This document shows, piece by piece, positions 1 to 10,000 of a stretch of 10,000 nucleotides of DNA. The notes beneath the pieces are model-generated. The model was not told the origin of the DNA. It ran no database searches and saw only the letters and a program-made list of their open reading frames with translations. The position numbers were made by a program, and so were the translations under genes. The DNA lies in the IMG/VR virus record IMGVR_UViG_2690316285_000012; one strand, 5' to 3'. How positions within the stretch are numbered: position 1 is the first letter of the stretch; the number at the start of each line of letters is the position of its first letter. This DNA comes from a virus. Its lineage: Duplodnaviria; Heunggongvirae; Uroviricota; Caudoviricetes.

Positions 1-113
1 TACACTAAATCAGTAAGTTGGCAGCATCACCCCGCCACAGAACAATTATTGCTTTTGCCGTTGATGACAATAAAGTTTTTATCGCAGAGGGCGTGGCGGA
101 TATCAAACTTTGG

Positions 114-748
114 TCATTTTCTCTGGCTGATCTTTACCGGATAACCATCCCGAAGATCAATTAAGTGCTCCGGTTCAGAAGCAAACCATGCATAAGATCC
201 CCACGCCAATTCTGGTATTGCCTTTTTAAAAGGCAGAGCACTTCTGTCCATAAATGCCGTAAGGAATGCAAGATTTTTCTCGCTGAACCCAGCGTCAATA
301 GCCAAATGAGTGAGAGTAACTTTTCGTTCCCTGTTTATAGGCCCATCTGTCGCAACTACTTCAGTGAAAACTACAAGCATGTCCGAACCCGTTCGGTCCT
401 CTCCCAAATCAATCAAAATAATATCTGGAAGTGCTTTTGAGGCATCAATATTCAGCCCCAATGCTTTTGCCAATACATCATCCTGAGCAACAACTTTATT
501 CCCGGATTCAGACAACCAGAGCACAGTTGGATTCTTAAGAAAATTAGGAGCAAAAACTTCGATGACGGCCTTAGCTATTGTACTTGACGGGCCCGGAGCT
601 AAAGTTCTCTTCTCTCCATTTGGGAAAGTGACGACTACGACATCAGCAGCAATCACTGCCCCTGATTTCAATAAACGCAACCTAGCAAGAGCGGCTTTGT
701 TCAAATGATTTTCTTGCCAGGAACTTATTGCACTCAGCAGCGAATCTC
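114..748 (-). CDS. Putative type II restriction endonuclease, C-terminal portion (BsuBI/PstI-like candidate); 5' end lies in masked block
   Basis: ORF-track ORF 114..704 (TTG start) is open upstream to the mask at 748. Sits directly downstream and co-directional with the MTase. Has an acidic PD...D/E-type stretch (LPDIILIDLGEDRTG...VVFTEVV). Family assignment is from memory of motif patterns, not a search. Confidence 0.5.
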
Positions 749-749
749 C

Positions 750-1187
750 NNNNNNNNNNNNNNNNNNNNNNNNNNNNNNNNNNNNNNNNNNNNNNNNNNN
801 NNNNNNNNNNNNNNNNNNNNNNNNNNNNNNNNNNNNNNNNNNNNNNNNNNNNNNNNNNNNNNNNNNNNNNNNNNNNNNNNNNNNNNNNNNNNNNNNNNNN
901 NNNNNNNNNNNNNNNNNNNNNNNNNNNNNNNNNNNNNNNNNNNNNNNNNNNNNNNNNNNNNNNNNNNNNNNNNNNNNNNNNNNNNNNNNNNNNNNNNNNN
1001 NNNNNNNNNNNNNNNNNNNNNNNNNNNNNNNNNNNNNNNNNNNNNNNNNNNNNNNNNNNNNNNNNNNNNNNNNNNNNNNNNNNNNNNNNNNNNNNNNNNN
1101 NNNNNNNNNNNNNNNNNNNNNNNNNNNNNNNNNNNNNNNNNNNNNNNNNNNNNNNNNNNNNNNNNNNNNNNNNNNNNNNNNNNNNNN
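750..1187. other. N-masked block (438 nt); further blocks at 1459-1728, 2591-3258, 5302-5714, 5885-6180
   Basis: Runs of n in the sequence. Any ORF segment shown as X in the track is unknown sequence. Confidence 1.
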
Positions 1188-1359
1188 TGGGCCTTATCCA
1201 TCGCCCCAGCCCCTCAACCGCACCAGCATAAAACATGACAAAAATTGTTTTTGCAGCTATTTCCCGAATTAAATATCCACGATTCTCAGTCCCTTCAGGG
1301 AAAATTAATTGTAATCTTTCCCGGATAACATTCAATGGGGGAACAACAGGCAGATTCAT
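1188..1359 (-). CDS. 5' portion of the restriction endonuclease gene, or a separate small gene; continues into masked block
   Basis: ATG at 1359, 63 nt downstream of the MTase stop; visible 57 codons MNLPVVPPLNVIRERLQLIFPEGTENRGYLIREIAAKTIFVMFYAGAVEG... Frame is offset by one relative to the 114..748 ORF. Confidence 0.4.
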
Positions 1360-1422
1360 GCAATCATCACTCCATAGAAACCAGCGATAGTTCTCTCAAT
1401 AATCCGTCTGTGGACGCCAGCA

Positions 1423-3450
1423 TCAATTAACGATTGAATCTCCATCACCTGCTCCAGANNNNNNNNNNNNNNNNNNNNNNNNNNNNNNNNNNNNNNNNNN
1501 NNNNNNNNNNNNNNNNNNNNNNNNNNNNNNNNNNNNNNNNNNNNNNNNNNNNNNNNNNNNNNNNNNNNNNNNNNNNNNNNNNNNNNNNNNNNNNNNNNNN
1601 NNNNNNNNNNNNNNNNNNNNNNNNNNNNNNNNNNNNNNNNNNNNNNNNNNNNNNNNNNNNNNNNNNNNNNNNNNNNNNNNNNNNNNNNNNNNNNNNNNNN
1701 NNNNNNNNNNNNNNNNNNNNNNNNNNNNCTGAGGTAAAATTGCCGCTAAAATCCTTCTGTCCTGTTCCTTCGATGTTGTCCGCTGAACAAGCACACATTC
1801 AGATTTTGTCACAAGGAAACCCTGTTGTGGGGTTATATCGATATAGGGAACATGATTTTTTCTGTCTGCACTAAAACGAAAACCAGCTGAAGTTATTGAT
1901 TCCGCCCAGACTAATGGGTAGCTATTTTTTCCTTTCGTCGTACGCAACTGCGACTTAAATCGATTCCAGACTAACTGACCTGTAGAGACTGAGTATCCCA
2001 GATCAGCTAAACGCGTAGACATCTGTTTTAATACATTAAGAAAACAGGCATCATCTTTAACGCGTGGCAAAAGCCACGTTGCTCCACCTTTTTCTATATC
2101 AACATTACCTATTTTCTCAATTTTTGCTTTGTTCAACCCCTTAGGGACAAGTGAGGATACCTGGGCCCGAACTTTATGTTCTCCCGCCTTGAATGCTGTC
2201 AACATTGTTTCCTGGAGAACATCGTCAAAGACCCCATCCCTGTCAGTGACGAAATCAAGGGCATACGGAGTAGTTTTTTCGGTCAAAAGGGTTCGCAGCG
2301 CGGTGAAATACTGCCCACCAAGAAAAGAAGTTGGCGTAAGAAATGCAATAACTCCTGTTTTCTCTTTAACCATGCGAACAGCTAAGTCGGTGAACAATCC
2401 ATATAGATTTGCATGACCAAATAACGAACGAGAATATTTTTCTCTCGTTTTAATATCGAGAGTGACACGTCCGTAAGGCGGATTCCCTACCACAAGATCA
2501 TAACCAGAAAATTTATCTTGCTGAAGCGCATCAGCAACAATAATTGTATCTTCAGGCAATCTACGTTTTACCTTTACACATAGTGGCATTNNNNNNNNNN
2601 NNNNNNNNNNNNNNNNNNNNNNNNNNNNNNNNNNNNNNNNNNNNNNNNNNNNNNNNNNNNNNNNNNNNNNNNNNNNNNNNNNNNNNNNNNNNNNNNNNNN
2701 NNNNNNNNNNNNNNNNNNNNNNNNNNNNNNNNNNNNNNNNNNNNNNNNNNNNNNNNNNNNNNNNNNNNNNNNNNNNNNNNNNNNNNNNNNNNNNNNNNNN
2801 NNNNNNNNNNNNNNNNNNNNNNNNNNNNNNNNNNNNNNNNNNNNNNNNNNNNNNNNNNNNNNNNNNNNNNNNNNNNNNNNNNNNNNNNNNNNNNNNNNNN
2901 NNNNNNNNNNNNNNNNNNNNNNNNNNNNNNNNNNNNNNNNNNNNNNNNNNNNNNNNNNNNNNNNNNNNNNNNNNNNNNNNNNNNNNNNNNNNNNNNNNNN
3001 NNNNNNNNNNNNNNNNNNNNNNNNNNNNNNNNNNNNNNNNNNNNNNNNNNNNNNNNNNNNNNNNNNNNNNNNNNNNNNNNNNNNNNNNNNNNNNNNNNNN
3101 NNNNNNNNNNNNNNNNNNNNNNNNNNNNNNNNNNNNNNNNNNNNNNNNNNNNNNNNNNNNNNNNNNNNNNNNNNNNNNNNNNNNNNNNNNNNNNNNNNNN
3201 NNNNNNNNNNNNNNNNNNNNNNNNNNNNNNNNNNNNNNNNNNNNNNNNNNNNNNNNNNTACGATGCTGAAGCAGTATGAGCGGGCATGCATCAACCTTGA
3301 CTGCCCGGTTTTGTAATTGCCCGCATAACCTTTGGCCATGGCTTTACAAGTTTGATATCTTTCCAGATTAGAAAACTCATTATCTGTAAAAAAATCAAAA
3401 TGTTGCACATTCATAATGTAAAATCCTAATGTATCAAACATGCGGGCCAT
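1423..3450 (-). CDS. N6-adenine DNA methyltransferase (gamma-class, Eco57I/TaqI-like) with target-recognition region; long form about 675 aa if continuous through masks
   Basis: Catalytic motif IV DLVVGNPPYG visible at 2460-2490 region. One uninterrupted frame connects the visible segments 3259-3450, 1729-2590 and 1423-1458 across both masks. Region is AT-rich relative to its neighbours. Confidence 0.75.
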   Translation of the reverse strand: MARMFDTLGFYIMNVQHFDFFTDNEFSNLERYQTCKAMAKGYAGNYKTGQSRLMHARSYCFSIVXXXXXXXXXXXXXXXXXXXXXXXXXXXXXXXXXXXXXXXXXXXXXXXXXXXXXXXXXXXXXXXXXXXXXXXXXXXXXXXXXXXXXXXXXXXXXXXXXXXXXXXXXXXXXXXXXXXXXXXXXXXXXXXXXXXXXXXXXXXXXXXXXXXXXXXXXXXXXXXXXXXXXXXXXXXXXXXXXXXXXXXXXXXXXXXXXXXXXXXXXXXXXXXXXXXXXXXXXXXXXXXMPLCVKVKRRLPEDTIIVADALQQDKFSGYDLVVGNPPYGRVTLDIKTREKYSRSLFGHANLYGLFTDLAVRMVKEKTGVIAFLTPTSFLGGQYFTALRTLLTEKTTPYALDFVTDRDGVFDDVLQETMLTAFKAGEHKVRAQVSSLVPKGLNKAKIEKIGNVDIEKGGATWLLPRVKDDACFLNVLKQMSTRLADLGYSVSTGQLVWNRFKSQLRTTKGKNSYPLVWAESITSAGFRFSADRKNHVPYIDITPQQGFLVTKSECVLVQRTTSKEQDRRILAAILPQXXXXXXXXXXXXXXXXXXXXXXXXXXXXXXXXXXXXXXXXXXXXXXXXXXXXXXXXXXXXXXXXXXXXXXXXXXXXXXXXXXXXXXXXXXSGAGDGDSIVN

Positions 3451-3664
3451 AACATCTCATGGTGGCGCATAGCAAACTGGCCCGAAGAATATCACGCACC
3501 AAGTCGATCTCATAACCCGTTATGACAATAAATCTTTGTAGCTGAACTCACTTGGTGATTTGTCAATCATTCCTGGCCTCCAGTTCGTCCTGAATCTCTT
3601 TATCGAGTTCACCGTATTTGTTAGTCCTCATCACTCACGACTTGACTTCCAGAAATAACCTTGA

Positions 3665-4021
3665 TTATTCGGGGCTATATTTTGTCACCCTGCGTATCCG
3701 CGCTTTCGCATTACGCTCAATCTGGATTAGCTTTTCTATATTTTTTCGCCTTTCCCGCTCCTCCTGGCGCAAGAGCCTTACATCATCTGCCAGTCTGGTT
3801 TCTCTTTTCGCCACAGAGAGCATCCAGTCAAATGGCTCCACAACTGCACCGCAAATTTTACAGCGGACCTGACGCTCTTTTTCGTCAACCCGGACAGAGG
3901 CGTGATGGCAATATGGTCTTTCCGATGGCTCATAAAGAAAATTAACCTGATTACGAGGGTTATCCTCTTTTACCGGAAATAAAACAATATTGCTTAACTC
4001 ATCTTCTGGTTTTATTTCCAT
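3665..4021 (-). CDS. Hypothetical phage protein (118 aa) with putative zinc-ribbon (C-H-H...C-x2-C) and basic coiled-coil C-terminus
   Basis: ATG at 4021 preceded by AAAGGAGAGGAGC Shine-Dalgarno. Motif YCHHASV...CKICG; C-terminus rich in R/K/E. Last gene of a compact three-gene block. Confidence 0.55.
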   Translation of the reverse strand: MEIKPEDELSNIVLFPVKEDNPRNQVNFLYEPSERPYCHHASVRVDEKERQVRCKICGAVVEPFDWMLSVAKRETRLADDVRLLRQEERERRKNIEKLIQIERNAKARIRRVTKYSPE

Positions 4022-4078
4022 GCTCCTCTCCTTTGATGCGAATGCCAGCGGTAATTGAAGCCTGATAGCTAATTTCAC

Positions 4079-4501
4079 TCACAGTACCGCCTCCTGAAAA
4101 TCACCCTGATAGAAAGCCGGTACACGCTGCATAACTTCACTCTTCCGGCACTCGCGACAGATTATGTTCTGATGTCTGTCGTAGCGGCGTATTTCTCCGT
4201 CTGGTAATGACCAGATAAGGTCCGGATCAACCACAGATGGTTTCTTCAGCTTTGCCCTCGAGAGTTTTTTGCGGGCGTTTTGCCAGTCCTTACGAGCCTG
4301 TTCAGACGGGAATAACCCGTAGCCAGAGTTGTATACATCCCCACTGGCAACCAGCTCTCTGGCGAGAACGCTTATTAAATATCTTGTCGCCCCGGTTTTA
4401 GCTTCCAGTTGTCGTAACGTCTCGCGCCCACTCTGGCGTACGAGTTCAACAACCTGCCCCTTAATTTTTTCCCGCTCTTCCTGTGTAAATACTTTTGCCA
4501 T
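4079..4501 (-). CDS. Hypothetical phage protein (140 aa) with HTH-like N-terminal segment
   Basis: ATG at 4501 preceded by GGGGG-rich RBS. Upstream gene stop at 4517 and downstream start at 4021 give tight operon packing. Segment ETLRQLEAKTGATRYLISVLAREL resembles a helix-turn-helix. Confidence 0.55.
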   Translation of the reverse strand: MAKVFTQEEREKIKGQVVELVRQSGRETLRQLEAKTGATRYLISVLARELVASGDVYNSGYGLFPSEQARKDWQNARKKLSRAKLKKPSVVDPDLIWSLPDGEIRRYDRHQNIICRECRKSEVMQRVPAFYQGDFQEAVL

Positions 4502-4516
4502 AAGCGCCCCCGGCAA

Positions 4517-5242
4517 TCACTTTTCCGACACAATACGACCGGAGGAATCGACAATCTGTCGAACAATATCCCGGTGCTTGTTCAGCTCCCGCAACGCGGC
4601 GCAGACACGCTCCCACTTCTGGACATGACTTTTCGCCCGACGCAGTTCGCGGTTTGCCATATGCAGCGATGGTAAAACCAGGTCATCCGCTTGCGTTTCG
4701 GTGAACGATGGCAACGACTGCACAATGTCCGCCACAGTTTCTGTTTTAATTTCTTCCTGTGTTGCAGCTTCCTGTACCGGTAACGCAACACCTGCTGGCT
4801 GAGGAAAGACTTTACCATCCGTTTCCGCTATGGATGCGGCTTTCGGCTCTGCCGGTAAATCAGCGCCCGGTATGCAGTACCGAAATTTACCGCCCTGATT
4901 CACGCGAATCAGACGCCCTTTGCTGATTGCCATGGCCAGCGATGAATTCGCCCGGCGGGAGGTAATCCCGAACATCAGTGCCAGCTCATCCGCCGTTTGT
5001 GGGCCATGTTGTTCAATCGCCTCAGTCAGCATTTGCGCTGTCACTTTCGGTACCGGTGACACTGGTTCACTTTCACCAGCCTGAATCAGCCACCACATCG
5101 AACCCTTGTTATCCGCTTCACCACGGCGCTTCAGTTTCCACAGTTCGTTGACCGCATCTTCACGGCTGATTCCAAGGCGGGACGCCACCACATGTGAAGA
5201 GGCTCTTTTCAGTGCTTTCAGTGCGTCAAATACAGTTTCCAT
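4517..5242 (-). CDS. Hypothetical phage protein (241 aa), two predicted winged-helix-like segments
   Basis: ATG at 5242 with GGAGG 8 nt upstream (ORF-track TTG start at 5260 also possible). Starts about 27 nt after the DnaC-like stop. GC-rich like the replication genes. Confidence 0.6.
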
Positions 5243-5268
5243 TAAAACATCCTCCAACAAAAATTACT

Positions 5269-5884
5269 TCACAACTCCCGGAAAGCTGACATTTGAACGC
5301 CNNNNNNNNNNNNNNNNNNNNNNNNNNNNNNNNNNNNNNNNNNNNNNNNNNNNNNNNNNNNNNNNNNNNNNNNNNNNNNNNNNNNNNNNNNNNNNNNNNN
5401 NNNNNNNNNNNNNNNNNNNNNNNNNNNNNNNNNNNNNNNNNNNNNNNNNNNNNNNNNNNNNNNNNNNNNNNNNNNNNNNNNNNNNNNNNNNNNNNNNNNN
5501 NNNNNNNNNNNNNNNNNNNNNNNNNNNNNNNNNNNNNNNNNNNNNNNNNNNNNNNNNNNNNNNNNNNNNNNNNNNNNNNNNNNNNNNNNNNNNNNNNNNN
5601 NNNNNNNNNNNNNNNNNNNNNNNNNNNNNNNNNNNNNNNNNNNNNNNNNNNNNNNNNNNNNNNNNNNNNNNNNNNNNNNNNNNNNNNNNNNNNNNNNNNN
5701 NNNNNNNNNNNNNNTACCCATCGCCGCTGCAAGGTGATTTTTCCCGGTGCCGGTTTTACCGCTGAACACAAAATTCGTGCACCCGGTCATCAGTTCGTCA
5801 GCTATGGATTTGGCCTGGCTCAGCGCGTATTTTTGCCCGTCGTTCTGCACCTGATAATTCGCAAACGAGCATTTGCTGTGCAGA
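5269..5884 (-). CDS. DnaC-family AAA+ helicase loader (phage P-analog / YdaV-like); 5' end in masked block
   Basis: Visible stretch KCSFANYQVQNDGQKYALSQAKSIADELMTGCTNFVFSGKTGTGKNHLAAAMG closely parallels the E. coli DnaC Walker A region (FSGKPGTGKNHLAAA). Frame stays open upstream into mask 5885-6180; same frame ends at 5269 after mask 5302-5714. Confidence 0.75.
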
Positions 5885-6180
5885 NNNNNNNNNNNNNNNN
5901 NNNNNNNNNNNNNNNNNNNNNNNNNNNNNNNNNNNNNNNNNNNNNNNNNNNNNNNNNNNNNNNNNNNNNNNNNNNNNNNNNNNNNNNNNNNNNNNNNNNN
6001 NNNNNNNNNNNNNNNNNNNNNNNNNNNNNNNNNNNNNNNNNNNNNNNNNNNNNNNNNNNNNNNNNNNNNNNNNNNNNNNNNNNNNNNNNNNNNNNNNNNN
6101 NNNNNNNNNNNNNNNNNNNNNNNNNNNNNNNNNNNNNNNNNNNNNNNNNNNNNNNNNNNNNNNNNNNNNNNNNNNNNNNN

Positions 6181-7157
6181 AACCAGGGGTTTTCAAAATT
6201 CCGGTCCGGCCCAAAAAACGTCGTCGCTCGCTGAACAAATTCCGTTCCCGCTTTCCCGGTCGCCGCCAGGTATCTCGCGTAACGCCTCACACCATCCAGC
6301 ATGGTCTCTGGTGGCACCCCCTCGCGCAATCTGGCCTTCCAGGCACTGAATGCGGATTTCTTCGGGTTTGCCCCGGCACGCAACGGGTATTCCCGCCAGA
6401 CCTGTTCGAACACATCCGGATAATCCACTCGTCCCACAGGCTGCCCGGTGTTTTCCGGGGCTACCCGATCGGCTTCCCGCTGAATGGCGGAATCGGCTTC
6501 AGGCTGCTGCAGTTGGAGTGATTGCTCCGGCCTTGCGGTCATCACCTGCTGCACAGCGCCCGAATCGGCTTTCAGCGCATACGCTGAATCGGCTTCCGGT
6601 GTCGAGCCTGCTGGCTGACCAGGATTGACGGTCTGAACATCCCCTGCCTGGTTCGTGGCGTTTTTTACGCCATGGACCATAGTGTTTTGATCTTCTTTAT
6701 CTGTATCTTTATCTGTATCTGTCGTGACTCGTCGTGACATGTGCGTGACATTTCGTGACGCGCCGTGACAATCGCCATTTTGTTCCCGCTTTCTTTCCCT
6801 CTCTCGCTGCGCCCTCTTGCGCTCTGCAGGAGATTTTGCGGTTTGCGAAATATTGCCGTTGTCCTCTTTAAGCACCTGGCGTTTTTCCCATCCAGTGATT
6901 AAATCACCATCAAGTACCCGCCCCTGCATCGTCTGCAAAATTGAATCAATTACCTCTTCTGTCACGTCGAGCGCACTTGCCAAATCTTCTGTCGTGACAT
7001 CAATGTGACCTCGCGTGACATTTCGTGACGCGCTCACCAGGAGGTGGATATACACTGCCATCACTGTTGCAATTGGCTGCCCTGACACCCTGGCAATTGT
7101 TCGCCACTTAGGGTCATTTGGCATGTCATGCCATAATCTGAGCCAGGCGTTAGCCAT
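6181..7157 (-). CDS. Phage replication initiator / replisome organizer (lambda O analog); 3' end in masked block
   Basis: ATG at 7157 preceded by GAGGTGA RBS (ORF-track GTG at 7163). N-terminal HTH-like region MANAWLRLWHDMPNDPKWRTIARVSGQPIATV. Iteron repeats lie inside the gene and it sits immediately upstream of the DnaC-like gene. Confidence 0.7.
6694..6717. repeat. Perfect tandem duplication of 12-bp unit TCTTTATCTGTA (AT-rich), adjacent to the iterons
   Basis: 6694-6705 and 6706-6717 are identical. Encodes the low-complexity TDKDTDKD linker of the initiator on the minus strand. Confidence 0.7.
6721..6769. repeat. Iteron cluster 1: five CGTGAC repeats at roughly 10-11 bp spacing (putative origin)
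   Basis: CGTGAC at 6723, 6733, 6744, 6754, 6764, about one helical turn apart, flanked by the AT-rich tandem repeat at 6694-6717. Confidence 0.6.
6961..7033. repeat. Iteron cluster 2: four (C/T)GTGAC repeats at 10-11 bp spacing plus one inverted copy
   Basis: CGTGAC/TGTGAC at 6993, 7004, 7014, 7024; inverted GTCACG at 6961-6966. The 21-mer GCGTGACATTTCGTGACGCGC at 7013-7033 is identical to 6743-6763. Confidence 0.6.
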
Positions 7158-7228
7158 ACTCACCTCTTCTGATACCGAATCTTTTTACTCACGAGTTGCC
7201 GGGAGCGATTCGATATGGCTATTGTCAG

Positions 7229-7654
7229 TCAATGTACTGCCACAGCATTTCCTGCCGGGCCACCACGGTTCATCTGATTGAAACCGGCGATTGCCACTGC
7301 GACAAAATCATCAGCGTCTCTCACCAGTCGTTCATGCGTCTCCACCAGTTCCCGAAAATAAGCTGAACTGTGGCTGCGCATTCGAGCCACCAGCGGAGGT
7401 GGCATTGCCCTTTCGATCGCAGGTAACAACGCCTGAATTTTTTCAACAGCGTCAGGGGTGTCTTTATCCAGCCAACGGAAAATCTTTTGGGTGTTGAGAT
7501 AAAGCGTGTTGTGCTTGCTGTCGTTATGCAGAACCGGAAACGTCATTCCCAGTTCGAAATAAACCCTGGTTATTTCAGCTGCCGGAACTTTTTCACCGTC
7601 CGGATGCGCCCAGGCTTTCATCGCCATGCGGATGTGTTCATGCTTGATTTTCAT
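7229..7654 (-). CDS. ydaT: YdaT-like protein (proposed cII analog / toxic prophage regulator), 141 aa
   Basis: ATG at 7654 overlaps the upstream gene stop (ATGA). N-terminus MKIKHEHI and the size match recalled Rac YdaT. Position is Cro-like gene, then this gene, then replication genes. Confidence 0.65.
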   Translation of the reverse strand: MKIKHEHIRMAMKAWAHPDGEKVPAAEITRVYFELGMTFPVLHNDSKHNTLYLNTQKIFRWLDKDTPDAVEKIQALLPAIERAMPPPLVARMRSHSSAYFRELVETHERLVRDADDFVAVAIAGFNQMNRGGPAGNAVAVH

Positions 7655-7914
7655 GAATCAACCCCCGCCGATGGTTGTGTGTTAGCCTGAAACTCAGCAG
7701 GCAAGCCGTCAGTTGGGTTGGGGTAGGTTTTACTGTCAATCTCATGTGGGGTCACCACCCATCCCGTTGCTTCACACCAACGTAATATTTTTTCTCCTGT
7801 AAGTTTTGCACGCCCCGTTATAACGTGGCTGACCATCCCTTGGGATGCGCCAACAATCTCAGCAAATGAACTCTGGGTTATATGAAAATGATGCAAATAT
7901 TCTCCAAGATTCAT
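7651..7914 (-). CDS. ydaS: Cro-like HTH protein (YdaS-like), 87 aa from ATG 7914
   Basis: HTH segment SSFAEIVGASQGMVSHVITGRAKLTGEKI. Divergent from the repressor gene and first gene of the rightward operon. ATG 7914 has an AGGGCGG RBS; ORF-track TTG start at 7941 is the alternative. Symbol assigned by synteny with Rac. Confidence 0.6.
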   Translation of the reverse strand: MNLGEYLHHFHITQSSFAEIVGASQGMVSHVITGRAKLTGEKILRWCEATGWVVTPHEIDSKTYPNPTDGLPAEFQANTQPSAGVDS

Positions 7915-7948
7915 AATCCGCCCTATGTGATGTGTTACCAATGCATAA

Positions 7949-7990
7949 TTAATAGCACTGTTATTTTTAAAAGTAAATAGTGATGCTATT
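7949..7990 (-). promoter_or_regulatory. OR-like region: two 15-bp palindromic operators (7951-7965 AATAGCACTGTTATT; 7976-7990 AATAGTGATGCTATT) overlapping a PR-like promoter
   Basis: Minus-strand -35 TTTACT (7972-7977), 17-bp spacer, extended -10 TGcTATTAA (7949-7957). The operators overlap the -35 and -10 elements. Confidence 0.55.
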
Positions 7991-8018
7991 TCAAAGTGAT
8001 TAGCAATCTTATTAGAAT
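7990..8018 (+). promoter_or_regulatory. Candidate PRM-like promoter for the repressor gene (-35 TTCAAA 7990-7995, -10 TAGAAT 8013-8018)
   Basis: 17-bp spacer. Predicted start site falls at or just before the ATG at 8026, implying a leaderless or near-leaderless mRNA. Abuts operator 7976-7990. Confidence 0.3.
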
Positions 8019-8025
8019 TGGATGT

Positions 8026-8526
8026 ATGAAAAGAAAATCATTGTCAGACACCGACCTCAACGCCGCCAGAAGACTGAAAGAAATCTGGATGGCAAAGAAA
8101 TCTCAGTTGGGATTGACTCAGGAACGTGCGGCGGAAATTATGGGGTTTTCAACACAAGGGGCGGTAAGTCACTACCTAAATGGTCAAACCCCACTAAACC
8201 TTGAGGCTGTTCTAAAGTTTGCTGGCTTACTGAAAGTTCCCCCTGAGTCAATCAGGCCAGACATGGTAGATTTGCTGCAAATTGCAAGGATGTATTGTCG
8301 AGAACCACAGCAAGATAACATAGTCGCATTACCAGCAGACACAGAACAAACAGAGGATGAACTACCGTTTGCCGTAGAGCCGATGGAACGAGATTTAATC
8401 CATACGTTCAGAGCTTTTCCGAAAGAAGATCAAGAACACATGCTTCAGGAGATGAAAGATAAAAAAGAATCAATGGATCGTACGGTTGCGCGGTGGTTAG
8501 CTGCACAAAAAGGCCGTCGCGCCTAA
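8026..8526 (+). CDS. paaR2: Cro/CI-family prophage repressor (RacR/PaaR-type), 166 aa from ATG 8026
   Basis: HTH segment LGLTQERAAEIMGFSTQGAVSHYLNG. Divergent from the Cro-like gene across an operator-containing intergenic region and first gene of a three-gene operon with antitoxin and ParE toxin. No S24 peptidase domain is evident. ORF-track GTG start 7996 is the alternative. Symbol by architecture only. Confidence 0.65.
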   Translation: MKRKSLSDTDLNAARRLKEIWMAKKSQLGLTQERAAEIMGFSTQGAVSHYLNGQTPLNLEAVLKFAGLLKVPPESIRPDMVDLLQIARMYCREPQQDNIVALPADTEQTEDELPFAVEPMERDLIHTFRAFPKEDQEHMLQEMKDKKESMDRTVARWLAAQKGRRA

Positions 8527-8545
8527 ATCAGAGGAGATATGTAAA

Positions 8546-8740
8546 ATGAGTACAGTCCTTTCCCCAATGGTTTCAGAATTTGAGACAGTTGAGCAAGAAA
8601 ATAGTTACAACGAATGGCTGCGGGCCAAAGTAGCAGCAAGCCTCGCGGATCCCCGCCCGGCGATTCCGCATGATGAGGTAATGGCGGAAATGGAACAAAT
8701 TATTGCCCAAATTGCTGCTGCAACTCACAGAGGTGAATAA
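8546..8740 (+). CDS. paaA2: Small antitoxin (PaaA2/ParD-like), 64 aa
   Basis: GAGGAG RBS 9 nt upstream. Stop TAA overlaps the toxin ATG (TAATG). Small acidic protein immediately upstream of a ParE-family toxin. Symbol by architecture and size. Confidence 0.6.
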   Translation: MSTVLSPMVSEFETVEQENSYNEWLRAKVAASLADPRPAIPHDEVMAEMEQIIAQIAAATHRGE

Positions 8741-9030
8741 TGTTACCCGTTTTATGGCTACCATCTGCTCGTGATGATTTGCGCCAGATCGTAGCCTACA
8801 TAGCTAAAGAAAATCCCGCGGCAGCACGCAGAATGAAAATTCGAATTGAAACATCCGTTTTGCCGCTCACAGAGCATCCTTACCTGTATCCTCCAAGCGA
8901 GCGAGTTCTTGGTCTTCGTGAAATTGTAACTCATCCTAACTACATCATCCTTTACCGAGTAACAGCATCAAGCATAGAAGTAGTAAATATTGTGCATTCT
9001 CGAAGACAGTATCCAGGCAAAAACAGTTAA
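8740..9030 (+). CDS. parE2: ParE/RelE-superfamily toxin, 96 aa
   Basis: Typical ParE pattern: W...A..DL..I..YIA.ENPAAA.R....I, then YIILYRV and VVNIVH near the C-terminus. Translationally coupled to the upstream antitoxin. Confidence 0.75.
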   Translation: MLPVLWLPSARDDLRQIVAYIAKENPAAARRMKIRIETSVLPLTEHPYLYPPSERVLGLREIVTHPNYIILYRVTASSIEVVNIVHSRRQYPGKNS

Positions 9031-9044
9031 TTATTCCCGCCGAC

Positions 9045-9070
9045 AGAACCACCTTAGGGTGGTTTTTTCT
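9045..9070 (+). terminator. Rho-independent terminator after the repressor-TA operon
   Basis: Stem AACCACC (9047-9053) / GGTGGTT (9058-9064), loop TTAG, followed by a T-run 9063-9068. Lies 15 nt after the parE stop. Confidence 0.6.
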
Positions 9071-9086
9071 TGCCCCAACAAAAAAC

Positions 9087-9129
9087 AATAGCGATGCTAT
9101 TTACATCAAAAAAATAATGATGCTATTGT
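9087..9129 (+). promoter_or_regulatory. OL-like region: two 15-bp palindromic operators (9087-9101 AATAGCGATGCTATT perfect; 9113-9127 AATAATGATGCTATT) overlapping a PL-like promoter
   Basis: -35 TTTACA (9100-9105), 18-bp spacer, extended -10 TGcTATTGT (9121-9129). Same operator-promoter architecture as the 7949-7990 region, in the opposite orientation relative to the repressor gene. Confidence 0.55.
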
Positions 9130-9308
9130 TTCAGGCGTCAACCCACCCCGCCCCACAGAATGCAGGGCAATACTTCGAGTTACCAGACAGTGGTCAGGGG
9201 TTAAGTAGCCAGCCCGAGGCGTAAGAACATGACGGCAGGGTTCAATCTTTAACTATGCAGCAGGTTTTTTGTTCCGCCACCCCGGCGTTAAGGGGAAATG
9301 AGGTCAGC

Positions 9309-9461
9309 ATGGATACTATCGATCTTGGCAACAACGAATCTCTGGTGTGCGGCGTGTTCCCTAACCAGGATGGAACGTTTACCGCCATGACGTATACCAA
9401 AAGCAAAACGTTTAAAACCGAATCTGGCGCGCGTTGCTGGTTAGCCAGAAACACTGACTGA
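9309..9461 (+). CDS. Small early-left protein, 50 aa (YdaF/YdfA-like, DUF1391-type candidate)
   Basis: ATG 9309 with GAGG 5 nt upstream; the ORF-track start 9255 lacks an RBS. Sequence MDTIDLGNNESLVCGVFPNQDGTFTAMTYTKSKTF. First gene downstream of the PL-like promoter. Confidence 0.5.
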   Translation: MDTIDLGNNESLVCGVFPNQDGTFTAMTYTKSKTFKTESGARCWLARNTD

Positions 9462-9472
9462 TGAGGCTGACG

Positions 9473-9838
9473 ATGGAATTTAAAGATTTACCGTCTGATG
9501 TACAGAAAACAGCAGCTCATACATTGCATTCTGTGCTGCGAGAAATCGGGAAAGATATTGCAAGCGAGCCAGCAAAAGATCTGGCCCGGAAAATCAAGAC
9601 CGCTTTCGTTGAGCTTTATAATGTTGGCACTGACTCTGAAACTGTCGAGACCAAGACCGTAAGTTCACCAATATTCTCACTTGAGCCAAGCGTATTATCA
9701 GGTGAAATATGCACCGAGATTTCCAGCGAACTGCTTCCGGTAATACGAGAAGCAATTCGCCGTCGCGGTTTGGATGGAAGTTATGATCATGACGTTCTGC
9801 AAGTTCTCAGGACAATGGTGACTTCACTGGGGATTTGA
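9473..9838 (+). CDS. Hypothetical early-left protein, 121 aa
   Basis: ATG 9473 with GAGG 5 nt upstream; the alternative ATG 9461 overlaps the upstream stop. No recognizable motif. Confidence 0.45.
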   Translation: MEFKDLPSDVQKTAAHTLHSVLREIGKDIASEPAKDLARKIKTAFVELYNVGTDSETVETKTVSSPIFSLEPSVLSGEICTEISSELLPVIREAIRRRGLDGSYDHDVLQVLRTMVTSLGI

Positions 9839-10000
9839 TCCCTGCGTCCTCTAAGCTTTTGATATAGCGGTCCTCCAAGAAGCGGTAAATTTTGTCGAAA
9901 TCATCTTTTCCCTCTGGTTTATTCAGAGGATTACAGGACCCGTAAGTAGCGGCATACATTTCAACCGTTTGGTAATGACTCCAACTTATTGATAGTGTTT
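9807..10000 (-). CDS. Partial hypothetical CDS entering from the right edge (3' end only)
   Basis: Minus-strand frame is open from the window edge to TGA at 9807-9809 (at least 64 codons, ...EMYAATYGSCNPLNKPEGKDDFDKIYRFLEDRYIKSLEDAG...). Overlaps the 3' end of the plus-strand ORF by 32 nt. Not in the ORF track because the in-window ATG-to-stop span is only 50 aa. Confidence 0.3.
   Translation of the reverse strand, partial: TLSISWSHYQTVEMYAATYGSCNPLNKPEGKDDFDKIYRFLEDRYIKSLEDAGIKSPVKSPLS

Follow-up and report, generated by a model that had tools for sequence, protein, structure and literature searches.

EcoGIII is a PstI-like Type II restriction-modification (R-M) system of Stx2 prophages, which recognizes CTGCAG. 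It is phage-borne and restricts other lambdoid phages (PMC6602927, PMC3893438), the EcoGIII-type enzyme is biochemically active (PMC3893438), and the methyltransferase M.EcoGIII alters the expression of many host genes (PMC6602927). For P2 prophages, a defence hotspot in the gpA-gpQ interval has been documented (PMC9122126).

The locus described here lies on the minus strand of the window, i.e., the whole stretch of 10,000 nucleotides that was analysed. The window copy comes from Shigella sonnei, from a lambdoid prophage at the Qin site that was cut down by IS1. With a probability of about 0.85, the region from about 109 to 3650 represents a self-contained Type II (IIP-like) R-M cassette, which consists of a leader, a methyltransferase (MTase) gene and a gene for a restriction endonuclease (REase) of the BsuBI/PstI family (Table 1). 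The identity of the genes, the operon architecture, the status as cargo, the boundaries, the composition and purifying selection are established parts of this reading.

The cassette and EcoGIII are both two-gene operons in lambdoid prophages with the MTase gene preceding the REase gene. The REases agree in their two Pfam domains and in the motif variant PD..E.V..GP, and the MTases are homologous over the catalytic and the C-terminal target-recognition regions. However, both proteins of the cassette are only 24-27% identical to their EcoGIII counterparts, and both are larger (MTase 598-610 versus 489 aa, with about 110 additional N-terminal residues; REase 360 versus 317 aa). In addition, EcoGIII is located in the immunity region directly downstream of cI, the LexA-family repressor gene, whereas the cassette follows the replication genes, on the side of pR. 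The low identity and the different position rule out that the cassette is an EcoGIII orthologue. With PstI, BsuBI and SdaI the REase shares the combination of an N-terminal HTH recognition domain and a C-terminal nuclease domain (PF06616 and PF17728), but it belongs to a distinct subfamily.

Table 1. Features of the cassette and its surroundings in window coordinates
Feature	Position	Strand	Basis
Terminal 31 bp of the 768-bp IS1 copy that truncates the prophage	1..31	-	InsA/InsB Pfam domains in adjoining gene, S. sonnei genomes L005-L010
Convergent parE toxin gene fragment, cut by IS1	32..87	+	Aligns with 12001-12056 of intact relative L001, inside ParE (11801-12112)
Left-hand cargo boundary, 5 bp beyond the REase stop	109..113	-	End of Kluyvera homology
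Restriction endonuclease gene, BsuBI/PstI family	114..1359	-	Pfam, PADLOC, motif conservation
DNA N6-adenine methyltransferase gene, gamma class	1356..3450	-	Pfam, PADLOC, NPPY
Cassette-borne 5' leader, putative promoter region	3451..3573	-	Conservation with the cassette
Backbone/cassette junction zone, right-hand cargo boundary	3574..3650	-	Homology breakpoints
Second IS1 copy, first 31 bp, same orientation, bounds the other end of the remnant	9970..10000	-	

The two enzymes and their joint inheritance

The preliminary description proposed an MTase and a putative REase, and both assignments were corroborated by domain content and by full-length PADLOC Type II matches. In unmasked copies the REase has 360 aa. 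Its C-terminal PD...E nuclease domain (PF06616, E = 9e-45) and its N-terminal HTH recognition domain (PF17728, E = 1e-30) score 152 and 107 bits, respectively, at a gathering cutoff of 27, and PADLOC assigns the protein to REase_II (PDLC03589, E = 3e-128). The residues P257-D258 (window 423-428) and E279 (360-362) are all visible in the window, and thus the REase carries both domains and the active-site residues that define the BsuBI/PstI family. The PD..E.V..GP motif is invariant within the subfamily, which is well populated (3,724 proteins at E <= 1e-10; 463 species-level genome matches). Among solved structures, SdaI (2ixs, E = 2e-16) is closest to the REase, and no model for the REase was found among the NCBIfam profiles. 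SdaI contains a lysine (K251) in the sequence 'EAVK'; at this position the cassette REase has an alanine and EcoGIII-type enzymes have a threonine. The lack of this lysine does not indicate an inactive nuclease, because the active EcoGIII-type enzyme likewise does without it (PMC3893438).

The recognition sequence considered for the BsuBI/PstI family was CTGCAG or its superset CCTGCAGG. CTGCAG does not occur in the 3.1-kb cassette, which is not significant, and the numbers of CTGCAG, CCTGCAGG and ATGCAT sites are too small to serve as a clue to specificity. The enzymes of the cassette share only 24-27% identity with enzymes of known specificity.

The MTase has 610 aa if translation starts at the ATG at 3450, or 598 aa if it starts at the ATG at 3414. 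The latter start is more likely; homology to more distant cassettes begins at aa 12-13. The catalytic motif IV, NPPY, is located at 2473-2484. The SAM motif I, DPACGGGAF, falls into an N run of the window and is present, within a 100%-identical flanking context, in the S. sonnei genome L005 and in L001, so that the protein is a stand-alone MTase with both motifs. It matches the Pfam domains of Eco57I-type MTases (E = 2e-13) and N6_Mtase (E = 2e-9) and, over its full length, the PADLOC family MTase_II (PDLC03338, E = 2e-300); the best PDB match is the TaqI MTase. A fused Type IIG enzyme similar to Eco57I was ruled out, because the Eco57I profile is matched in the MTase part only (positions 69-165 of 171), and so was BREX PglX, because the scores with the NCBIfam models for PglX, MADS and Alw26I (17-78 bits) are far below the cutoffs (353-900). 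A Type I R-M system was ruled out as well, because HsdS and HsdR genes are absent from every context examined. The MTase shares the gamma-class N6-adenine MTase fold with Type I HsdM and has weak matches to HsdM structures, but it has no adjacent hsdS or hsdR gene and its partner is a Type II nuclease of the PstI family. The RefSeq product name, Type I HsdM, reflects the fold class and not the type of system.

Among 105 loci from several phyla, 104 have the MTase gene directly upstream of the REase gene and in the same orientation, and the identities of both proteins decrease in parallel across the compared loci. The REase is thus encoded by a separate gene that adjoins the MTase gene and is inherited together with it, as is typical of Type II systems. 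The stop codon of the MTase gene and the start codon of the REase gene overlap by 4 bp (ATGA, 1356-1359). The dN/dS values for both genes are 0.05-0.07 in comparisons of the cassettes of Shigella, Kluyvera and Citrobacter, and about 0.06 cassette-wide. Therefore, the cassette is under strong purifying selection.

We infer that the cassette is active in S. sonnei, with a recognition sequence, a promoter, and defence and addiction phenotypes of the following kind; the early expression and the roles in defence and addiction that the preliminary description proposed are likewise putative. The ATGA overlap would allow the MTase to be made first and would couple translation of the REase to it. The methylase would protect a short palindromic site in the DNA of the host and the prophage, possibly a site similar to CTGCAG, as for PstI, BsuBI and EcoGIII, and the endonuclease would cut unmethylated DNA that enters from phages or plasmids. 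If the cassette were lost, the chromosome would be left exposed to residual endonuclease, which would result in post-segregational killing.

Genomic position, boundaries and composition

Intact E. coli relatives have the gene order cro, YdaT, O, P, DUF977, a gene for a protein of 118 aa, MTase, REase, (ParDE), DUF968, RusA, Q. This order between the replication genes and Q, which was seen in L001 and L002, places the cassette at the nin-equivalent position that had been proposed. The same slot holds the same cassette in lambdoid prophages of Kluyvera and Citrobacter, while it is occupied by unrelated small genes in phage 640R1. In P2-like prophages the cassette resides in the gpA-portal defence hotspot, and its neighbours differ among the lambdoid and the P2-like carriers. 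Only 2 of 5,426 complete E. coli genomes contain it, although 4,428 share some part of a query that included the neighbouring backbone genes. A search of plasmids for the cassette yielded none. The genes for the 118-aa protein, DUF977 and DUF1627 are backbone genes that are also present in phages devoid of the R-M pair, and PADLOC retrieved no defence matches for them. The view of the pair as inserted cargo is thus confirmed by its rare carriage, by the differing content of the 640R1 slot and by the homology breakpoints that flank it; nearly all related prophages lack the pair, nor is the composition of the carriers uniform. Its location between replication genes and Q, its variability and its deviant composition are those of lambdoid nin-region morons, and temperate phages carry the cassette as a mobile 'moron'. 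It occupies the very intervals that are variable in prophages, the P2 gpA-gpQ 'old/tin' locus and the nin region, with a foreign composition of its own, does not differ from the known defence cargo of these slots in substance, and represents one more payload.

The boundaries could be defined, as had been suggested, by comparison with other prophages. On the right-hand side, homology to the R-M-less phage 640R1 stops at about 3650 and homology to the Kluyvera cassette begins at about 3573; on the left-hand side, the latter ends at position 14709 of L005, which corresponds to 109 in the window. A spacer of 214 bp (3451-3664) precedes the MTase gene. About 110-200 bp of leader are specific for the cassette, and a conserved core, 'CGGGTTATGAGATCGACTTGGTGCGTGATATTCTT...', starts about 110 nt upstream of the ATG at 3414. 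Shigella, Kluyvera, Citrobacter and IMG/VR lambdoid contigs have conserved this leader along with the cassette, although their upstream genes differ. A scan of the leader for a consensus sigma-70 promoter or a terminator detected none. Manual inspection revealed a TTGACA sequence with bad spacing. The palindrome TCATAAC-GG-GTTATGA (3510-3525) was rejected as an operator, because it coincides with the homology breakpoint and because neither the Citrobacter nor the IMG/VR cassettes conserve the left arm.

In near-identical unmasked S. sonnei genomes, a remnant of 9.5 kb lies between two direct copies of IS1. It contains cI/cro, PaaA2-ParE, the replication (O/P) genes and the R-M pair, and it has no Q, lysis or structural genes. 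A composite transposon was ruled out, because matching target-site duplications are absent. The distance between the REase stop codon and IS1 is 83 bp in the window and 153 bp in relatives, which contain 70 bp that are missing from the window at 87|88; the gap is bounded by a CAGG repeat. In intact relatives parE, the gene cut by IS1 here, adjoins the cassette as part of the backbone. The proposed expression after induction does not apply to the window copy, which is an IS1-truncated remnant and not an inducible prophage. Expression of this copy would require a promoter of the cassette itself or read-through from pR.

Five runs of N interrupt the window (750-1187, 1459-1728, 2591-3258, 5302-5714, 5885-6180). 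The first covers aa 58-149 of the REase, the second and third cover aa 512-577 and 65-224 of the MTase, including motif I, and these three runs are longer than the sequence that they replace (438 versus 275, 270 versus 197 and 668 versus 479 bp). The ORF frames 114..704, 682..1359 and 1423..3450 are therefore artefacts. Similarly, a naive GC profile with values of 0-0.2 is dominated by the masks and was discarded. The window can thus serve as a caution that N masks inflate ORF lengths and feign extreme AT-richness. When GC content was recomputed from non-N bases, it was 42.8% for the cassette (109-3650) and 51.3% for the replication block (3651-7941; chi-square p = 7e-10), a moderate difference of about 8 points. 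GC3 in an unmasked source-type copy was 0.37 for the MTase and 0.36 for the REase gene versus 0.51-0.62 for the O-like, P-like, DUF1627 and DUF977 genes. The comparison of GC content and codon usage called for in the preliminary description thus separates the cassette from the replication genes. The claim that it is more AT-rich than its flanks holds for this side only, because the immunity side with cI/cro/PaaA2-ParE has 45.0% GC and does not differ significantly from the cassette (p = 0.17). The cassette is AT-rich in every host examined, and in L001 no other 3.15-kb segment of the entire prophage has a GC content as low.

Alternative readings and meaning for Shigella sonnei

In the window, N masks hide about 39% of the cassette, and the intactness of this copy is deduced from genomes that are 99.8-100% identical. 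The visible parts of the REase (aa 1-57 and 150-360) and of the MTase are in-frame and open, each with one change compared to L001. Three near-identical S. sonnei genomes, L005, L006 and L008, contain both genes intact and at full length, and proteins of exactly this sequence are encoded by at least 1000 contigs that bear the name Shigella sonnei. These data bear on the view that the cassette is a silent or decaying relic in a dead prophage, in which the REase or both genes are unexpressed or inactive and have been kept by clonal descent only. The truncation of the remnant by IS1 and the loss of Q, lysis and structural genes would fit, as would the leader devoid of a consensus promoter and the lack of a published motif; our search for literature on the methylation motif of S. 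sonnei or the subfamily, and on methylomes, cleavage or expression for the subfamily, found none. S. sonnei is also a recent clone, so that retention in this species is no proof of selection. Furthermore, in the source-type assemblies L007 and L010 the MTase gene is split next to an intact REase gene. However, several unrelated genes are also split in these two assemblies, which suggests sequencing indels or assembly errors. Together with the full-length genes, the intact catalytic motifs, the conserved leader that travels with the cassette and the low cassette-wide dN/dS, this makes a relic unlikely.

It could also be that the MTase provides the selected function, for example by epigenetic regulation or by shielding phage DNA in hosts whose R-M specificity is the same, and that the REase is dispensable or attenuated. 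Phages often carry protective MTases, and the phage-borne relative M.EcoGIII has the effects on host gene expression mentioned above. But the REase gene has been retained beside the MTase gene in all but one of the compared loci under equally strong purifying selection, and the ATGA overlap indicates co-expression; therefore, this possibility is very improbable. The view that the genes are ancestral backbone of the phage lineage and that their low GC content is a masking artefact, for which the masked naive profile and the equally AT-rich immunity region could be quoted, has already been refuted by the carriage count in E. coli, the sharp homology breakpoints and the occurrence in unrelated P2-like phages, and the GC difference persists on non-N bases and in unmasked copies.

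The self-contained R-M cassette is thus an ordinary two-gene anti-phage system, and because its class is already annotated by PADLOC and RefSeq, this result is correct and unsurprising. Beyond its correct annotation the locus matters little. It illustrates cleanly how a defence cassette shuttles among the known variable slots of lambdoid and P2-like prophages and retains its AT-rich composition. If active, the cassette would be a species-wide restriction barrier in S. sonnei, with relevance for phage therapy, the transformation of clinical isolates and the interpretation of the S. sonnei methylome. Three further features may be envisaged. The recognition sequence of this PstI-family subfamily may differ from CTGCAG, the cassette may be regulated by the leader of about 110 nt that travels with it and without a C protein, and the R-M pair may form an addiction module in S. 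sonnei with the neighbouring PaaA2-ParE toxin-antitoxin system. All three combined, with addiction maintaining the 9.5-kb slice, are a tentative and rather doubtful extension. If it were true, the addiction module would explain the survival of just this slice of the Qin-site prophage through IS1-mediated erosion, and the R-M pair could add to the barriers against the entry of phages and plasmids into S. sonnei.

A Type II restriction-modification pair of the PstI family

The methyltransferase of the cassette has a gamma-class domain of the Eco57I/N6_Mtase type, matches the Type II methyltransferase model of PADLOC over its full length (E = 2e-300), and has the TaqI methyltransferase and HsdM structures as its nearest solved relatives. 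Because the protein is conserved across cassettes only from residue 12-13 onward, the ATG at position 3414 is the likelier translation start, which would yield a protein of 598 aa. The stop codon overlaps the start codon of the endonuclease gene in the sequence ATGA (1356-1359). The endonuclease is an end-to-end match to the PADLOC Type II endonuclease model (E = 3e-128), and SdaI is its only solved relative. The catalytic residues P-D...E-x-V...G-P are invariant across its subfamily, while the lysine that SdaI has four residues after the Glu is absent. The missing lysine is not a sign of decay, because it is also absent from the EcoGIII-type enzyme, which is biochemically active (PMC3893438). 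None of HsdS, HsdR, a C protein, or a fused nuclease is present with the pair. The preliminary description had proposed a methyltransferase and a putative endonuclease; the full-length PADLOC matches and the Pfam domains bear this out as a Type II pair, a class already given by RefSeq and PADLOC.

Features of the window discussed in the text
Feature	Position	Strand	Remarks
IS1 ends	1-31 and 9970-10000	same orientation	termini of 768-bp copies
parE fragment	32-87		remainder of second ParD-ParE pair
70-bp gap	87|88		CAGG direct repeat at its bounds
Restriction endonuclease	114-1359	minus	360 aa; both BsuBI/PstI Pfam domains far above threshold
Methyltransferase	1356-3450	minus	610 aa as annotated; NPPY at 2473-2484
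Palindrome	3510-3525	minus	TCATAAC-GG-GTTATGA
22-codon ORF	3562-3630	minus	MRTNKYGELDKEIQDELEARND
CGTGACA repeat clusters	6733-6770 and 6960-7020		inside the O-like replication gene
PaaA2-type antitoxin (64 aa) and ParE toxin (96 aa)	8546-9030	plus	directly downstream of the cI-like repressor

A methyltransferase homolog lies directly upstream of the endonuclease gene in 104 of 105 loci from Proteobacteria, Acidobacteriota, Chloroflexota, Firmicutes, and Bacteroidota, the sole exception being a contig that starts at the endonuclease gene. The identities of both proteins fall in parallel across loci, and dN/dS values were 0.05-0.07 for each of them when the Shigella, Kluyvera, and Citrobacter cassettes were compared.

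The closest characterized system is EcoGIII, the PstI-like CTGCAG system of Stx2 prophages, which remodels transcription in its host and is active in restricting other lambdoid phages (PMC3893438, PMC6602927). Both proteins of the cassette are homologous to those of EcoGIII, but the identity is only 24-27%, and EcoGIII follows cI, whereas the cassette is found in another part of the phage map. Divergence and map position together indicate that the cassette belongs to the PstI family as a distinct member and is not an EcoGIII ortholog. Counts of candidate recognition sites gave no clue to its specificity; the lack of CTGCAG in the 3.1-kb cassette is not significant. No methylome of S. sonnei or of the cassette's close homologs was found in the literature. 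In the Stx phage ArgO145 (L004, 5358-7778) the EcoGIII-type BsuBI-like endonuclease is annotated as frameshifted and the methyltransferase is intact, an example of endonuclease decay that leaves an orphan methyltransferase.

Masked runs and base composition

The window contains five N runs (750-1187, 1459-1728, 2591-3258, 5302-5714, and 5885-6180), and alignment to unmasked, 99.8-100% identical genomes revealed that they exceed the replaced sequence by 5-189 bp (e.g., 438 versus 275 bp, 270 versus 197 bp, and 668 versus 479 bp). These masks distort the GC profile as well as the ORFs: the N runs account for the values of 0.00-0.25 seen when GC is profiled naively, and the ORFs 114..704, 682..1359, and 1423..3450 obtained by mechanical ORF calling were rejected as frame artefacts, because the over-long runs shift the frames. 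The masks also inflate the methyltransferase (675 aa apparent versus 610) and the O-like gene (447 aa apparent versus 354). Gene extents were obtained by threading the visible pieces onto the genes of relatives; all visible codons of the endonuclease and the methyltransferase are open, and each protein differs by a single amino acid.

On non-N bases the GC content of the cassette is 42.8%, versus 51.3% for the early-right/replication block at 3651-7941 (p = 7e-10), and GC3 in an unmasked copy is 0.37 and 0.36 for the methyltransferase and endonuclease genes, versus 0.51-0.62 for the O-like, DnaC-like, DUF1627, and DUF977 genes. No other 3.15-kb stretch of an intact relative's prophage is as low in GC as the cassette, which in every host examined has a GC content of 41-44% and a GC3 of 0.28-0.37. 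It had been described as more AT-rich than the flanking replication and core early genes, which is true for the replication block; from the immunity side of the window (45.0% GC) it does not differ significantly (p = 0.17). The AT-richness is thus real, moderate in size, and one-sided.

The Shigella sonnei remnant and its IS1 ends

The exact protein sequences occur on at least 1000 contigs named Shigella sonnei, and six genomes of 4.8-5.0 Mb match the window at 99.8-100% identity. Both proteins are full length in L005, L006, and L008, and in L009 the methyltransferase ORF is intact and called from the second ATG (598 aa). In L007 (11829-13624) and L010 (11828-13623) the methyltransferase is split into two ORFs beside an intact endonuclease gene, which, if real, would imply an inactive or silent endonuclease. 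Since several unrelated genes (DmsC, ynfF, DnaC-like) are split in these assemblies as well, sequencing indels are more likely.

In these genomes a 9.5-kb prophage remnant, bounded by two IS1 copies, occupies the Qin chromosomal site, where its neighbors are ydfI-ydfZ-ydfH-ydfG at one end and ynfF/G/H-dmsD-clcB at the other. Its gene content comprises a DUF1391 gene, PaaA2-ParE, cI-like, cro-like, YdaT, O-like, DnaC-like, DUF1627, DUF977, and a 118-aa gene, followed by the methyltransferase and endonuclease genes. No matching target-site duplications were found at the two IS1 copies, and the sequence outside the cI-side copy, which begins at 9970, varies between strains. Both observations suggest that IS1 mediated deletions or rearrangements here, and not simple insertions. 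The window's copy of the cassette resides in an IS1-bounded, non-inducible remnant, which with the PaaA2-ParE and restriction-modification pairs retains two potential addiction modules.

A second ParD-ParE pair adjoins the endonuclease gene in intact relatives. The 70 bp that the window lacks, present in every relative (L001, L005-L010), cover 14 bp of spacer as well as the truncated parE fragment's 3' end; either a genuine microhomology deletion or the way the window was prepared may account for the gap. The CGTGACA motif occurs 6 times within about 290 bp, and 7 times in the whole window where 1.7 matches would be expected; the repeats are probably origin iterons.

Cargo position and movement between hotspots

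The same cassette is present, with 99-100% identity, inside full-length lambdoid prophages of two complete E. coli genomes (L001, L002) in the order cro, YdaT, O, P, (DUF4406, Ea22), DUF977, 118-aa gene, methyltransferase, endonuclease, and convergent ParD-ParE, beyond which a hypothetical gene, DUF968, RusA, Q, tRNAs, and lysis genes follow. This slot is the nin-equivalent interval. Of 5,426 complete E. coli genomes, only these 2 carry the cassette, while 4,428 match some part of a query that also covered the neighboring backbone genes; no plasmids carrying it were found. Phage vB_EcoS-640R1, which lacks the restriction-modification pair, shares the backbone as far as 15 bp beyond the 118-aa gene; unrelated small genes, including a hok-like killer, then occupy the slot, and DUF968 follows. 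Gene order and these alternative genes agree with the proposed nin-region cargo downstream of the replication genes. Measured against a Kluyvera prophage, homology of the cassette extends from ~3573 to ~109; it starts at ~3523 for a Citrobacter prophage and at 3414 for a Serratia P2-like prophage. The previously described coordinates, 114-3664, essentially delimit the cassette.

A non-coding leader of ~110 nt accompanies the cassette in all lambdoid contexts, which argues for cassette-borne regulation. Neither a consensus sigma-70 promoter nor an intrinsic terminator was found in the leader scan. With a cI-like repressor encoded in the S. sonnei remnant, expression there would depend on the leader or on leaky read-through from pR. 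The perfect palindrome at the cassette/backbone junction was rejected as an operator, its left arm not being kept in other cassettes. The spacer upstream of the methyltransferase gene also contains a 22-codon ORF.

In Kluyvera and Citrobacter the cassette occupies the same lambdoid slot with other neighbors, namely PerC, phiTE_072, or Ea22 upstream and DinI or a RecA-like gene downstream. In Serratia and about 14 of 25 IMG/VR contigs its place is the gpA-portal interval of P2-like prophages, documented as the old/tin defense hotspot (PMC9122126). Endonuclease identity is 61-76% in these P2-like cassettes (L015, L026-L041), which a DinI-like gene often precedes; in Kluyvera-type lambdoid prophages a DinI gene follows the cassette.

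Judged by sequence and gene order, the view of the cassette as AT-rich, putative Type II restriction-modification cargo downstream of lambdoid prophage replication genes holds. Added to it are the mask distortion, the IS1-bounded S. sonnei remnant, and the distribution described here, by which one cassette shuttles between lambdoid and P2-like hotspots. The cassette fits the well-described pattern of defense genes in prophage hotspots.

Follow-up and report, generated by a model that had tools for sequence, protein, structure and literature searches.

Three small genes, called here A, B and C, lie side by side on the minus strand (positions 3665–5242) of a stretch of viral DNA of 10,000 nucleotides (IMGVR_UViG_2690316285_000012), hereafter the window, where they are enclosed between a helicase loader gene and a type II restriction-modification (R-M) cassette. 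Such a compact block raises the question of whether its members form one conserved regulatory or anti-host unit, as a sequence-only reading of this DNA had suggested, or are neighbours that assort separately, and of what they might do for the phage. We observed that A, B and C shuffle independently and do not make up a single conserved module. The interpretation that we favour, and hold to be rather probable, is that the block consists of three accessory genes which assort independently within the early-right operon (pR-type) of a Rac-like lambdoid prophage, probably one of Shigella sonnei or E. coli.

The window covers the immunity and early-right region of such a prophage, with the gene order cI, cro, YdaT-like gene, initiator, DnaC-like loader, A, B, C and R-M. 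The gene of the cI/DicA-like repressor is carried by the plus strand (7996–8526); the slot after cI is occupied by a RelB/RelE pair and no rexAB-like genes were found in the window. The minus strand carries cro (7941–7651), a YdaT-family gene (7654–7229), the replication initiator gene (7163 to about 6020) and the gene of a DnaC/YdaV-like helicase loader (about 6015–5269). Five N runs in the window mask parts of the R-M and replication genes. The loader gene is largely masked and was read in its 3′ part (5269–5850); its start is probably near 6015, inside a masked run. The translation of the loader ORF contains a Walker A motif, GKTGTGKNHLAAA, and an unmasked homologue of 248 amino acids is found directly upstream of gene A in the contig L026. 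On the other side of the block, also on the minus strand, the genes of an Eco57I/HsdM-like methyltransferase (3450–1423) and of a BsuBI/PstI-type restriction endonuclease (1359–114) constitute the type II R-M cargo, separated from gene C by a junction (3451–3664, minus strand) at which the homology with nearly all other E. coli prophages ends (at about 3661–3679). The best protein matches of A and C are from Shigella sonnei, with up to 99–100% identity.

Reading of the minus strand gave the three genes of 241, 140 and 118 amino acids as they had been described from the sequence alone: gene A at 5242–4517 (ATG 5242, TGA 4519–4517), gene B at 4501–4079 (ATG 4501, TGA 4081–4079) and gene C at 4021–3665 (ATG 4021, stop codon 3667–3665). 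The gap of 57 nt reported between B and C was found again, while that between A and B is 15 nt by our count and not 14. A good ribosome binding site had been assigned to each gene. This is correct for A (GGAGG, 8 nt 5′ of the ATG) and C (AAGGAG, 6 nt 5′ of the ATG) but too generous for B, which is preceded only by a G-run (GGGGG) and is weaker in this respect. All three starts agree with the RefSeq gene lengths in a 93%-identical locus. In addition, METV is conserved at the start of A in an alignment of 34 family members (19–80% identity) and M1 is invariant among 29 homologues of C. Median dN/dS values calculated against 21–43 distinct alleles were low (0.25 for A, 0.12 for B and 0.14 for C), indicating that A, B and C are real coding genes under purifying selection.

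The GC content decreases along the block, from 0.537 in A to 0.501 in B and 0.448 in C, to be compared with 0.54 for the replication genes, 0.415–0.44 for the R-M genes and 0.45–0.47 for cI/cro. The match to the phage core that had been claimed for the whole block is therefore retained for A and B, which are close to the replication genes, and lost for C, which is nearer to the R-M genes and to cI/cro. A scan of positions 3300–5300 detected neither an internal sigma-70-like promoter nor a minus-strand terminator above chance, which fits a single early-right transcript. Scanning of the same interval for repeats likewise gave nothing above chance, in or around the block, that resembled operator-like repeats or inverted repeats. 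The Rfam search of the whole window returned no match, with no Pas-type or other sRNA evident there; genes of the DUF1627 family, to which A belongs, have been noted near PasA/PasC (2026 preprint).

Gene A matches the full profile (1–155) of Pfam PF07789 (DUF1627) with 5.9e-93 and 309.2 bits for a cut-off of 28.1, and phrog_630 over its full length with 1.7e-121. Only 159 clusters of this small family were counted at 50% identity, in a set of 1.84 billion representatives. An AlphaFold2 model built from the 34-sequence alignment (mean pLDDT 80.7) contains two winged helices, both with pLDDT above 90, at residues 1–55 (nt 5242–5078, minus strand) and 66–125 (nt 5047–4868, minus strand). They are followed by a disordered acidic and Pro-rich linker (residues 126–190) carrying a short conserved ‘LPSFT’ motif, and by a long C-terminal helix (residues 193–240, nt 4666–4523). 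Gene A has in this way the DUF1627/YdaW architecture, composed of a first winged helix, a linker, a second winged helix, a variable linker with (I/L)PxF(T/A) and a C-terminal helix with an EIRR-type segment. Foldseek searches with the model retrieved tandem winged-helix proteins: ScpB, the SelB C-terminal domain, ESCRT-II and AlkX. What A has in common with ScpB, the SelB C-terminal domain, ESCRT-II subunits and AlkX/AlkZ is the succession of two winged helices (Foldseek E 2.5e-5 to 1e-3), and this is a likeness of fold only, with TM-scores of about 0.2 and 12–22% identity. These adaptors are moreover devoid of the disordered linker and C-terminal helix, and gene A lies outside their families. 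PDB sequence searches, with single proteins or with profiles, yielded nothing significant for the block, and with A only generic winged-helix matches (E 0.0026 or worse).

A named relative of A is YdaW. The protein of phage Rac is 80% identical to that of gene A (85–90% at the DNA level), and the Rac genes ydaU-ydaV-ydaW-lygF follow the same order as initiator, DnaC-like loader, A and B in the window, but lygF is followed in Rac phages by other small genes and not by gene C. Public records show this arrangement as ydaU-ydaV-ydaW-lygF in phage Rac, and RefSeq gives DUF1627, DUF977 and ‘hypothetical’ in succession. YdaW of the K-12 Rac prophage matches residues 1–139 of A at 57% identity and is a truncated copy, without the linker motif and the C-terminal helix. 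Overexpression of K-12 ydaW blocked the retron-Sen2 toxin RcaT in a screen (bioRxiv 10.1101/2020.06.22.160242), a result to be read as that of an overexpressed, truncated protein reduced to the two-winged-helix fragment.

By profile comparison, gene B is a clear homologue of lambda Ren. It matches Pfam PF06163 (DUF977) with 2.2e-30 and phrog_142, ‘Ren-like exclusion protein’, with 2e-46; lambda Ren (NP_040633) falls in the same PHROG (1.6e-41). The DUF977 family had earlier been assigned to the winged helices (Kinch et al. 2009, PMC2686095). Alignment of the B family with Ren by hhalign gave 95.3% probability and E 2.4e-8 over 88 columns, which take in the winged helix as well as the C-terminal motif. 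Pairwise BLASTP recovered only the C-terminal motif of 20 residues (50% identity, E 1e-5), which is NIICRECRKSEVMQRV in B and NLVFKECRQSAAMKRV in Ren, and pairwise identity is low outside this motif. On the minus strand, the winged helix of B occupies approximately residues 11–61 (nt 4471–4319) and the Ren-type motif, of the form ECRxSxxMxRV, is located within residues 96–132 (nt 4216–4106). Between the two, B carries a basic insertion of about 45 amino acids which is absent from Ren and explains the difference in length (140 versus 96 amino acids). The position is also comparable, both genes following the replication genes in the rightward early operon (O-P-ren in lambda); in the window, however, gene A separates B from the loader gene, and no Rex system can be seen. 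Finally, the winged helix of B was matched by hhalign with the second winged helix of A (88.6%, E 2.7e-6), indicating that a Ren-type winged helix is common to A and B.

Gene C matches phrog_1621 over residues 1–115 with 1.1e-54. Its homologues, all annotated as hypothetical, are distributed in Escherichia, Shigella, Salmonella, Klebsiella, Kluyvera, Serratia, Erwinia, Yersinia, Pluralibacter and others. In the alignment of 29 of them, from at least 10 genera, C38, H40, C54 and C57 are invariant together with 20 further columns, and the C-terminal helix is basic and nearly invariant. Along the minus strand, a disordered N-terminus with a conserved E-L-x-N-V-V-x-F-P motif precedes a CxH...CxxC zinc ribbon (residues 38–57, nt 3910–3851) and a long helix (residues 63–115, nt 3835–3677) ending in the near-invariant NIEKLIQIERNAKARIRR. 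In the AlphaFold2 model (pLDDT 73.9), a helix of some 50 residues accordingly extends from a small zinc ribbon. No significant neighbour of gene C was retrieved from the PDB by sequence, profile or Foldseek searches or from BFVD by Foldseek, the Foldseek searches giving none at E ≤0.001. The best structural match, to the TFIIB N-terminal domain (Foldseek probability 0.87), reflects a common four-ligand beta-hairpin zinc knuckle. It differs, however, in several respects: the Foldseek E-value is 0.26, the ligands of C are CxH...CxxC, its long conserved helix is without counterpart in TFIIB, and the TFIIB zinc-ribbon profile (Pfam PF08271) scores 21.6 bits (E 1.6e-4), below the cut-off of 29. A relationship of C to the Nin proteins of lambda was considered and dropped: comparison by hhalign of the A, B and C family alignments with NinB, C, D, E, F, G and H gave at best 16%, for C with NinF, over 19 columns around the CxxC.

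The three products had been presented as uncharacterized proteins with DNA-binding-like features, none of them recognizable as a named Nin or replication protein. A (DUF1627/YdaW), B (DUF977/PHROG 142) and C (PHROG 1621) all belong to catalogued families. The folds were well predicted, with two winged helices in A, one in B and a zinc ribbon with a basic helix in C. The absence of named relatives is right with respect to Nin and wrong for B, given its homology to Ren. The literature searchable here offered no tested function for proteins of DUF1627, DUF977 or PHROG 1621; NCBIfam has no family for A, B or C and PADLOC gave no meaningful match for any of them. A toxin-antitoxin pair was also considered, and dropped for lack of family support.

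We then turned to the distribution of the genes in related phages. Around close relatives of B, sampled as 80 viral contigs carrying B at 91% identity or more, four arrangements were observed with similar frequencies: A-B-C in 14, A-B in 19, B-C in 19 and B alone in 14, with C located further downstream in a few more. There is thus no positive association of A with C, as independent assortment predicts. Where A is absent, B directly follows the initiator gene (40 of 80 related loci). Seen from close relatives of A, the next gene is B in 32 loci out of 80 and a different helix-turn-helix protein of about 85 amino acids in 46. Gene C is found in yet other surroundings: at 14 loci of other Enterobacterales (Erwinia, Yersinia, Photorhabdus, Phytobacter and others) it is inserted between the gene of a structure-specific nuclease (NinG, YbcO, RusA or DUF968) and that of the antiterminator Q, with neither A nor B upstream. 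Among 5,426 complete E. coli genomes searched by megablast, A was detected in 2,396, B in 4,103 and C in 1,679, and the contiguous trio (at least 80% of positions 3600–5300 covered) in 51. At 85–93% identity, the trio recurs in these 51 genomes and in 14–16 of the 80 viral contigs.

The origin of the particular trio of the window can be followed at its borders. Over the whole interval between cI and the end of C, the window is collinear with a near-identical contig, L026, which departs from it at 3679. A different contig, L109, is 100% identical to the window from codon 13 of C into the methyltransferase gene, but its B and C are 2.4 kb further apart, with another DnaC-like gene and another copy of B in the additional sequence. 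In an E. coli genome which has the junction of C with the R-M genes, the order is initiator, DnaC-like gene, B, C and R-M, without A. This junction between C and the methyltransferase gene was present in only 2 of the 5,426 E. coli genomes, and homology with the others ends at the stop codon of C. On the simplest reading, an A-B(-C) early region and a related B-C-R-M one underwent homologous recombination, and the trio of the window would be a recent product of it. Mosaic arrangements of this kind are typical of lambdoid phages.

Gene A showed a strong, though imperfect, linkage to helicase loader genes. The gene upstream of A was DnaC-like or lambda-P-like at 37 of 37, 74 of 76 and 37 of 44 loci in three samples, the last one composed of distant A genes, 7 of which directly follow the initiator gene. 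Conversely, in the B-anchored sample, the 4 kb upstream of B contain no loader gene, DnaC-like or lambda-P-like, at any of the 40 loci lacking A. The two loader types are unrelated, and identical alleles of A were found after both. Read from the loader, the rule has an exception, one lineage having a DnaC-like gene and then directly B. The possibility that an initiator tail, ‘...EIPPGFRG’, substitutes for the loader was rejected, this tail being also present on initiators upstream of DnaC-like loaders. Since the sampled loci are phylogenetically non-independent, and cassette inheritance alone could explain the pattern, the link of A with loaders is a lead and not a demonstration.

These observations weigh differently on the explanations that can be offered for the block. 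If A, B and C were one conserved regulatory or anti-host unit, inherited together and acting together, for example in a complex, then their tight packing, their common orientation, the presence of DNA- or protein-binding folds in all three and the recurrence of the trio in E. coli genomes and viral contigs would find an easy explanation. We judge this very improbable: the presence and absence combinations around B are similarly frequent, the gene after A is less often B than another one, C exists without A or B in other genera, and the trio of the window is collinear only piecewise with different contigs, the R-M-bearing relative having B-C without A. Two outcomes had been named beforehand as speaking against such a unit, clear homology to Nin/Ren-type proteins and absence of conservation as a unit across related prophages; both were observed, the first of them for B with Ren. 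Attribution of the block to the BsuBI/PstI-type system itself, as C-protein-like controllers for instance, is in our opinion exceedingly improbable. The block adjoins the methyltransferase and endonuclease genes in the same orientation and the GC content of gene C resembles theirs, but A, B and C are spread over 1,679 to 4,103 E. coli genomes against 2 for the junction, and the homology with other prophages stops exactly at the stop codon of C. A role of A, B and C as R-M controller proteins was rejected on this distribution, and nothing ties any of them to the R-M cargo. That the block is not recent cargo, as had been argued from its GC content, is borne out for A and B, which are ordinary accessory genes of the phage core; the GC argument itself fails for C.

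A closer competitor makes A and B accessory replication proteins, involved in origin binding, helicase loading or release, with C unrelated to them. Both genes come immediately after the initiator and loader genes, and for A there is the strong linkage to a separate loader gene, whichever its type. The description of ren as ‘likely involved in DNA replication’ comes from Thomason et al., who also report bacterial two-hybrid interactions of the Rex proteins with O and Ren (bioRxiv 10.1101/2021.04.19.439022). Tandem winged-helix proteins such as ScpB are furthermore protein adaptors on DNA machines. Against this, many phages with the same initiator or loader do without A or B, and PDB sequence and profile searches found no similarity to a known replisome component. 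Lambda ren is, moreover, dispensable for replication, and we consider this explanation rather unlikely. It is quite improbable, on the other hand, that A and B are sequence-specific transcription factors of phage nin or late genes or of host genes. Their winged-helix folds, weak profile matches to MarR/ArsR-type regulators and to the centromere-binding protein AspA, and the inclusion of YdaW in a list of E. coli transcription factors of unknown function (PMC9308461) speak in favour of such a role. These profile matches, however, are below significance and generic to the fold, no operator-like or inverted repeat was conspicuous in the block and its surroundings, no promoter of its own was found, and tandem winged-helix proteins often bind protein or RNA.

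Returning to three independently assorting accessory genes of the early-right operon, we can regard as shown how the genes are built, to which families they belong, how they fold, that they are under purifying selection and that their distribution is mosaic, while each functional step that follows is inferred. Read-through transcription would reach A, B and C after cro, the ydaT-like gene and the initiator and loader genes, early after induction or infection, and the three would provide early, non-essential accessory or counter-exclusion functions. B is the local version of lambda Ren, placed in the canonical ‘ren slot’ after the replication genes. Ren reportedly gives lambda resistance to Rex exclusion, in classical genetics ascribed to Toothman and Herskowitz in 1980, and such resistance, or the binding of Rex proteins, is known for lambda Ren only. 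In a Ren-like manner, B could allow the replicating phage to escape a Rex-type abortive-infection/exclusion system, and an anti-host role for this gene is plausible. It would probably bind a protein partner and not serve as a repressor of the classical, operator-binding kind; an interaction of Ren with RexB was recorded in a yeast two-hybrid screen (PMC3224144). A might be a tandem winged-helix adaptor, serving as accessory or counter-defence factor at or near the phage replication complex, a lead that comes from its linkage to loaders, its Ren-like winged helix and the report on ydaW and RcaT. C is a freely moving gene of the nin region; its zinc-ribbon product, with a helix that is probably a dimeric coiled coil, could bind a conserved host or phage target through this invariant basic helix.

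A more ambitious scheme, distinctly unlikely as a whole, would join these proposals into one ‘replication-shield’. A would then be the dedicated partner of separately encoded phage helicase loaders, either tuning the hijack of host DnaB or masking the loader or replisome from an abortive-infection sensor; A and B would together represent a Ren-type winged-helix class of counter-defence proteins, and the helix of C would be directed to a conserved host factor.

As a discovery the block carries little weight: its families are already listed in Pfam and PHROGs, B is the counterpart of a named lambda gene, and each of A, B and C is carried by between one third and three quarters of the complete genomes of E. 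coli. Its residual value lies in families that are abundant, under purifying selection and predicted to be expressed early. The linkage of A to loaders, taken with the distant Ren-like relationship of A and B, leads to a testable hypothesis, according to which these proteins may act at the replisome, in counter-defence or as replication accessories.

Genes of the YdaW/DUF1627 family, to which gene A belongs, are almost always found directly downstream of a helicase-loader gene (viral contigs L025-L342; junction at 5269-5242 in the window). Some of these loaders are DnaC-like and others lambda-P-like, two types unrelated to each other. Behind both, identical A alleles were observed, and A was absent from the loader-less replication modules of the B-anchored sample (80 viral contigs with close relatives of gene B, the lambda Ren homologue). 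The 'ren slot', the place after the replication genes in the early-right operon, has an alternative occupant: in 46 of the 80 loci sampled for close A relatives, A is followed not by B but by a protein of ~85 aa (L114, L121, L122 and others; ~4700-5031, locus coordinates) carrying two helix-turn-helix-like segments and weakly matching Pfam HTH_7 (E 1.2e-4).

Otherwise unrelated replication initiators (L073/L074-type, L089, L180, L031) have in common a C-terminal tail, ...(V/Q)N(H/T)(I/V)S(E/L)PD(T/S)(E/A)IPPGFRG, which occurs both with and without a DnaC-like loader downstream. Either a docking peptide common to these initiators or a mosaic boundary inside the gene could account for this tail. 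The corresponding stretch of the window initiator is N-masked. Five such runs, of 270-668 nt each (750-1187, 1459-1728, 2591-3258, 5302-5714 and 5885-6180), cover portions of the REase, MTase, DnaC-like and initiator genes, for which ORF lengths and Pfam results are therefore incomplete.

Between cro and the initiator, the cII position is filled by a YdaT-family gene (7229-7654, minus strand; PF06254, 5.1e-9), a likeness to the ydaS-ydaT arrangement of Rac. The place that holds rexA and rexB in lambda is taken in the window by a plus-strand toxin-antitoxin pair (8546-9030): the RelB-family antitoxin (64 aa; NF050103, 3.3e-27) and its RelE/StbE-family toxin (96 aa) are encoded directly downstream of the cI-like repressor. 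In the relative bearing restriction-modification (R-M) genes, which lies in E. coli FDAARGOS_943, a ParD/ParE pair adjoins the R-M genes instead. Two more plus-strand ORFs, of 68 and 125 aa, follow the RelBE pair (9255-9838); comparison of the 125-aa ORF with NCBIfam gave zero matches.

The type II R-M cargo (114-3450, minus strand) comprises an Eco57I/HsdM-like MTase and a BsuBI/PstI-family REase, with a GC content of 0.415-0.44. It starts exactly past the stop codon of gene C, the zinc-ribbon gene (junction ~3661-3679). Among 5,426 complete E. coli genomes, only 2 have this junction. In Shigella-type IMG/VR contigs nearly identical to the window, the DnaC-like - B - C series occurs a second time, 2.4-3.7 kb downstream of its first copy (L026, 6911-8418; L109, ~5124-7500); deletions or insertions with endpoints inside B or C set these contigs apart from the window. 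Together, these endpoints and the second copies indicate that the duplicated early regions undergo ongoing homologous recombination with each other.

Follow-up and report, generated by a model that had tools for sequence, protein, structure and literature searches.

Why does the gene for a phage replication initiator carry two arrays of a short DNA repeat within its coding sequence, with neighbouring units 10-11 bp apart? The question arises from a 10,000-nucleotide stretch of DNA (the window), for which an earlier note had proposed a replication origin lying inside the initiator gene. The window is a segment of a lambdoid, CP-933P-like prophage of Escherichia coli and contains five N-masked runs (750-1187, 1459-1728, 2591-3258, 5302-5714, and 5885-6180). 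DNA that is 96-98% identical to it occurs in seven Escherichia phages with known sequences, among them Tritos and Evi, and in 2317 of 5426 complete E. coli genomes. The same immunity and replication layout is found in prophage CP-933P/Sp12, where the gene after ydaT has been named ‘o’ by analogy (PMC8630535). In the window, a PaaR2-like repressor with a PaaA2/ParE2 toxin-antitoxin pair occupies 7996-9030 on the plus strand; the minus strand carries a Cro/YdaS-like gene (7651-7941), a YdaT/cII-like gene (7229-7654), and the replication initiator gene (6093-7157), which starts with the ATG at 7157, is readable from 6181 to 7157, and has its stop codon at about 6093, as inferred from homologues. 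Downstream of the initiator gene, on the same strand, lies a gene for a DnaC/IstB-like AAA+ ATPase, a putative helicase loader (5340-6086; ends taken from the homologous locus L002). Its readable part (5715-5884) includes the Walker A motif GKTGTGKN and translates into the same protein as the L002 homologue, which matches PF01695 (2.8e-19).

The hexamer CGTGAC occurs nine times in the 10-kb window, compared to 2.63 +/- 1.67 occurrences expected from shuffled sequences, and all nine copies are confined to 307 bp (6723-7029). This density excludes chance. Since the initiator gene is on the minus strand, the motif reads GTCACG in the sense of the gene. Array A is promoter-proximal (6993-7029, minus strand; gene nt 129-165) and had been described in the earlier note, as its second cluster, with four CGTGAC copies. 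The array and its 10-11-bp spacing hold; however, only three of the units are exact (starting at 6993, 7014, and 7024; GTCACG at gene nt 160, 139, and 129), while the fourth is the one-mismatch copy TGTGAC at 7004-7009 (GTCACA, gene nt 149). Counting this variant, whose counterpart in Pseudomonas and other relatives matches GTCACG exactly, the spacings are 11, 10, and 10 bp. Array B, the first cluster of the earlier note, is promoter-distal (6723-6769, minus strand; gene nt 389-435) and was recovered as five exact copies starting at 6723, 6733, 6744, 6754, and 6764 (spacings of 10, 11, 10, and 10 bp). Also present, as previously noted, is a single inverted copy at 6961-6966 (plus strand; gene nt 192-197), which spans codons D64-V65-T66, and the reported separation of the clusters by about 270 bp corresponds to the distance between the array starts. 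No other GTCACG cluster exists in the complete 46-kb genome of the near-identical phage Tritos, and a remote second origin such as SPP1 oriR or P4 crr was rejected on this ground.

What kind of protein is encoded around these repeats? Full-length homologues of the initiator, i.e. those of L002 and phage Tritos, comprise 356 amino acids. The L002 homologue, which hardly differs from the window gene where the latter can be read, matches phrog_3729, annotated as ‘replication initiation protein’, at E 3.2e-255 over residues 1-356; the C-terminal part matches phrog_1701, a DnaD-like PHROG family. An AlphaFold2 model of residues 1-130 (pLDDT 80) predicts a winged-helix N-domain (residues 1 to ~90), in which three helices are followed by a loop (46-55), a helix-turn-helix (56-63 and 67-77), and a beta wing; a disordered stretch and a basic helix (110-126) come next, and a low-complexity linker connects the basic helix to the DnaD-like C-domain. 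Array A encodes residues 43-55, the end of helix 3 and the loop ahead of the helix-turn-helix, and we consider it loop-coding because the model places the loop at 46-55. Codons of the inverted copy specify the first turn of the predicted recognition helix; array B encodes residues 130-145, where the interdomain linker begins, just after the basic helix. Array A, the inverted copy, and array B are all located at coding places that are likely to tolerate sequence imposed by the DNA. A Foldseek search of the PDB yielded weak, generic winged-helix regulators only (E>0.3), with no close solved structural relative.

Directly adjoining array B is an AT-rich, purine-skewed tract (6679-6722), which is a candidate DNA-unwinding element. 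It contains the least stable 40-bp duplex segment within 6181-7400 (6679-6718; 75% AT), with a dG of -43.2 compared to a mean of -57.4 (sd 3.7), i.e. 3.8 sd below the mean. The AT-rich tandem repeat that had been noticed beside this array falls into this segment: it is a 12-bp unit, TCTTTATCTGTA, present 2.2 times at 6694-6720, reads GATAAAGATACA in the sense of the gene, encodes the peptide DKDT, and abuts array B. Its copy number varies from 2 to 7 among E. coli strains. On the side away from the iterons, the tract is flanked by a GC-rich inverted repeat or hairpin (6649-6679), with a stem of 13 positions including two mismatches, a 5-nt loop, and a predicted DNA folding energy of -8.7 kcal/mol (z -2.9). 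Apart from this hairpin, promoter and terminator scans remained at chance level, and an Rfam search gave no matches. In the direction of the gene, the order is thus array A, inverted copy, array B, least stable duplex, and hairpin. Judged from this anatomy and from the comparisons given below, the region is very probably the replication origin of the CP-933P-like prophage, embedded in its own initiator gene.

If the repeats form an origin, how general is their arrangement? We collected 80 homologous loci from 185,579 species genomes using peptide patterns of the first 25 residues, which is a selection blind to the repeats, and determined for each locus the hexamer with the most 10/11-bp spacings in the first 640 nt. 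The window obtains a periodic score of 5 in this way, and 66 of the 80 loci score 2-6; in shuffled controls (best of 20 per locus), the score was 0-1 in 79 loci and 2 in the remaining one. A single hexamer with two or more exact copies in each of the intervals nt 100-235 and nt 290-520 was recovered in 59 loci, where the arrays occupy approximately nt 130-165 and 350-440. The hexamer itself differs by lineage, and at least five motif classes follow the lineages of the N-domain: GTCACG (Escherichia, Shigella, Aeromonas, Pseudomonas, Bordetella, Serratia, Rahnella, and others), GTAACG (Pantoea, Enterobacter, Marinobacter, and Sphingomonas), CGAACGC (many beta- and alpha-proteobacteria), GCAACG (Ralstonia phage Hennie, Cupriavidus, and Burkholderia), and GTGACG (Paraburkholderia and Caballeronia). 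When called separately, the motifs of arrays A and B agree in 38 of 53 loci by a strict 4-mer criterion, compared to a mean of 15.8 and a maximum of 27 for permuted pairings, and most of the disagreeing loci display the two halves of CGAACGC. Inverted copies recur as well: one is found at nt 192 in 16 of the 28 GTCACG loci listed, and the GCAACG class has the reverse complement CGTTGC at nt 171 and 201. The tract and the hairpin are also features of the family. Over the 80 loci, the AT content of the 48 nt following array B averages 62% (whole gene, 45%), and purines make up 68% of their sense strand. At a distance of 40-70 nt past array B, homologues unrelated in sequence likewise carry a hairpin, whose loop is often TGAC, TAAC, or TATC; the stems are longer than those of control windows (mean 5.8 vs 5.0; p=3.5e-5, uncorrected for shared ancestry). 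These comparisons indicate that the two-array layout is a conserved feature of the family and no accident of the window.

The two arrays might nevertheless have separate duties. Array B is present in nearly all of the 80 loci, and a minority of lineages keeps it while array A is absent (e.g. L082, L083, L087, L067, L072, and L076); array A is therefore not indispensable. This pattern speaks for the most serious alternative to our reading, in which array B and the AT-rich tract are the origin, whereas array A and the inverted copy act as an autoregulatory operator or as a transcription roadblock in the 5’ part of the gene. Initiator bound at array A would then limit its own synthesis or transcription through the origin. 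The position of array A, 129 nt into the coding sequence, is one at which a bound protein would block elongation, and by sharing its motif with array B the array would respond to the concentration of the initiator. The distances between the arrays, on the other hand, fit a physical A-B interaction better: across lineages that differ in linker length, they range from 157 to 350 bp but lie near multiples of ~10 bp (R=0.66 at T=10, uncorrected for shared ancestry), and this phase clustering hints at looping or wrapping of the DNA. We regard a purely regulatory array A as possible, with the odds clearly against it; as a live alternative, autoregulation is also compatible with a role of array A in the origin, and the two are not mutually exclusive.

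An origin read by its own initiator requires that the repeats be recognized by the protein in whose gene they lie. The N-domains of Aeromonas phage pAEv1818 and of the D3-like Pseudomonas phage phi1 are ~70% identical to that of the window. In both phages, the two arrays and the inverted copy are retained and array B is followed by a (GATAAA)n tract; directly past this tract, similarity of their genes to the E. coli gene ends, and the C-domains differ. The partner gene varies too: in phi1, it encodes a 609-aa protein annotated as ‘replication protein P’, whereas Ralstonia phage Hennie has DnaB. Given that similarity stops after the tract and that the partner genes differ, the N-domain and the arrays travel as one cassette. 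It is against this background that binding of the repeats by a protein other than the initiator has to be judged, be it a host factor or a partition, packaging, or recombination protein. While two arrays of about five direct repeats of 10-11 bp do resemble centromere-like sites, neither the window nor the homologous loci contain partition genes (ParM/ParR or ParA/ParB) nearby. A host factor is difficult to reconcile with motif classes that follow the lineage of the N-domain and differ within related hosts, and DnaA boxes are not enriched: the pattern TTWTNCACA has no exact match in the window, and matches with one mismatch number 19 compared to 17.8 expected. Together with the constant association of the arrays with N-domain coding sequence while the downstream partners change, these observations make a foreign binding protein very improbable, and we retain the initiator as the candidate reader of the repeats.

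Repeats inside a gene could also reflect the encoded peptide, and we therefore looked at the codons. The hexamer is read in all three frames (TCA-CG., GTC-ACG, and G.GT-CAC); with this and the 10/11-bp period, the repeats are not a codon or peptide repeat. Relatives from E. coli, at 96-98% identity, are uninformative for constraint except at the variable-copy repeat. Synonymous sites were assessed in 23 homologues with amino-acid identities of 51-78% and a gap-free alignment of codons 1-100; GTCAC at two of the four array-A units had served to choose this clade. Among conserved degenerate codons, the eight that overlap array A show their commonest codon at a frequency of 0.98, compared to 0.52 for 37 codons elsewhere (Mann-Whitney p=6e-6 for majority-codon frequency), and the two units unused in picking the clade reach 0.91-1.00. 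Codon 64, in the inverted copy, is less conserved than the arrays (0.70). Synonymous sites under array A are thus frozen, which indicates that the repeats are selected as DNA. Array B is likewise kept in Aeromonas and Pseudomonas phages despite divergence of the surrounding linker peptide. That the repeats are a mere coding by-product, arising from a low-complexity or duplicated peptide or from functionless slippage, is hardly conceivable, and a peptide-repeat source was rejected on the frame and synonymous-site evidence: the peptide SRNVT does occur in both arrays and the neighbouring DKDT repeat does vary in copy number by slippage, but a 10/11-bp period does not keep the frame, only the synonymous positions beneath the hexamers are frozen, the motif persists where its peptide context diverges, and the same architecture recurs with five different motifs.

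The proposal of the earlier note, an origin inside the initiator gene, is thus supported from several sides: by the phrog_3729 match, the predicted winged helix, the neighbouring DnaC/IstB-like gene, and selection at the DNA level, as well as by a motif that is shared between the arrays and switches with the N-domain lineage, and by the conserved AT-rich tract and hairpin. All predictions of such an origin that can be examined in sequence were borne out. How could it work? We envisage protomers of the initiator sitting side by side on the GTCACG units, each bound through its N-terminal winged-helix domain; the 10-11-bp spacing would set the units on one face of the helix. Array B would be the core initiator-binding site, where cooperative binding and bending may destabilize the adjoining AT-rich tract, with the GC-rich hairpin bounding this tract on its far side. 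The DnaD-like C-terminal domain and the downstream DnaC-like ATPase would then bring host DnaB onto the opened DNA. At ~25 helical turns upstream, the same protein might be bound by array A and the inverted copy, which most likely feed a larger looped or wrapped complex or otherwise serve as an auxiliary or regulatory site. Initiator binding, unwinding at the AT-rich tract, helicase loading, and cooperation of the arrays are all inferred here from sequence.

Placement of an origin within its own initiator gene is a textbook principle, known from phages lambda and SPP1. In lambda, a palindrome is located beyond the AT-rich tract. The lambda origin lies in gene O and has four 18-bp iterons joined to a 38-bp AT-rich sequence (PMC3349717), so that initiator-binding repeats are followed by a promoter-distal AT-rich tract where the strands open (PMC3349717, PMC12663957). 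The locus studied here shares with lambda the order of genes, i.e. cI-like, cro-like, cII-like, initiator, and loader (PMC8630535), and the location of the origin in the part of the initiator gene that links the DNA-binding N-domain to the C-domain. A likeness to lambda ori had already been suggested for the layout, and it is borne out by repeats followed by an AT-rich tract between the coding parts of the two domains. The differences are equally clear. Where lambda has one array of 18-bp iterons, we find units of 10-11 bp with an asymmetric 6-bp core, forming two arrays whose starts are separated by 270 bp, together with an inverted copy; the second array, array A, is conserved in the loop-coding part of the DNA-binding domain. 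Moreover, the initiator lacks detectable similarity to Phage_rep_O (no match to the Pfam family even at E<=10), and the loader is DnaC/IstB-like rather than lambda P-like.

The SPP1 replicon offers a second comparison, its oriR being ~32 kb away from oriL. The oriL sequence lies in gene 38, which encodes the organizer G38P, and its AB boxes adjoin an AT-rich unwinding element; G38P binds at two separate places, oriL and oriR, the latter a second discrete region of the genome (PMC5737612). Repeats are visible in the middle of gene 38. Common to both systems are an origin embedded in the organizer gene and repeats next to an AT-rich unwinding element; here, however, one gene holds both arrays, and the Tritos genome has no remote cluster. 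Homology of the initiator to SPP1 G38P was rejected (hhalign probability 0.1%), and ‘phage replisome organizer’ is the name given to close homologues by NCBI. Against curated Pfam and NCBIfam families, the N-domain produced sub-threshold matches only, with 15.4 bits for TIGR01714 (cut-off 49.8) and 12.8 bits for PF09681 (cut-off 23.3). The description of TIGR01714 states that the low-complexity region after the domain reflects direct DNA repeats able to act as an origin, and the low-complexity region past our N-domain likewise reflects array B and the DKDT repeat. The scores are far below the cut-offs; the alignment is full-length in range (5-125 of 119 profile positions), which points to no more than remote kinship. 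We are not aware that a second array within the sequence encoding the N-domain has been described.

Short, helically phased repeats bound by a single protein are also known from the RctB 11/12-mers of Vibrio cholerae chromosome II, while two separated arrays occur in phage P4 (ori plus crr) and two arrays of 11-bp repeats in parC of plasmid R1. All three resemble the present case in having short repeats about one helical turn apart that are bound by one protein; the proteins are unrelated, however, and the sites are non-coding, whereas here both arrays are inside coding sequence. Another prophage origin, oriJ of the E. coli K-12 Rac prophage (PMC3945230), has the same position in the module, after ydaS and ydaT. 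It was rejected as a counterpart, as K-12 YdaU is a DUF1376 protein of 285 aa and belongs to a different initiator family, and the papers mentioning oriJ do not give its sequence anatomy. Literature searches, with incomplete coverage of subscription journals, yielded no account of this origin or of an architecture with two arrays.

The assignment provides a probable origin for a replication module that is very common among E. coli prophages and occurs in phages and prophages of many Proteobacteria. The motif classes, at least five in number, offer natural pairs, both cognate and non-cognate, with which the reading of iterons by initiators can be studied, and are equally suited to investigate how a DNA signal coexists with a reading frame. 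On the practical side, a periodic hexamer at two fixed positions of a gene is a marker that could be used to annotate origins and to predict replicon incompatibility or cross-activation among co-resident prophages. Given that the general principle is textbook knowledge, the gain is incremental unless a further idea proves real, namely that binding sites of the initiator may encode part of the initiator itself, with functional consequences.

We consider this idea doubtful, and the observations behind it are as follows. In an alignment of the N-domain (residues 1-115), the GTCACG and CGAACGC classes are best separated at residues 45-56, 65-67, and 101-111 (discrimination >=0.8), with columns 31 and 42 being marginal (0.80-0.81). 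The first of these stretches, the loop ahead of the helix-turn-helix, is encoded by array A and the second by the inverted copy, a pattern that may also be a passive by-product. If residues 45-56 and 65-67 were to read the iteron, a nucleotide change in array A would alter the site and its reader at once, and self-encoding of this kind would couple the evolution of the two and make switches of specificity easier. The number of units, in turn, shifts in steps of 21 bp, corresponding to two units or seven codons, as seen for array B between E. coli and Aeromonas and for array A in E. albertii. The alternation of 10- and 11-bp spacings follows from these steps, and the reading frame of the initiator is kept when units are gained or lost.

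Within the minus-strand replication-initiator gene, the number of iterons (GTCACG units in gene sense) shifts by 21 bp, that is by two units or seven codons, in the E. albertii locus L011 (gene nt ~150-180), and the same 21-bp difference separates the homologous locus L006 from array B of the window (6723-6769). Such steps preserve the reading frame and account for the 10/11-bp alternation of iteron spacing. Next to array B lies a 12-bp tandem unit, TCTTTATCTGTA (window 6694-6722; GATAAAGATACA in gene sense), which encodes the peptide DKDT and varies in copy number: there are two copies in the window, three in phage Tritos and in strain 2014C-3011, six in 2013C-4187 and seven in 2013C-3264, with the frame being kept in every change.

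Hairpins located 40-70 nt after array B are found at L007, L021, L026, L049, L061, L067, L069, L081, L086, and further homologous loci. The stems of these hairpins, which lie beyond the AT-rich tract, are unrelated among loci, while the 4-nt loops TGAC, TAAC, and TATC recur; this recurrence despite unrelated stems suggests that the hairpins constitute a conserved structural element. The four GAATCGGCTT-like 10-mers at 6467-6599 are contained in a 96-bp in-frame duplication (peptide PEADSA...ADS) and look like a coding repeat of the variable linker, without iteron-type phasing.

Phage Tritos (L171 32105-33638) shares the initiator and probable origin of the window but lacks a DnaC-like gene downstream, where a 140-aa hypothetical protein is encoded instead. 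The initiator may itself directly recruit the host loader, given that phrog_1701, the family matched by its C-terminal part, carries the label 'DnaD-like helicase loader'. The last 24 aa of the near-identical full-length homologue L002 (6913-6985) show similarity to the C-terminal end of DnaT, a primosomal protein (NF002770, E 0.0015), at 18 bits vs a cut-off of 201; the equivalent segment is masked in the window. Some records annotate the initiator gene as 'primosomal protein I'. Most database proteins matching the initiator N-domain are annotated as 'partial', up to four copies of the region occur per genome, and breaks in draft assemblies seem to fall frequently within the initiator gene or close to it.

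Among the flanking genes, those for a PaaR2-like HTH repressor, for the antitoxin PaaA2, and for the toxin ParE2 (7996-9030, plus strand) together identify an immunity region of the CP-933P/Sp12 type in which a toxin-antitoxin system is embedded (PMC8630535). Behind the replication genes, the minus strand carries DUF1627, DUF977, and zinc-ribbon genes (3665-5260), an arrangement common to other E. coli prophages. The early region of the prophage encodes, likewise on the minus strand (114-3450), an Eco57I-type methylase (1423-3450) and a BsuBI/PstI-type restriction endonuclease, both partly N-masked; the two ORFs of the endonuclease (114-704 and 682-1359) are possibly a single gene broken by masking.

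Follow-up and report, generated by a model that had tools for sequence, protein, structure and literature searches.

Paired palindromic sites on either side of a repressor-antitoxin-toxin operon in a probable lambdoid prophage immunity region

Genes of the immunity region

The window analysed here is a stretch of 10,000 nucleotides from a virus of the Caudoviricetes (IMG/VR record IMGVR_UViG_2690316285_000012), in which 2,085 bases are masked as N (750-1187, 1459-1728, 2591-3258, 5302-5714 and 5885-6180). Judged by its sequence, the region described below is a lambdoid prophage immunity region, closest to those of Shigella sonnei and E. coli prophages. At its centre lies the gene for a 166-aa repressor (8026-8526, + strand), the start of which matches the RefSeq annotation at a related locus (L001). 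The protein consists of a lambda-CI-like N-terminal helix-turn-helix (HTH), a linker and a PaaR-type C-terminal module. The structures PDB 1lmb, 1rio and 3bdn match residues 2-81/90 with E=3e-9 to 1e-8, none of them past residue 90, and the homology to the lambda N-terminal domain (1lmb, residues 2-81, E=2.9e-9) includes the N-terminal arm. In the alignment with lambda CI, residues E and E of the repressor stand opposite E34 and D38, the positive-control residues of lambda.

The remainder of the protein follows a different design. Over the last 44 aa there is 52% identity to PaaR2 of prophage CP-933P (E=5e-15), a module that the two repressors have in common, as they do the lack of an S24 domain, while their heads are unrelated: that of the window is lambda-CI-like, not PaaR-like, and PaaR2 is shorter, at 123 aa. 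Pfam finds only HTH_3 and HTH_31 in the repressor and no S24 peptidase domain, and since it differs from lambda CI in lacking this autopeptidase and oligomerisation domain, RecA-dependent induction or cleavage is not expected. An identification of the repressor with PaaR1 of CP-933M was rejected, as the PaaR1 of Sakai Sp4 is a 133-aa protein with another HTH head and other operators; a literature search under the name "PaaR1" returned only T6SS PAAR papers.

Separated from the repressor gene by a gap of 19 bp are genes for a PaaA2-family antitoxin of 64 aa (8546-8740, + strand; Pfam PF21217, 3e-23; PaaA2 in PDB 3zbe, 1.4e-23) and a ParE-family toxin of 96 aa (8740-9030, + strand; Pfam PF05016, 1.8e-17), which overlap by a single base (TAATG). 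The strongest hairpin and U-tract terminator candidate of the repressor-paaA-parE stretch is found only at its end, an arrangement consistent with transcription of the three genes as one operon. This timm-like intrinsic terminator (9046-9072, + strand; -15.1 kcal/mol, z=-2.94) closes the operon just before the left operator, OL, and equivalent hairpins also precede OL in Yersinia and Rouxiella.

Leftward of the repressor, the first gene of the PR operon encodes a Cro-like HTH protein of 87 aa (7651-7914, - strand; Pfam HTH_3, PHROG 35), called identically in RefSeq at L001 and with orthologues in all four genera considered below. It shares 38% identity with the HTH of the repressor, and because its recognition helix, SQGMVSHV, closely resembles the TQGAVSHY that is invariant across the repressor family, the Cro-like protein is expected to use the same sites as the repressor. 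PR leads on through a gene for a YdaT-family CII-like regulator of 141 aa (7229-7654, - strand; Pfam YdaT_toxin; PHROG 163, "CII-like activator"), ~79-81% identical in DNA to ydaT of CP-933P and CP-933M, and into replication genes. At the cro/ydaT junction lies an exact YdaT operator, TTGATTTTCATGAATCAA (7644-7661, no strand assigned), a putative analogue of the PRE region and the sole zero-mismatch match of its kind in the window. Its consensus is identical to that footprinted at the end of ydaS in CP-933P, TTGATTN6AATCAA (PMC9986795).

On the other side, PL leads rightward into ydfA by way of a conserved leader (9139-9308, + strand) that is common to heteroimmune prophages and, over 9139-9298, 93% identical to that of CP-933P despite the differing operators. 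The fold of the leader at 9136-9262 is no better than that of shuffled sequences (z=+0.66) and an Rfam scan (E<=1), run over the entire window, returned only a spurious mir-331 match far from the immunity region, so that a put- or nut-like structured RNA near PL is not supported. The flanks of the immunity region match thousands of E. coli genomes.

Paired palindromes and the promoters they cover

The original prediction placed four 15-bp palindromes in two pairs, and all four lie where it put them, with centre spacings of 25 and 26 bp and a consensus of AATARY-N3-RYTATT, that is, AATA(G/A)(C/T)-N3-(G/A)(C/T)TATT. None is assigned a strand, and each is scored below by a weight matrix built solely from the sites of relatives. 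The OR1-like operator, AATAGCACTGTTATT (7951-7965, 21.1 bits), covers the -10 and spacer of PR, while the OR2-like operator, AATAGTGATGCTATT (7976-7990, 20.5 bits), covers the PR -35 and adjoins the -35 of PRM. Beyond the terminator, the OL2-like operator, AATAGCGATGCTATT (9087-9101, 22.6 bits), reaches the upstream edge of the PL -35 and the OL1-like operator, AATAATGATGCTATT (9113-9127, 19.4 bits), covers the extended -10 of PL. Both half-sites are perfect only in 9087-9101, each of the other three palindromes having one half-site mismatch.

It had further been proposed that both pairs sit on promoters of one layout, and this is what is found, in opposite orientation. The predicted PR-like promoter (7949-7977, - strand) has TTTACT (7977-7972), a spacer of 17 nt and an extended -10, TGcTATTAA (-10 at 7954-7949); it was read by eye and is absent from the promoter scan list, the scan requiring T at -10 position 6. 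The PL-like promoter (9100-9129, + strand) has TTTACA (9100-9105), 18 nt and TGcTATTGT (-10 at 9124-9129), and is in the scan list with TG before the -10. One promoter thus faces the Cro-like, CII-like and replication operon and the other ydfA and the small early-left genes, as had been claimed, and a repeat search returns the OR and OL modules as inverted copies of each other. The map and the gene identities together bear out two inverted operator-promoter modules either side of the repressor-antitoxin-toxin operon.

The cro-repressor intergenic region measures 111 bp (7915-8025), and within it OR1, OR2 and a weaker OR3 overlap the predicted PR and PRM. The PRM-like promoter (7990-8018, + strand) is a prediction of the promoter scan, with TTCAAA, 17 nt and TAGAAT, both hexamers being conserved in 23 distinct OR variants. 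Its start should fall at or next to the A of the ATG at 8026, which would make the repressor mRNA leaderless, and leaderless cI and paaR2 are precedents for this (PMC8630535).

The degenerate pattern AATARNNNNRYTATT, counted on both strands, occurs at four places only in the window, as compared with 0.04 expected from shuffles (n=200), none of which reaches four, and the exact consensus with <=3 mismatches returns the same four places only (0.19 expected). By the weight matrix the four palindromes score 19.4-22.6 bits, the site at 7999-8013 scores 10.8 and everything else <=4.7; on account of the 2,085 masked bases, "nowhere else in the window" here covers ~7.9 kb of readable sequence. Intergenic DNA is AT-rich, and single matches to an operator plus -35 do arise in very large collections, as in 57 of 80 listed viral-contig loci, both of which could speak for chance AT-rich palindromes. 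We attach next to no probability to that explanation, given four places found in the window where 0.04 are expected and pairs that recur at fixed spacing and conserved offsets in 57 related loci; the shuffles, the fixed offsets in relatives and the weight-matrix scores refute it.

The fifth-best site of the window, ATTAGCAATCTTATT (7999-8013, no strand assigned, 10.8 bits), is a candidate weak OR3-like operator that lies across the PRM spacer and reaches the margin of the -10. Shuffled 10-kb sequences contain 0.005 sites this good, and each of the six relatives checked has its highest-scoring site of the 45 bp upstream of the ATG at this position (-26 to -29). With this candidate the centre spacings within OR are 25 and 23 bp, those of lambda being 24 and 23. 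OR2 adjoins the PRM -35 with its centre at ~ -43 from the predicted PRM start, and the centre of lambda OR2 lies at -42 relative to the start of PRM. OR is therefore probably a three-site operator, as in lambda, so that the earlier description of a two-operator switch holds for the paired sites at OR and OL and needs amending at OR, where the weaker site had been overlooked. OR3 is a weak match, and the overlapping PRM -10 could account for part of its conservation. At OL, the weight matrix detects nothing above background as a third site in the readable window.

Operators and DNA-binding heads among relatives

Relatives with the same sites at the same offsets are found in E. coli/Shigella, Citrobacter, Yersinia and Rouxiella, with or without toxin-antitoxin genes. 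In 57 loci whose head is 59-100% identical, the repressor ATG is preceded by sites at -75 and -50, the -75 site being reduced to a degenerate half-site in Yersinia and Rouxiella, and the second pair lies just beyond the terminator of the repressor operon. Comparison of the 23 distinct OR sequences finds no variation in outer half-sites or promoter hexamers, and the most variation in the columns of the operator centres. An alignment of PR and PL from five lineages shows no variation in AATA/TATT or in the -35, and both promoters keep their -35 and -10 positions. The sites were collected by way of their outer half-site positions, so that the invariance of these in the site compilation is partly circular, a circularity from which the comparisons at fixed ATG offsets, including that of the 23 OR sequences, are free. 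The 8-base core AATA-N7-TATT has only 6 copies outside OR and OL positions in 319,727 bases of family loci. When viral contigs were searched with the exact pattern AATAGCNNNGCTATTTAC, comprising the operator plus -35, the head was encoded at fixed distances in 23 of the 80 matches listed and the other 57 had no repressor homologue. Chance should produce such matches to a 15-base pattern in so large a collection; the enrichment carries information, but by itself a match cannot identify a locus.

The modules are AT-rich and contain -35 and -10 hexamers, and duplication of a promoter would by itself yield repeats, so the palindromes might be taken for a mere duplicated promoter cassette, or for host-factor or UP-like AT-rich elements to which no phage regulator binds. 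We regard this as improbable: dyad symmetry is kept in every copy across four genera as the centres and spacing tracts drift, a third copy (OR3) sits at a conserved offset on a different promoter, PRM, and the motif changes with the recognition helices of repressor and Cro, not with promoter or host.

This last point is seen most clearly where heads diverge. Loci with heads only 39-43% identical (L071-75) carry true lambda-type TATCACCGC operators in an unchanged layout, and the loci of PaaR1 and PaaR2, which have only the tail and the toxin-antitoxin genes in common with the window, have their own operators at OR and OL. The DNA shared with CP-933P and CP-933M comprises ydaT, the repressor tail, paaA, parE and the PL leader, whereas cro, OR and the repressor head, and OL/PL, are unshared. 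No PaaR1-type operators were found within 3 kb of the Citrobacter tandem-head repressors. In these sequence comparisons, motif identity switches with the recognition helices of repressor and Cro. The motif follows the head in four genera, which supports the original assignment of the sites to the 166-aa repressor. In all likelihood the four palindromes are where repressor and Cro bind, as OR and OL, in a lambda-like prophage switch that includes a toxin-antitoxin pair.

Two other binders deserve consideration. The palindromes lie either side of the paaA-parE operon, and in classical type II systems the antitoxin recognises palindromes at the promoter from which it is expressed (PMC8630535), so the sites could be autoregulatory toxin-antitoxin operators, with a PaaA-ParE complex as their ligand in place of the upstream HTH protein. 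PaaA2-family antitoxins, however, have no DNA-binding domain (Pfam PF21217, PDB 3zbe, PMC8630535), CP-933P and CP-933M have homologous paaA-parE but different operators, and loci in Citrobacter, Yersinia and Rouxiella that are without these genes retain the sites at the same offsets, on which ground the complex was rejected as the binder; the chance that it is correct appears very slight indeed. The sites might instead be primarily operators of the 87-aa Cro-like protein, which is inherited together with the motif in each of the four genera and has the HTH motif SQGMVSHV, the 166-aa protein then binding and regulating elsewhere. Such a division of labour is unlikely, given the near-identical, family-wide invariant helix of the repressor, the use of common operators by repressor and Cro in lambda, 434, P22 and CP-933P (PMC8630535) and the fact that OL would be purposeless for Cro alone in the prophage state. 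We prefer to think of Cro binding as a complement to repressor binding more than as a rival to it.

A proposed immunity switch and its place among known systems

Taken as a whole, we consider it highly likely that the 166-aa repressor acts on the OR and OL palindromes as the switch of a lambdoid immunity region, in a scheme for which repressor binding, occupancy order, PRM activation, looping and the leaderless start are what we infer. Repressor dimers would bind the 15-bp palindromes through the lambda-CI-like N-terminal HTH. Occupancy of OR1 and OR2 would cover the -10 and -35 of PR, turning off cro, the ydaT/cII-like gene and the replication genes, while OR2, next to the PRM -35, would have the lambda geometry for positive autoregulation, with PRM producing a leaderless repressor-paaA-parE transcript. 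The weaker OR3 over PRM could allow negative autoregulation and serve as the preferred entry point for Cro, which would compete for the sites of the repressor. Beyond the terminator, the inverted OL2 and OL1 would cover PL and silence ydfA and the early-left genes, and YdaT bound to its exact operator at the cro/ydaT junction may drive a PRE-like establishment promoter. The PaaR-type module would stand in place of the S24 domain, with cooperativity on the model of PaaR2, an octamer in solution, and possibly also OR-OL looping over ~1.1 kb, the suggestion of oligomerisation and looping being drawn from the 52% identity over 44 aa. Such a switch would be unresponsive to RecA-mediated cleavage, and paaA-parE would be cargo in the position of rexAB, co-expressed with the repressor. 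It may be that the prophage is defective and that its switch has therefore ceased to govern any lytic cycle.

The closest described system is CP-933P/Sp12 of E. coli O157:H7 (paaR2-paaA2-parE2 with ydaS-ydaT), a cryptic prophage with the same gene order: replication genes, ydaT, a cro-like gene, OR, repressor, paaA, parE, OL/PL and early-left genes. EMSA, DNase I footprinting and gfp fusions established its switch architecture (Jurenas 2021, PMC8630535), PaaR2 and YdaS both footprinting OR and repressing PR, PRM and PL, and paaR2 being leaderless. Both prophages have operator sets at PR and PL, with the -35/-10 design of PL equal to that of PR, and a short leaderless-type PRM directly before the repressor ATG, predicted in the case of the window; their DNA is homologous in ydaT, paaA, parE and the PL leader, with 76-93% identity. 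They differ in that the Cro-like protein of the window has no detectable similarity to YdaS, in the operators (AATAGC-N3-GCTATT here, GTTTAGTAA-type repeats in CP-933P), in the number of OL sites (two here, three reported there) and in the intergenic region (111 bp here, 97 bp there). Because this repressor and PaaR2 have unrelated heads, the CP-933P experiments carry over by analogy of layout only. The paaR1-paaA1-parE1 locus of CP-933M/Sp4, a homologue from Hallez 2010 mentioned in PMC8630535, has the same architecture with duplicated operators at OR and OL, and its DNA is 76% identical over a stretch running from the repressor tail, across paaA and parE, and into ydfA. Its operators, ACTGT-N9/10-ACAGT within A/T tracts, and the different head of PaaR1 make CP-933M heteroimmune with the window.

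Likeness to lambda extends beyond the N-terminal domain to a tripartite OR (taking the third site as a candidate), an OR2 adjoining the PRM -35, a leaderless repressor mRNA (predicted here), Cro probably acting on the operators of the repressor, and cargo with a terminator between repressor and OL/PL, the position of rexAB and timm in lambda; the relatives with moderately similar heads combine this layout with lambda-type operators. Differences lie, besides the missing S24 domain, in the length of the operators (15 bp here, 17 bp in the TATCACCGC type), in two OL sites here and three in lambda, in a CII role that would be carried by the unrelated YdaT-family protein, and in the window having no recognised N gene or nut site after PL.

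This immunity type is present in 72 of 5,426 complete E. coli genomes. By tblastn no deposited phage has the repressor at >=60% identity, the best matches being lambda-type CI at 31%, and megablast for deposited phage with this immunity region matched the flanks only. Related E. coli prophages are already known to have this design, and what is new is the DNA specificity alone; with the architecture shown for CP-933P, the window is a heteroimmune further example of that design and reveals no new kind of mechanism. What is gained is a concrete operator consensus and promoter map for this immunity type, and the extension of the CP-933P theme, paaA-parE inside a lambda-type switch, to a third, heteroimmune head. 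The paaA-parE genes might be an addiction module guarding the immunity cassette against replacement by recombination.

As the head is homologous to lambda CI, unlike that of PaaR2, structure-function knowledge from lambda on the N-terminal arm, the positive-control patch and OR2 geometry becomes directly testable on a different oligomerisation tail. The PaaR-type module is found combined with lambda-CI-like, PaaR1 and PaaR2 heads and with tandem two-head forms (240-255 aa). It is a tentative proposal, and one we think somewhat less probable than otherwise, that the window represents an undescribed immunity group within a modular family of SOS-independent repressors, in which a ~45-aa PaaR-type tail is joined to interchangeable heads and each head type may have an OR/OL operator pair and a Cro to match. 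If this variant retains the PRM-activation geometry and acidic patch of lambda while relying on a non-S24 tail for cooperativity and looping, it would amount to a domain swap performed by nature on the lambda switch.

Putative operators and predicted promoters around the repressor operon

The four palindromes of the original prediction all lie at exactly the positions claimed: AATAGCACTGTTATT at 7951-7965 (OR1) and AATAGTGATGCTATT at 7976-7990 (OR2, the middle OR site) between the cro-like gene and the repressor gene, and AATAGCGATGCTATT at 9087-9101 and AATAATGATGCTATT at 9113-9127 in OL, past the repressor-paaA-parE operon. Centre-to-centre spacing, put at 25-26 bp, measures 25 bp in the left pair and 26 bp in the right. 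Both half-sites are perfect only in 9087-9101, the other three palindromes each being one half-site position off. Apart from these four, no place in the window fits the degenerate pattern AATARNNNNRYTATT (0.04 expected from dinucleotide-preserving shuffles) or the consensus with up to three mismatches (0.19 expected). Since 2,085 bases of the window are N, in five masked runs (750-1187, 1459-1728, 2591-3258, 5302-5714 and 5885-6180), this uniqueness covers about 7.9 kb of readable sequence; ORF calls and motif scans are unreliable across the runs, which take in part of the 447-aa replication-initiator ORF.

The promoter layout is the same at both pairs, as had been claimed, with the modules inverted relative to each other; a repeat search returned them as inverted copies (I1, I3, I4). 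PL, found by promoter scan on the plus strand, consists of TTTACA at 9100-9105, 18 nt and TGcTATTGT. PR, on the minus strand, was read from the sequence as TTTACT at 7977-7972, 17 nt and TGcTATTAA; its -10 does not end in T, and the scan therefore did not list it. In both promoters the distal operator ends within the -35 and the proximal operator provides the TGcTATT of the extended -10, so that a bound protein would exclude RNA polymerase. The scan also placed PRM at 7990-8018 (TTCAAA-17-TAGAAT), directed toward the repressor gene. With 7 nt between the end of its -10 and the repressor ATG at 8026, PRM is predicted to yield a leaderless mRNA; the middle OR site is centred about 43 bp upstream of the predicted start. 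Lambda cI mRNA is leaderless, and lambda OR2 is at -42. The paaR2 mRNA of the E. coli prophage CP-933P has been shown to be leaderless (PMC8630535).

The gene order is that of a lambdoid immunity region, with a toxin-antitoxin pair in the place of lambda's rexAB. Left of the first pair, the minus strand encodes an HTH protein of 87 aa that takes the place of Cro (7651-7914; Pfam HTH_3, PHROG 35), a YdaT-family "CII-like" protein (7229-7654) and the replication initiator (5820-7163). On the plus strand are, between the two pairs, the 166-aa HTH repressor (8026-8526), a PaaA2-family antitoxin (8546-8740; PF21217, 3e-23; PDB 3zbe, 1.4e-23), a ParE toxin (8740-9030; PF05016, 1.8e-17), a good intrinsic terminator (9046-9072; z=-2.94) and, right of the second pair, the DUF1391/ydfA gene. 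A 98% identical E. coli locus has the same genes in its RefSeq annotation, followed rightward by ydfB, ydfC, dicB and an exonuclease.

At 114-3450 on the minus strand, an Eco57I-family methyltransferase-like ORF (1423-3450) lies beside ORFs with BsuBI/PstI restriction endonuclease domains (N-terminal 682-1359, catalytic 114-704), which suggests PstI-like restriction-modification cargo in the PR operon. The endonuclease apparently occupies two ORFs, but N runs 750-1187, 1459-1728 and 2591-3258 cross the region and make this split tentative.

Candidate binders and a probable third OR site

Homology to the lambda CI N-terminal domain spans repressor residues 2-81, basic N-terminal arm included (PDB 1lmb, E=2.9e-9), and E33 and E37 align there with lambda E34 and D38, which form the positive-control patch. 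At the other end of the repressor, the final 44 residues share 52% identity with the PaaR2 C-terminus, and no S24 peptidase domain was found by Pfam in the 166-aa protein. The Cro-like protein matches the repressor HTH at 38% over 48 aa (E=5e-7), with almost identical recognition helices (SQGMVSHV in the Cro-like protein, TQGAVSHY in the repressor), as is usual in repressor/Cro pairs with common operators.

The C-terminal module of about 45 aa (residues ~118-166, window 8377-8523; ...FxAFPxEDQxxMLxEMKxKKESMxxxVARWLAAQKGRRA) recurs in repressors of 166, 132-133 and 123 aa whose DNA-binding heads are of at least three unrelated types, and occurs in the related proteins P0031, P0043 and P0053 and in related loci L005 (2501-2872) and L092 (Sakai Sp4/CP-933M; 7962-8363). 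It looks like a portable oligomerisation cassette in place of CI's S24 domain. Proteins P0013-P0023 (240-255 aa; L006 3001-3723) carry two HTH heads in tandem, a lambda-CI-like one and then a complete PaaR1-like one, followed by this module. Their loci have AATA...TATT operators only, with no PaaR1-type ACTGT...ACAGT site within 3 kb; through its second head, such a repressor might confer trans immunity to another type of phage.

A weight matrix built from relatives' sites only, leaving out the window's own sites and all third-position sites, scores the four palindromes at 19.4-22.6 bits and identifies a weak candidate OR3, ATTAGCAATCTTATT, at 7999-8013 (10.8 bits). The best remaining window site reaches 4.7 bits, and shuffled 10-kb sequences contain 0.005 sites of at least 10.8 bits each. 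Candidate OR3 covers the PRM spacer and the edge of the PRM -10, 23 bp from the middle site. In each of the six relatives examined, the top-scoring site within 45 bp upstream of the ATG falls at offset -26 to -29 (15.4 bits in Citrobacter, 13.5 in Rouxiella). Like lambda's, OR is therefore probably tripartite, its spacings being 25 and 23 bp; in OL there are two sites only.

Conservation of the sites among relatives

A head-domain search of genomes and viral contigs gave 57 loci with heads 59-100% identical, nearly all with one palindrome 75 bp and another 50 bp upstream of the repressor ATG; in Yersinia and Rouxiella the left half of the -75 site is degenerate. Two further palindromes stand directly beyond the operon's terminator. 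Their distance from the ATG is about 1,050-1,090 bp in E. coli and Shigella, where paaA-parE is present, about 915-950 bp in Citrobacter braakii, where a tandem-head repressor comes without toxin-antitoxin genes, and about 520-560 bp in Yersinia frederiksenii and Rouxiella aceris, with 153-156-aa repressors and likewise no such genes. It is thus the repressor head and Cro that the sites track, rather than the toxin-antitoxin genes. Where head identity is only 39-43%, the layout is again three-site and leaderless but the operators are of lambda type, TATCACCGC.

In a fixed-offset alignment of 23 distinct OR sequences, the outer half-site bases and promoter hexamers do not vary, and the operator centres rank with the most variable columns; AATA, TATT and the -35 are invariant in PR/PL of five lineages. 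The core AATA-N7-TATT occurs six times outside OR/OL positions in 319,727 bases of family loci. Among the 80 listed viral-contig matches to the exact operator plus -35, 23 encode the head, at a fixed distance of 36-53 or 1,048-1,078 bp; the 57 encoding no repressor homologue fit chance matches, given the size of the collection. At least 80% of the 1.9-kb immunity region is present in 72 of 5,426 complete E. coli genomes; the PaaR2 N-terminal 61-mer is in 593.

At the OR2-like site (7976-7990; the -50 site in loci L022-L070), the central three to five bases are a variation hotspot between fixed flanks, otherwise nearly identical E. coli ORs having GATGC, GATAC, ATCAC, ATTAC, ACTAC, GCCAC, ACCAC, ACTGC or ATCGC. 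The variation could reflect tuned affinity, or neutral drift at bases that are not contacted.

Relation to the PaaR prophages and a proposed model of the switch

CP-933P has been studied by EMSA, DNase I footprinting, 5' RACE and gfp fusions (Jurenas et al. 2021, PMC8630535). Its PaaR2 and YdaS bind the 97-bp intergenic region and repress PR, PRM and PL, the PL operator set lying beyond paaR2-paaA2-parE2, and the locus is bistable (PMC8630535). The architecture is that of the window, which differs in its lambda-related head, its Cro and its operator sequence. The window shares the tail, paaA, parE, ydaT and the PL leader with both CP-933P and CP-933M, whose operators at OR and OL are, unlike its own, of GTTTAGT and ACTGT...ACAGT type, respectively. 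By BLAST, only two islands are unshared: cro with OR and the repressor head, and OL/PL. Sequence comparison makes the repressor neither PaaR1 nor PaaR2; no deposited phage with this repressor at 60% identity or more was found, nor any description of this immunity type among the papers that full-text searches on PaaR2/PaaR1 brought up.

The CP-933M PaaR1 locus likewise has duplicated modules at OR and OL (L092 7375-7394 and 8410-8428), with ACTGT-N9/10-ACAGT within A/T tracts, then identical TTTTTTATTGT; no description of these was found in the literature consulted. The PL leader, about 160 nt between PL and ydfA (9139-9308; counterparts L005 3485-3645 and L092 ~7035-7300), is 93% identical to CP-933P despite unrelated adjacent operators, and starts with CAACCCACCCCGCCCCACAGAA across three immunity types of E. 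coli prophage; query flanks were matched in >4,400 E. coli genomes. The leader matched no Rfam family, its predicted fold does not surpass those of shuffled sequences and no N gene is evident; a nut-/put-like or processing function is conceivable, though unsupported.

A perfect YdaT operator, TTGATTTTCATGAATCAA, extends across the cro stop and ydaT start (7644-7661) and exactly copies the footprinted CP-933P consensus TTGATTN6AATCAA, implying a putative PRE-type establishment circuit, conserved and common to heteroimmune prophages.

The proposed two-operator immunity switch is supported, amended by the probable weak third OR site and by Cro almost certainly sharing the sites, and a lambda-type bistable switch is the best-supported reading of the sequence. 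Repressor at OR1/OR2 and OL1/OL2 would shut PR and PL. PRM may be stimulated from OR2 and would be limited from OR3, with Cro competing at the same operators and YdaT, via its operator, driving establishment transcription. Oligomerisation would presumably come from the PaaR-type tail, PaaR2 being octameric in solution (PMC8630535). Without an S24 domain, RecA-stimulated self-cleavage would be no route to induction, and paaA-parE would be cargo co-transcribed with the repressor. Binding and the order in which the sites fill, as well as PRM activation, looping and the leaderless transcript, are inferred. The feature is a new heteroimmune version of a known architecture, and ordinary for a specialist.

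What the first reader, a model, noticed from the sequence alone, without database searches (positions are those of the whole stretch)
7996..9070. Three-component regulator-antitoxin-ParE module occupies the rexAB-equivalent slot of the immunity region
The repressor gene is followed 19 nt later by a 64-aa antitoxin whose stop overlaps the start of a ParE-family toxin, then a terminator. This matches the described PaaR2-PaaA2-ParE2 three-component systems of E. coli O157 prophages. Here the regulator's position (divergent from the Cro-like gene, bracketed by operator pairs) suggests it is also the lysogeny repressor. That would couple prophage maintenance to toxin-antitoxin expression, analogous to lambda cI-rexA-rexB co-transcription.
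Basis: partly seen in the sequence, partly recalled or inferred. Interest (0 to 1): 0.55.

Follow-up and report, generated by a model that had tools for sequence, protein, structure and literature searches.

The report
Prophage repressor–antitoxin–ParE toxin operon
This is a real but ordinary member of a published kind of system, a PaaA/ParE toxin–antitoxin pair transcribed behind the repressor gene of a lambda-like E. coli prophage; its only new feature is that the repressor has a lambda-cI-type DNA-binding head.

Summary
Window 8026-9030 (+) holds three tightly packed genes:
- a 166-aa HTH regulator
- a 64-aa PaaA2-family antitoxin, 19 nt downstream
- a 96-aa ParE toxin that starts on the antitoxin stop (TAATG)

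An intrinsic terminator follows at 9045-9071.

ParE is 86% identical to ParE1 of CP-933M and 67% identical to ParE2. PaaA is 77% and 75% identical to PaaA1 and PaaA2.

The surroundings form a complete lambda-style immunity region:
- a divergent cro-like gene and ydaT (cII analogue), with its exact published operator
- three OR and two OL copies of a 15-bp palindrome overlapping candidate PR, PRM and PL
- a PRM -10 hexamer 7 nt before an ATG with no Shine-Dalgarno sequence, implying a leaderless mRNA

It is also the published model for paaR2-paaA2-parE2 of CP-933P (Jurenas 2021; Prolic-Kalinsek 2023), which already says that paaA2-parE2 replace rexA-rexB.

What is new is minor. This regulator shares only its last ~45-64 residues with PaaR1 and PaaR2. 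Its N-terminal domain is homologous to the lambda cI N-terminal domain.

The allele is common. It occurs in 72 complete E. coli genomes, including O104:H4 and O145:H28.

Verdict: new member of a known kind, low interest.

The parts
7229..7654 (-). ydaT, the cII-analogue activator (141 aa)
   Evidence: Pfam YdaT_toxin E 5e-9. PDB 3c4r E 4e-79 and CP-933P YdaT 8bt1 E 3e-70 over the full length. 81% identical to CP-933M YdaT and 77% to the CP-933P-type YdaT.
7644..7661 (.). YdaT operator OM, TTGATTTTCATGAATCAA, spanning the ydaS stop and ydaT start
   Evidence: Exact match to the published TTGATTN6AATCAA site (PMC9986795; search). The identical 18-mer sits at the same position in L002, L003 and L004.
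7651..7914 (-). cro-like / YdaS-like HTH gene (87 aa from ATG 7914)
   Evidence: Weak HTH_3 match, E 5e-4. 36% identical to the CP-933M ydaS-like protein. RefSeq annotates the same start in homologues.
7949..7977 (-). candidate PR (TTTACT-17-TATTAA), driving cro-like, ydaT and the replication genes
   Evidence: Read from the sequence and conserved in homologues. Missed by the consensus scan because the -10 ends in A. Inferred, not shown.
7951..7965 (.). operator OR1, AATAGCACTGTTATT, overlapping the PR -10 and spacer
   Evidence: Outer half-sites conserved in the O145 homologue.
7976..7990 (.). operator OR2, AATAGTGATGCTATT. It overlaps the PR -35 and abuts the PRM -35.
   Evidence: Perfect match to the consensus. 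In O145 the centre is changed but AATAG...CTATT is kept.
7999..8013 (.). weak operator OR3, ATTAGCAATCTTATT, inside the PRM spacer and -10
   Evidence: Four mismatches to the consensus, read from the sequence. Centre-to-centre spacing of 25 and 23 bp is like lambda OR (my own knowledge). Conserved in homologues. Inferred.
7990..8018 (+). candidate PRM, TTCAAA-17-TAGAAT. The -10 ends 7 nt before ATG 8026, implying a leaderless mRNA.
   Evidence: Promoter scan. No Shine-Dalgarno sequence before ATG 8026. Same arrangement as the experimentally leaderless paaR2 and cI (PMC8630535).
8026..8526 (+). prophage repressor / TA regulator (166 aa): lambda-cI-like N-terminal HTH domain plus a PaaR/DicA-type C-terminal domain
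   Evidence: HTH_3 E 8e-9. Lambda cI N-terminal domain 1lmb E 3e-9 over residues 2-81. The C-terminal domain is 56% identical to PaaR1 and 52% to PaaR2. It also matches DicA profile positions 74-130, E 7e-8, and DicA itself at 29%. No Peptidase_S24 hit.
8546..8740 (+). PaaA-family antitoxin (64 aa) with no DNA-binding domain
   Evidence: PF21217 E 3e-23. NCBIfam NF050103 E 3e-27. PDB PaaA2 3zbe E 1.4e-23. GAGGAG Shine-Dalgarno sequence upstream.
8740..9030 (+). ParE-family toxin (96 aa), translationally coupled to paaA (TAATG)
   Evidence: PF05016 E 1.8e-17. PDB ParE2 5cw7 E 6.7e-37. 86% identical to ParE1 of CP-933M. dN/dS 0.054.
9045..9071 (+). intrinsic terminator of the repressor-paaA-parE operon
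   Evidence: -15.1 kcal/mol, z -3.1. Inverted repeat I16. Conserved in L001 and L002.
9087..9101 (.). operator OL2, AATAGCGATGCTATT, overlapping the PL -35
   Evidence: Conserved in L001; half-sites conserved in L002.
9113..9127 (.). operator OL1, AATAATGATGCTATT, overlapping the PL -10
9100..9129 (+). candidate PL, TTTACA-18-TATTGT (TG-extended), driving ydfA and downstream early-left genes
   Evidence: Promoter scan. Same operator and -35 overlap as at PR. Analogous to the published PL933P.
9312..9461 (+). ydfA (DUF1391), first gene of the PL operon
   Evidence: PF07151 E 1e-28. 90% DNA identity to Qin ydfA. Same position in all homologous loci.

Best explanation
Window ~7229-9130 is the immunity region of a lambdoid (Qin/CP-933-type) E. 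coli prophage. A PaaA-ParE type II toxin-antitoxin pair is transcribed as the distal part of the prophage-repressor operon.

The 166-aa repressor has a lambda-cI-like HTH head and a PaaR/DicA-type C-terminal oligomerisation tail, with no LexA-type cleavage domain. It binds 15-bp palindromes (AATAG-N5-CTATT) at OR and OL.

Binding is inferred to shut off PR (cro-like, ydaT, replication genes) and PL (ydfA and downstream). The repressor's own promoter PRM is inferred to make a leaderless repressor-paaA-parE mRNA that ends at the terminator at 9045-9071.

PaaA has no DNA-binding domain, so expression of the TA pair depends on this prophage switch. That means PRM, plus a YdaT-activated PRE-type start near the conserved YdaT operator.

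ParE is a ParE-family toxin neutralised by the unstable PaaA. The most likely role is addiction: cells that lose or replace this part of the prophage are poisoned, which stabilises the immunity region.

Shown here: gene identities, gene packing, operator repeats, terminator, mosaic structure and purifying selection.

Inferred from CP-933P experiments on homologues: co-transcription, leaderless start, repression logic, bistability, toxicity, ClpXP/ClpAP-dependent PaaA turnover and post-segregational killing.
For: Gene identities.

Packing (19-nt gap, TAATG overlap) and Shine-Dalgarno pattern. There is no Shine-Dalgarno sequence before the regulator, GAGGAG before paaA, and AGAGGTG inside paaA before parE.

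A single terminator follows parE. No promoter-like site was found between 8142 and 9099.

The operator motif is enriched, 6 matches against 0.39 expected with 0 of 200 shuffles reaching that. It is placed over the -35 and -10 of candidate PR, PRM and PL. The outer half-sites are kept in a homologue whose repressor is only 80% identical.

The exact YdaT operator lies at the ydaS/ydaT junction.

dN/dS is 0.05-0.08.

The same skeleton occurs in CP-933M, in the CP-933P-type locus, and in O145, O104:H4, O18 and other strains.

Published experiments on the homologous system are in PMC8630535, PMC9986795 and PMC4803016, which summarises Hallez 2010.
Against: Nothing has been measured for this allele. 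Promoters and operators are consensus-level inferences, and the total number of promoter-like hits in the region does not exceed shuffles (4 against 3.3 +/- 1.9).

OR3 is weak (4 mismatches) and only two OL sites were found, whereas three are reported for CP-933P.

An internal promoter-like site at 8113-8141 could give repressor-independent transcription of the TA pair.

In CP-933P no ParE2 activity was detected in either switch state, so the physiological role remains open.

PaaA-ParE pairs in alpha- and betaproteobacteria exist without any PaaR-type gene, so the pair can be expressed without such a regulator.
Confidence: 0.82

Rival explanations
1. The TA pair's main job is phage exclusion or abortive infection, a functional as well as positional counterpart of lambda RexAB, rather than addiction of the immunity region.
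For: It occupies the slot downstream of the repressor that rexAB occupy in lambda and is expressed from the lysogenic promoter. The same prophage carries another defence moron, a PstI/BsuBI-type R-M system. In CP-933P no toxin activity was seen under steady-state conditions, which leaves the role open.
Against: There is no match to any PADLOC defence family. The experiments reported for homologues show plasmid stabilisation by post-segregational killing. The papers I read report no phage-challenge data.
Confidence: 0.15
2. The pair is an autonomous two-gene TA module with its own promoter. It merely landed next to the prophage repressor, so there is no three-component operon here.
For: Two-gene PaaA-ParE modules without a PaaR-type gene are the rule outside the enterobacteria. 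22 of 36 GTDB loci had no upstream ORF in the 250 nt searched, and none had a PaaR C-terminal domain. There is an internal promoter-like site at 8113-8141. Hallez 2010, as summarised, reports partial autorepression by PaaA-ParE.
Against: The gap is only 19 nt, with no promoter-like site and no terminator between the regulator and paaA. PaaA has only the toxin-binding PaaA2 domain. Co-transcription from the paaR promoter was shown for the homologue. The regulator C-terminal domain, paaA and parE are inherited as one block across immunity types.
Confidence: 0.07
3. The 166-aa protein is only a dedicated TA regulator. The true lysogeny repressor of this prophage lies elsewhere.
For: It lacks the S24 autocleavage domain of classical cI repressors. 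The prophage is interrupted by IS1 and may be defective.
Against: Its operators overlap the promoters of the cro-like/replication operon and of the early-left operon, not only its own. Its N-terminal domain is homologous to the lambda cI N-terminal domain. It occupies the dicA/cI position. PaaR2 was shown to repress PR and PL.
Confidence: 0.04

Closest known systems
paaR1-paaA1-parE1 of cryptic prophage CP-933M, E. coli O157:H7 EDL933 (Hallez et al. 2010; locus L003)
   Same: Same gene order and the same flanks (ydaT, ydaS-like, regulator, paaA, parE, terminator, ydfA). ParE is 86% identical and PaaA 77%. The regulator C-terminal domain is 56% identical over 64 aa. The YdaT operator is identical.
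   Different: The regulator N-terminal domain, the operators and the N-terminal part of the cro-like gene are not homologous. DNA homology breaks at 7725 and resumes at 8399. The window regulator is 166 aa against 133 aa.
paaR2-paaA2-parE2 within the CP-933P immunity region (Jurenas et al. 2021, PMC8630535; Prolic-Kalinsek et al. 2023, PMC9986795; PDB 5cw7, 3zbe, 7nkv, 8bt1)
   Same: The architecture and the inferred logic match:
- repressor = cI analogue, with a leaderless-type promoter
- YdaS = Cro analogue and YdaT = cII analogue, with the same operator
- OR and OL operator sets
- the TA pair in the rexAB slot
- no S24 domain
   Different: ParE is only 67% identical and PaaA 75%. The regulator shares only its last 44 aa (52%). 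The PaaR2 N-terminal domain (PDB 7nkv) does not match the window protein, which matches the lambda cI N-terminal domain instead. The operator sequence also differs (AATAG-N5-CTATT against the GTTTAGTAA-type repeats).
Lambda cI-rexA-rexB with OR/OL
   Same: The N-terminal HTH domain, including the basic N-terminal arm, is homologous to lambda cI (E 3e-9). OR has a tripartite layout with ~23-25-bp spacing. The -10 hexamer lies 7 nt before the ATG. Cargo genes are co-transcribed with the repressor.
   Different: There is no LexA/S24 C-terminal domain, so no RecA-mediated cleavage is expected. The cargo is a ParE TA pair with no similarity to RexA/RexB. The cII analogue is a YdaT POU-type protein.
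DicA/DicC immunity region of cryptic prophage Qin (E. coli K-12)
   Same: The skeleton is the same: dicC divergent from dicA, then ydfA-ydfB-ydfC...dicB. The DicA C-terminal domain is homologous to the window regulator C-terminal domain (29% over 51 aa, E 2e-6; NCBIfam DicA profile E 7e-8). ydfA DNA is 90% identical.
   Different: Qin has no TA pair between dicA and ydfA. The DicA N-terminal domain differs. The window protein scores 32 bits against the DicA family cutoff of 101, so it is not a DicA orthologue.
Canonical two-gene ParD-ParE (e.g. RK2, Vibrio cholerae parDE2), and two-gene PaaA-ParE modules of Bartonella, Acetobacteraceae and Sphingomonadales
   Same: Same ParE toxin fold family, and an antitoxin that neutralises by wrapping around the toxin.
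   Different: The ParD antitoxin carries its own DNA-binding domain and autoregulates. Here DNA binding is supplied by a separate prophage repressor. The non-enteric PaaA-ParE pairs lack the upstream PaaR-type gene.

Membership tests
PaaR-PaaA-ParE three-component TA system (Hallez 2010) | ParE-superfamily toxin homologous to ParE1/ParE2 | tested here: met
   PF05016 E 1.8e-17. PDB ParE2 E 6.7e-37 over residues 1-93. 86% identical to ParE1 and 67% to ParE2.
PaaR-PaaA-ParE three-component TA system (Hallez 2010) | PaaA-type antitoxin: a short protein with a toxin-binding domain only and no DNA-binding domain | tested here: met
   64 aa, with PF21217 PaaA2 (E 3e-23) as the only Pfam hit. PDB PaaA2 E 1.4e-23.
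PaaR-PaaA-ParE three-component TA system (Hallez 2010) | A third gene for an HTH regulator immediately upstream, in the same transcription unit | tested here: met
   At sequence level only: 19-nt gap, no intervening terminator or promoter-like site, one terminator after parE. Co-transcription itself was not measured.
PaaR-PaaA-ParE three-component TA system (Hallez 2010) | Regulator homologous to PaaR1/PaaR2 | tested here: inconclusive
   Only the C-terminal 44-64 residues are homologous (52-56% identity, E 4e-15 to 6e-23). The N-terminal DNA-binding domains give no hit to each other. PaaR1 and PaaR2 themselves also differ in their N-terminal domains.
PaaR-PaaA-ParE three-component TA system (Hallez 2010) | Toxin is toxic, the cognate antitoxin neutralises it, and the antitoxin is degraded by ClpAP/ClpXP | not testable with these tools
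   Requires expression and rescue assays. dN/dS of 0.05 shows only that the genes are under purifying selection.
Lambdoid immunity region with a cI/Cro/CII-type switch (as defined for CP-933P, PMC8630535) | Divergent repressor and cro-like genes sharing a multi-operator intergenic region that overlaps both promoters | tested here: met
   111-bp intergenic region with three palindrome copies at 7951, 7976 and 7999, overlapping candidate PR and PRM.
Lambdoid immunity region with a cI/Cro/CII-type switch (as defined for CP-933P, PMC8630535) | A second operator set at a PL-type promoter on the far side of the repressor operon | tested here: met
   Two operator copies at 9087-9101 and 9113-9127, overlapping the -35 and -10 of TTTACA-18-TATTGT.
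Lambdoid immunity region with a cI/Cro/CII-type switch (as defined for CP-933P, PMC8630535) | cII analogue (YdaT) with its TTGATTN6AATCAA operator between ydaS and ydaT | tested here: met
   YdaT matches PDB 8bt1, E 3e-70. The exact operator lies at 7644-7661.
Lambdoid immunity region with a cI/Cro/CII-type switch (as defined for CP-933P, PMC8630535) | Leaderless repressor mRNA | tested here: inconclusive
   The -10 hexamer TAGAAT ends 7 nt before ATG 8026 and there is no Shine-Dalgarno sequence. This is consistent with a leaderless mRNA, but the transcription start site was not measured.
Lambda cI / LexA-type repressor family | N-terminal lambda-repressor-like HTH domain | tested here: met
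   PDB 1lmb, 1rio and 3bdn, E 3e-9 to 1e-8 over residues 2-81/90.
Lambda cI / LexA-type repressor family | C-terminal S24 (LexA-like) autocleavage and dimerisation domain | tested here: not met
   No Peptidase_S24 hit. The protein is 166 aa and its C-terminus is the PaaR/DicA-type helical tail. It is therefore not a cI-family member as a whole, only in its head.
DicA subfamily (NCBIfam NF007257) | Full-length match above the curated cutoff | tested here: not met
   32.4 bits against a cutoff of 101. Only profile positions 74-130 match.
RacR (Rac prophage repressor) | Sequence similarity to RacR | tested here: not met
   blastp gives no hit at E <= 10.
RexAB-type or other catalogued anti-phage defence system | Match to a known defence-protein profile | tested here: not met
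   PADLOC returns no family for any of the three proteins.

The most novel reading that the evidence does not exclude
The unit that stays together is [repressor C-terminal domain + paaA + parE], while [cro-like N-terminal part + OR + repressor DNA-binding head] is swapped among at least three unrelated head classes: lambda-cI-like, PaaR1-like and PaaR2-like.

The TA pair may actively police immunity-region replacement. Only recombinants whose crossover falls inside the repressor gene, at the head/tail linker, keep the antitoxin and survive. If so, the toxin would shape where lambdoid mosaic boundaries fall and would generate natural hybrid repressors.

An extension of this reading is that the conserved tail communicates with PaaA-ParE.
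Probability: 0.2. Interest if true: 0.4.

Novelty: new member of a known kind. Interest (0 to 1): 0.2.

Why it matters
It matters little beyond annotation. It shows that the PaaR-PaaA-ParE module embedded in the immunity switch is not peculiar to two O157 cryptic prophages. The cassette is in 842 of 5,426 complete E. coli genomes, and it rides behind at least three different repressor heads.

The lambda-cI-like head gives sequence-level support to the published claim that PaaR-type regulators are cI equivalents, which had been made 'despite lacking sequence similarity'.

The breakpoint inside the repressor gene is a concrete, testable prediction of the published idea that the TA pair guards the immunity region against replacement.

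Practically, the three genes should be annotated as prophage repressor (PaaR-type), PaaA antitoxin and ParE toxin, and ydaT should not be annotated as a toxin.

Tried and rejected
- **GTG 7996 as the regulator start:** rejected in favour of ATG 8026, on the RefSeq annotation of homologues, the alignment to the lambda cI N-terminus, and promoter geometry.
none. Rac YdaS also gave no hit, and Rac YdaT is only 33% identical.
- **PADLOC defence profiles:** nothing for the three proteins.
- **Rfam and tRNA scans of the window:** nothing.
- **Terminator scan:** the consensus scan missed the parE terminator. Folding and the inverted-repeat search found it.
- **Megablast against phage genomes:** it matched only the flanks (ydaT and ydfA, 28% coverage), with other immunity regions in between. 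A protein search found PaaA in just one of 50,697 phage records, phage Evi, which carries the PaaR2 type.
- **GTDB scan with the PaaA alignment:** it returned only non-enteric two-gene modules. These were useful as a contrast but say nothing about the regulator.
- **PDB search with PaaR2:** only its N-terminal domain is deposited (7nkv, 8c3k, 8c3l). There is no structure for the shared C-terminal tail.
- **Not run:** the large protein-database searches and AlphaFold, because neither could change the verdict.
Full report

Yes. On the + strand the sequence shows the following.
- An HTH gene ends at TAA 8524-8526.
- After a 19-nt gap containing GAGGAG, a 64-codon ORF starts at ATG 8546.
- Its stop, TAA 8738-8740, shares one base with the ATG 8740-8742 of a 96-codon ORF that ends at 9030.
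- The stem-loop GAACCACC-UUAG-GGUGGUU plus U-run lies at 9045-9071. It folds at -15.1 kcal/mol, z -3.1, and is conserved in homologous loci.

The real start is almost certainly ATG 8026, giving 166 aa, for three reasons.
- RefSeq uses the ATG start in homologues.
- The N-terminus MKRKSL aligns from residue 2 with the lambda cI N-terminal arm.
- GTG 7996 lies between the hexamers of the predicted promoter.

**2. What the three genes are.**

*Antitoxin.* It matches Pfam PaaA2 (PF21217, E 3e-23) and NCBIfam NF050103 (E 3e-27). It also matches the solved PaaA2 chain 3zbe (E 1.4e-23). It has no other domain.

*Toxin.* It matches ParE_toxin (PF05016, E 1.8e-17) and solved ParE2 5cw7 (E 6.7e-37).

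I extracted the characterised loci from complete genomes.
- L003 is EDL933/ATCC 43894 CP-933M, i.e. paaR1-paaA1-parE1.
- L004 is ATCC 25922. Its regulator starts MQKKE, as published for PaaR2, and its ParE is identical to the PDB ParE2 sequence.

| Window protein | vs system 1 (CP-933M) | vs system 2 (CP-933P type) |
|---|---|---|
| ParE | 86% | 67% |
| PaaA | 77% | 75% |

*Regulator.* It is a mosaic.
- Residues 2-81 match the lambda cI N-terminal domain (1lmb, E 3e-9).
- Only the last 44-64 residues match PaaR1 (56%) and PaaR2 (52%).
- The same tail matches positions 74-130 of the DicA profile and K-12 DicA itself (29%, E 2e-6).
- There is no Peptidase_S24 domain.
- The solved PaaR2 N-terminal domain (7nkv) belongs to a different head class.

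All three genes are under strong purifying selection. dN/dS against the O145:H28 homologue is 0.084, 0.054 and 0.054.

**3. The surroundings form a complete lambda-type immunity region.**

*Divergent genes on the - strand.*
- A cro-like HTH gene lies at 7651-7914. It is 36% identical to the CP-933M ydaS-like protein.
- ydaT lies at 7229-7654 (PDB 8bt1, E 3e-70).
- The published YdaT operator TTGATTN6AATCAA occurs exactly once, at 7644-7661, across the ydaS stop and ydaT start. The identical 18-mer sits at the same place in L002-L004.
- Further left lie O-like and DnaC-like replication genes, DUF1627 and DUF977.

*Operators.* A 15-bp palindrome, AATAGYGATGCTATT, occurs at four sites: 7951, 7976, 9087 and 9113. 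That is 6 strand-matches against 0.39 expected, and 0 of 200 shuffles reach 6 (also D1, I1 and I3-I6). A weaker copy lies at 7999-8013.

*Overlap with promoters.*
- The OR copies overlap candidate PR (TTTACT-17-TATTAA, - strand) and PRM (TTCAAA-17-TAGAAT, + strand).
- The two downstream copies overlap the -35 and -10 of a PL-like promoter, TTTACA-18-TATTGT, that faces ydfA.
- In the O145:H28 homologue the repressor is only 80% identical. The outer AATAG/CTATT half-sites are kept there while the centres vary. That is the pattern expected for real operators.

*Leaderless start.* The PRM -10 ends 7 nt before ATG 8026 and there is no Shine-Dalgarno sequence. The experimentally leaderless paaR2 and cI have the same arrangement.

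**4. Comparison with the literature.**

Jurenas et al. 2021 (PMC8630535) worked on CP-933P. They showed, or argued from experiments, the following.
- PaaR2 is a functional cI analogue with a leaderless mRNA.
- YdaS is a Cro analogue and YdaT a cII analogue.
- PaaR2 and YdaS bind repeats in the 97-bp intergenic region and at a downstream PL933P.
- The locus is bistable.
- PaaR2 lacks the autocleavage motif.
- The locus stabilises a mini-F plasmid.

Prolic-Kalinsek et al. [quoted passage not shown]

A review summarises Hallez 2010 (PMC4803016).
- The three genes are co-transcribed from the paaR promoter.
- PaaA-ParE represses only partially, and PaaR is needed for full repression.
- PaaA1 and PaaA2 do not cross-neutralise.

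**5. What is particular here.**

*Mosaic boundaries.*
- DNA homology to CP-933M runs 7231-7725, breaks, and resumes at 8399-9452.
- Homology to the CP-933P-type locus breaks at 7665 and resumes at 8461.
- The immunity-specific block is therefore the cro-like N-terminal part, OR and the repressor head.
- The repressor tail, paaA and parE travel together.

*Regulator head classes.* I sampled eleven regulators upstream of paaA-parE in E. coli and found three unrelated head classes.
- Lambda-cI-like, 166 aa: the window, O145:H28, STEC299 and O104:H4.
- PaaR1-like, 132-133 aa, with sub-variants 51-62% identical.
- PaaR2-like, 123 aa.

All eleven share the tail, at 44-100% identity. One strain carries two tandem regulators, which looks like a recombination scar.

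*Relation to Qin.* Qin of K-12 has the same skeleton, dicC divergent from dicA followed by ydfABC-dicF-dicB, without the TA pair.

*Distribution.*
- The cassette occurs in 842 of 5,426 complete E. coli genomes.
- The window-type 2-kb region is covered at 80% or more in 72 genomes.
- 43 of the 80 best IMG/VR matches carry the 166-aa regulator, and several are 99.9% identical to the window.
- Among 50,697 phage records only phage Evi carries a PaaA. It has an intact PaaR2-PaaA2-ParE2 with parE2 left unannotated.
- Outside the enterobacteria, PaaA-ParE pairs have no PaaR-type gene upstream. These are in Bartonella, Acetobacteraceae, Sphingomonadales and some Burkholderiales.

**6. Mechanism.**

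*Shown here:* gene identities, packing, operators, terminator, mosaic structure and selection.

*Inferred from the homologous system:*
- The repressor binds OR and OL and silences PR and PL.
- PRM produces a leaderless repressor-paaA-parE mRNA.
- YdaT can activate an alternative start near its operator.
- PaaA, labile to ClpXP/ClpAP, neutralises ParE.
- Loss of the region frees ParE, which is the addiction effect.
- Without an S24 domain, the switch should not respond directly to RecA.

*Rivals considered:*
- a Rex-like exclusion role (possible and untested; no PADLOC match)
- an autonomous TA pair with its own promoter (unlikely, given the 19-nt gap and block inheritance)
- a regulator that is not the prophage repressor (unlikely, given where the operators lie)

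**7. Verdict.**

This is a genuine, well-formed feature that has been interpreted correctly, and it belongs to a described system type. It counts as a new member of a known kind because its regulator carries a head class (lambda-cI-like) that is not among the two characterised systems. Interest is low, at 0.2.

The most novel reading still open is that the TA pair constrains where immunity regions can recombine. The breakpoint inside the repressor gene is consistent with that reading but does not demonstrate it.

Noticed in passing
window 9971-10000: The window ends in the outer end of an IS1 element (GGTAATGACTCCAACTTATTGATAGTGTTT). Near-identical IMG/VR contigs stop about 20 nt beyond the window end. 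The early-left (PL) operon is therefore cut by IS1 after ydfA and a 125-aa ORF, which suggests a defective prophage.
   Followed up: partly
window 114-704 (-) and 1423-3450 (-): The same prophage carries a Type II restriction-modification pair downstream of the replication/DUF977 block. The endonuclease is of the BsuBI/PstI family (Pfam E 2e-45; PADLOC REase_II E 5e-69). The methyltransferase is Eco57I-type N6 (PADLOC MTase_II E 4e-149). This is a defence moron.
   Followed up: partly
window 750-1187, 1459-1728, 2591-3258, 5302-5714, 5885-6180: Five runs of N mask parts of the R-M genes and of the replication genes. They do not touch the finding.
   Followed up: no
L005-L040 (GTDB genomes): PaaA2-type antitoxins 45-80% identical to the window's occur with ParE in Bartonella, Acetobacteraceae, Sphingomonadales, Rhodobacterales and some Burkholderiales. 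None has a PaaR-type gene upstream. The two-gene form is the widespread one, and the three-gene prophage form looks enterobacterial.
   Followed up: partly
L127 (E. coli 2013C-4974) 969-1832: Two tandem regulator genes precede paaA-parE. One is PaaR2-like (123 aa). The other is PaaR1-like, with an extended C-terminus that overlaps paaA. This is apparently a scar of recombination between immunity types.
   Followed up: no
L129 (Escherichia phage Evi LR597642) 2109-2972: This is the only phage record among 50,697 with a PaaA match. It carries an intact PaaR2-PaaA2-ParE2, but parE2 (about 2694-2972) is not annotated in the record.
   Followed up: partly
window 7229-7654 (-): Pfam and RefSeq label YdaT as a 'toxin YdaT family protein'. 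Published work shows it is a cII-like DNA-binding activator and not a toxin. This is an annotation trap.
   Followed up: yes
window 9130-9310 (+): A ~180-nt non-coding stretch between PL and ydfA is highly conserved across immunity types, at 87-90% identity to L002, L004 and, from 9271, Qin. It has no Rfam match. It may be a leader or nut-like region of the early-left transcript.
   Followed up: no
window 8113-8141 (+): A promoter-like site (TTGACT-17-AATTAT) lies inside the regulator gene. If active, it could give repressor-independent transcription of paaA-parE. The total count of promoter-like hits in the region does not exceed shuffles.
   Followed up: no
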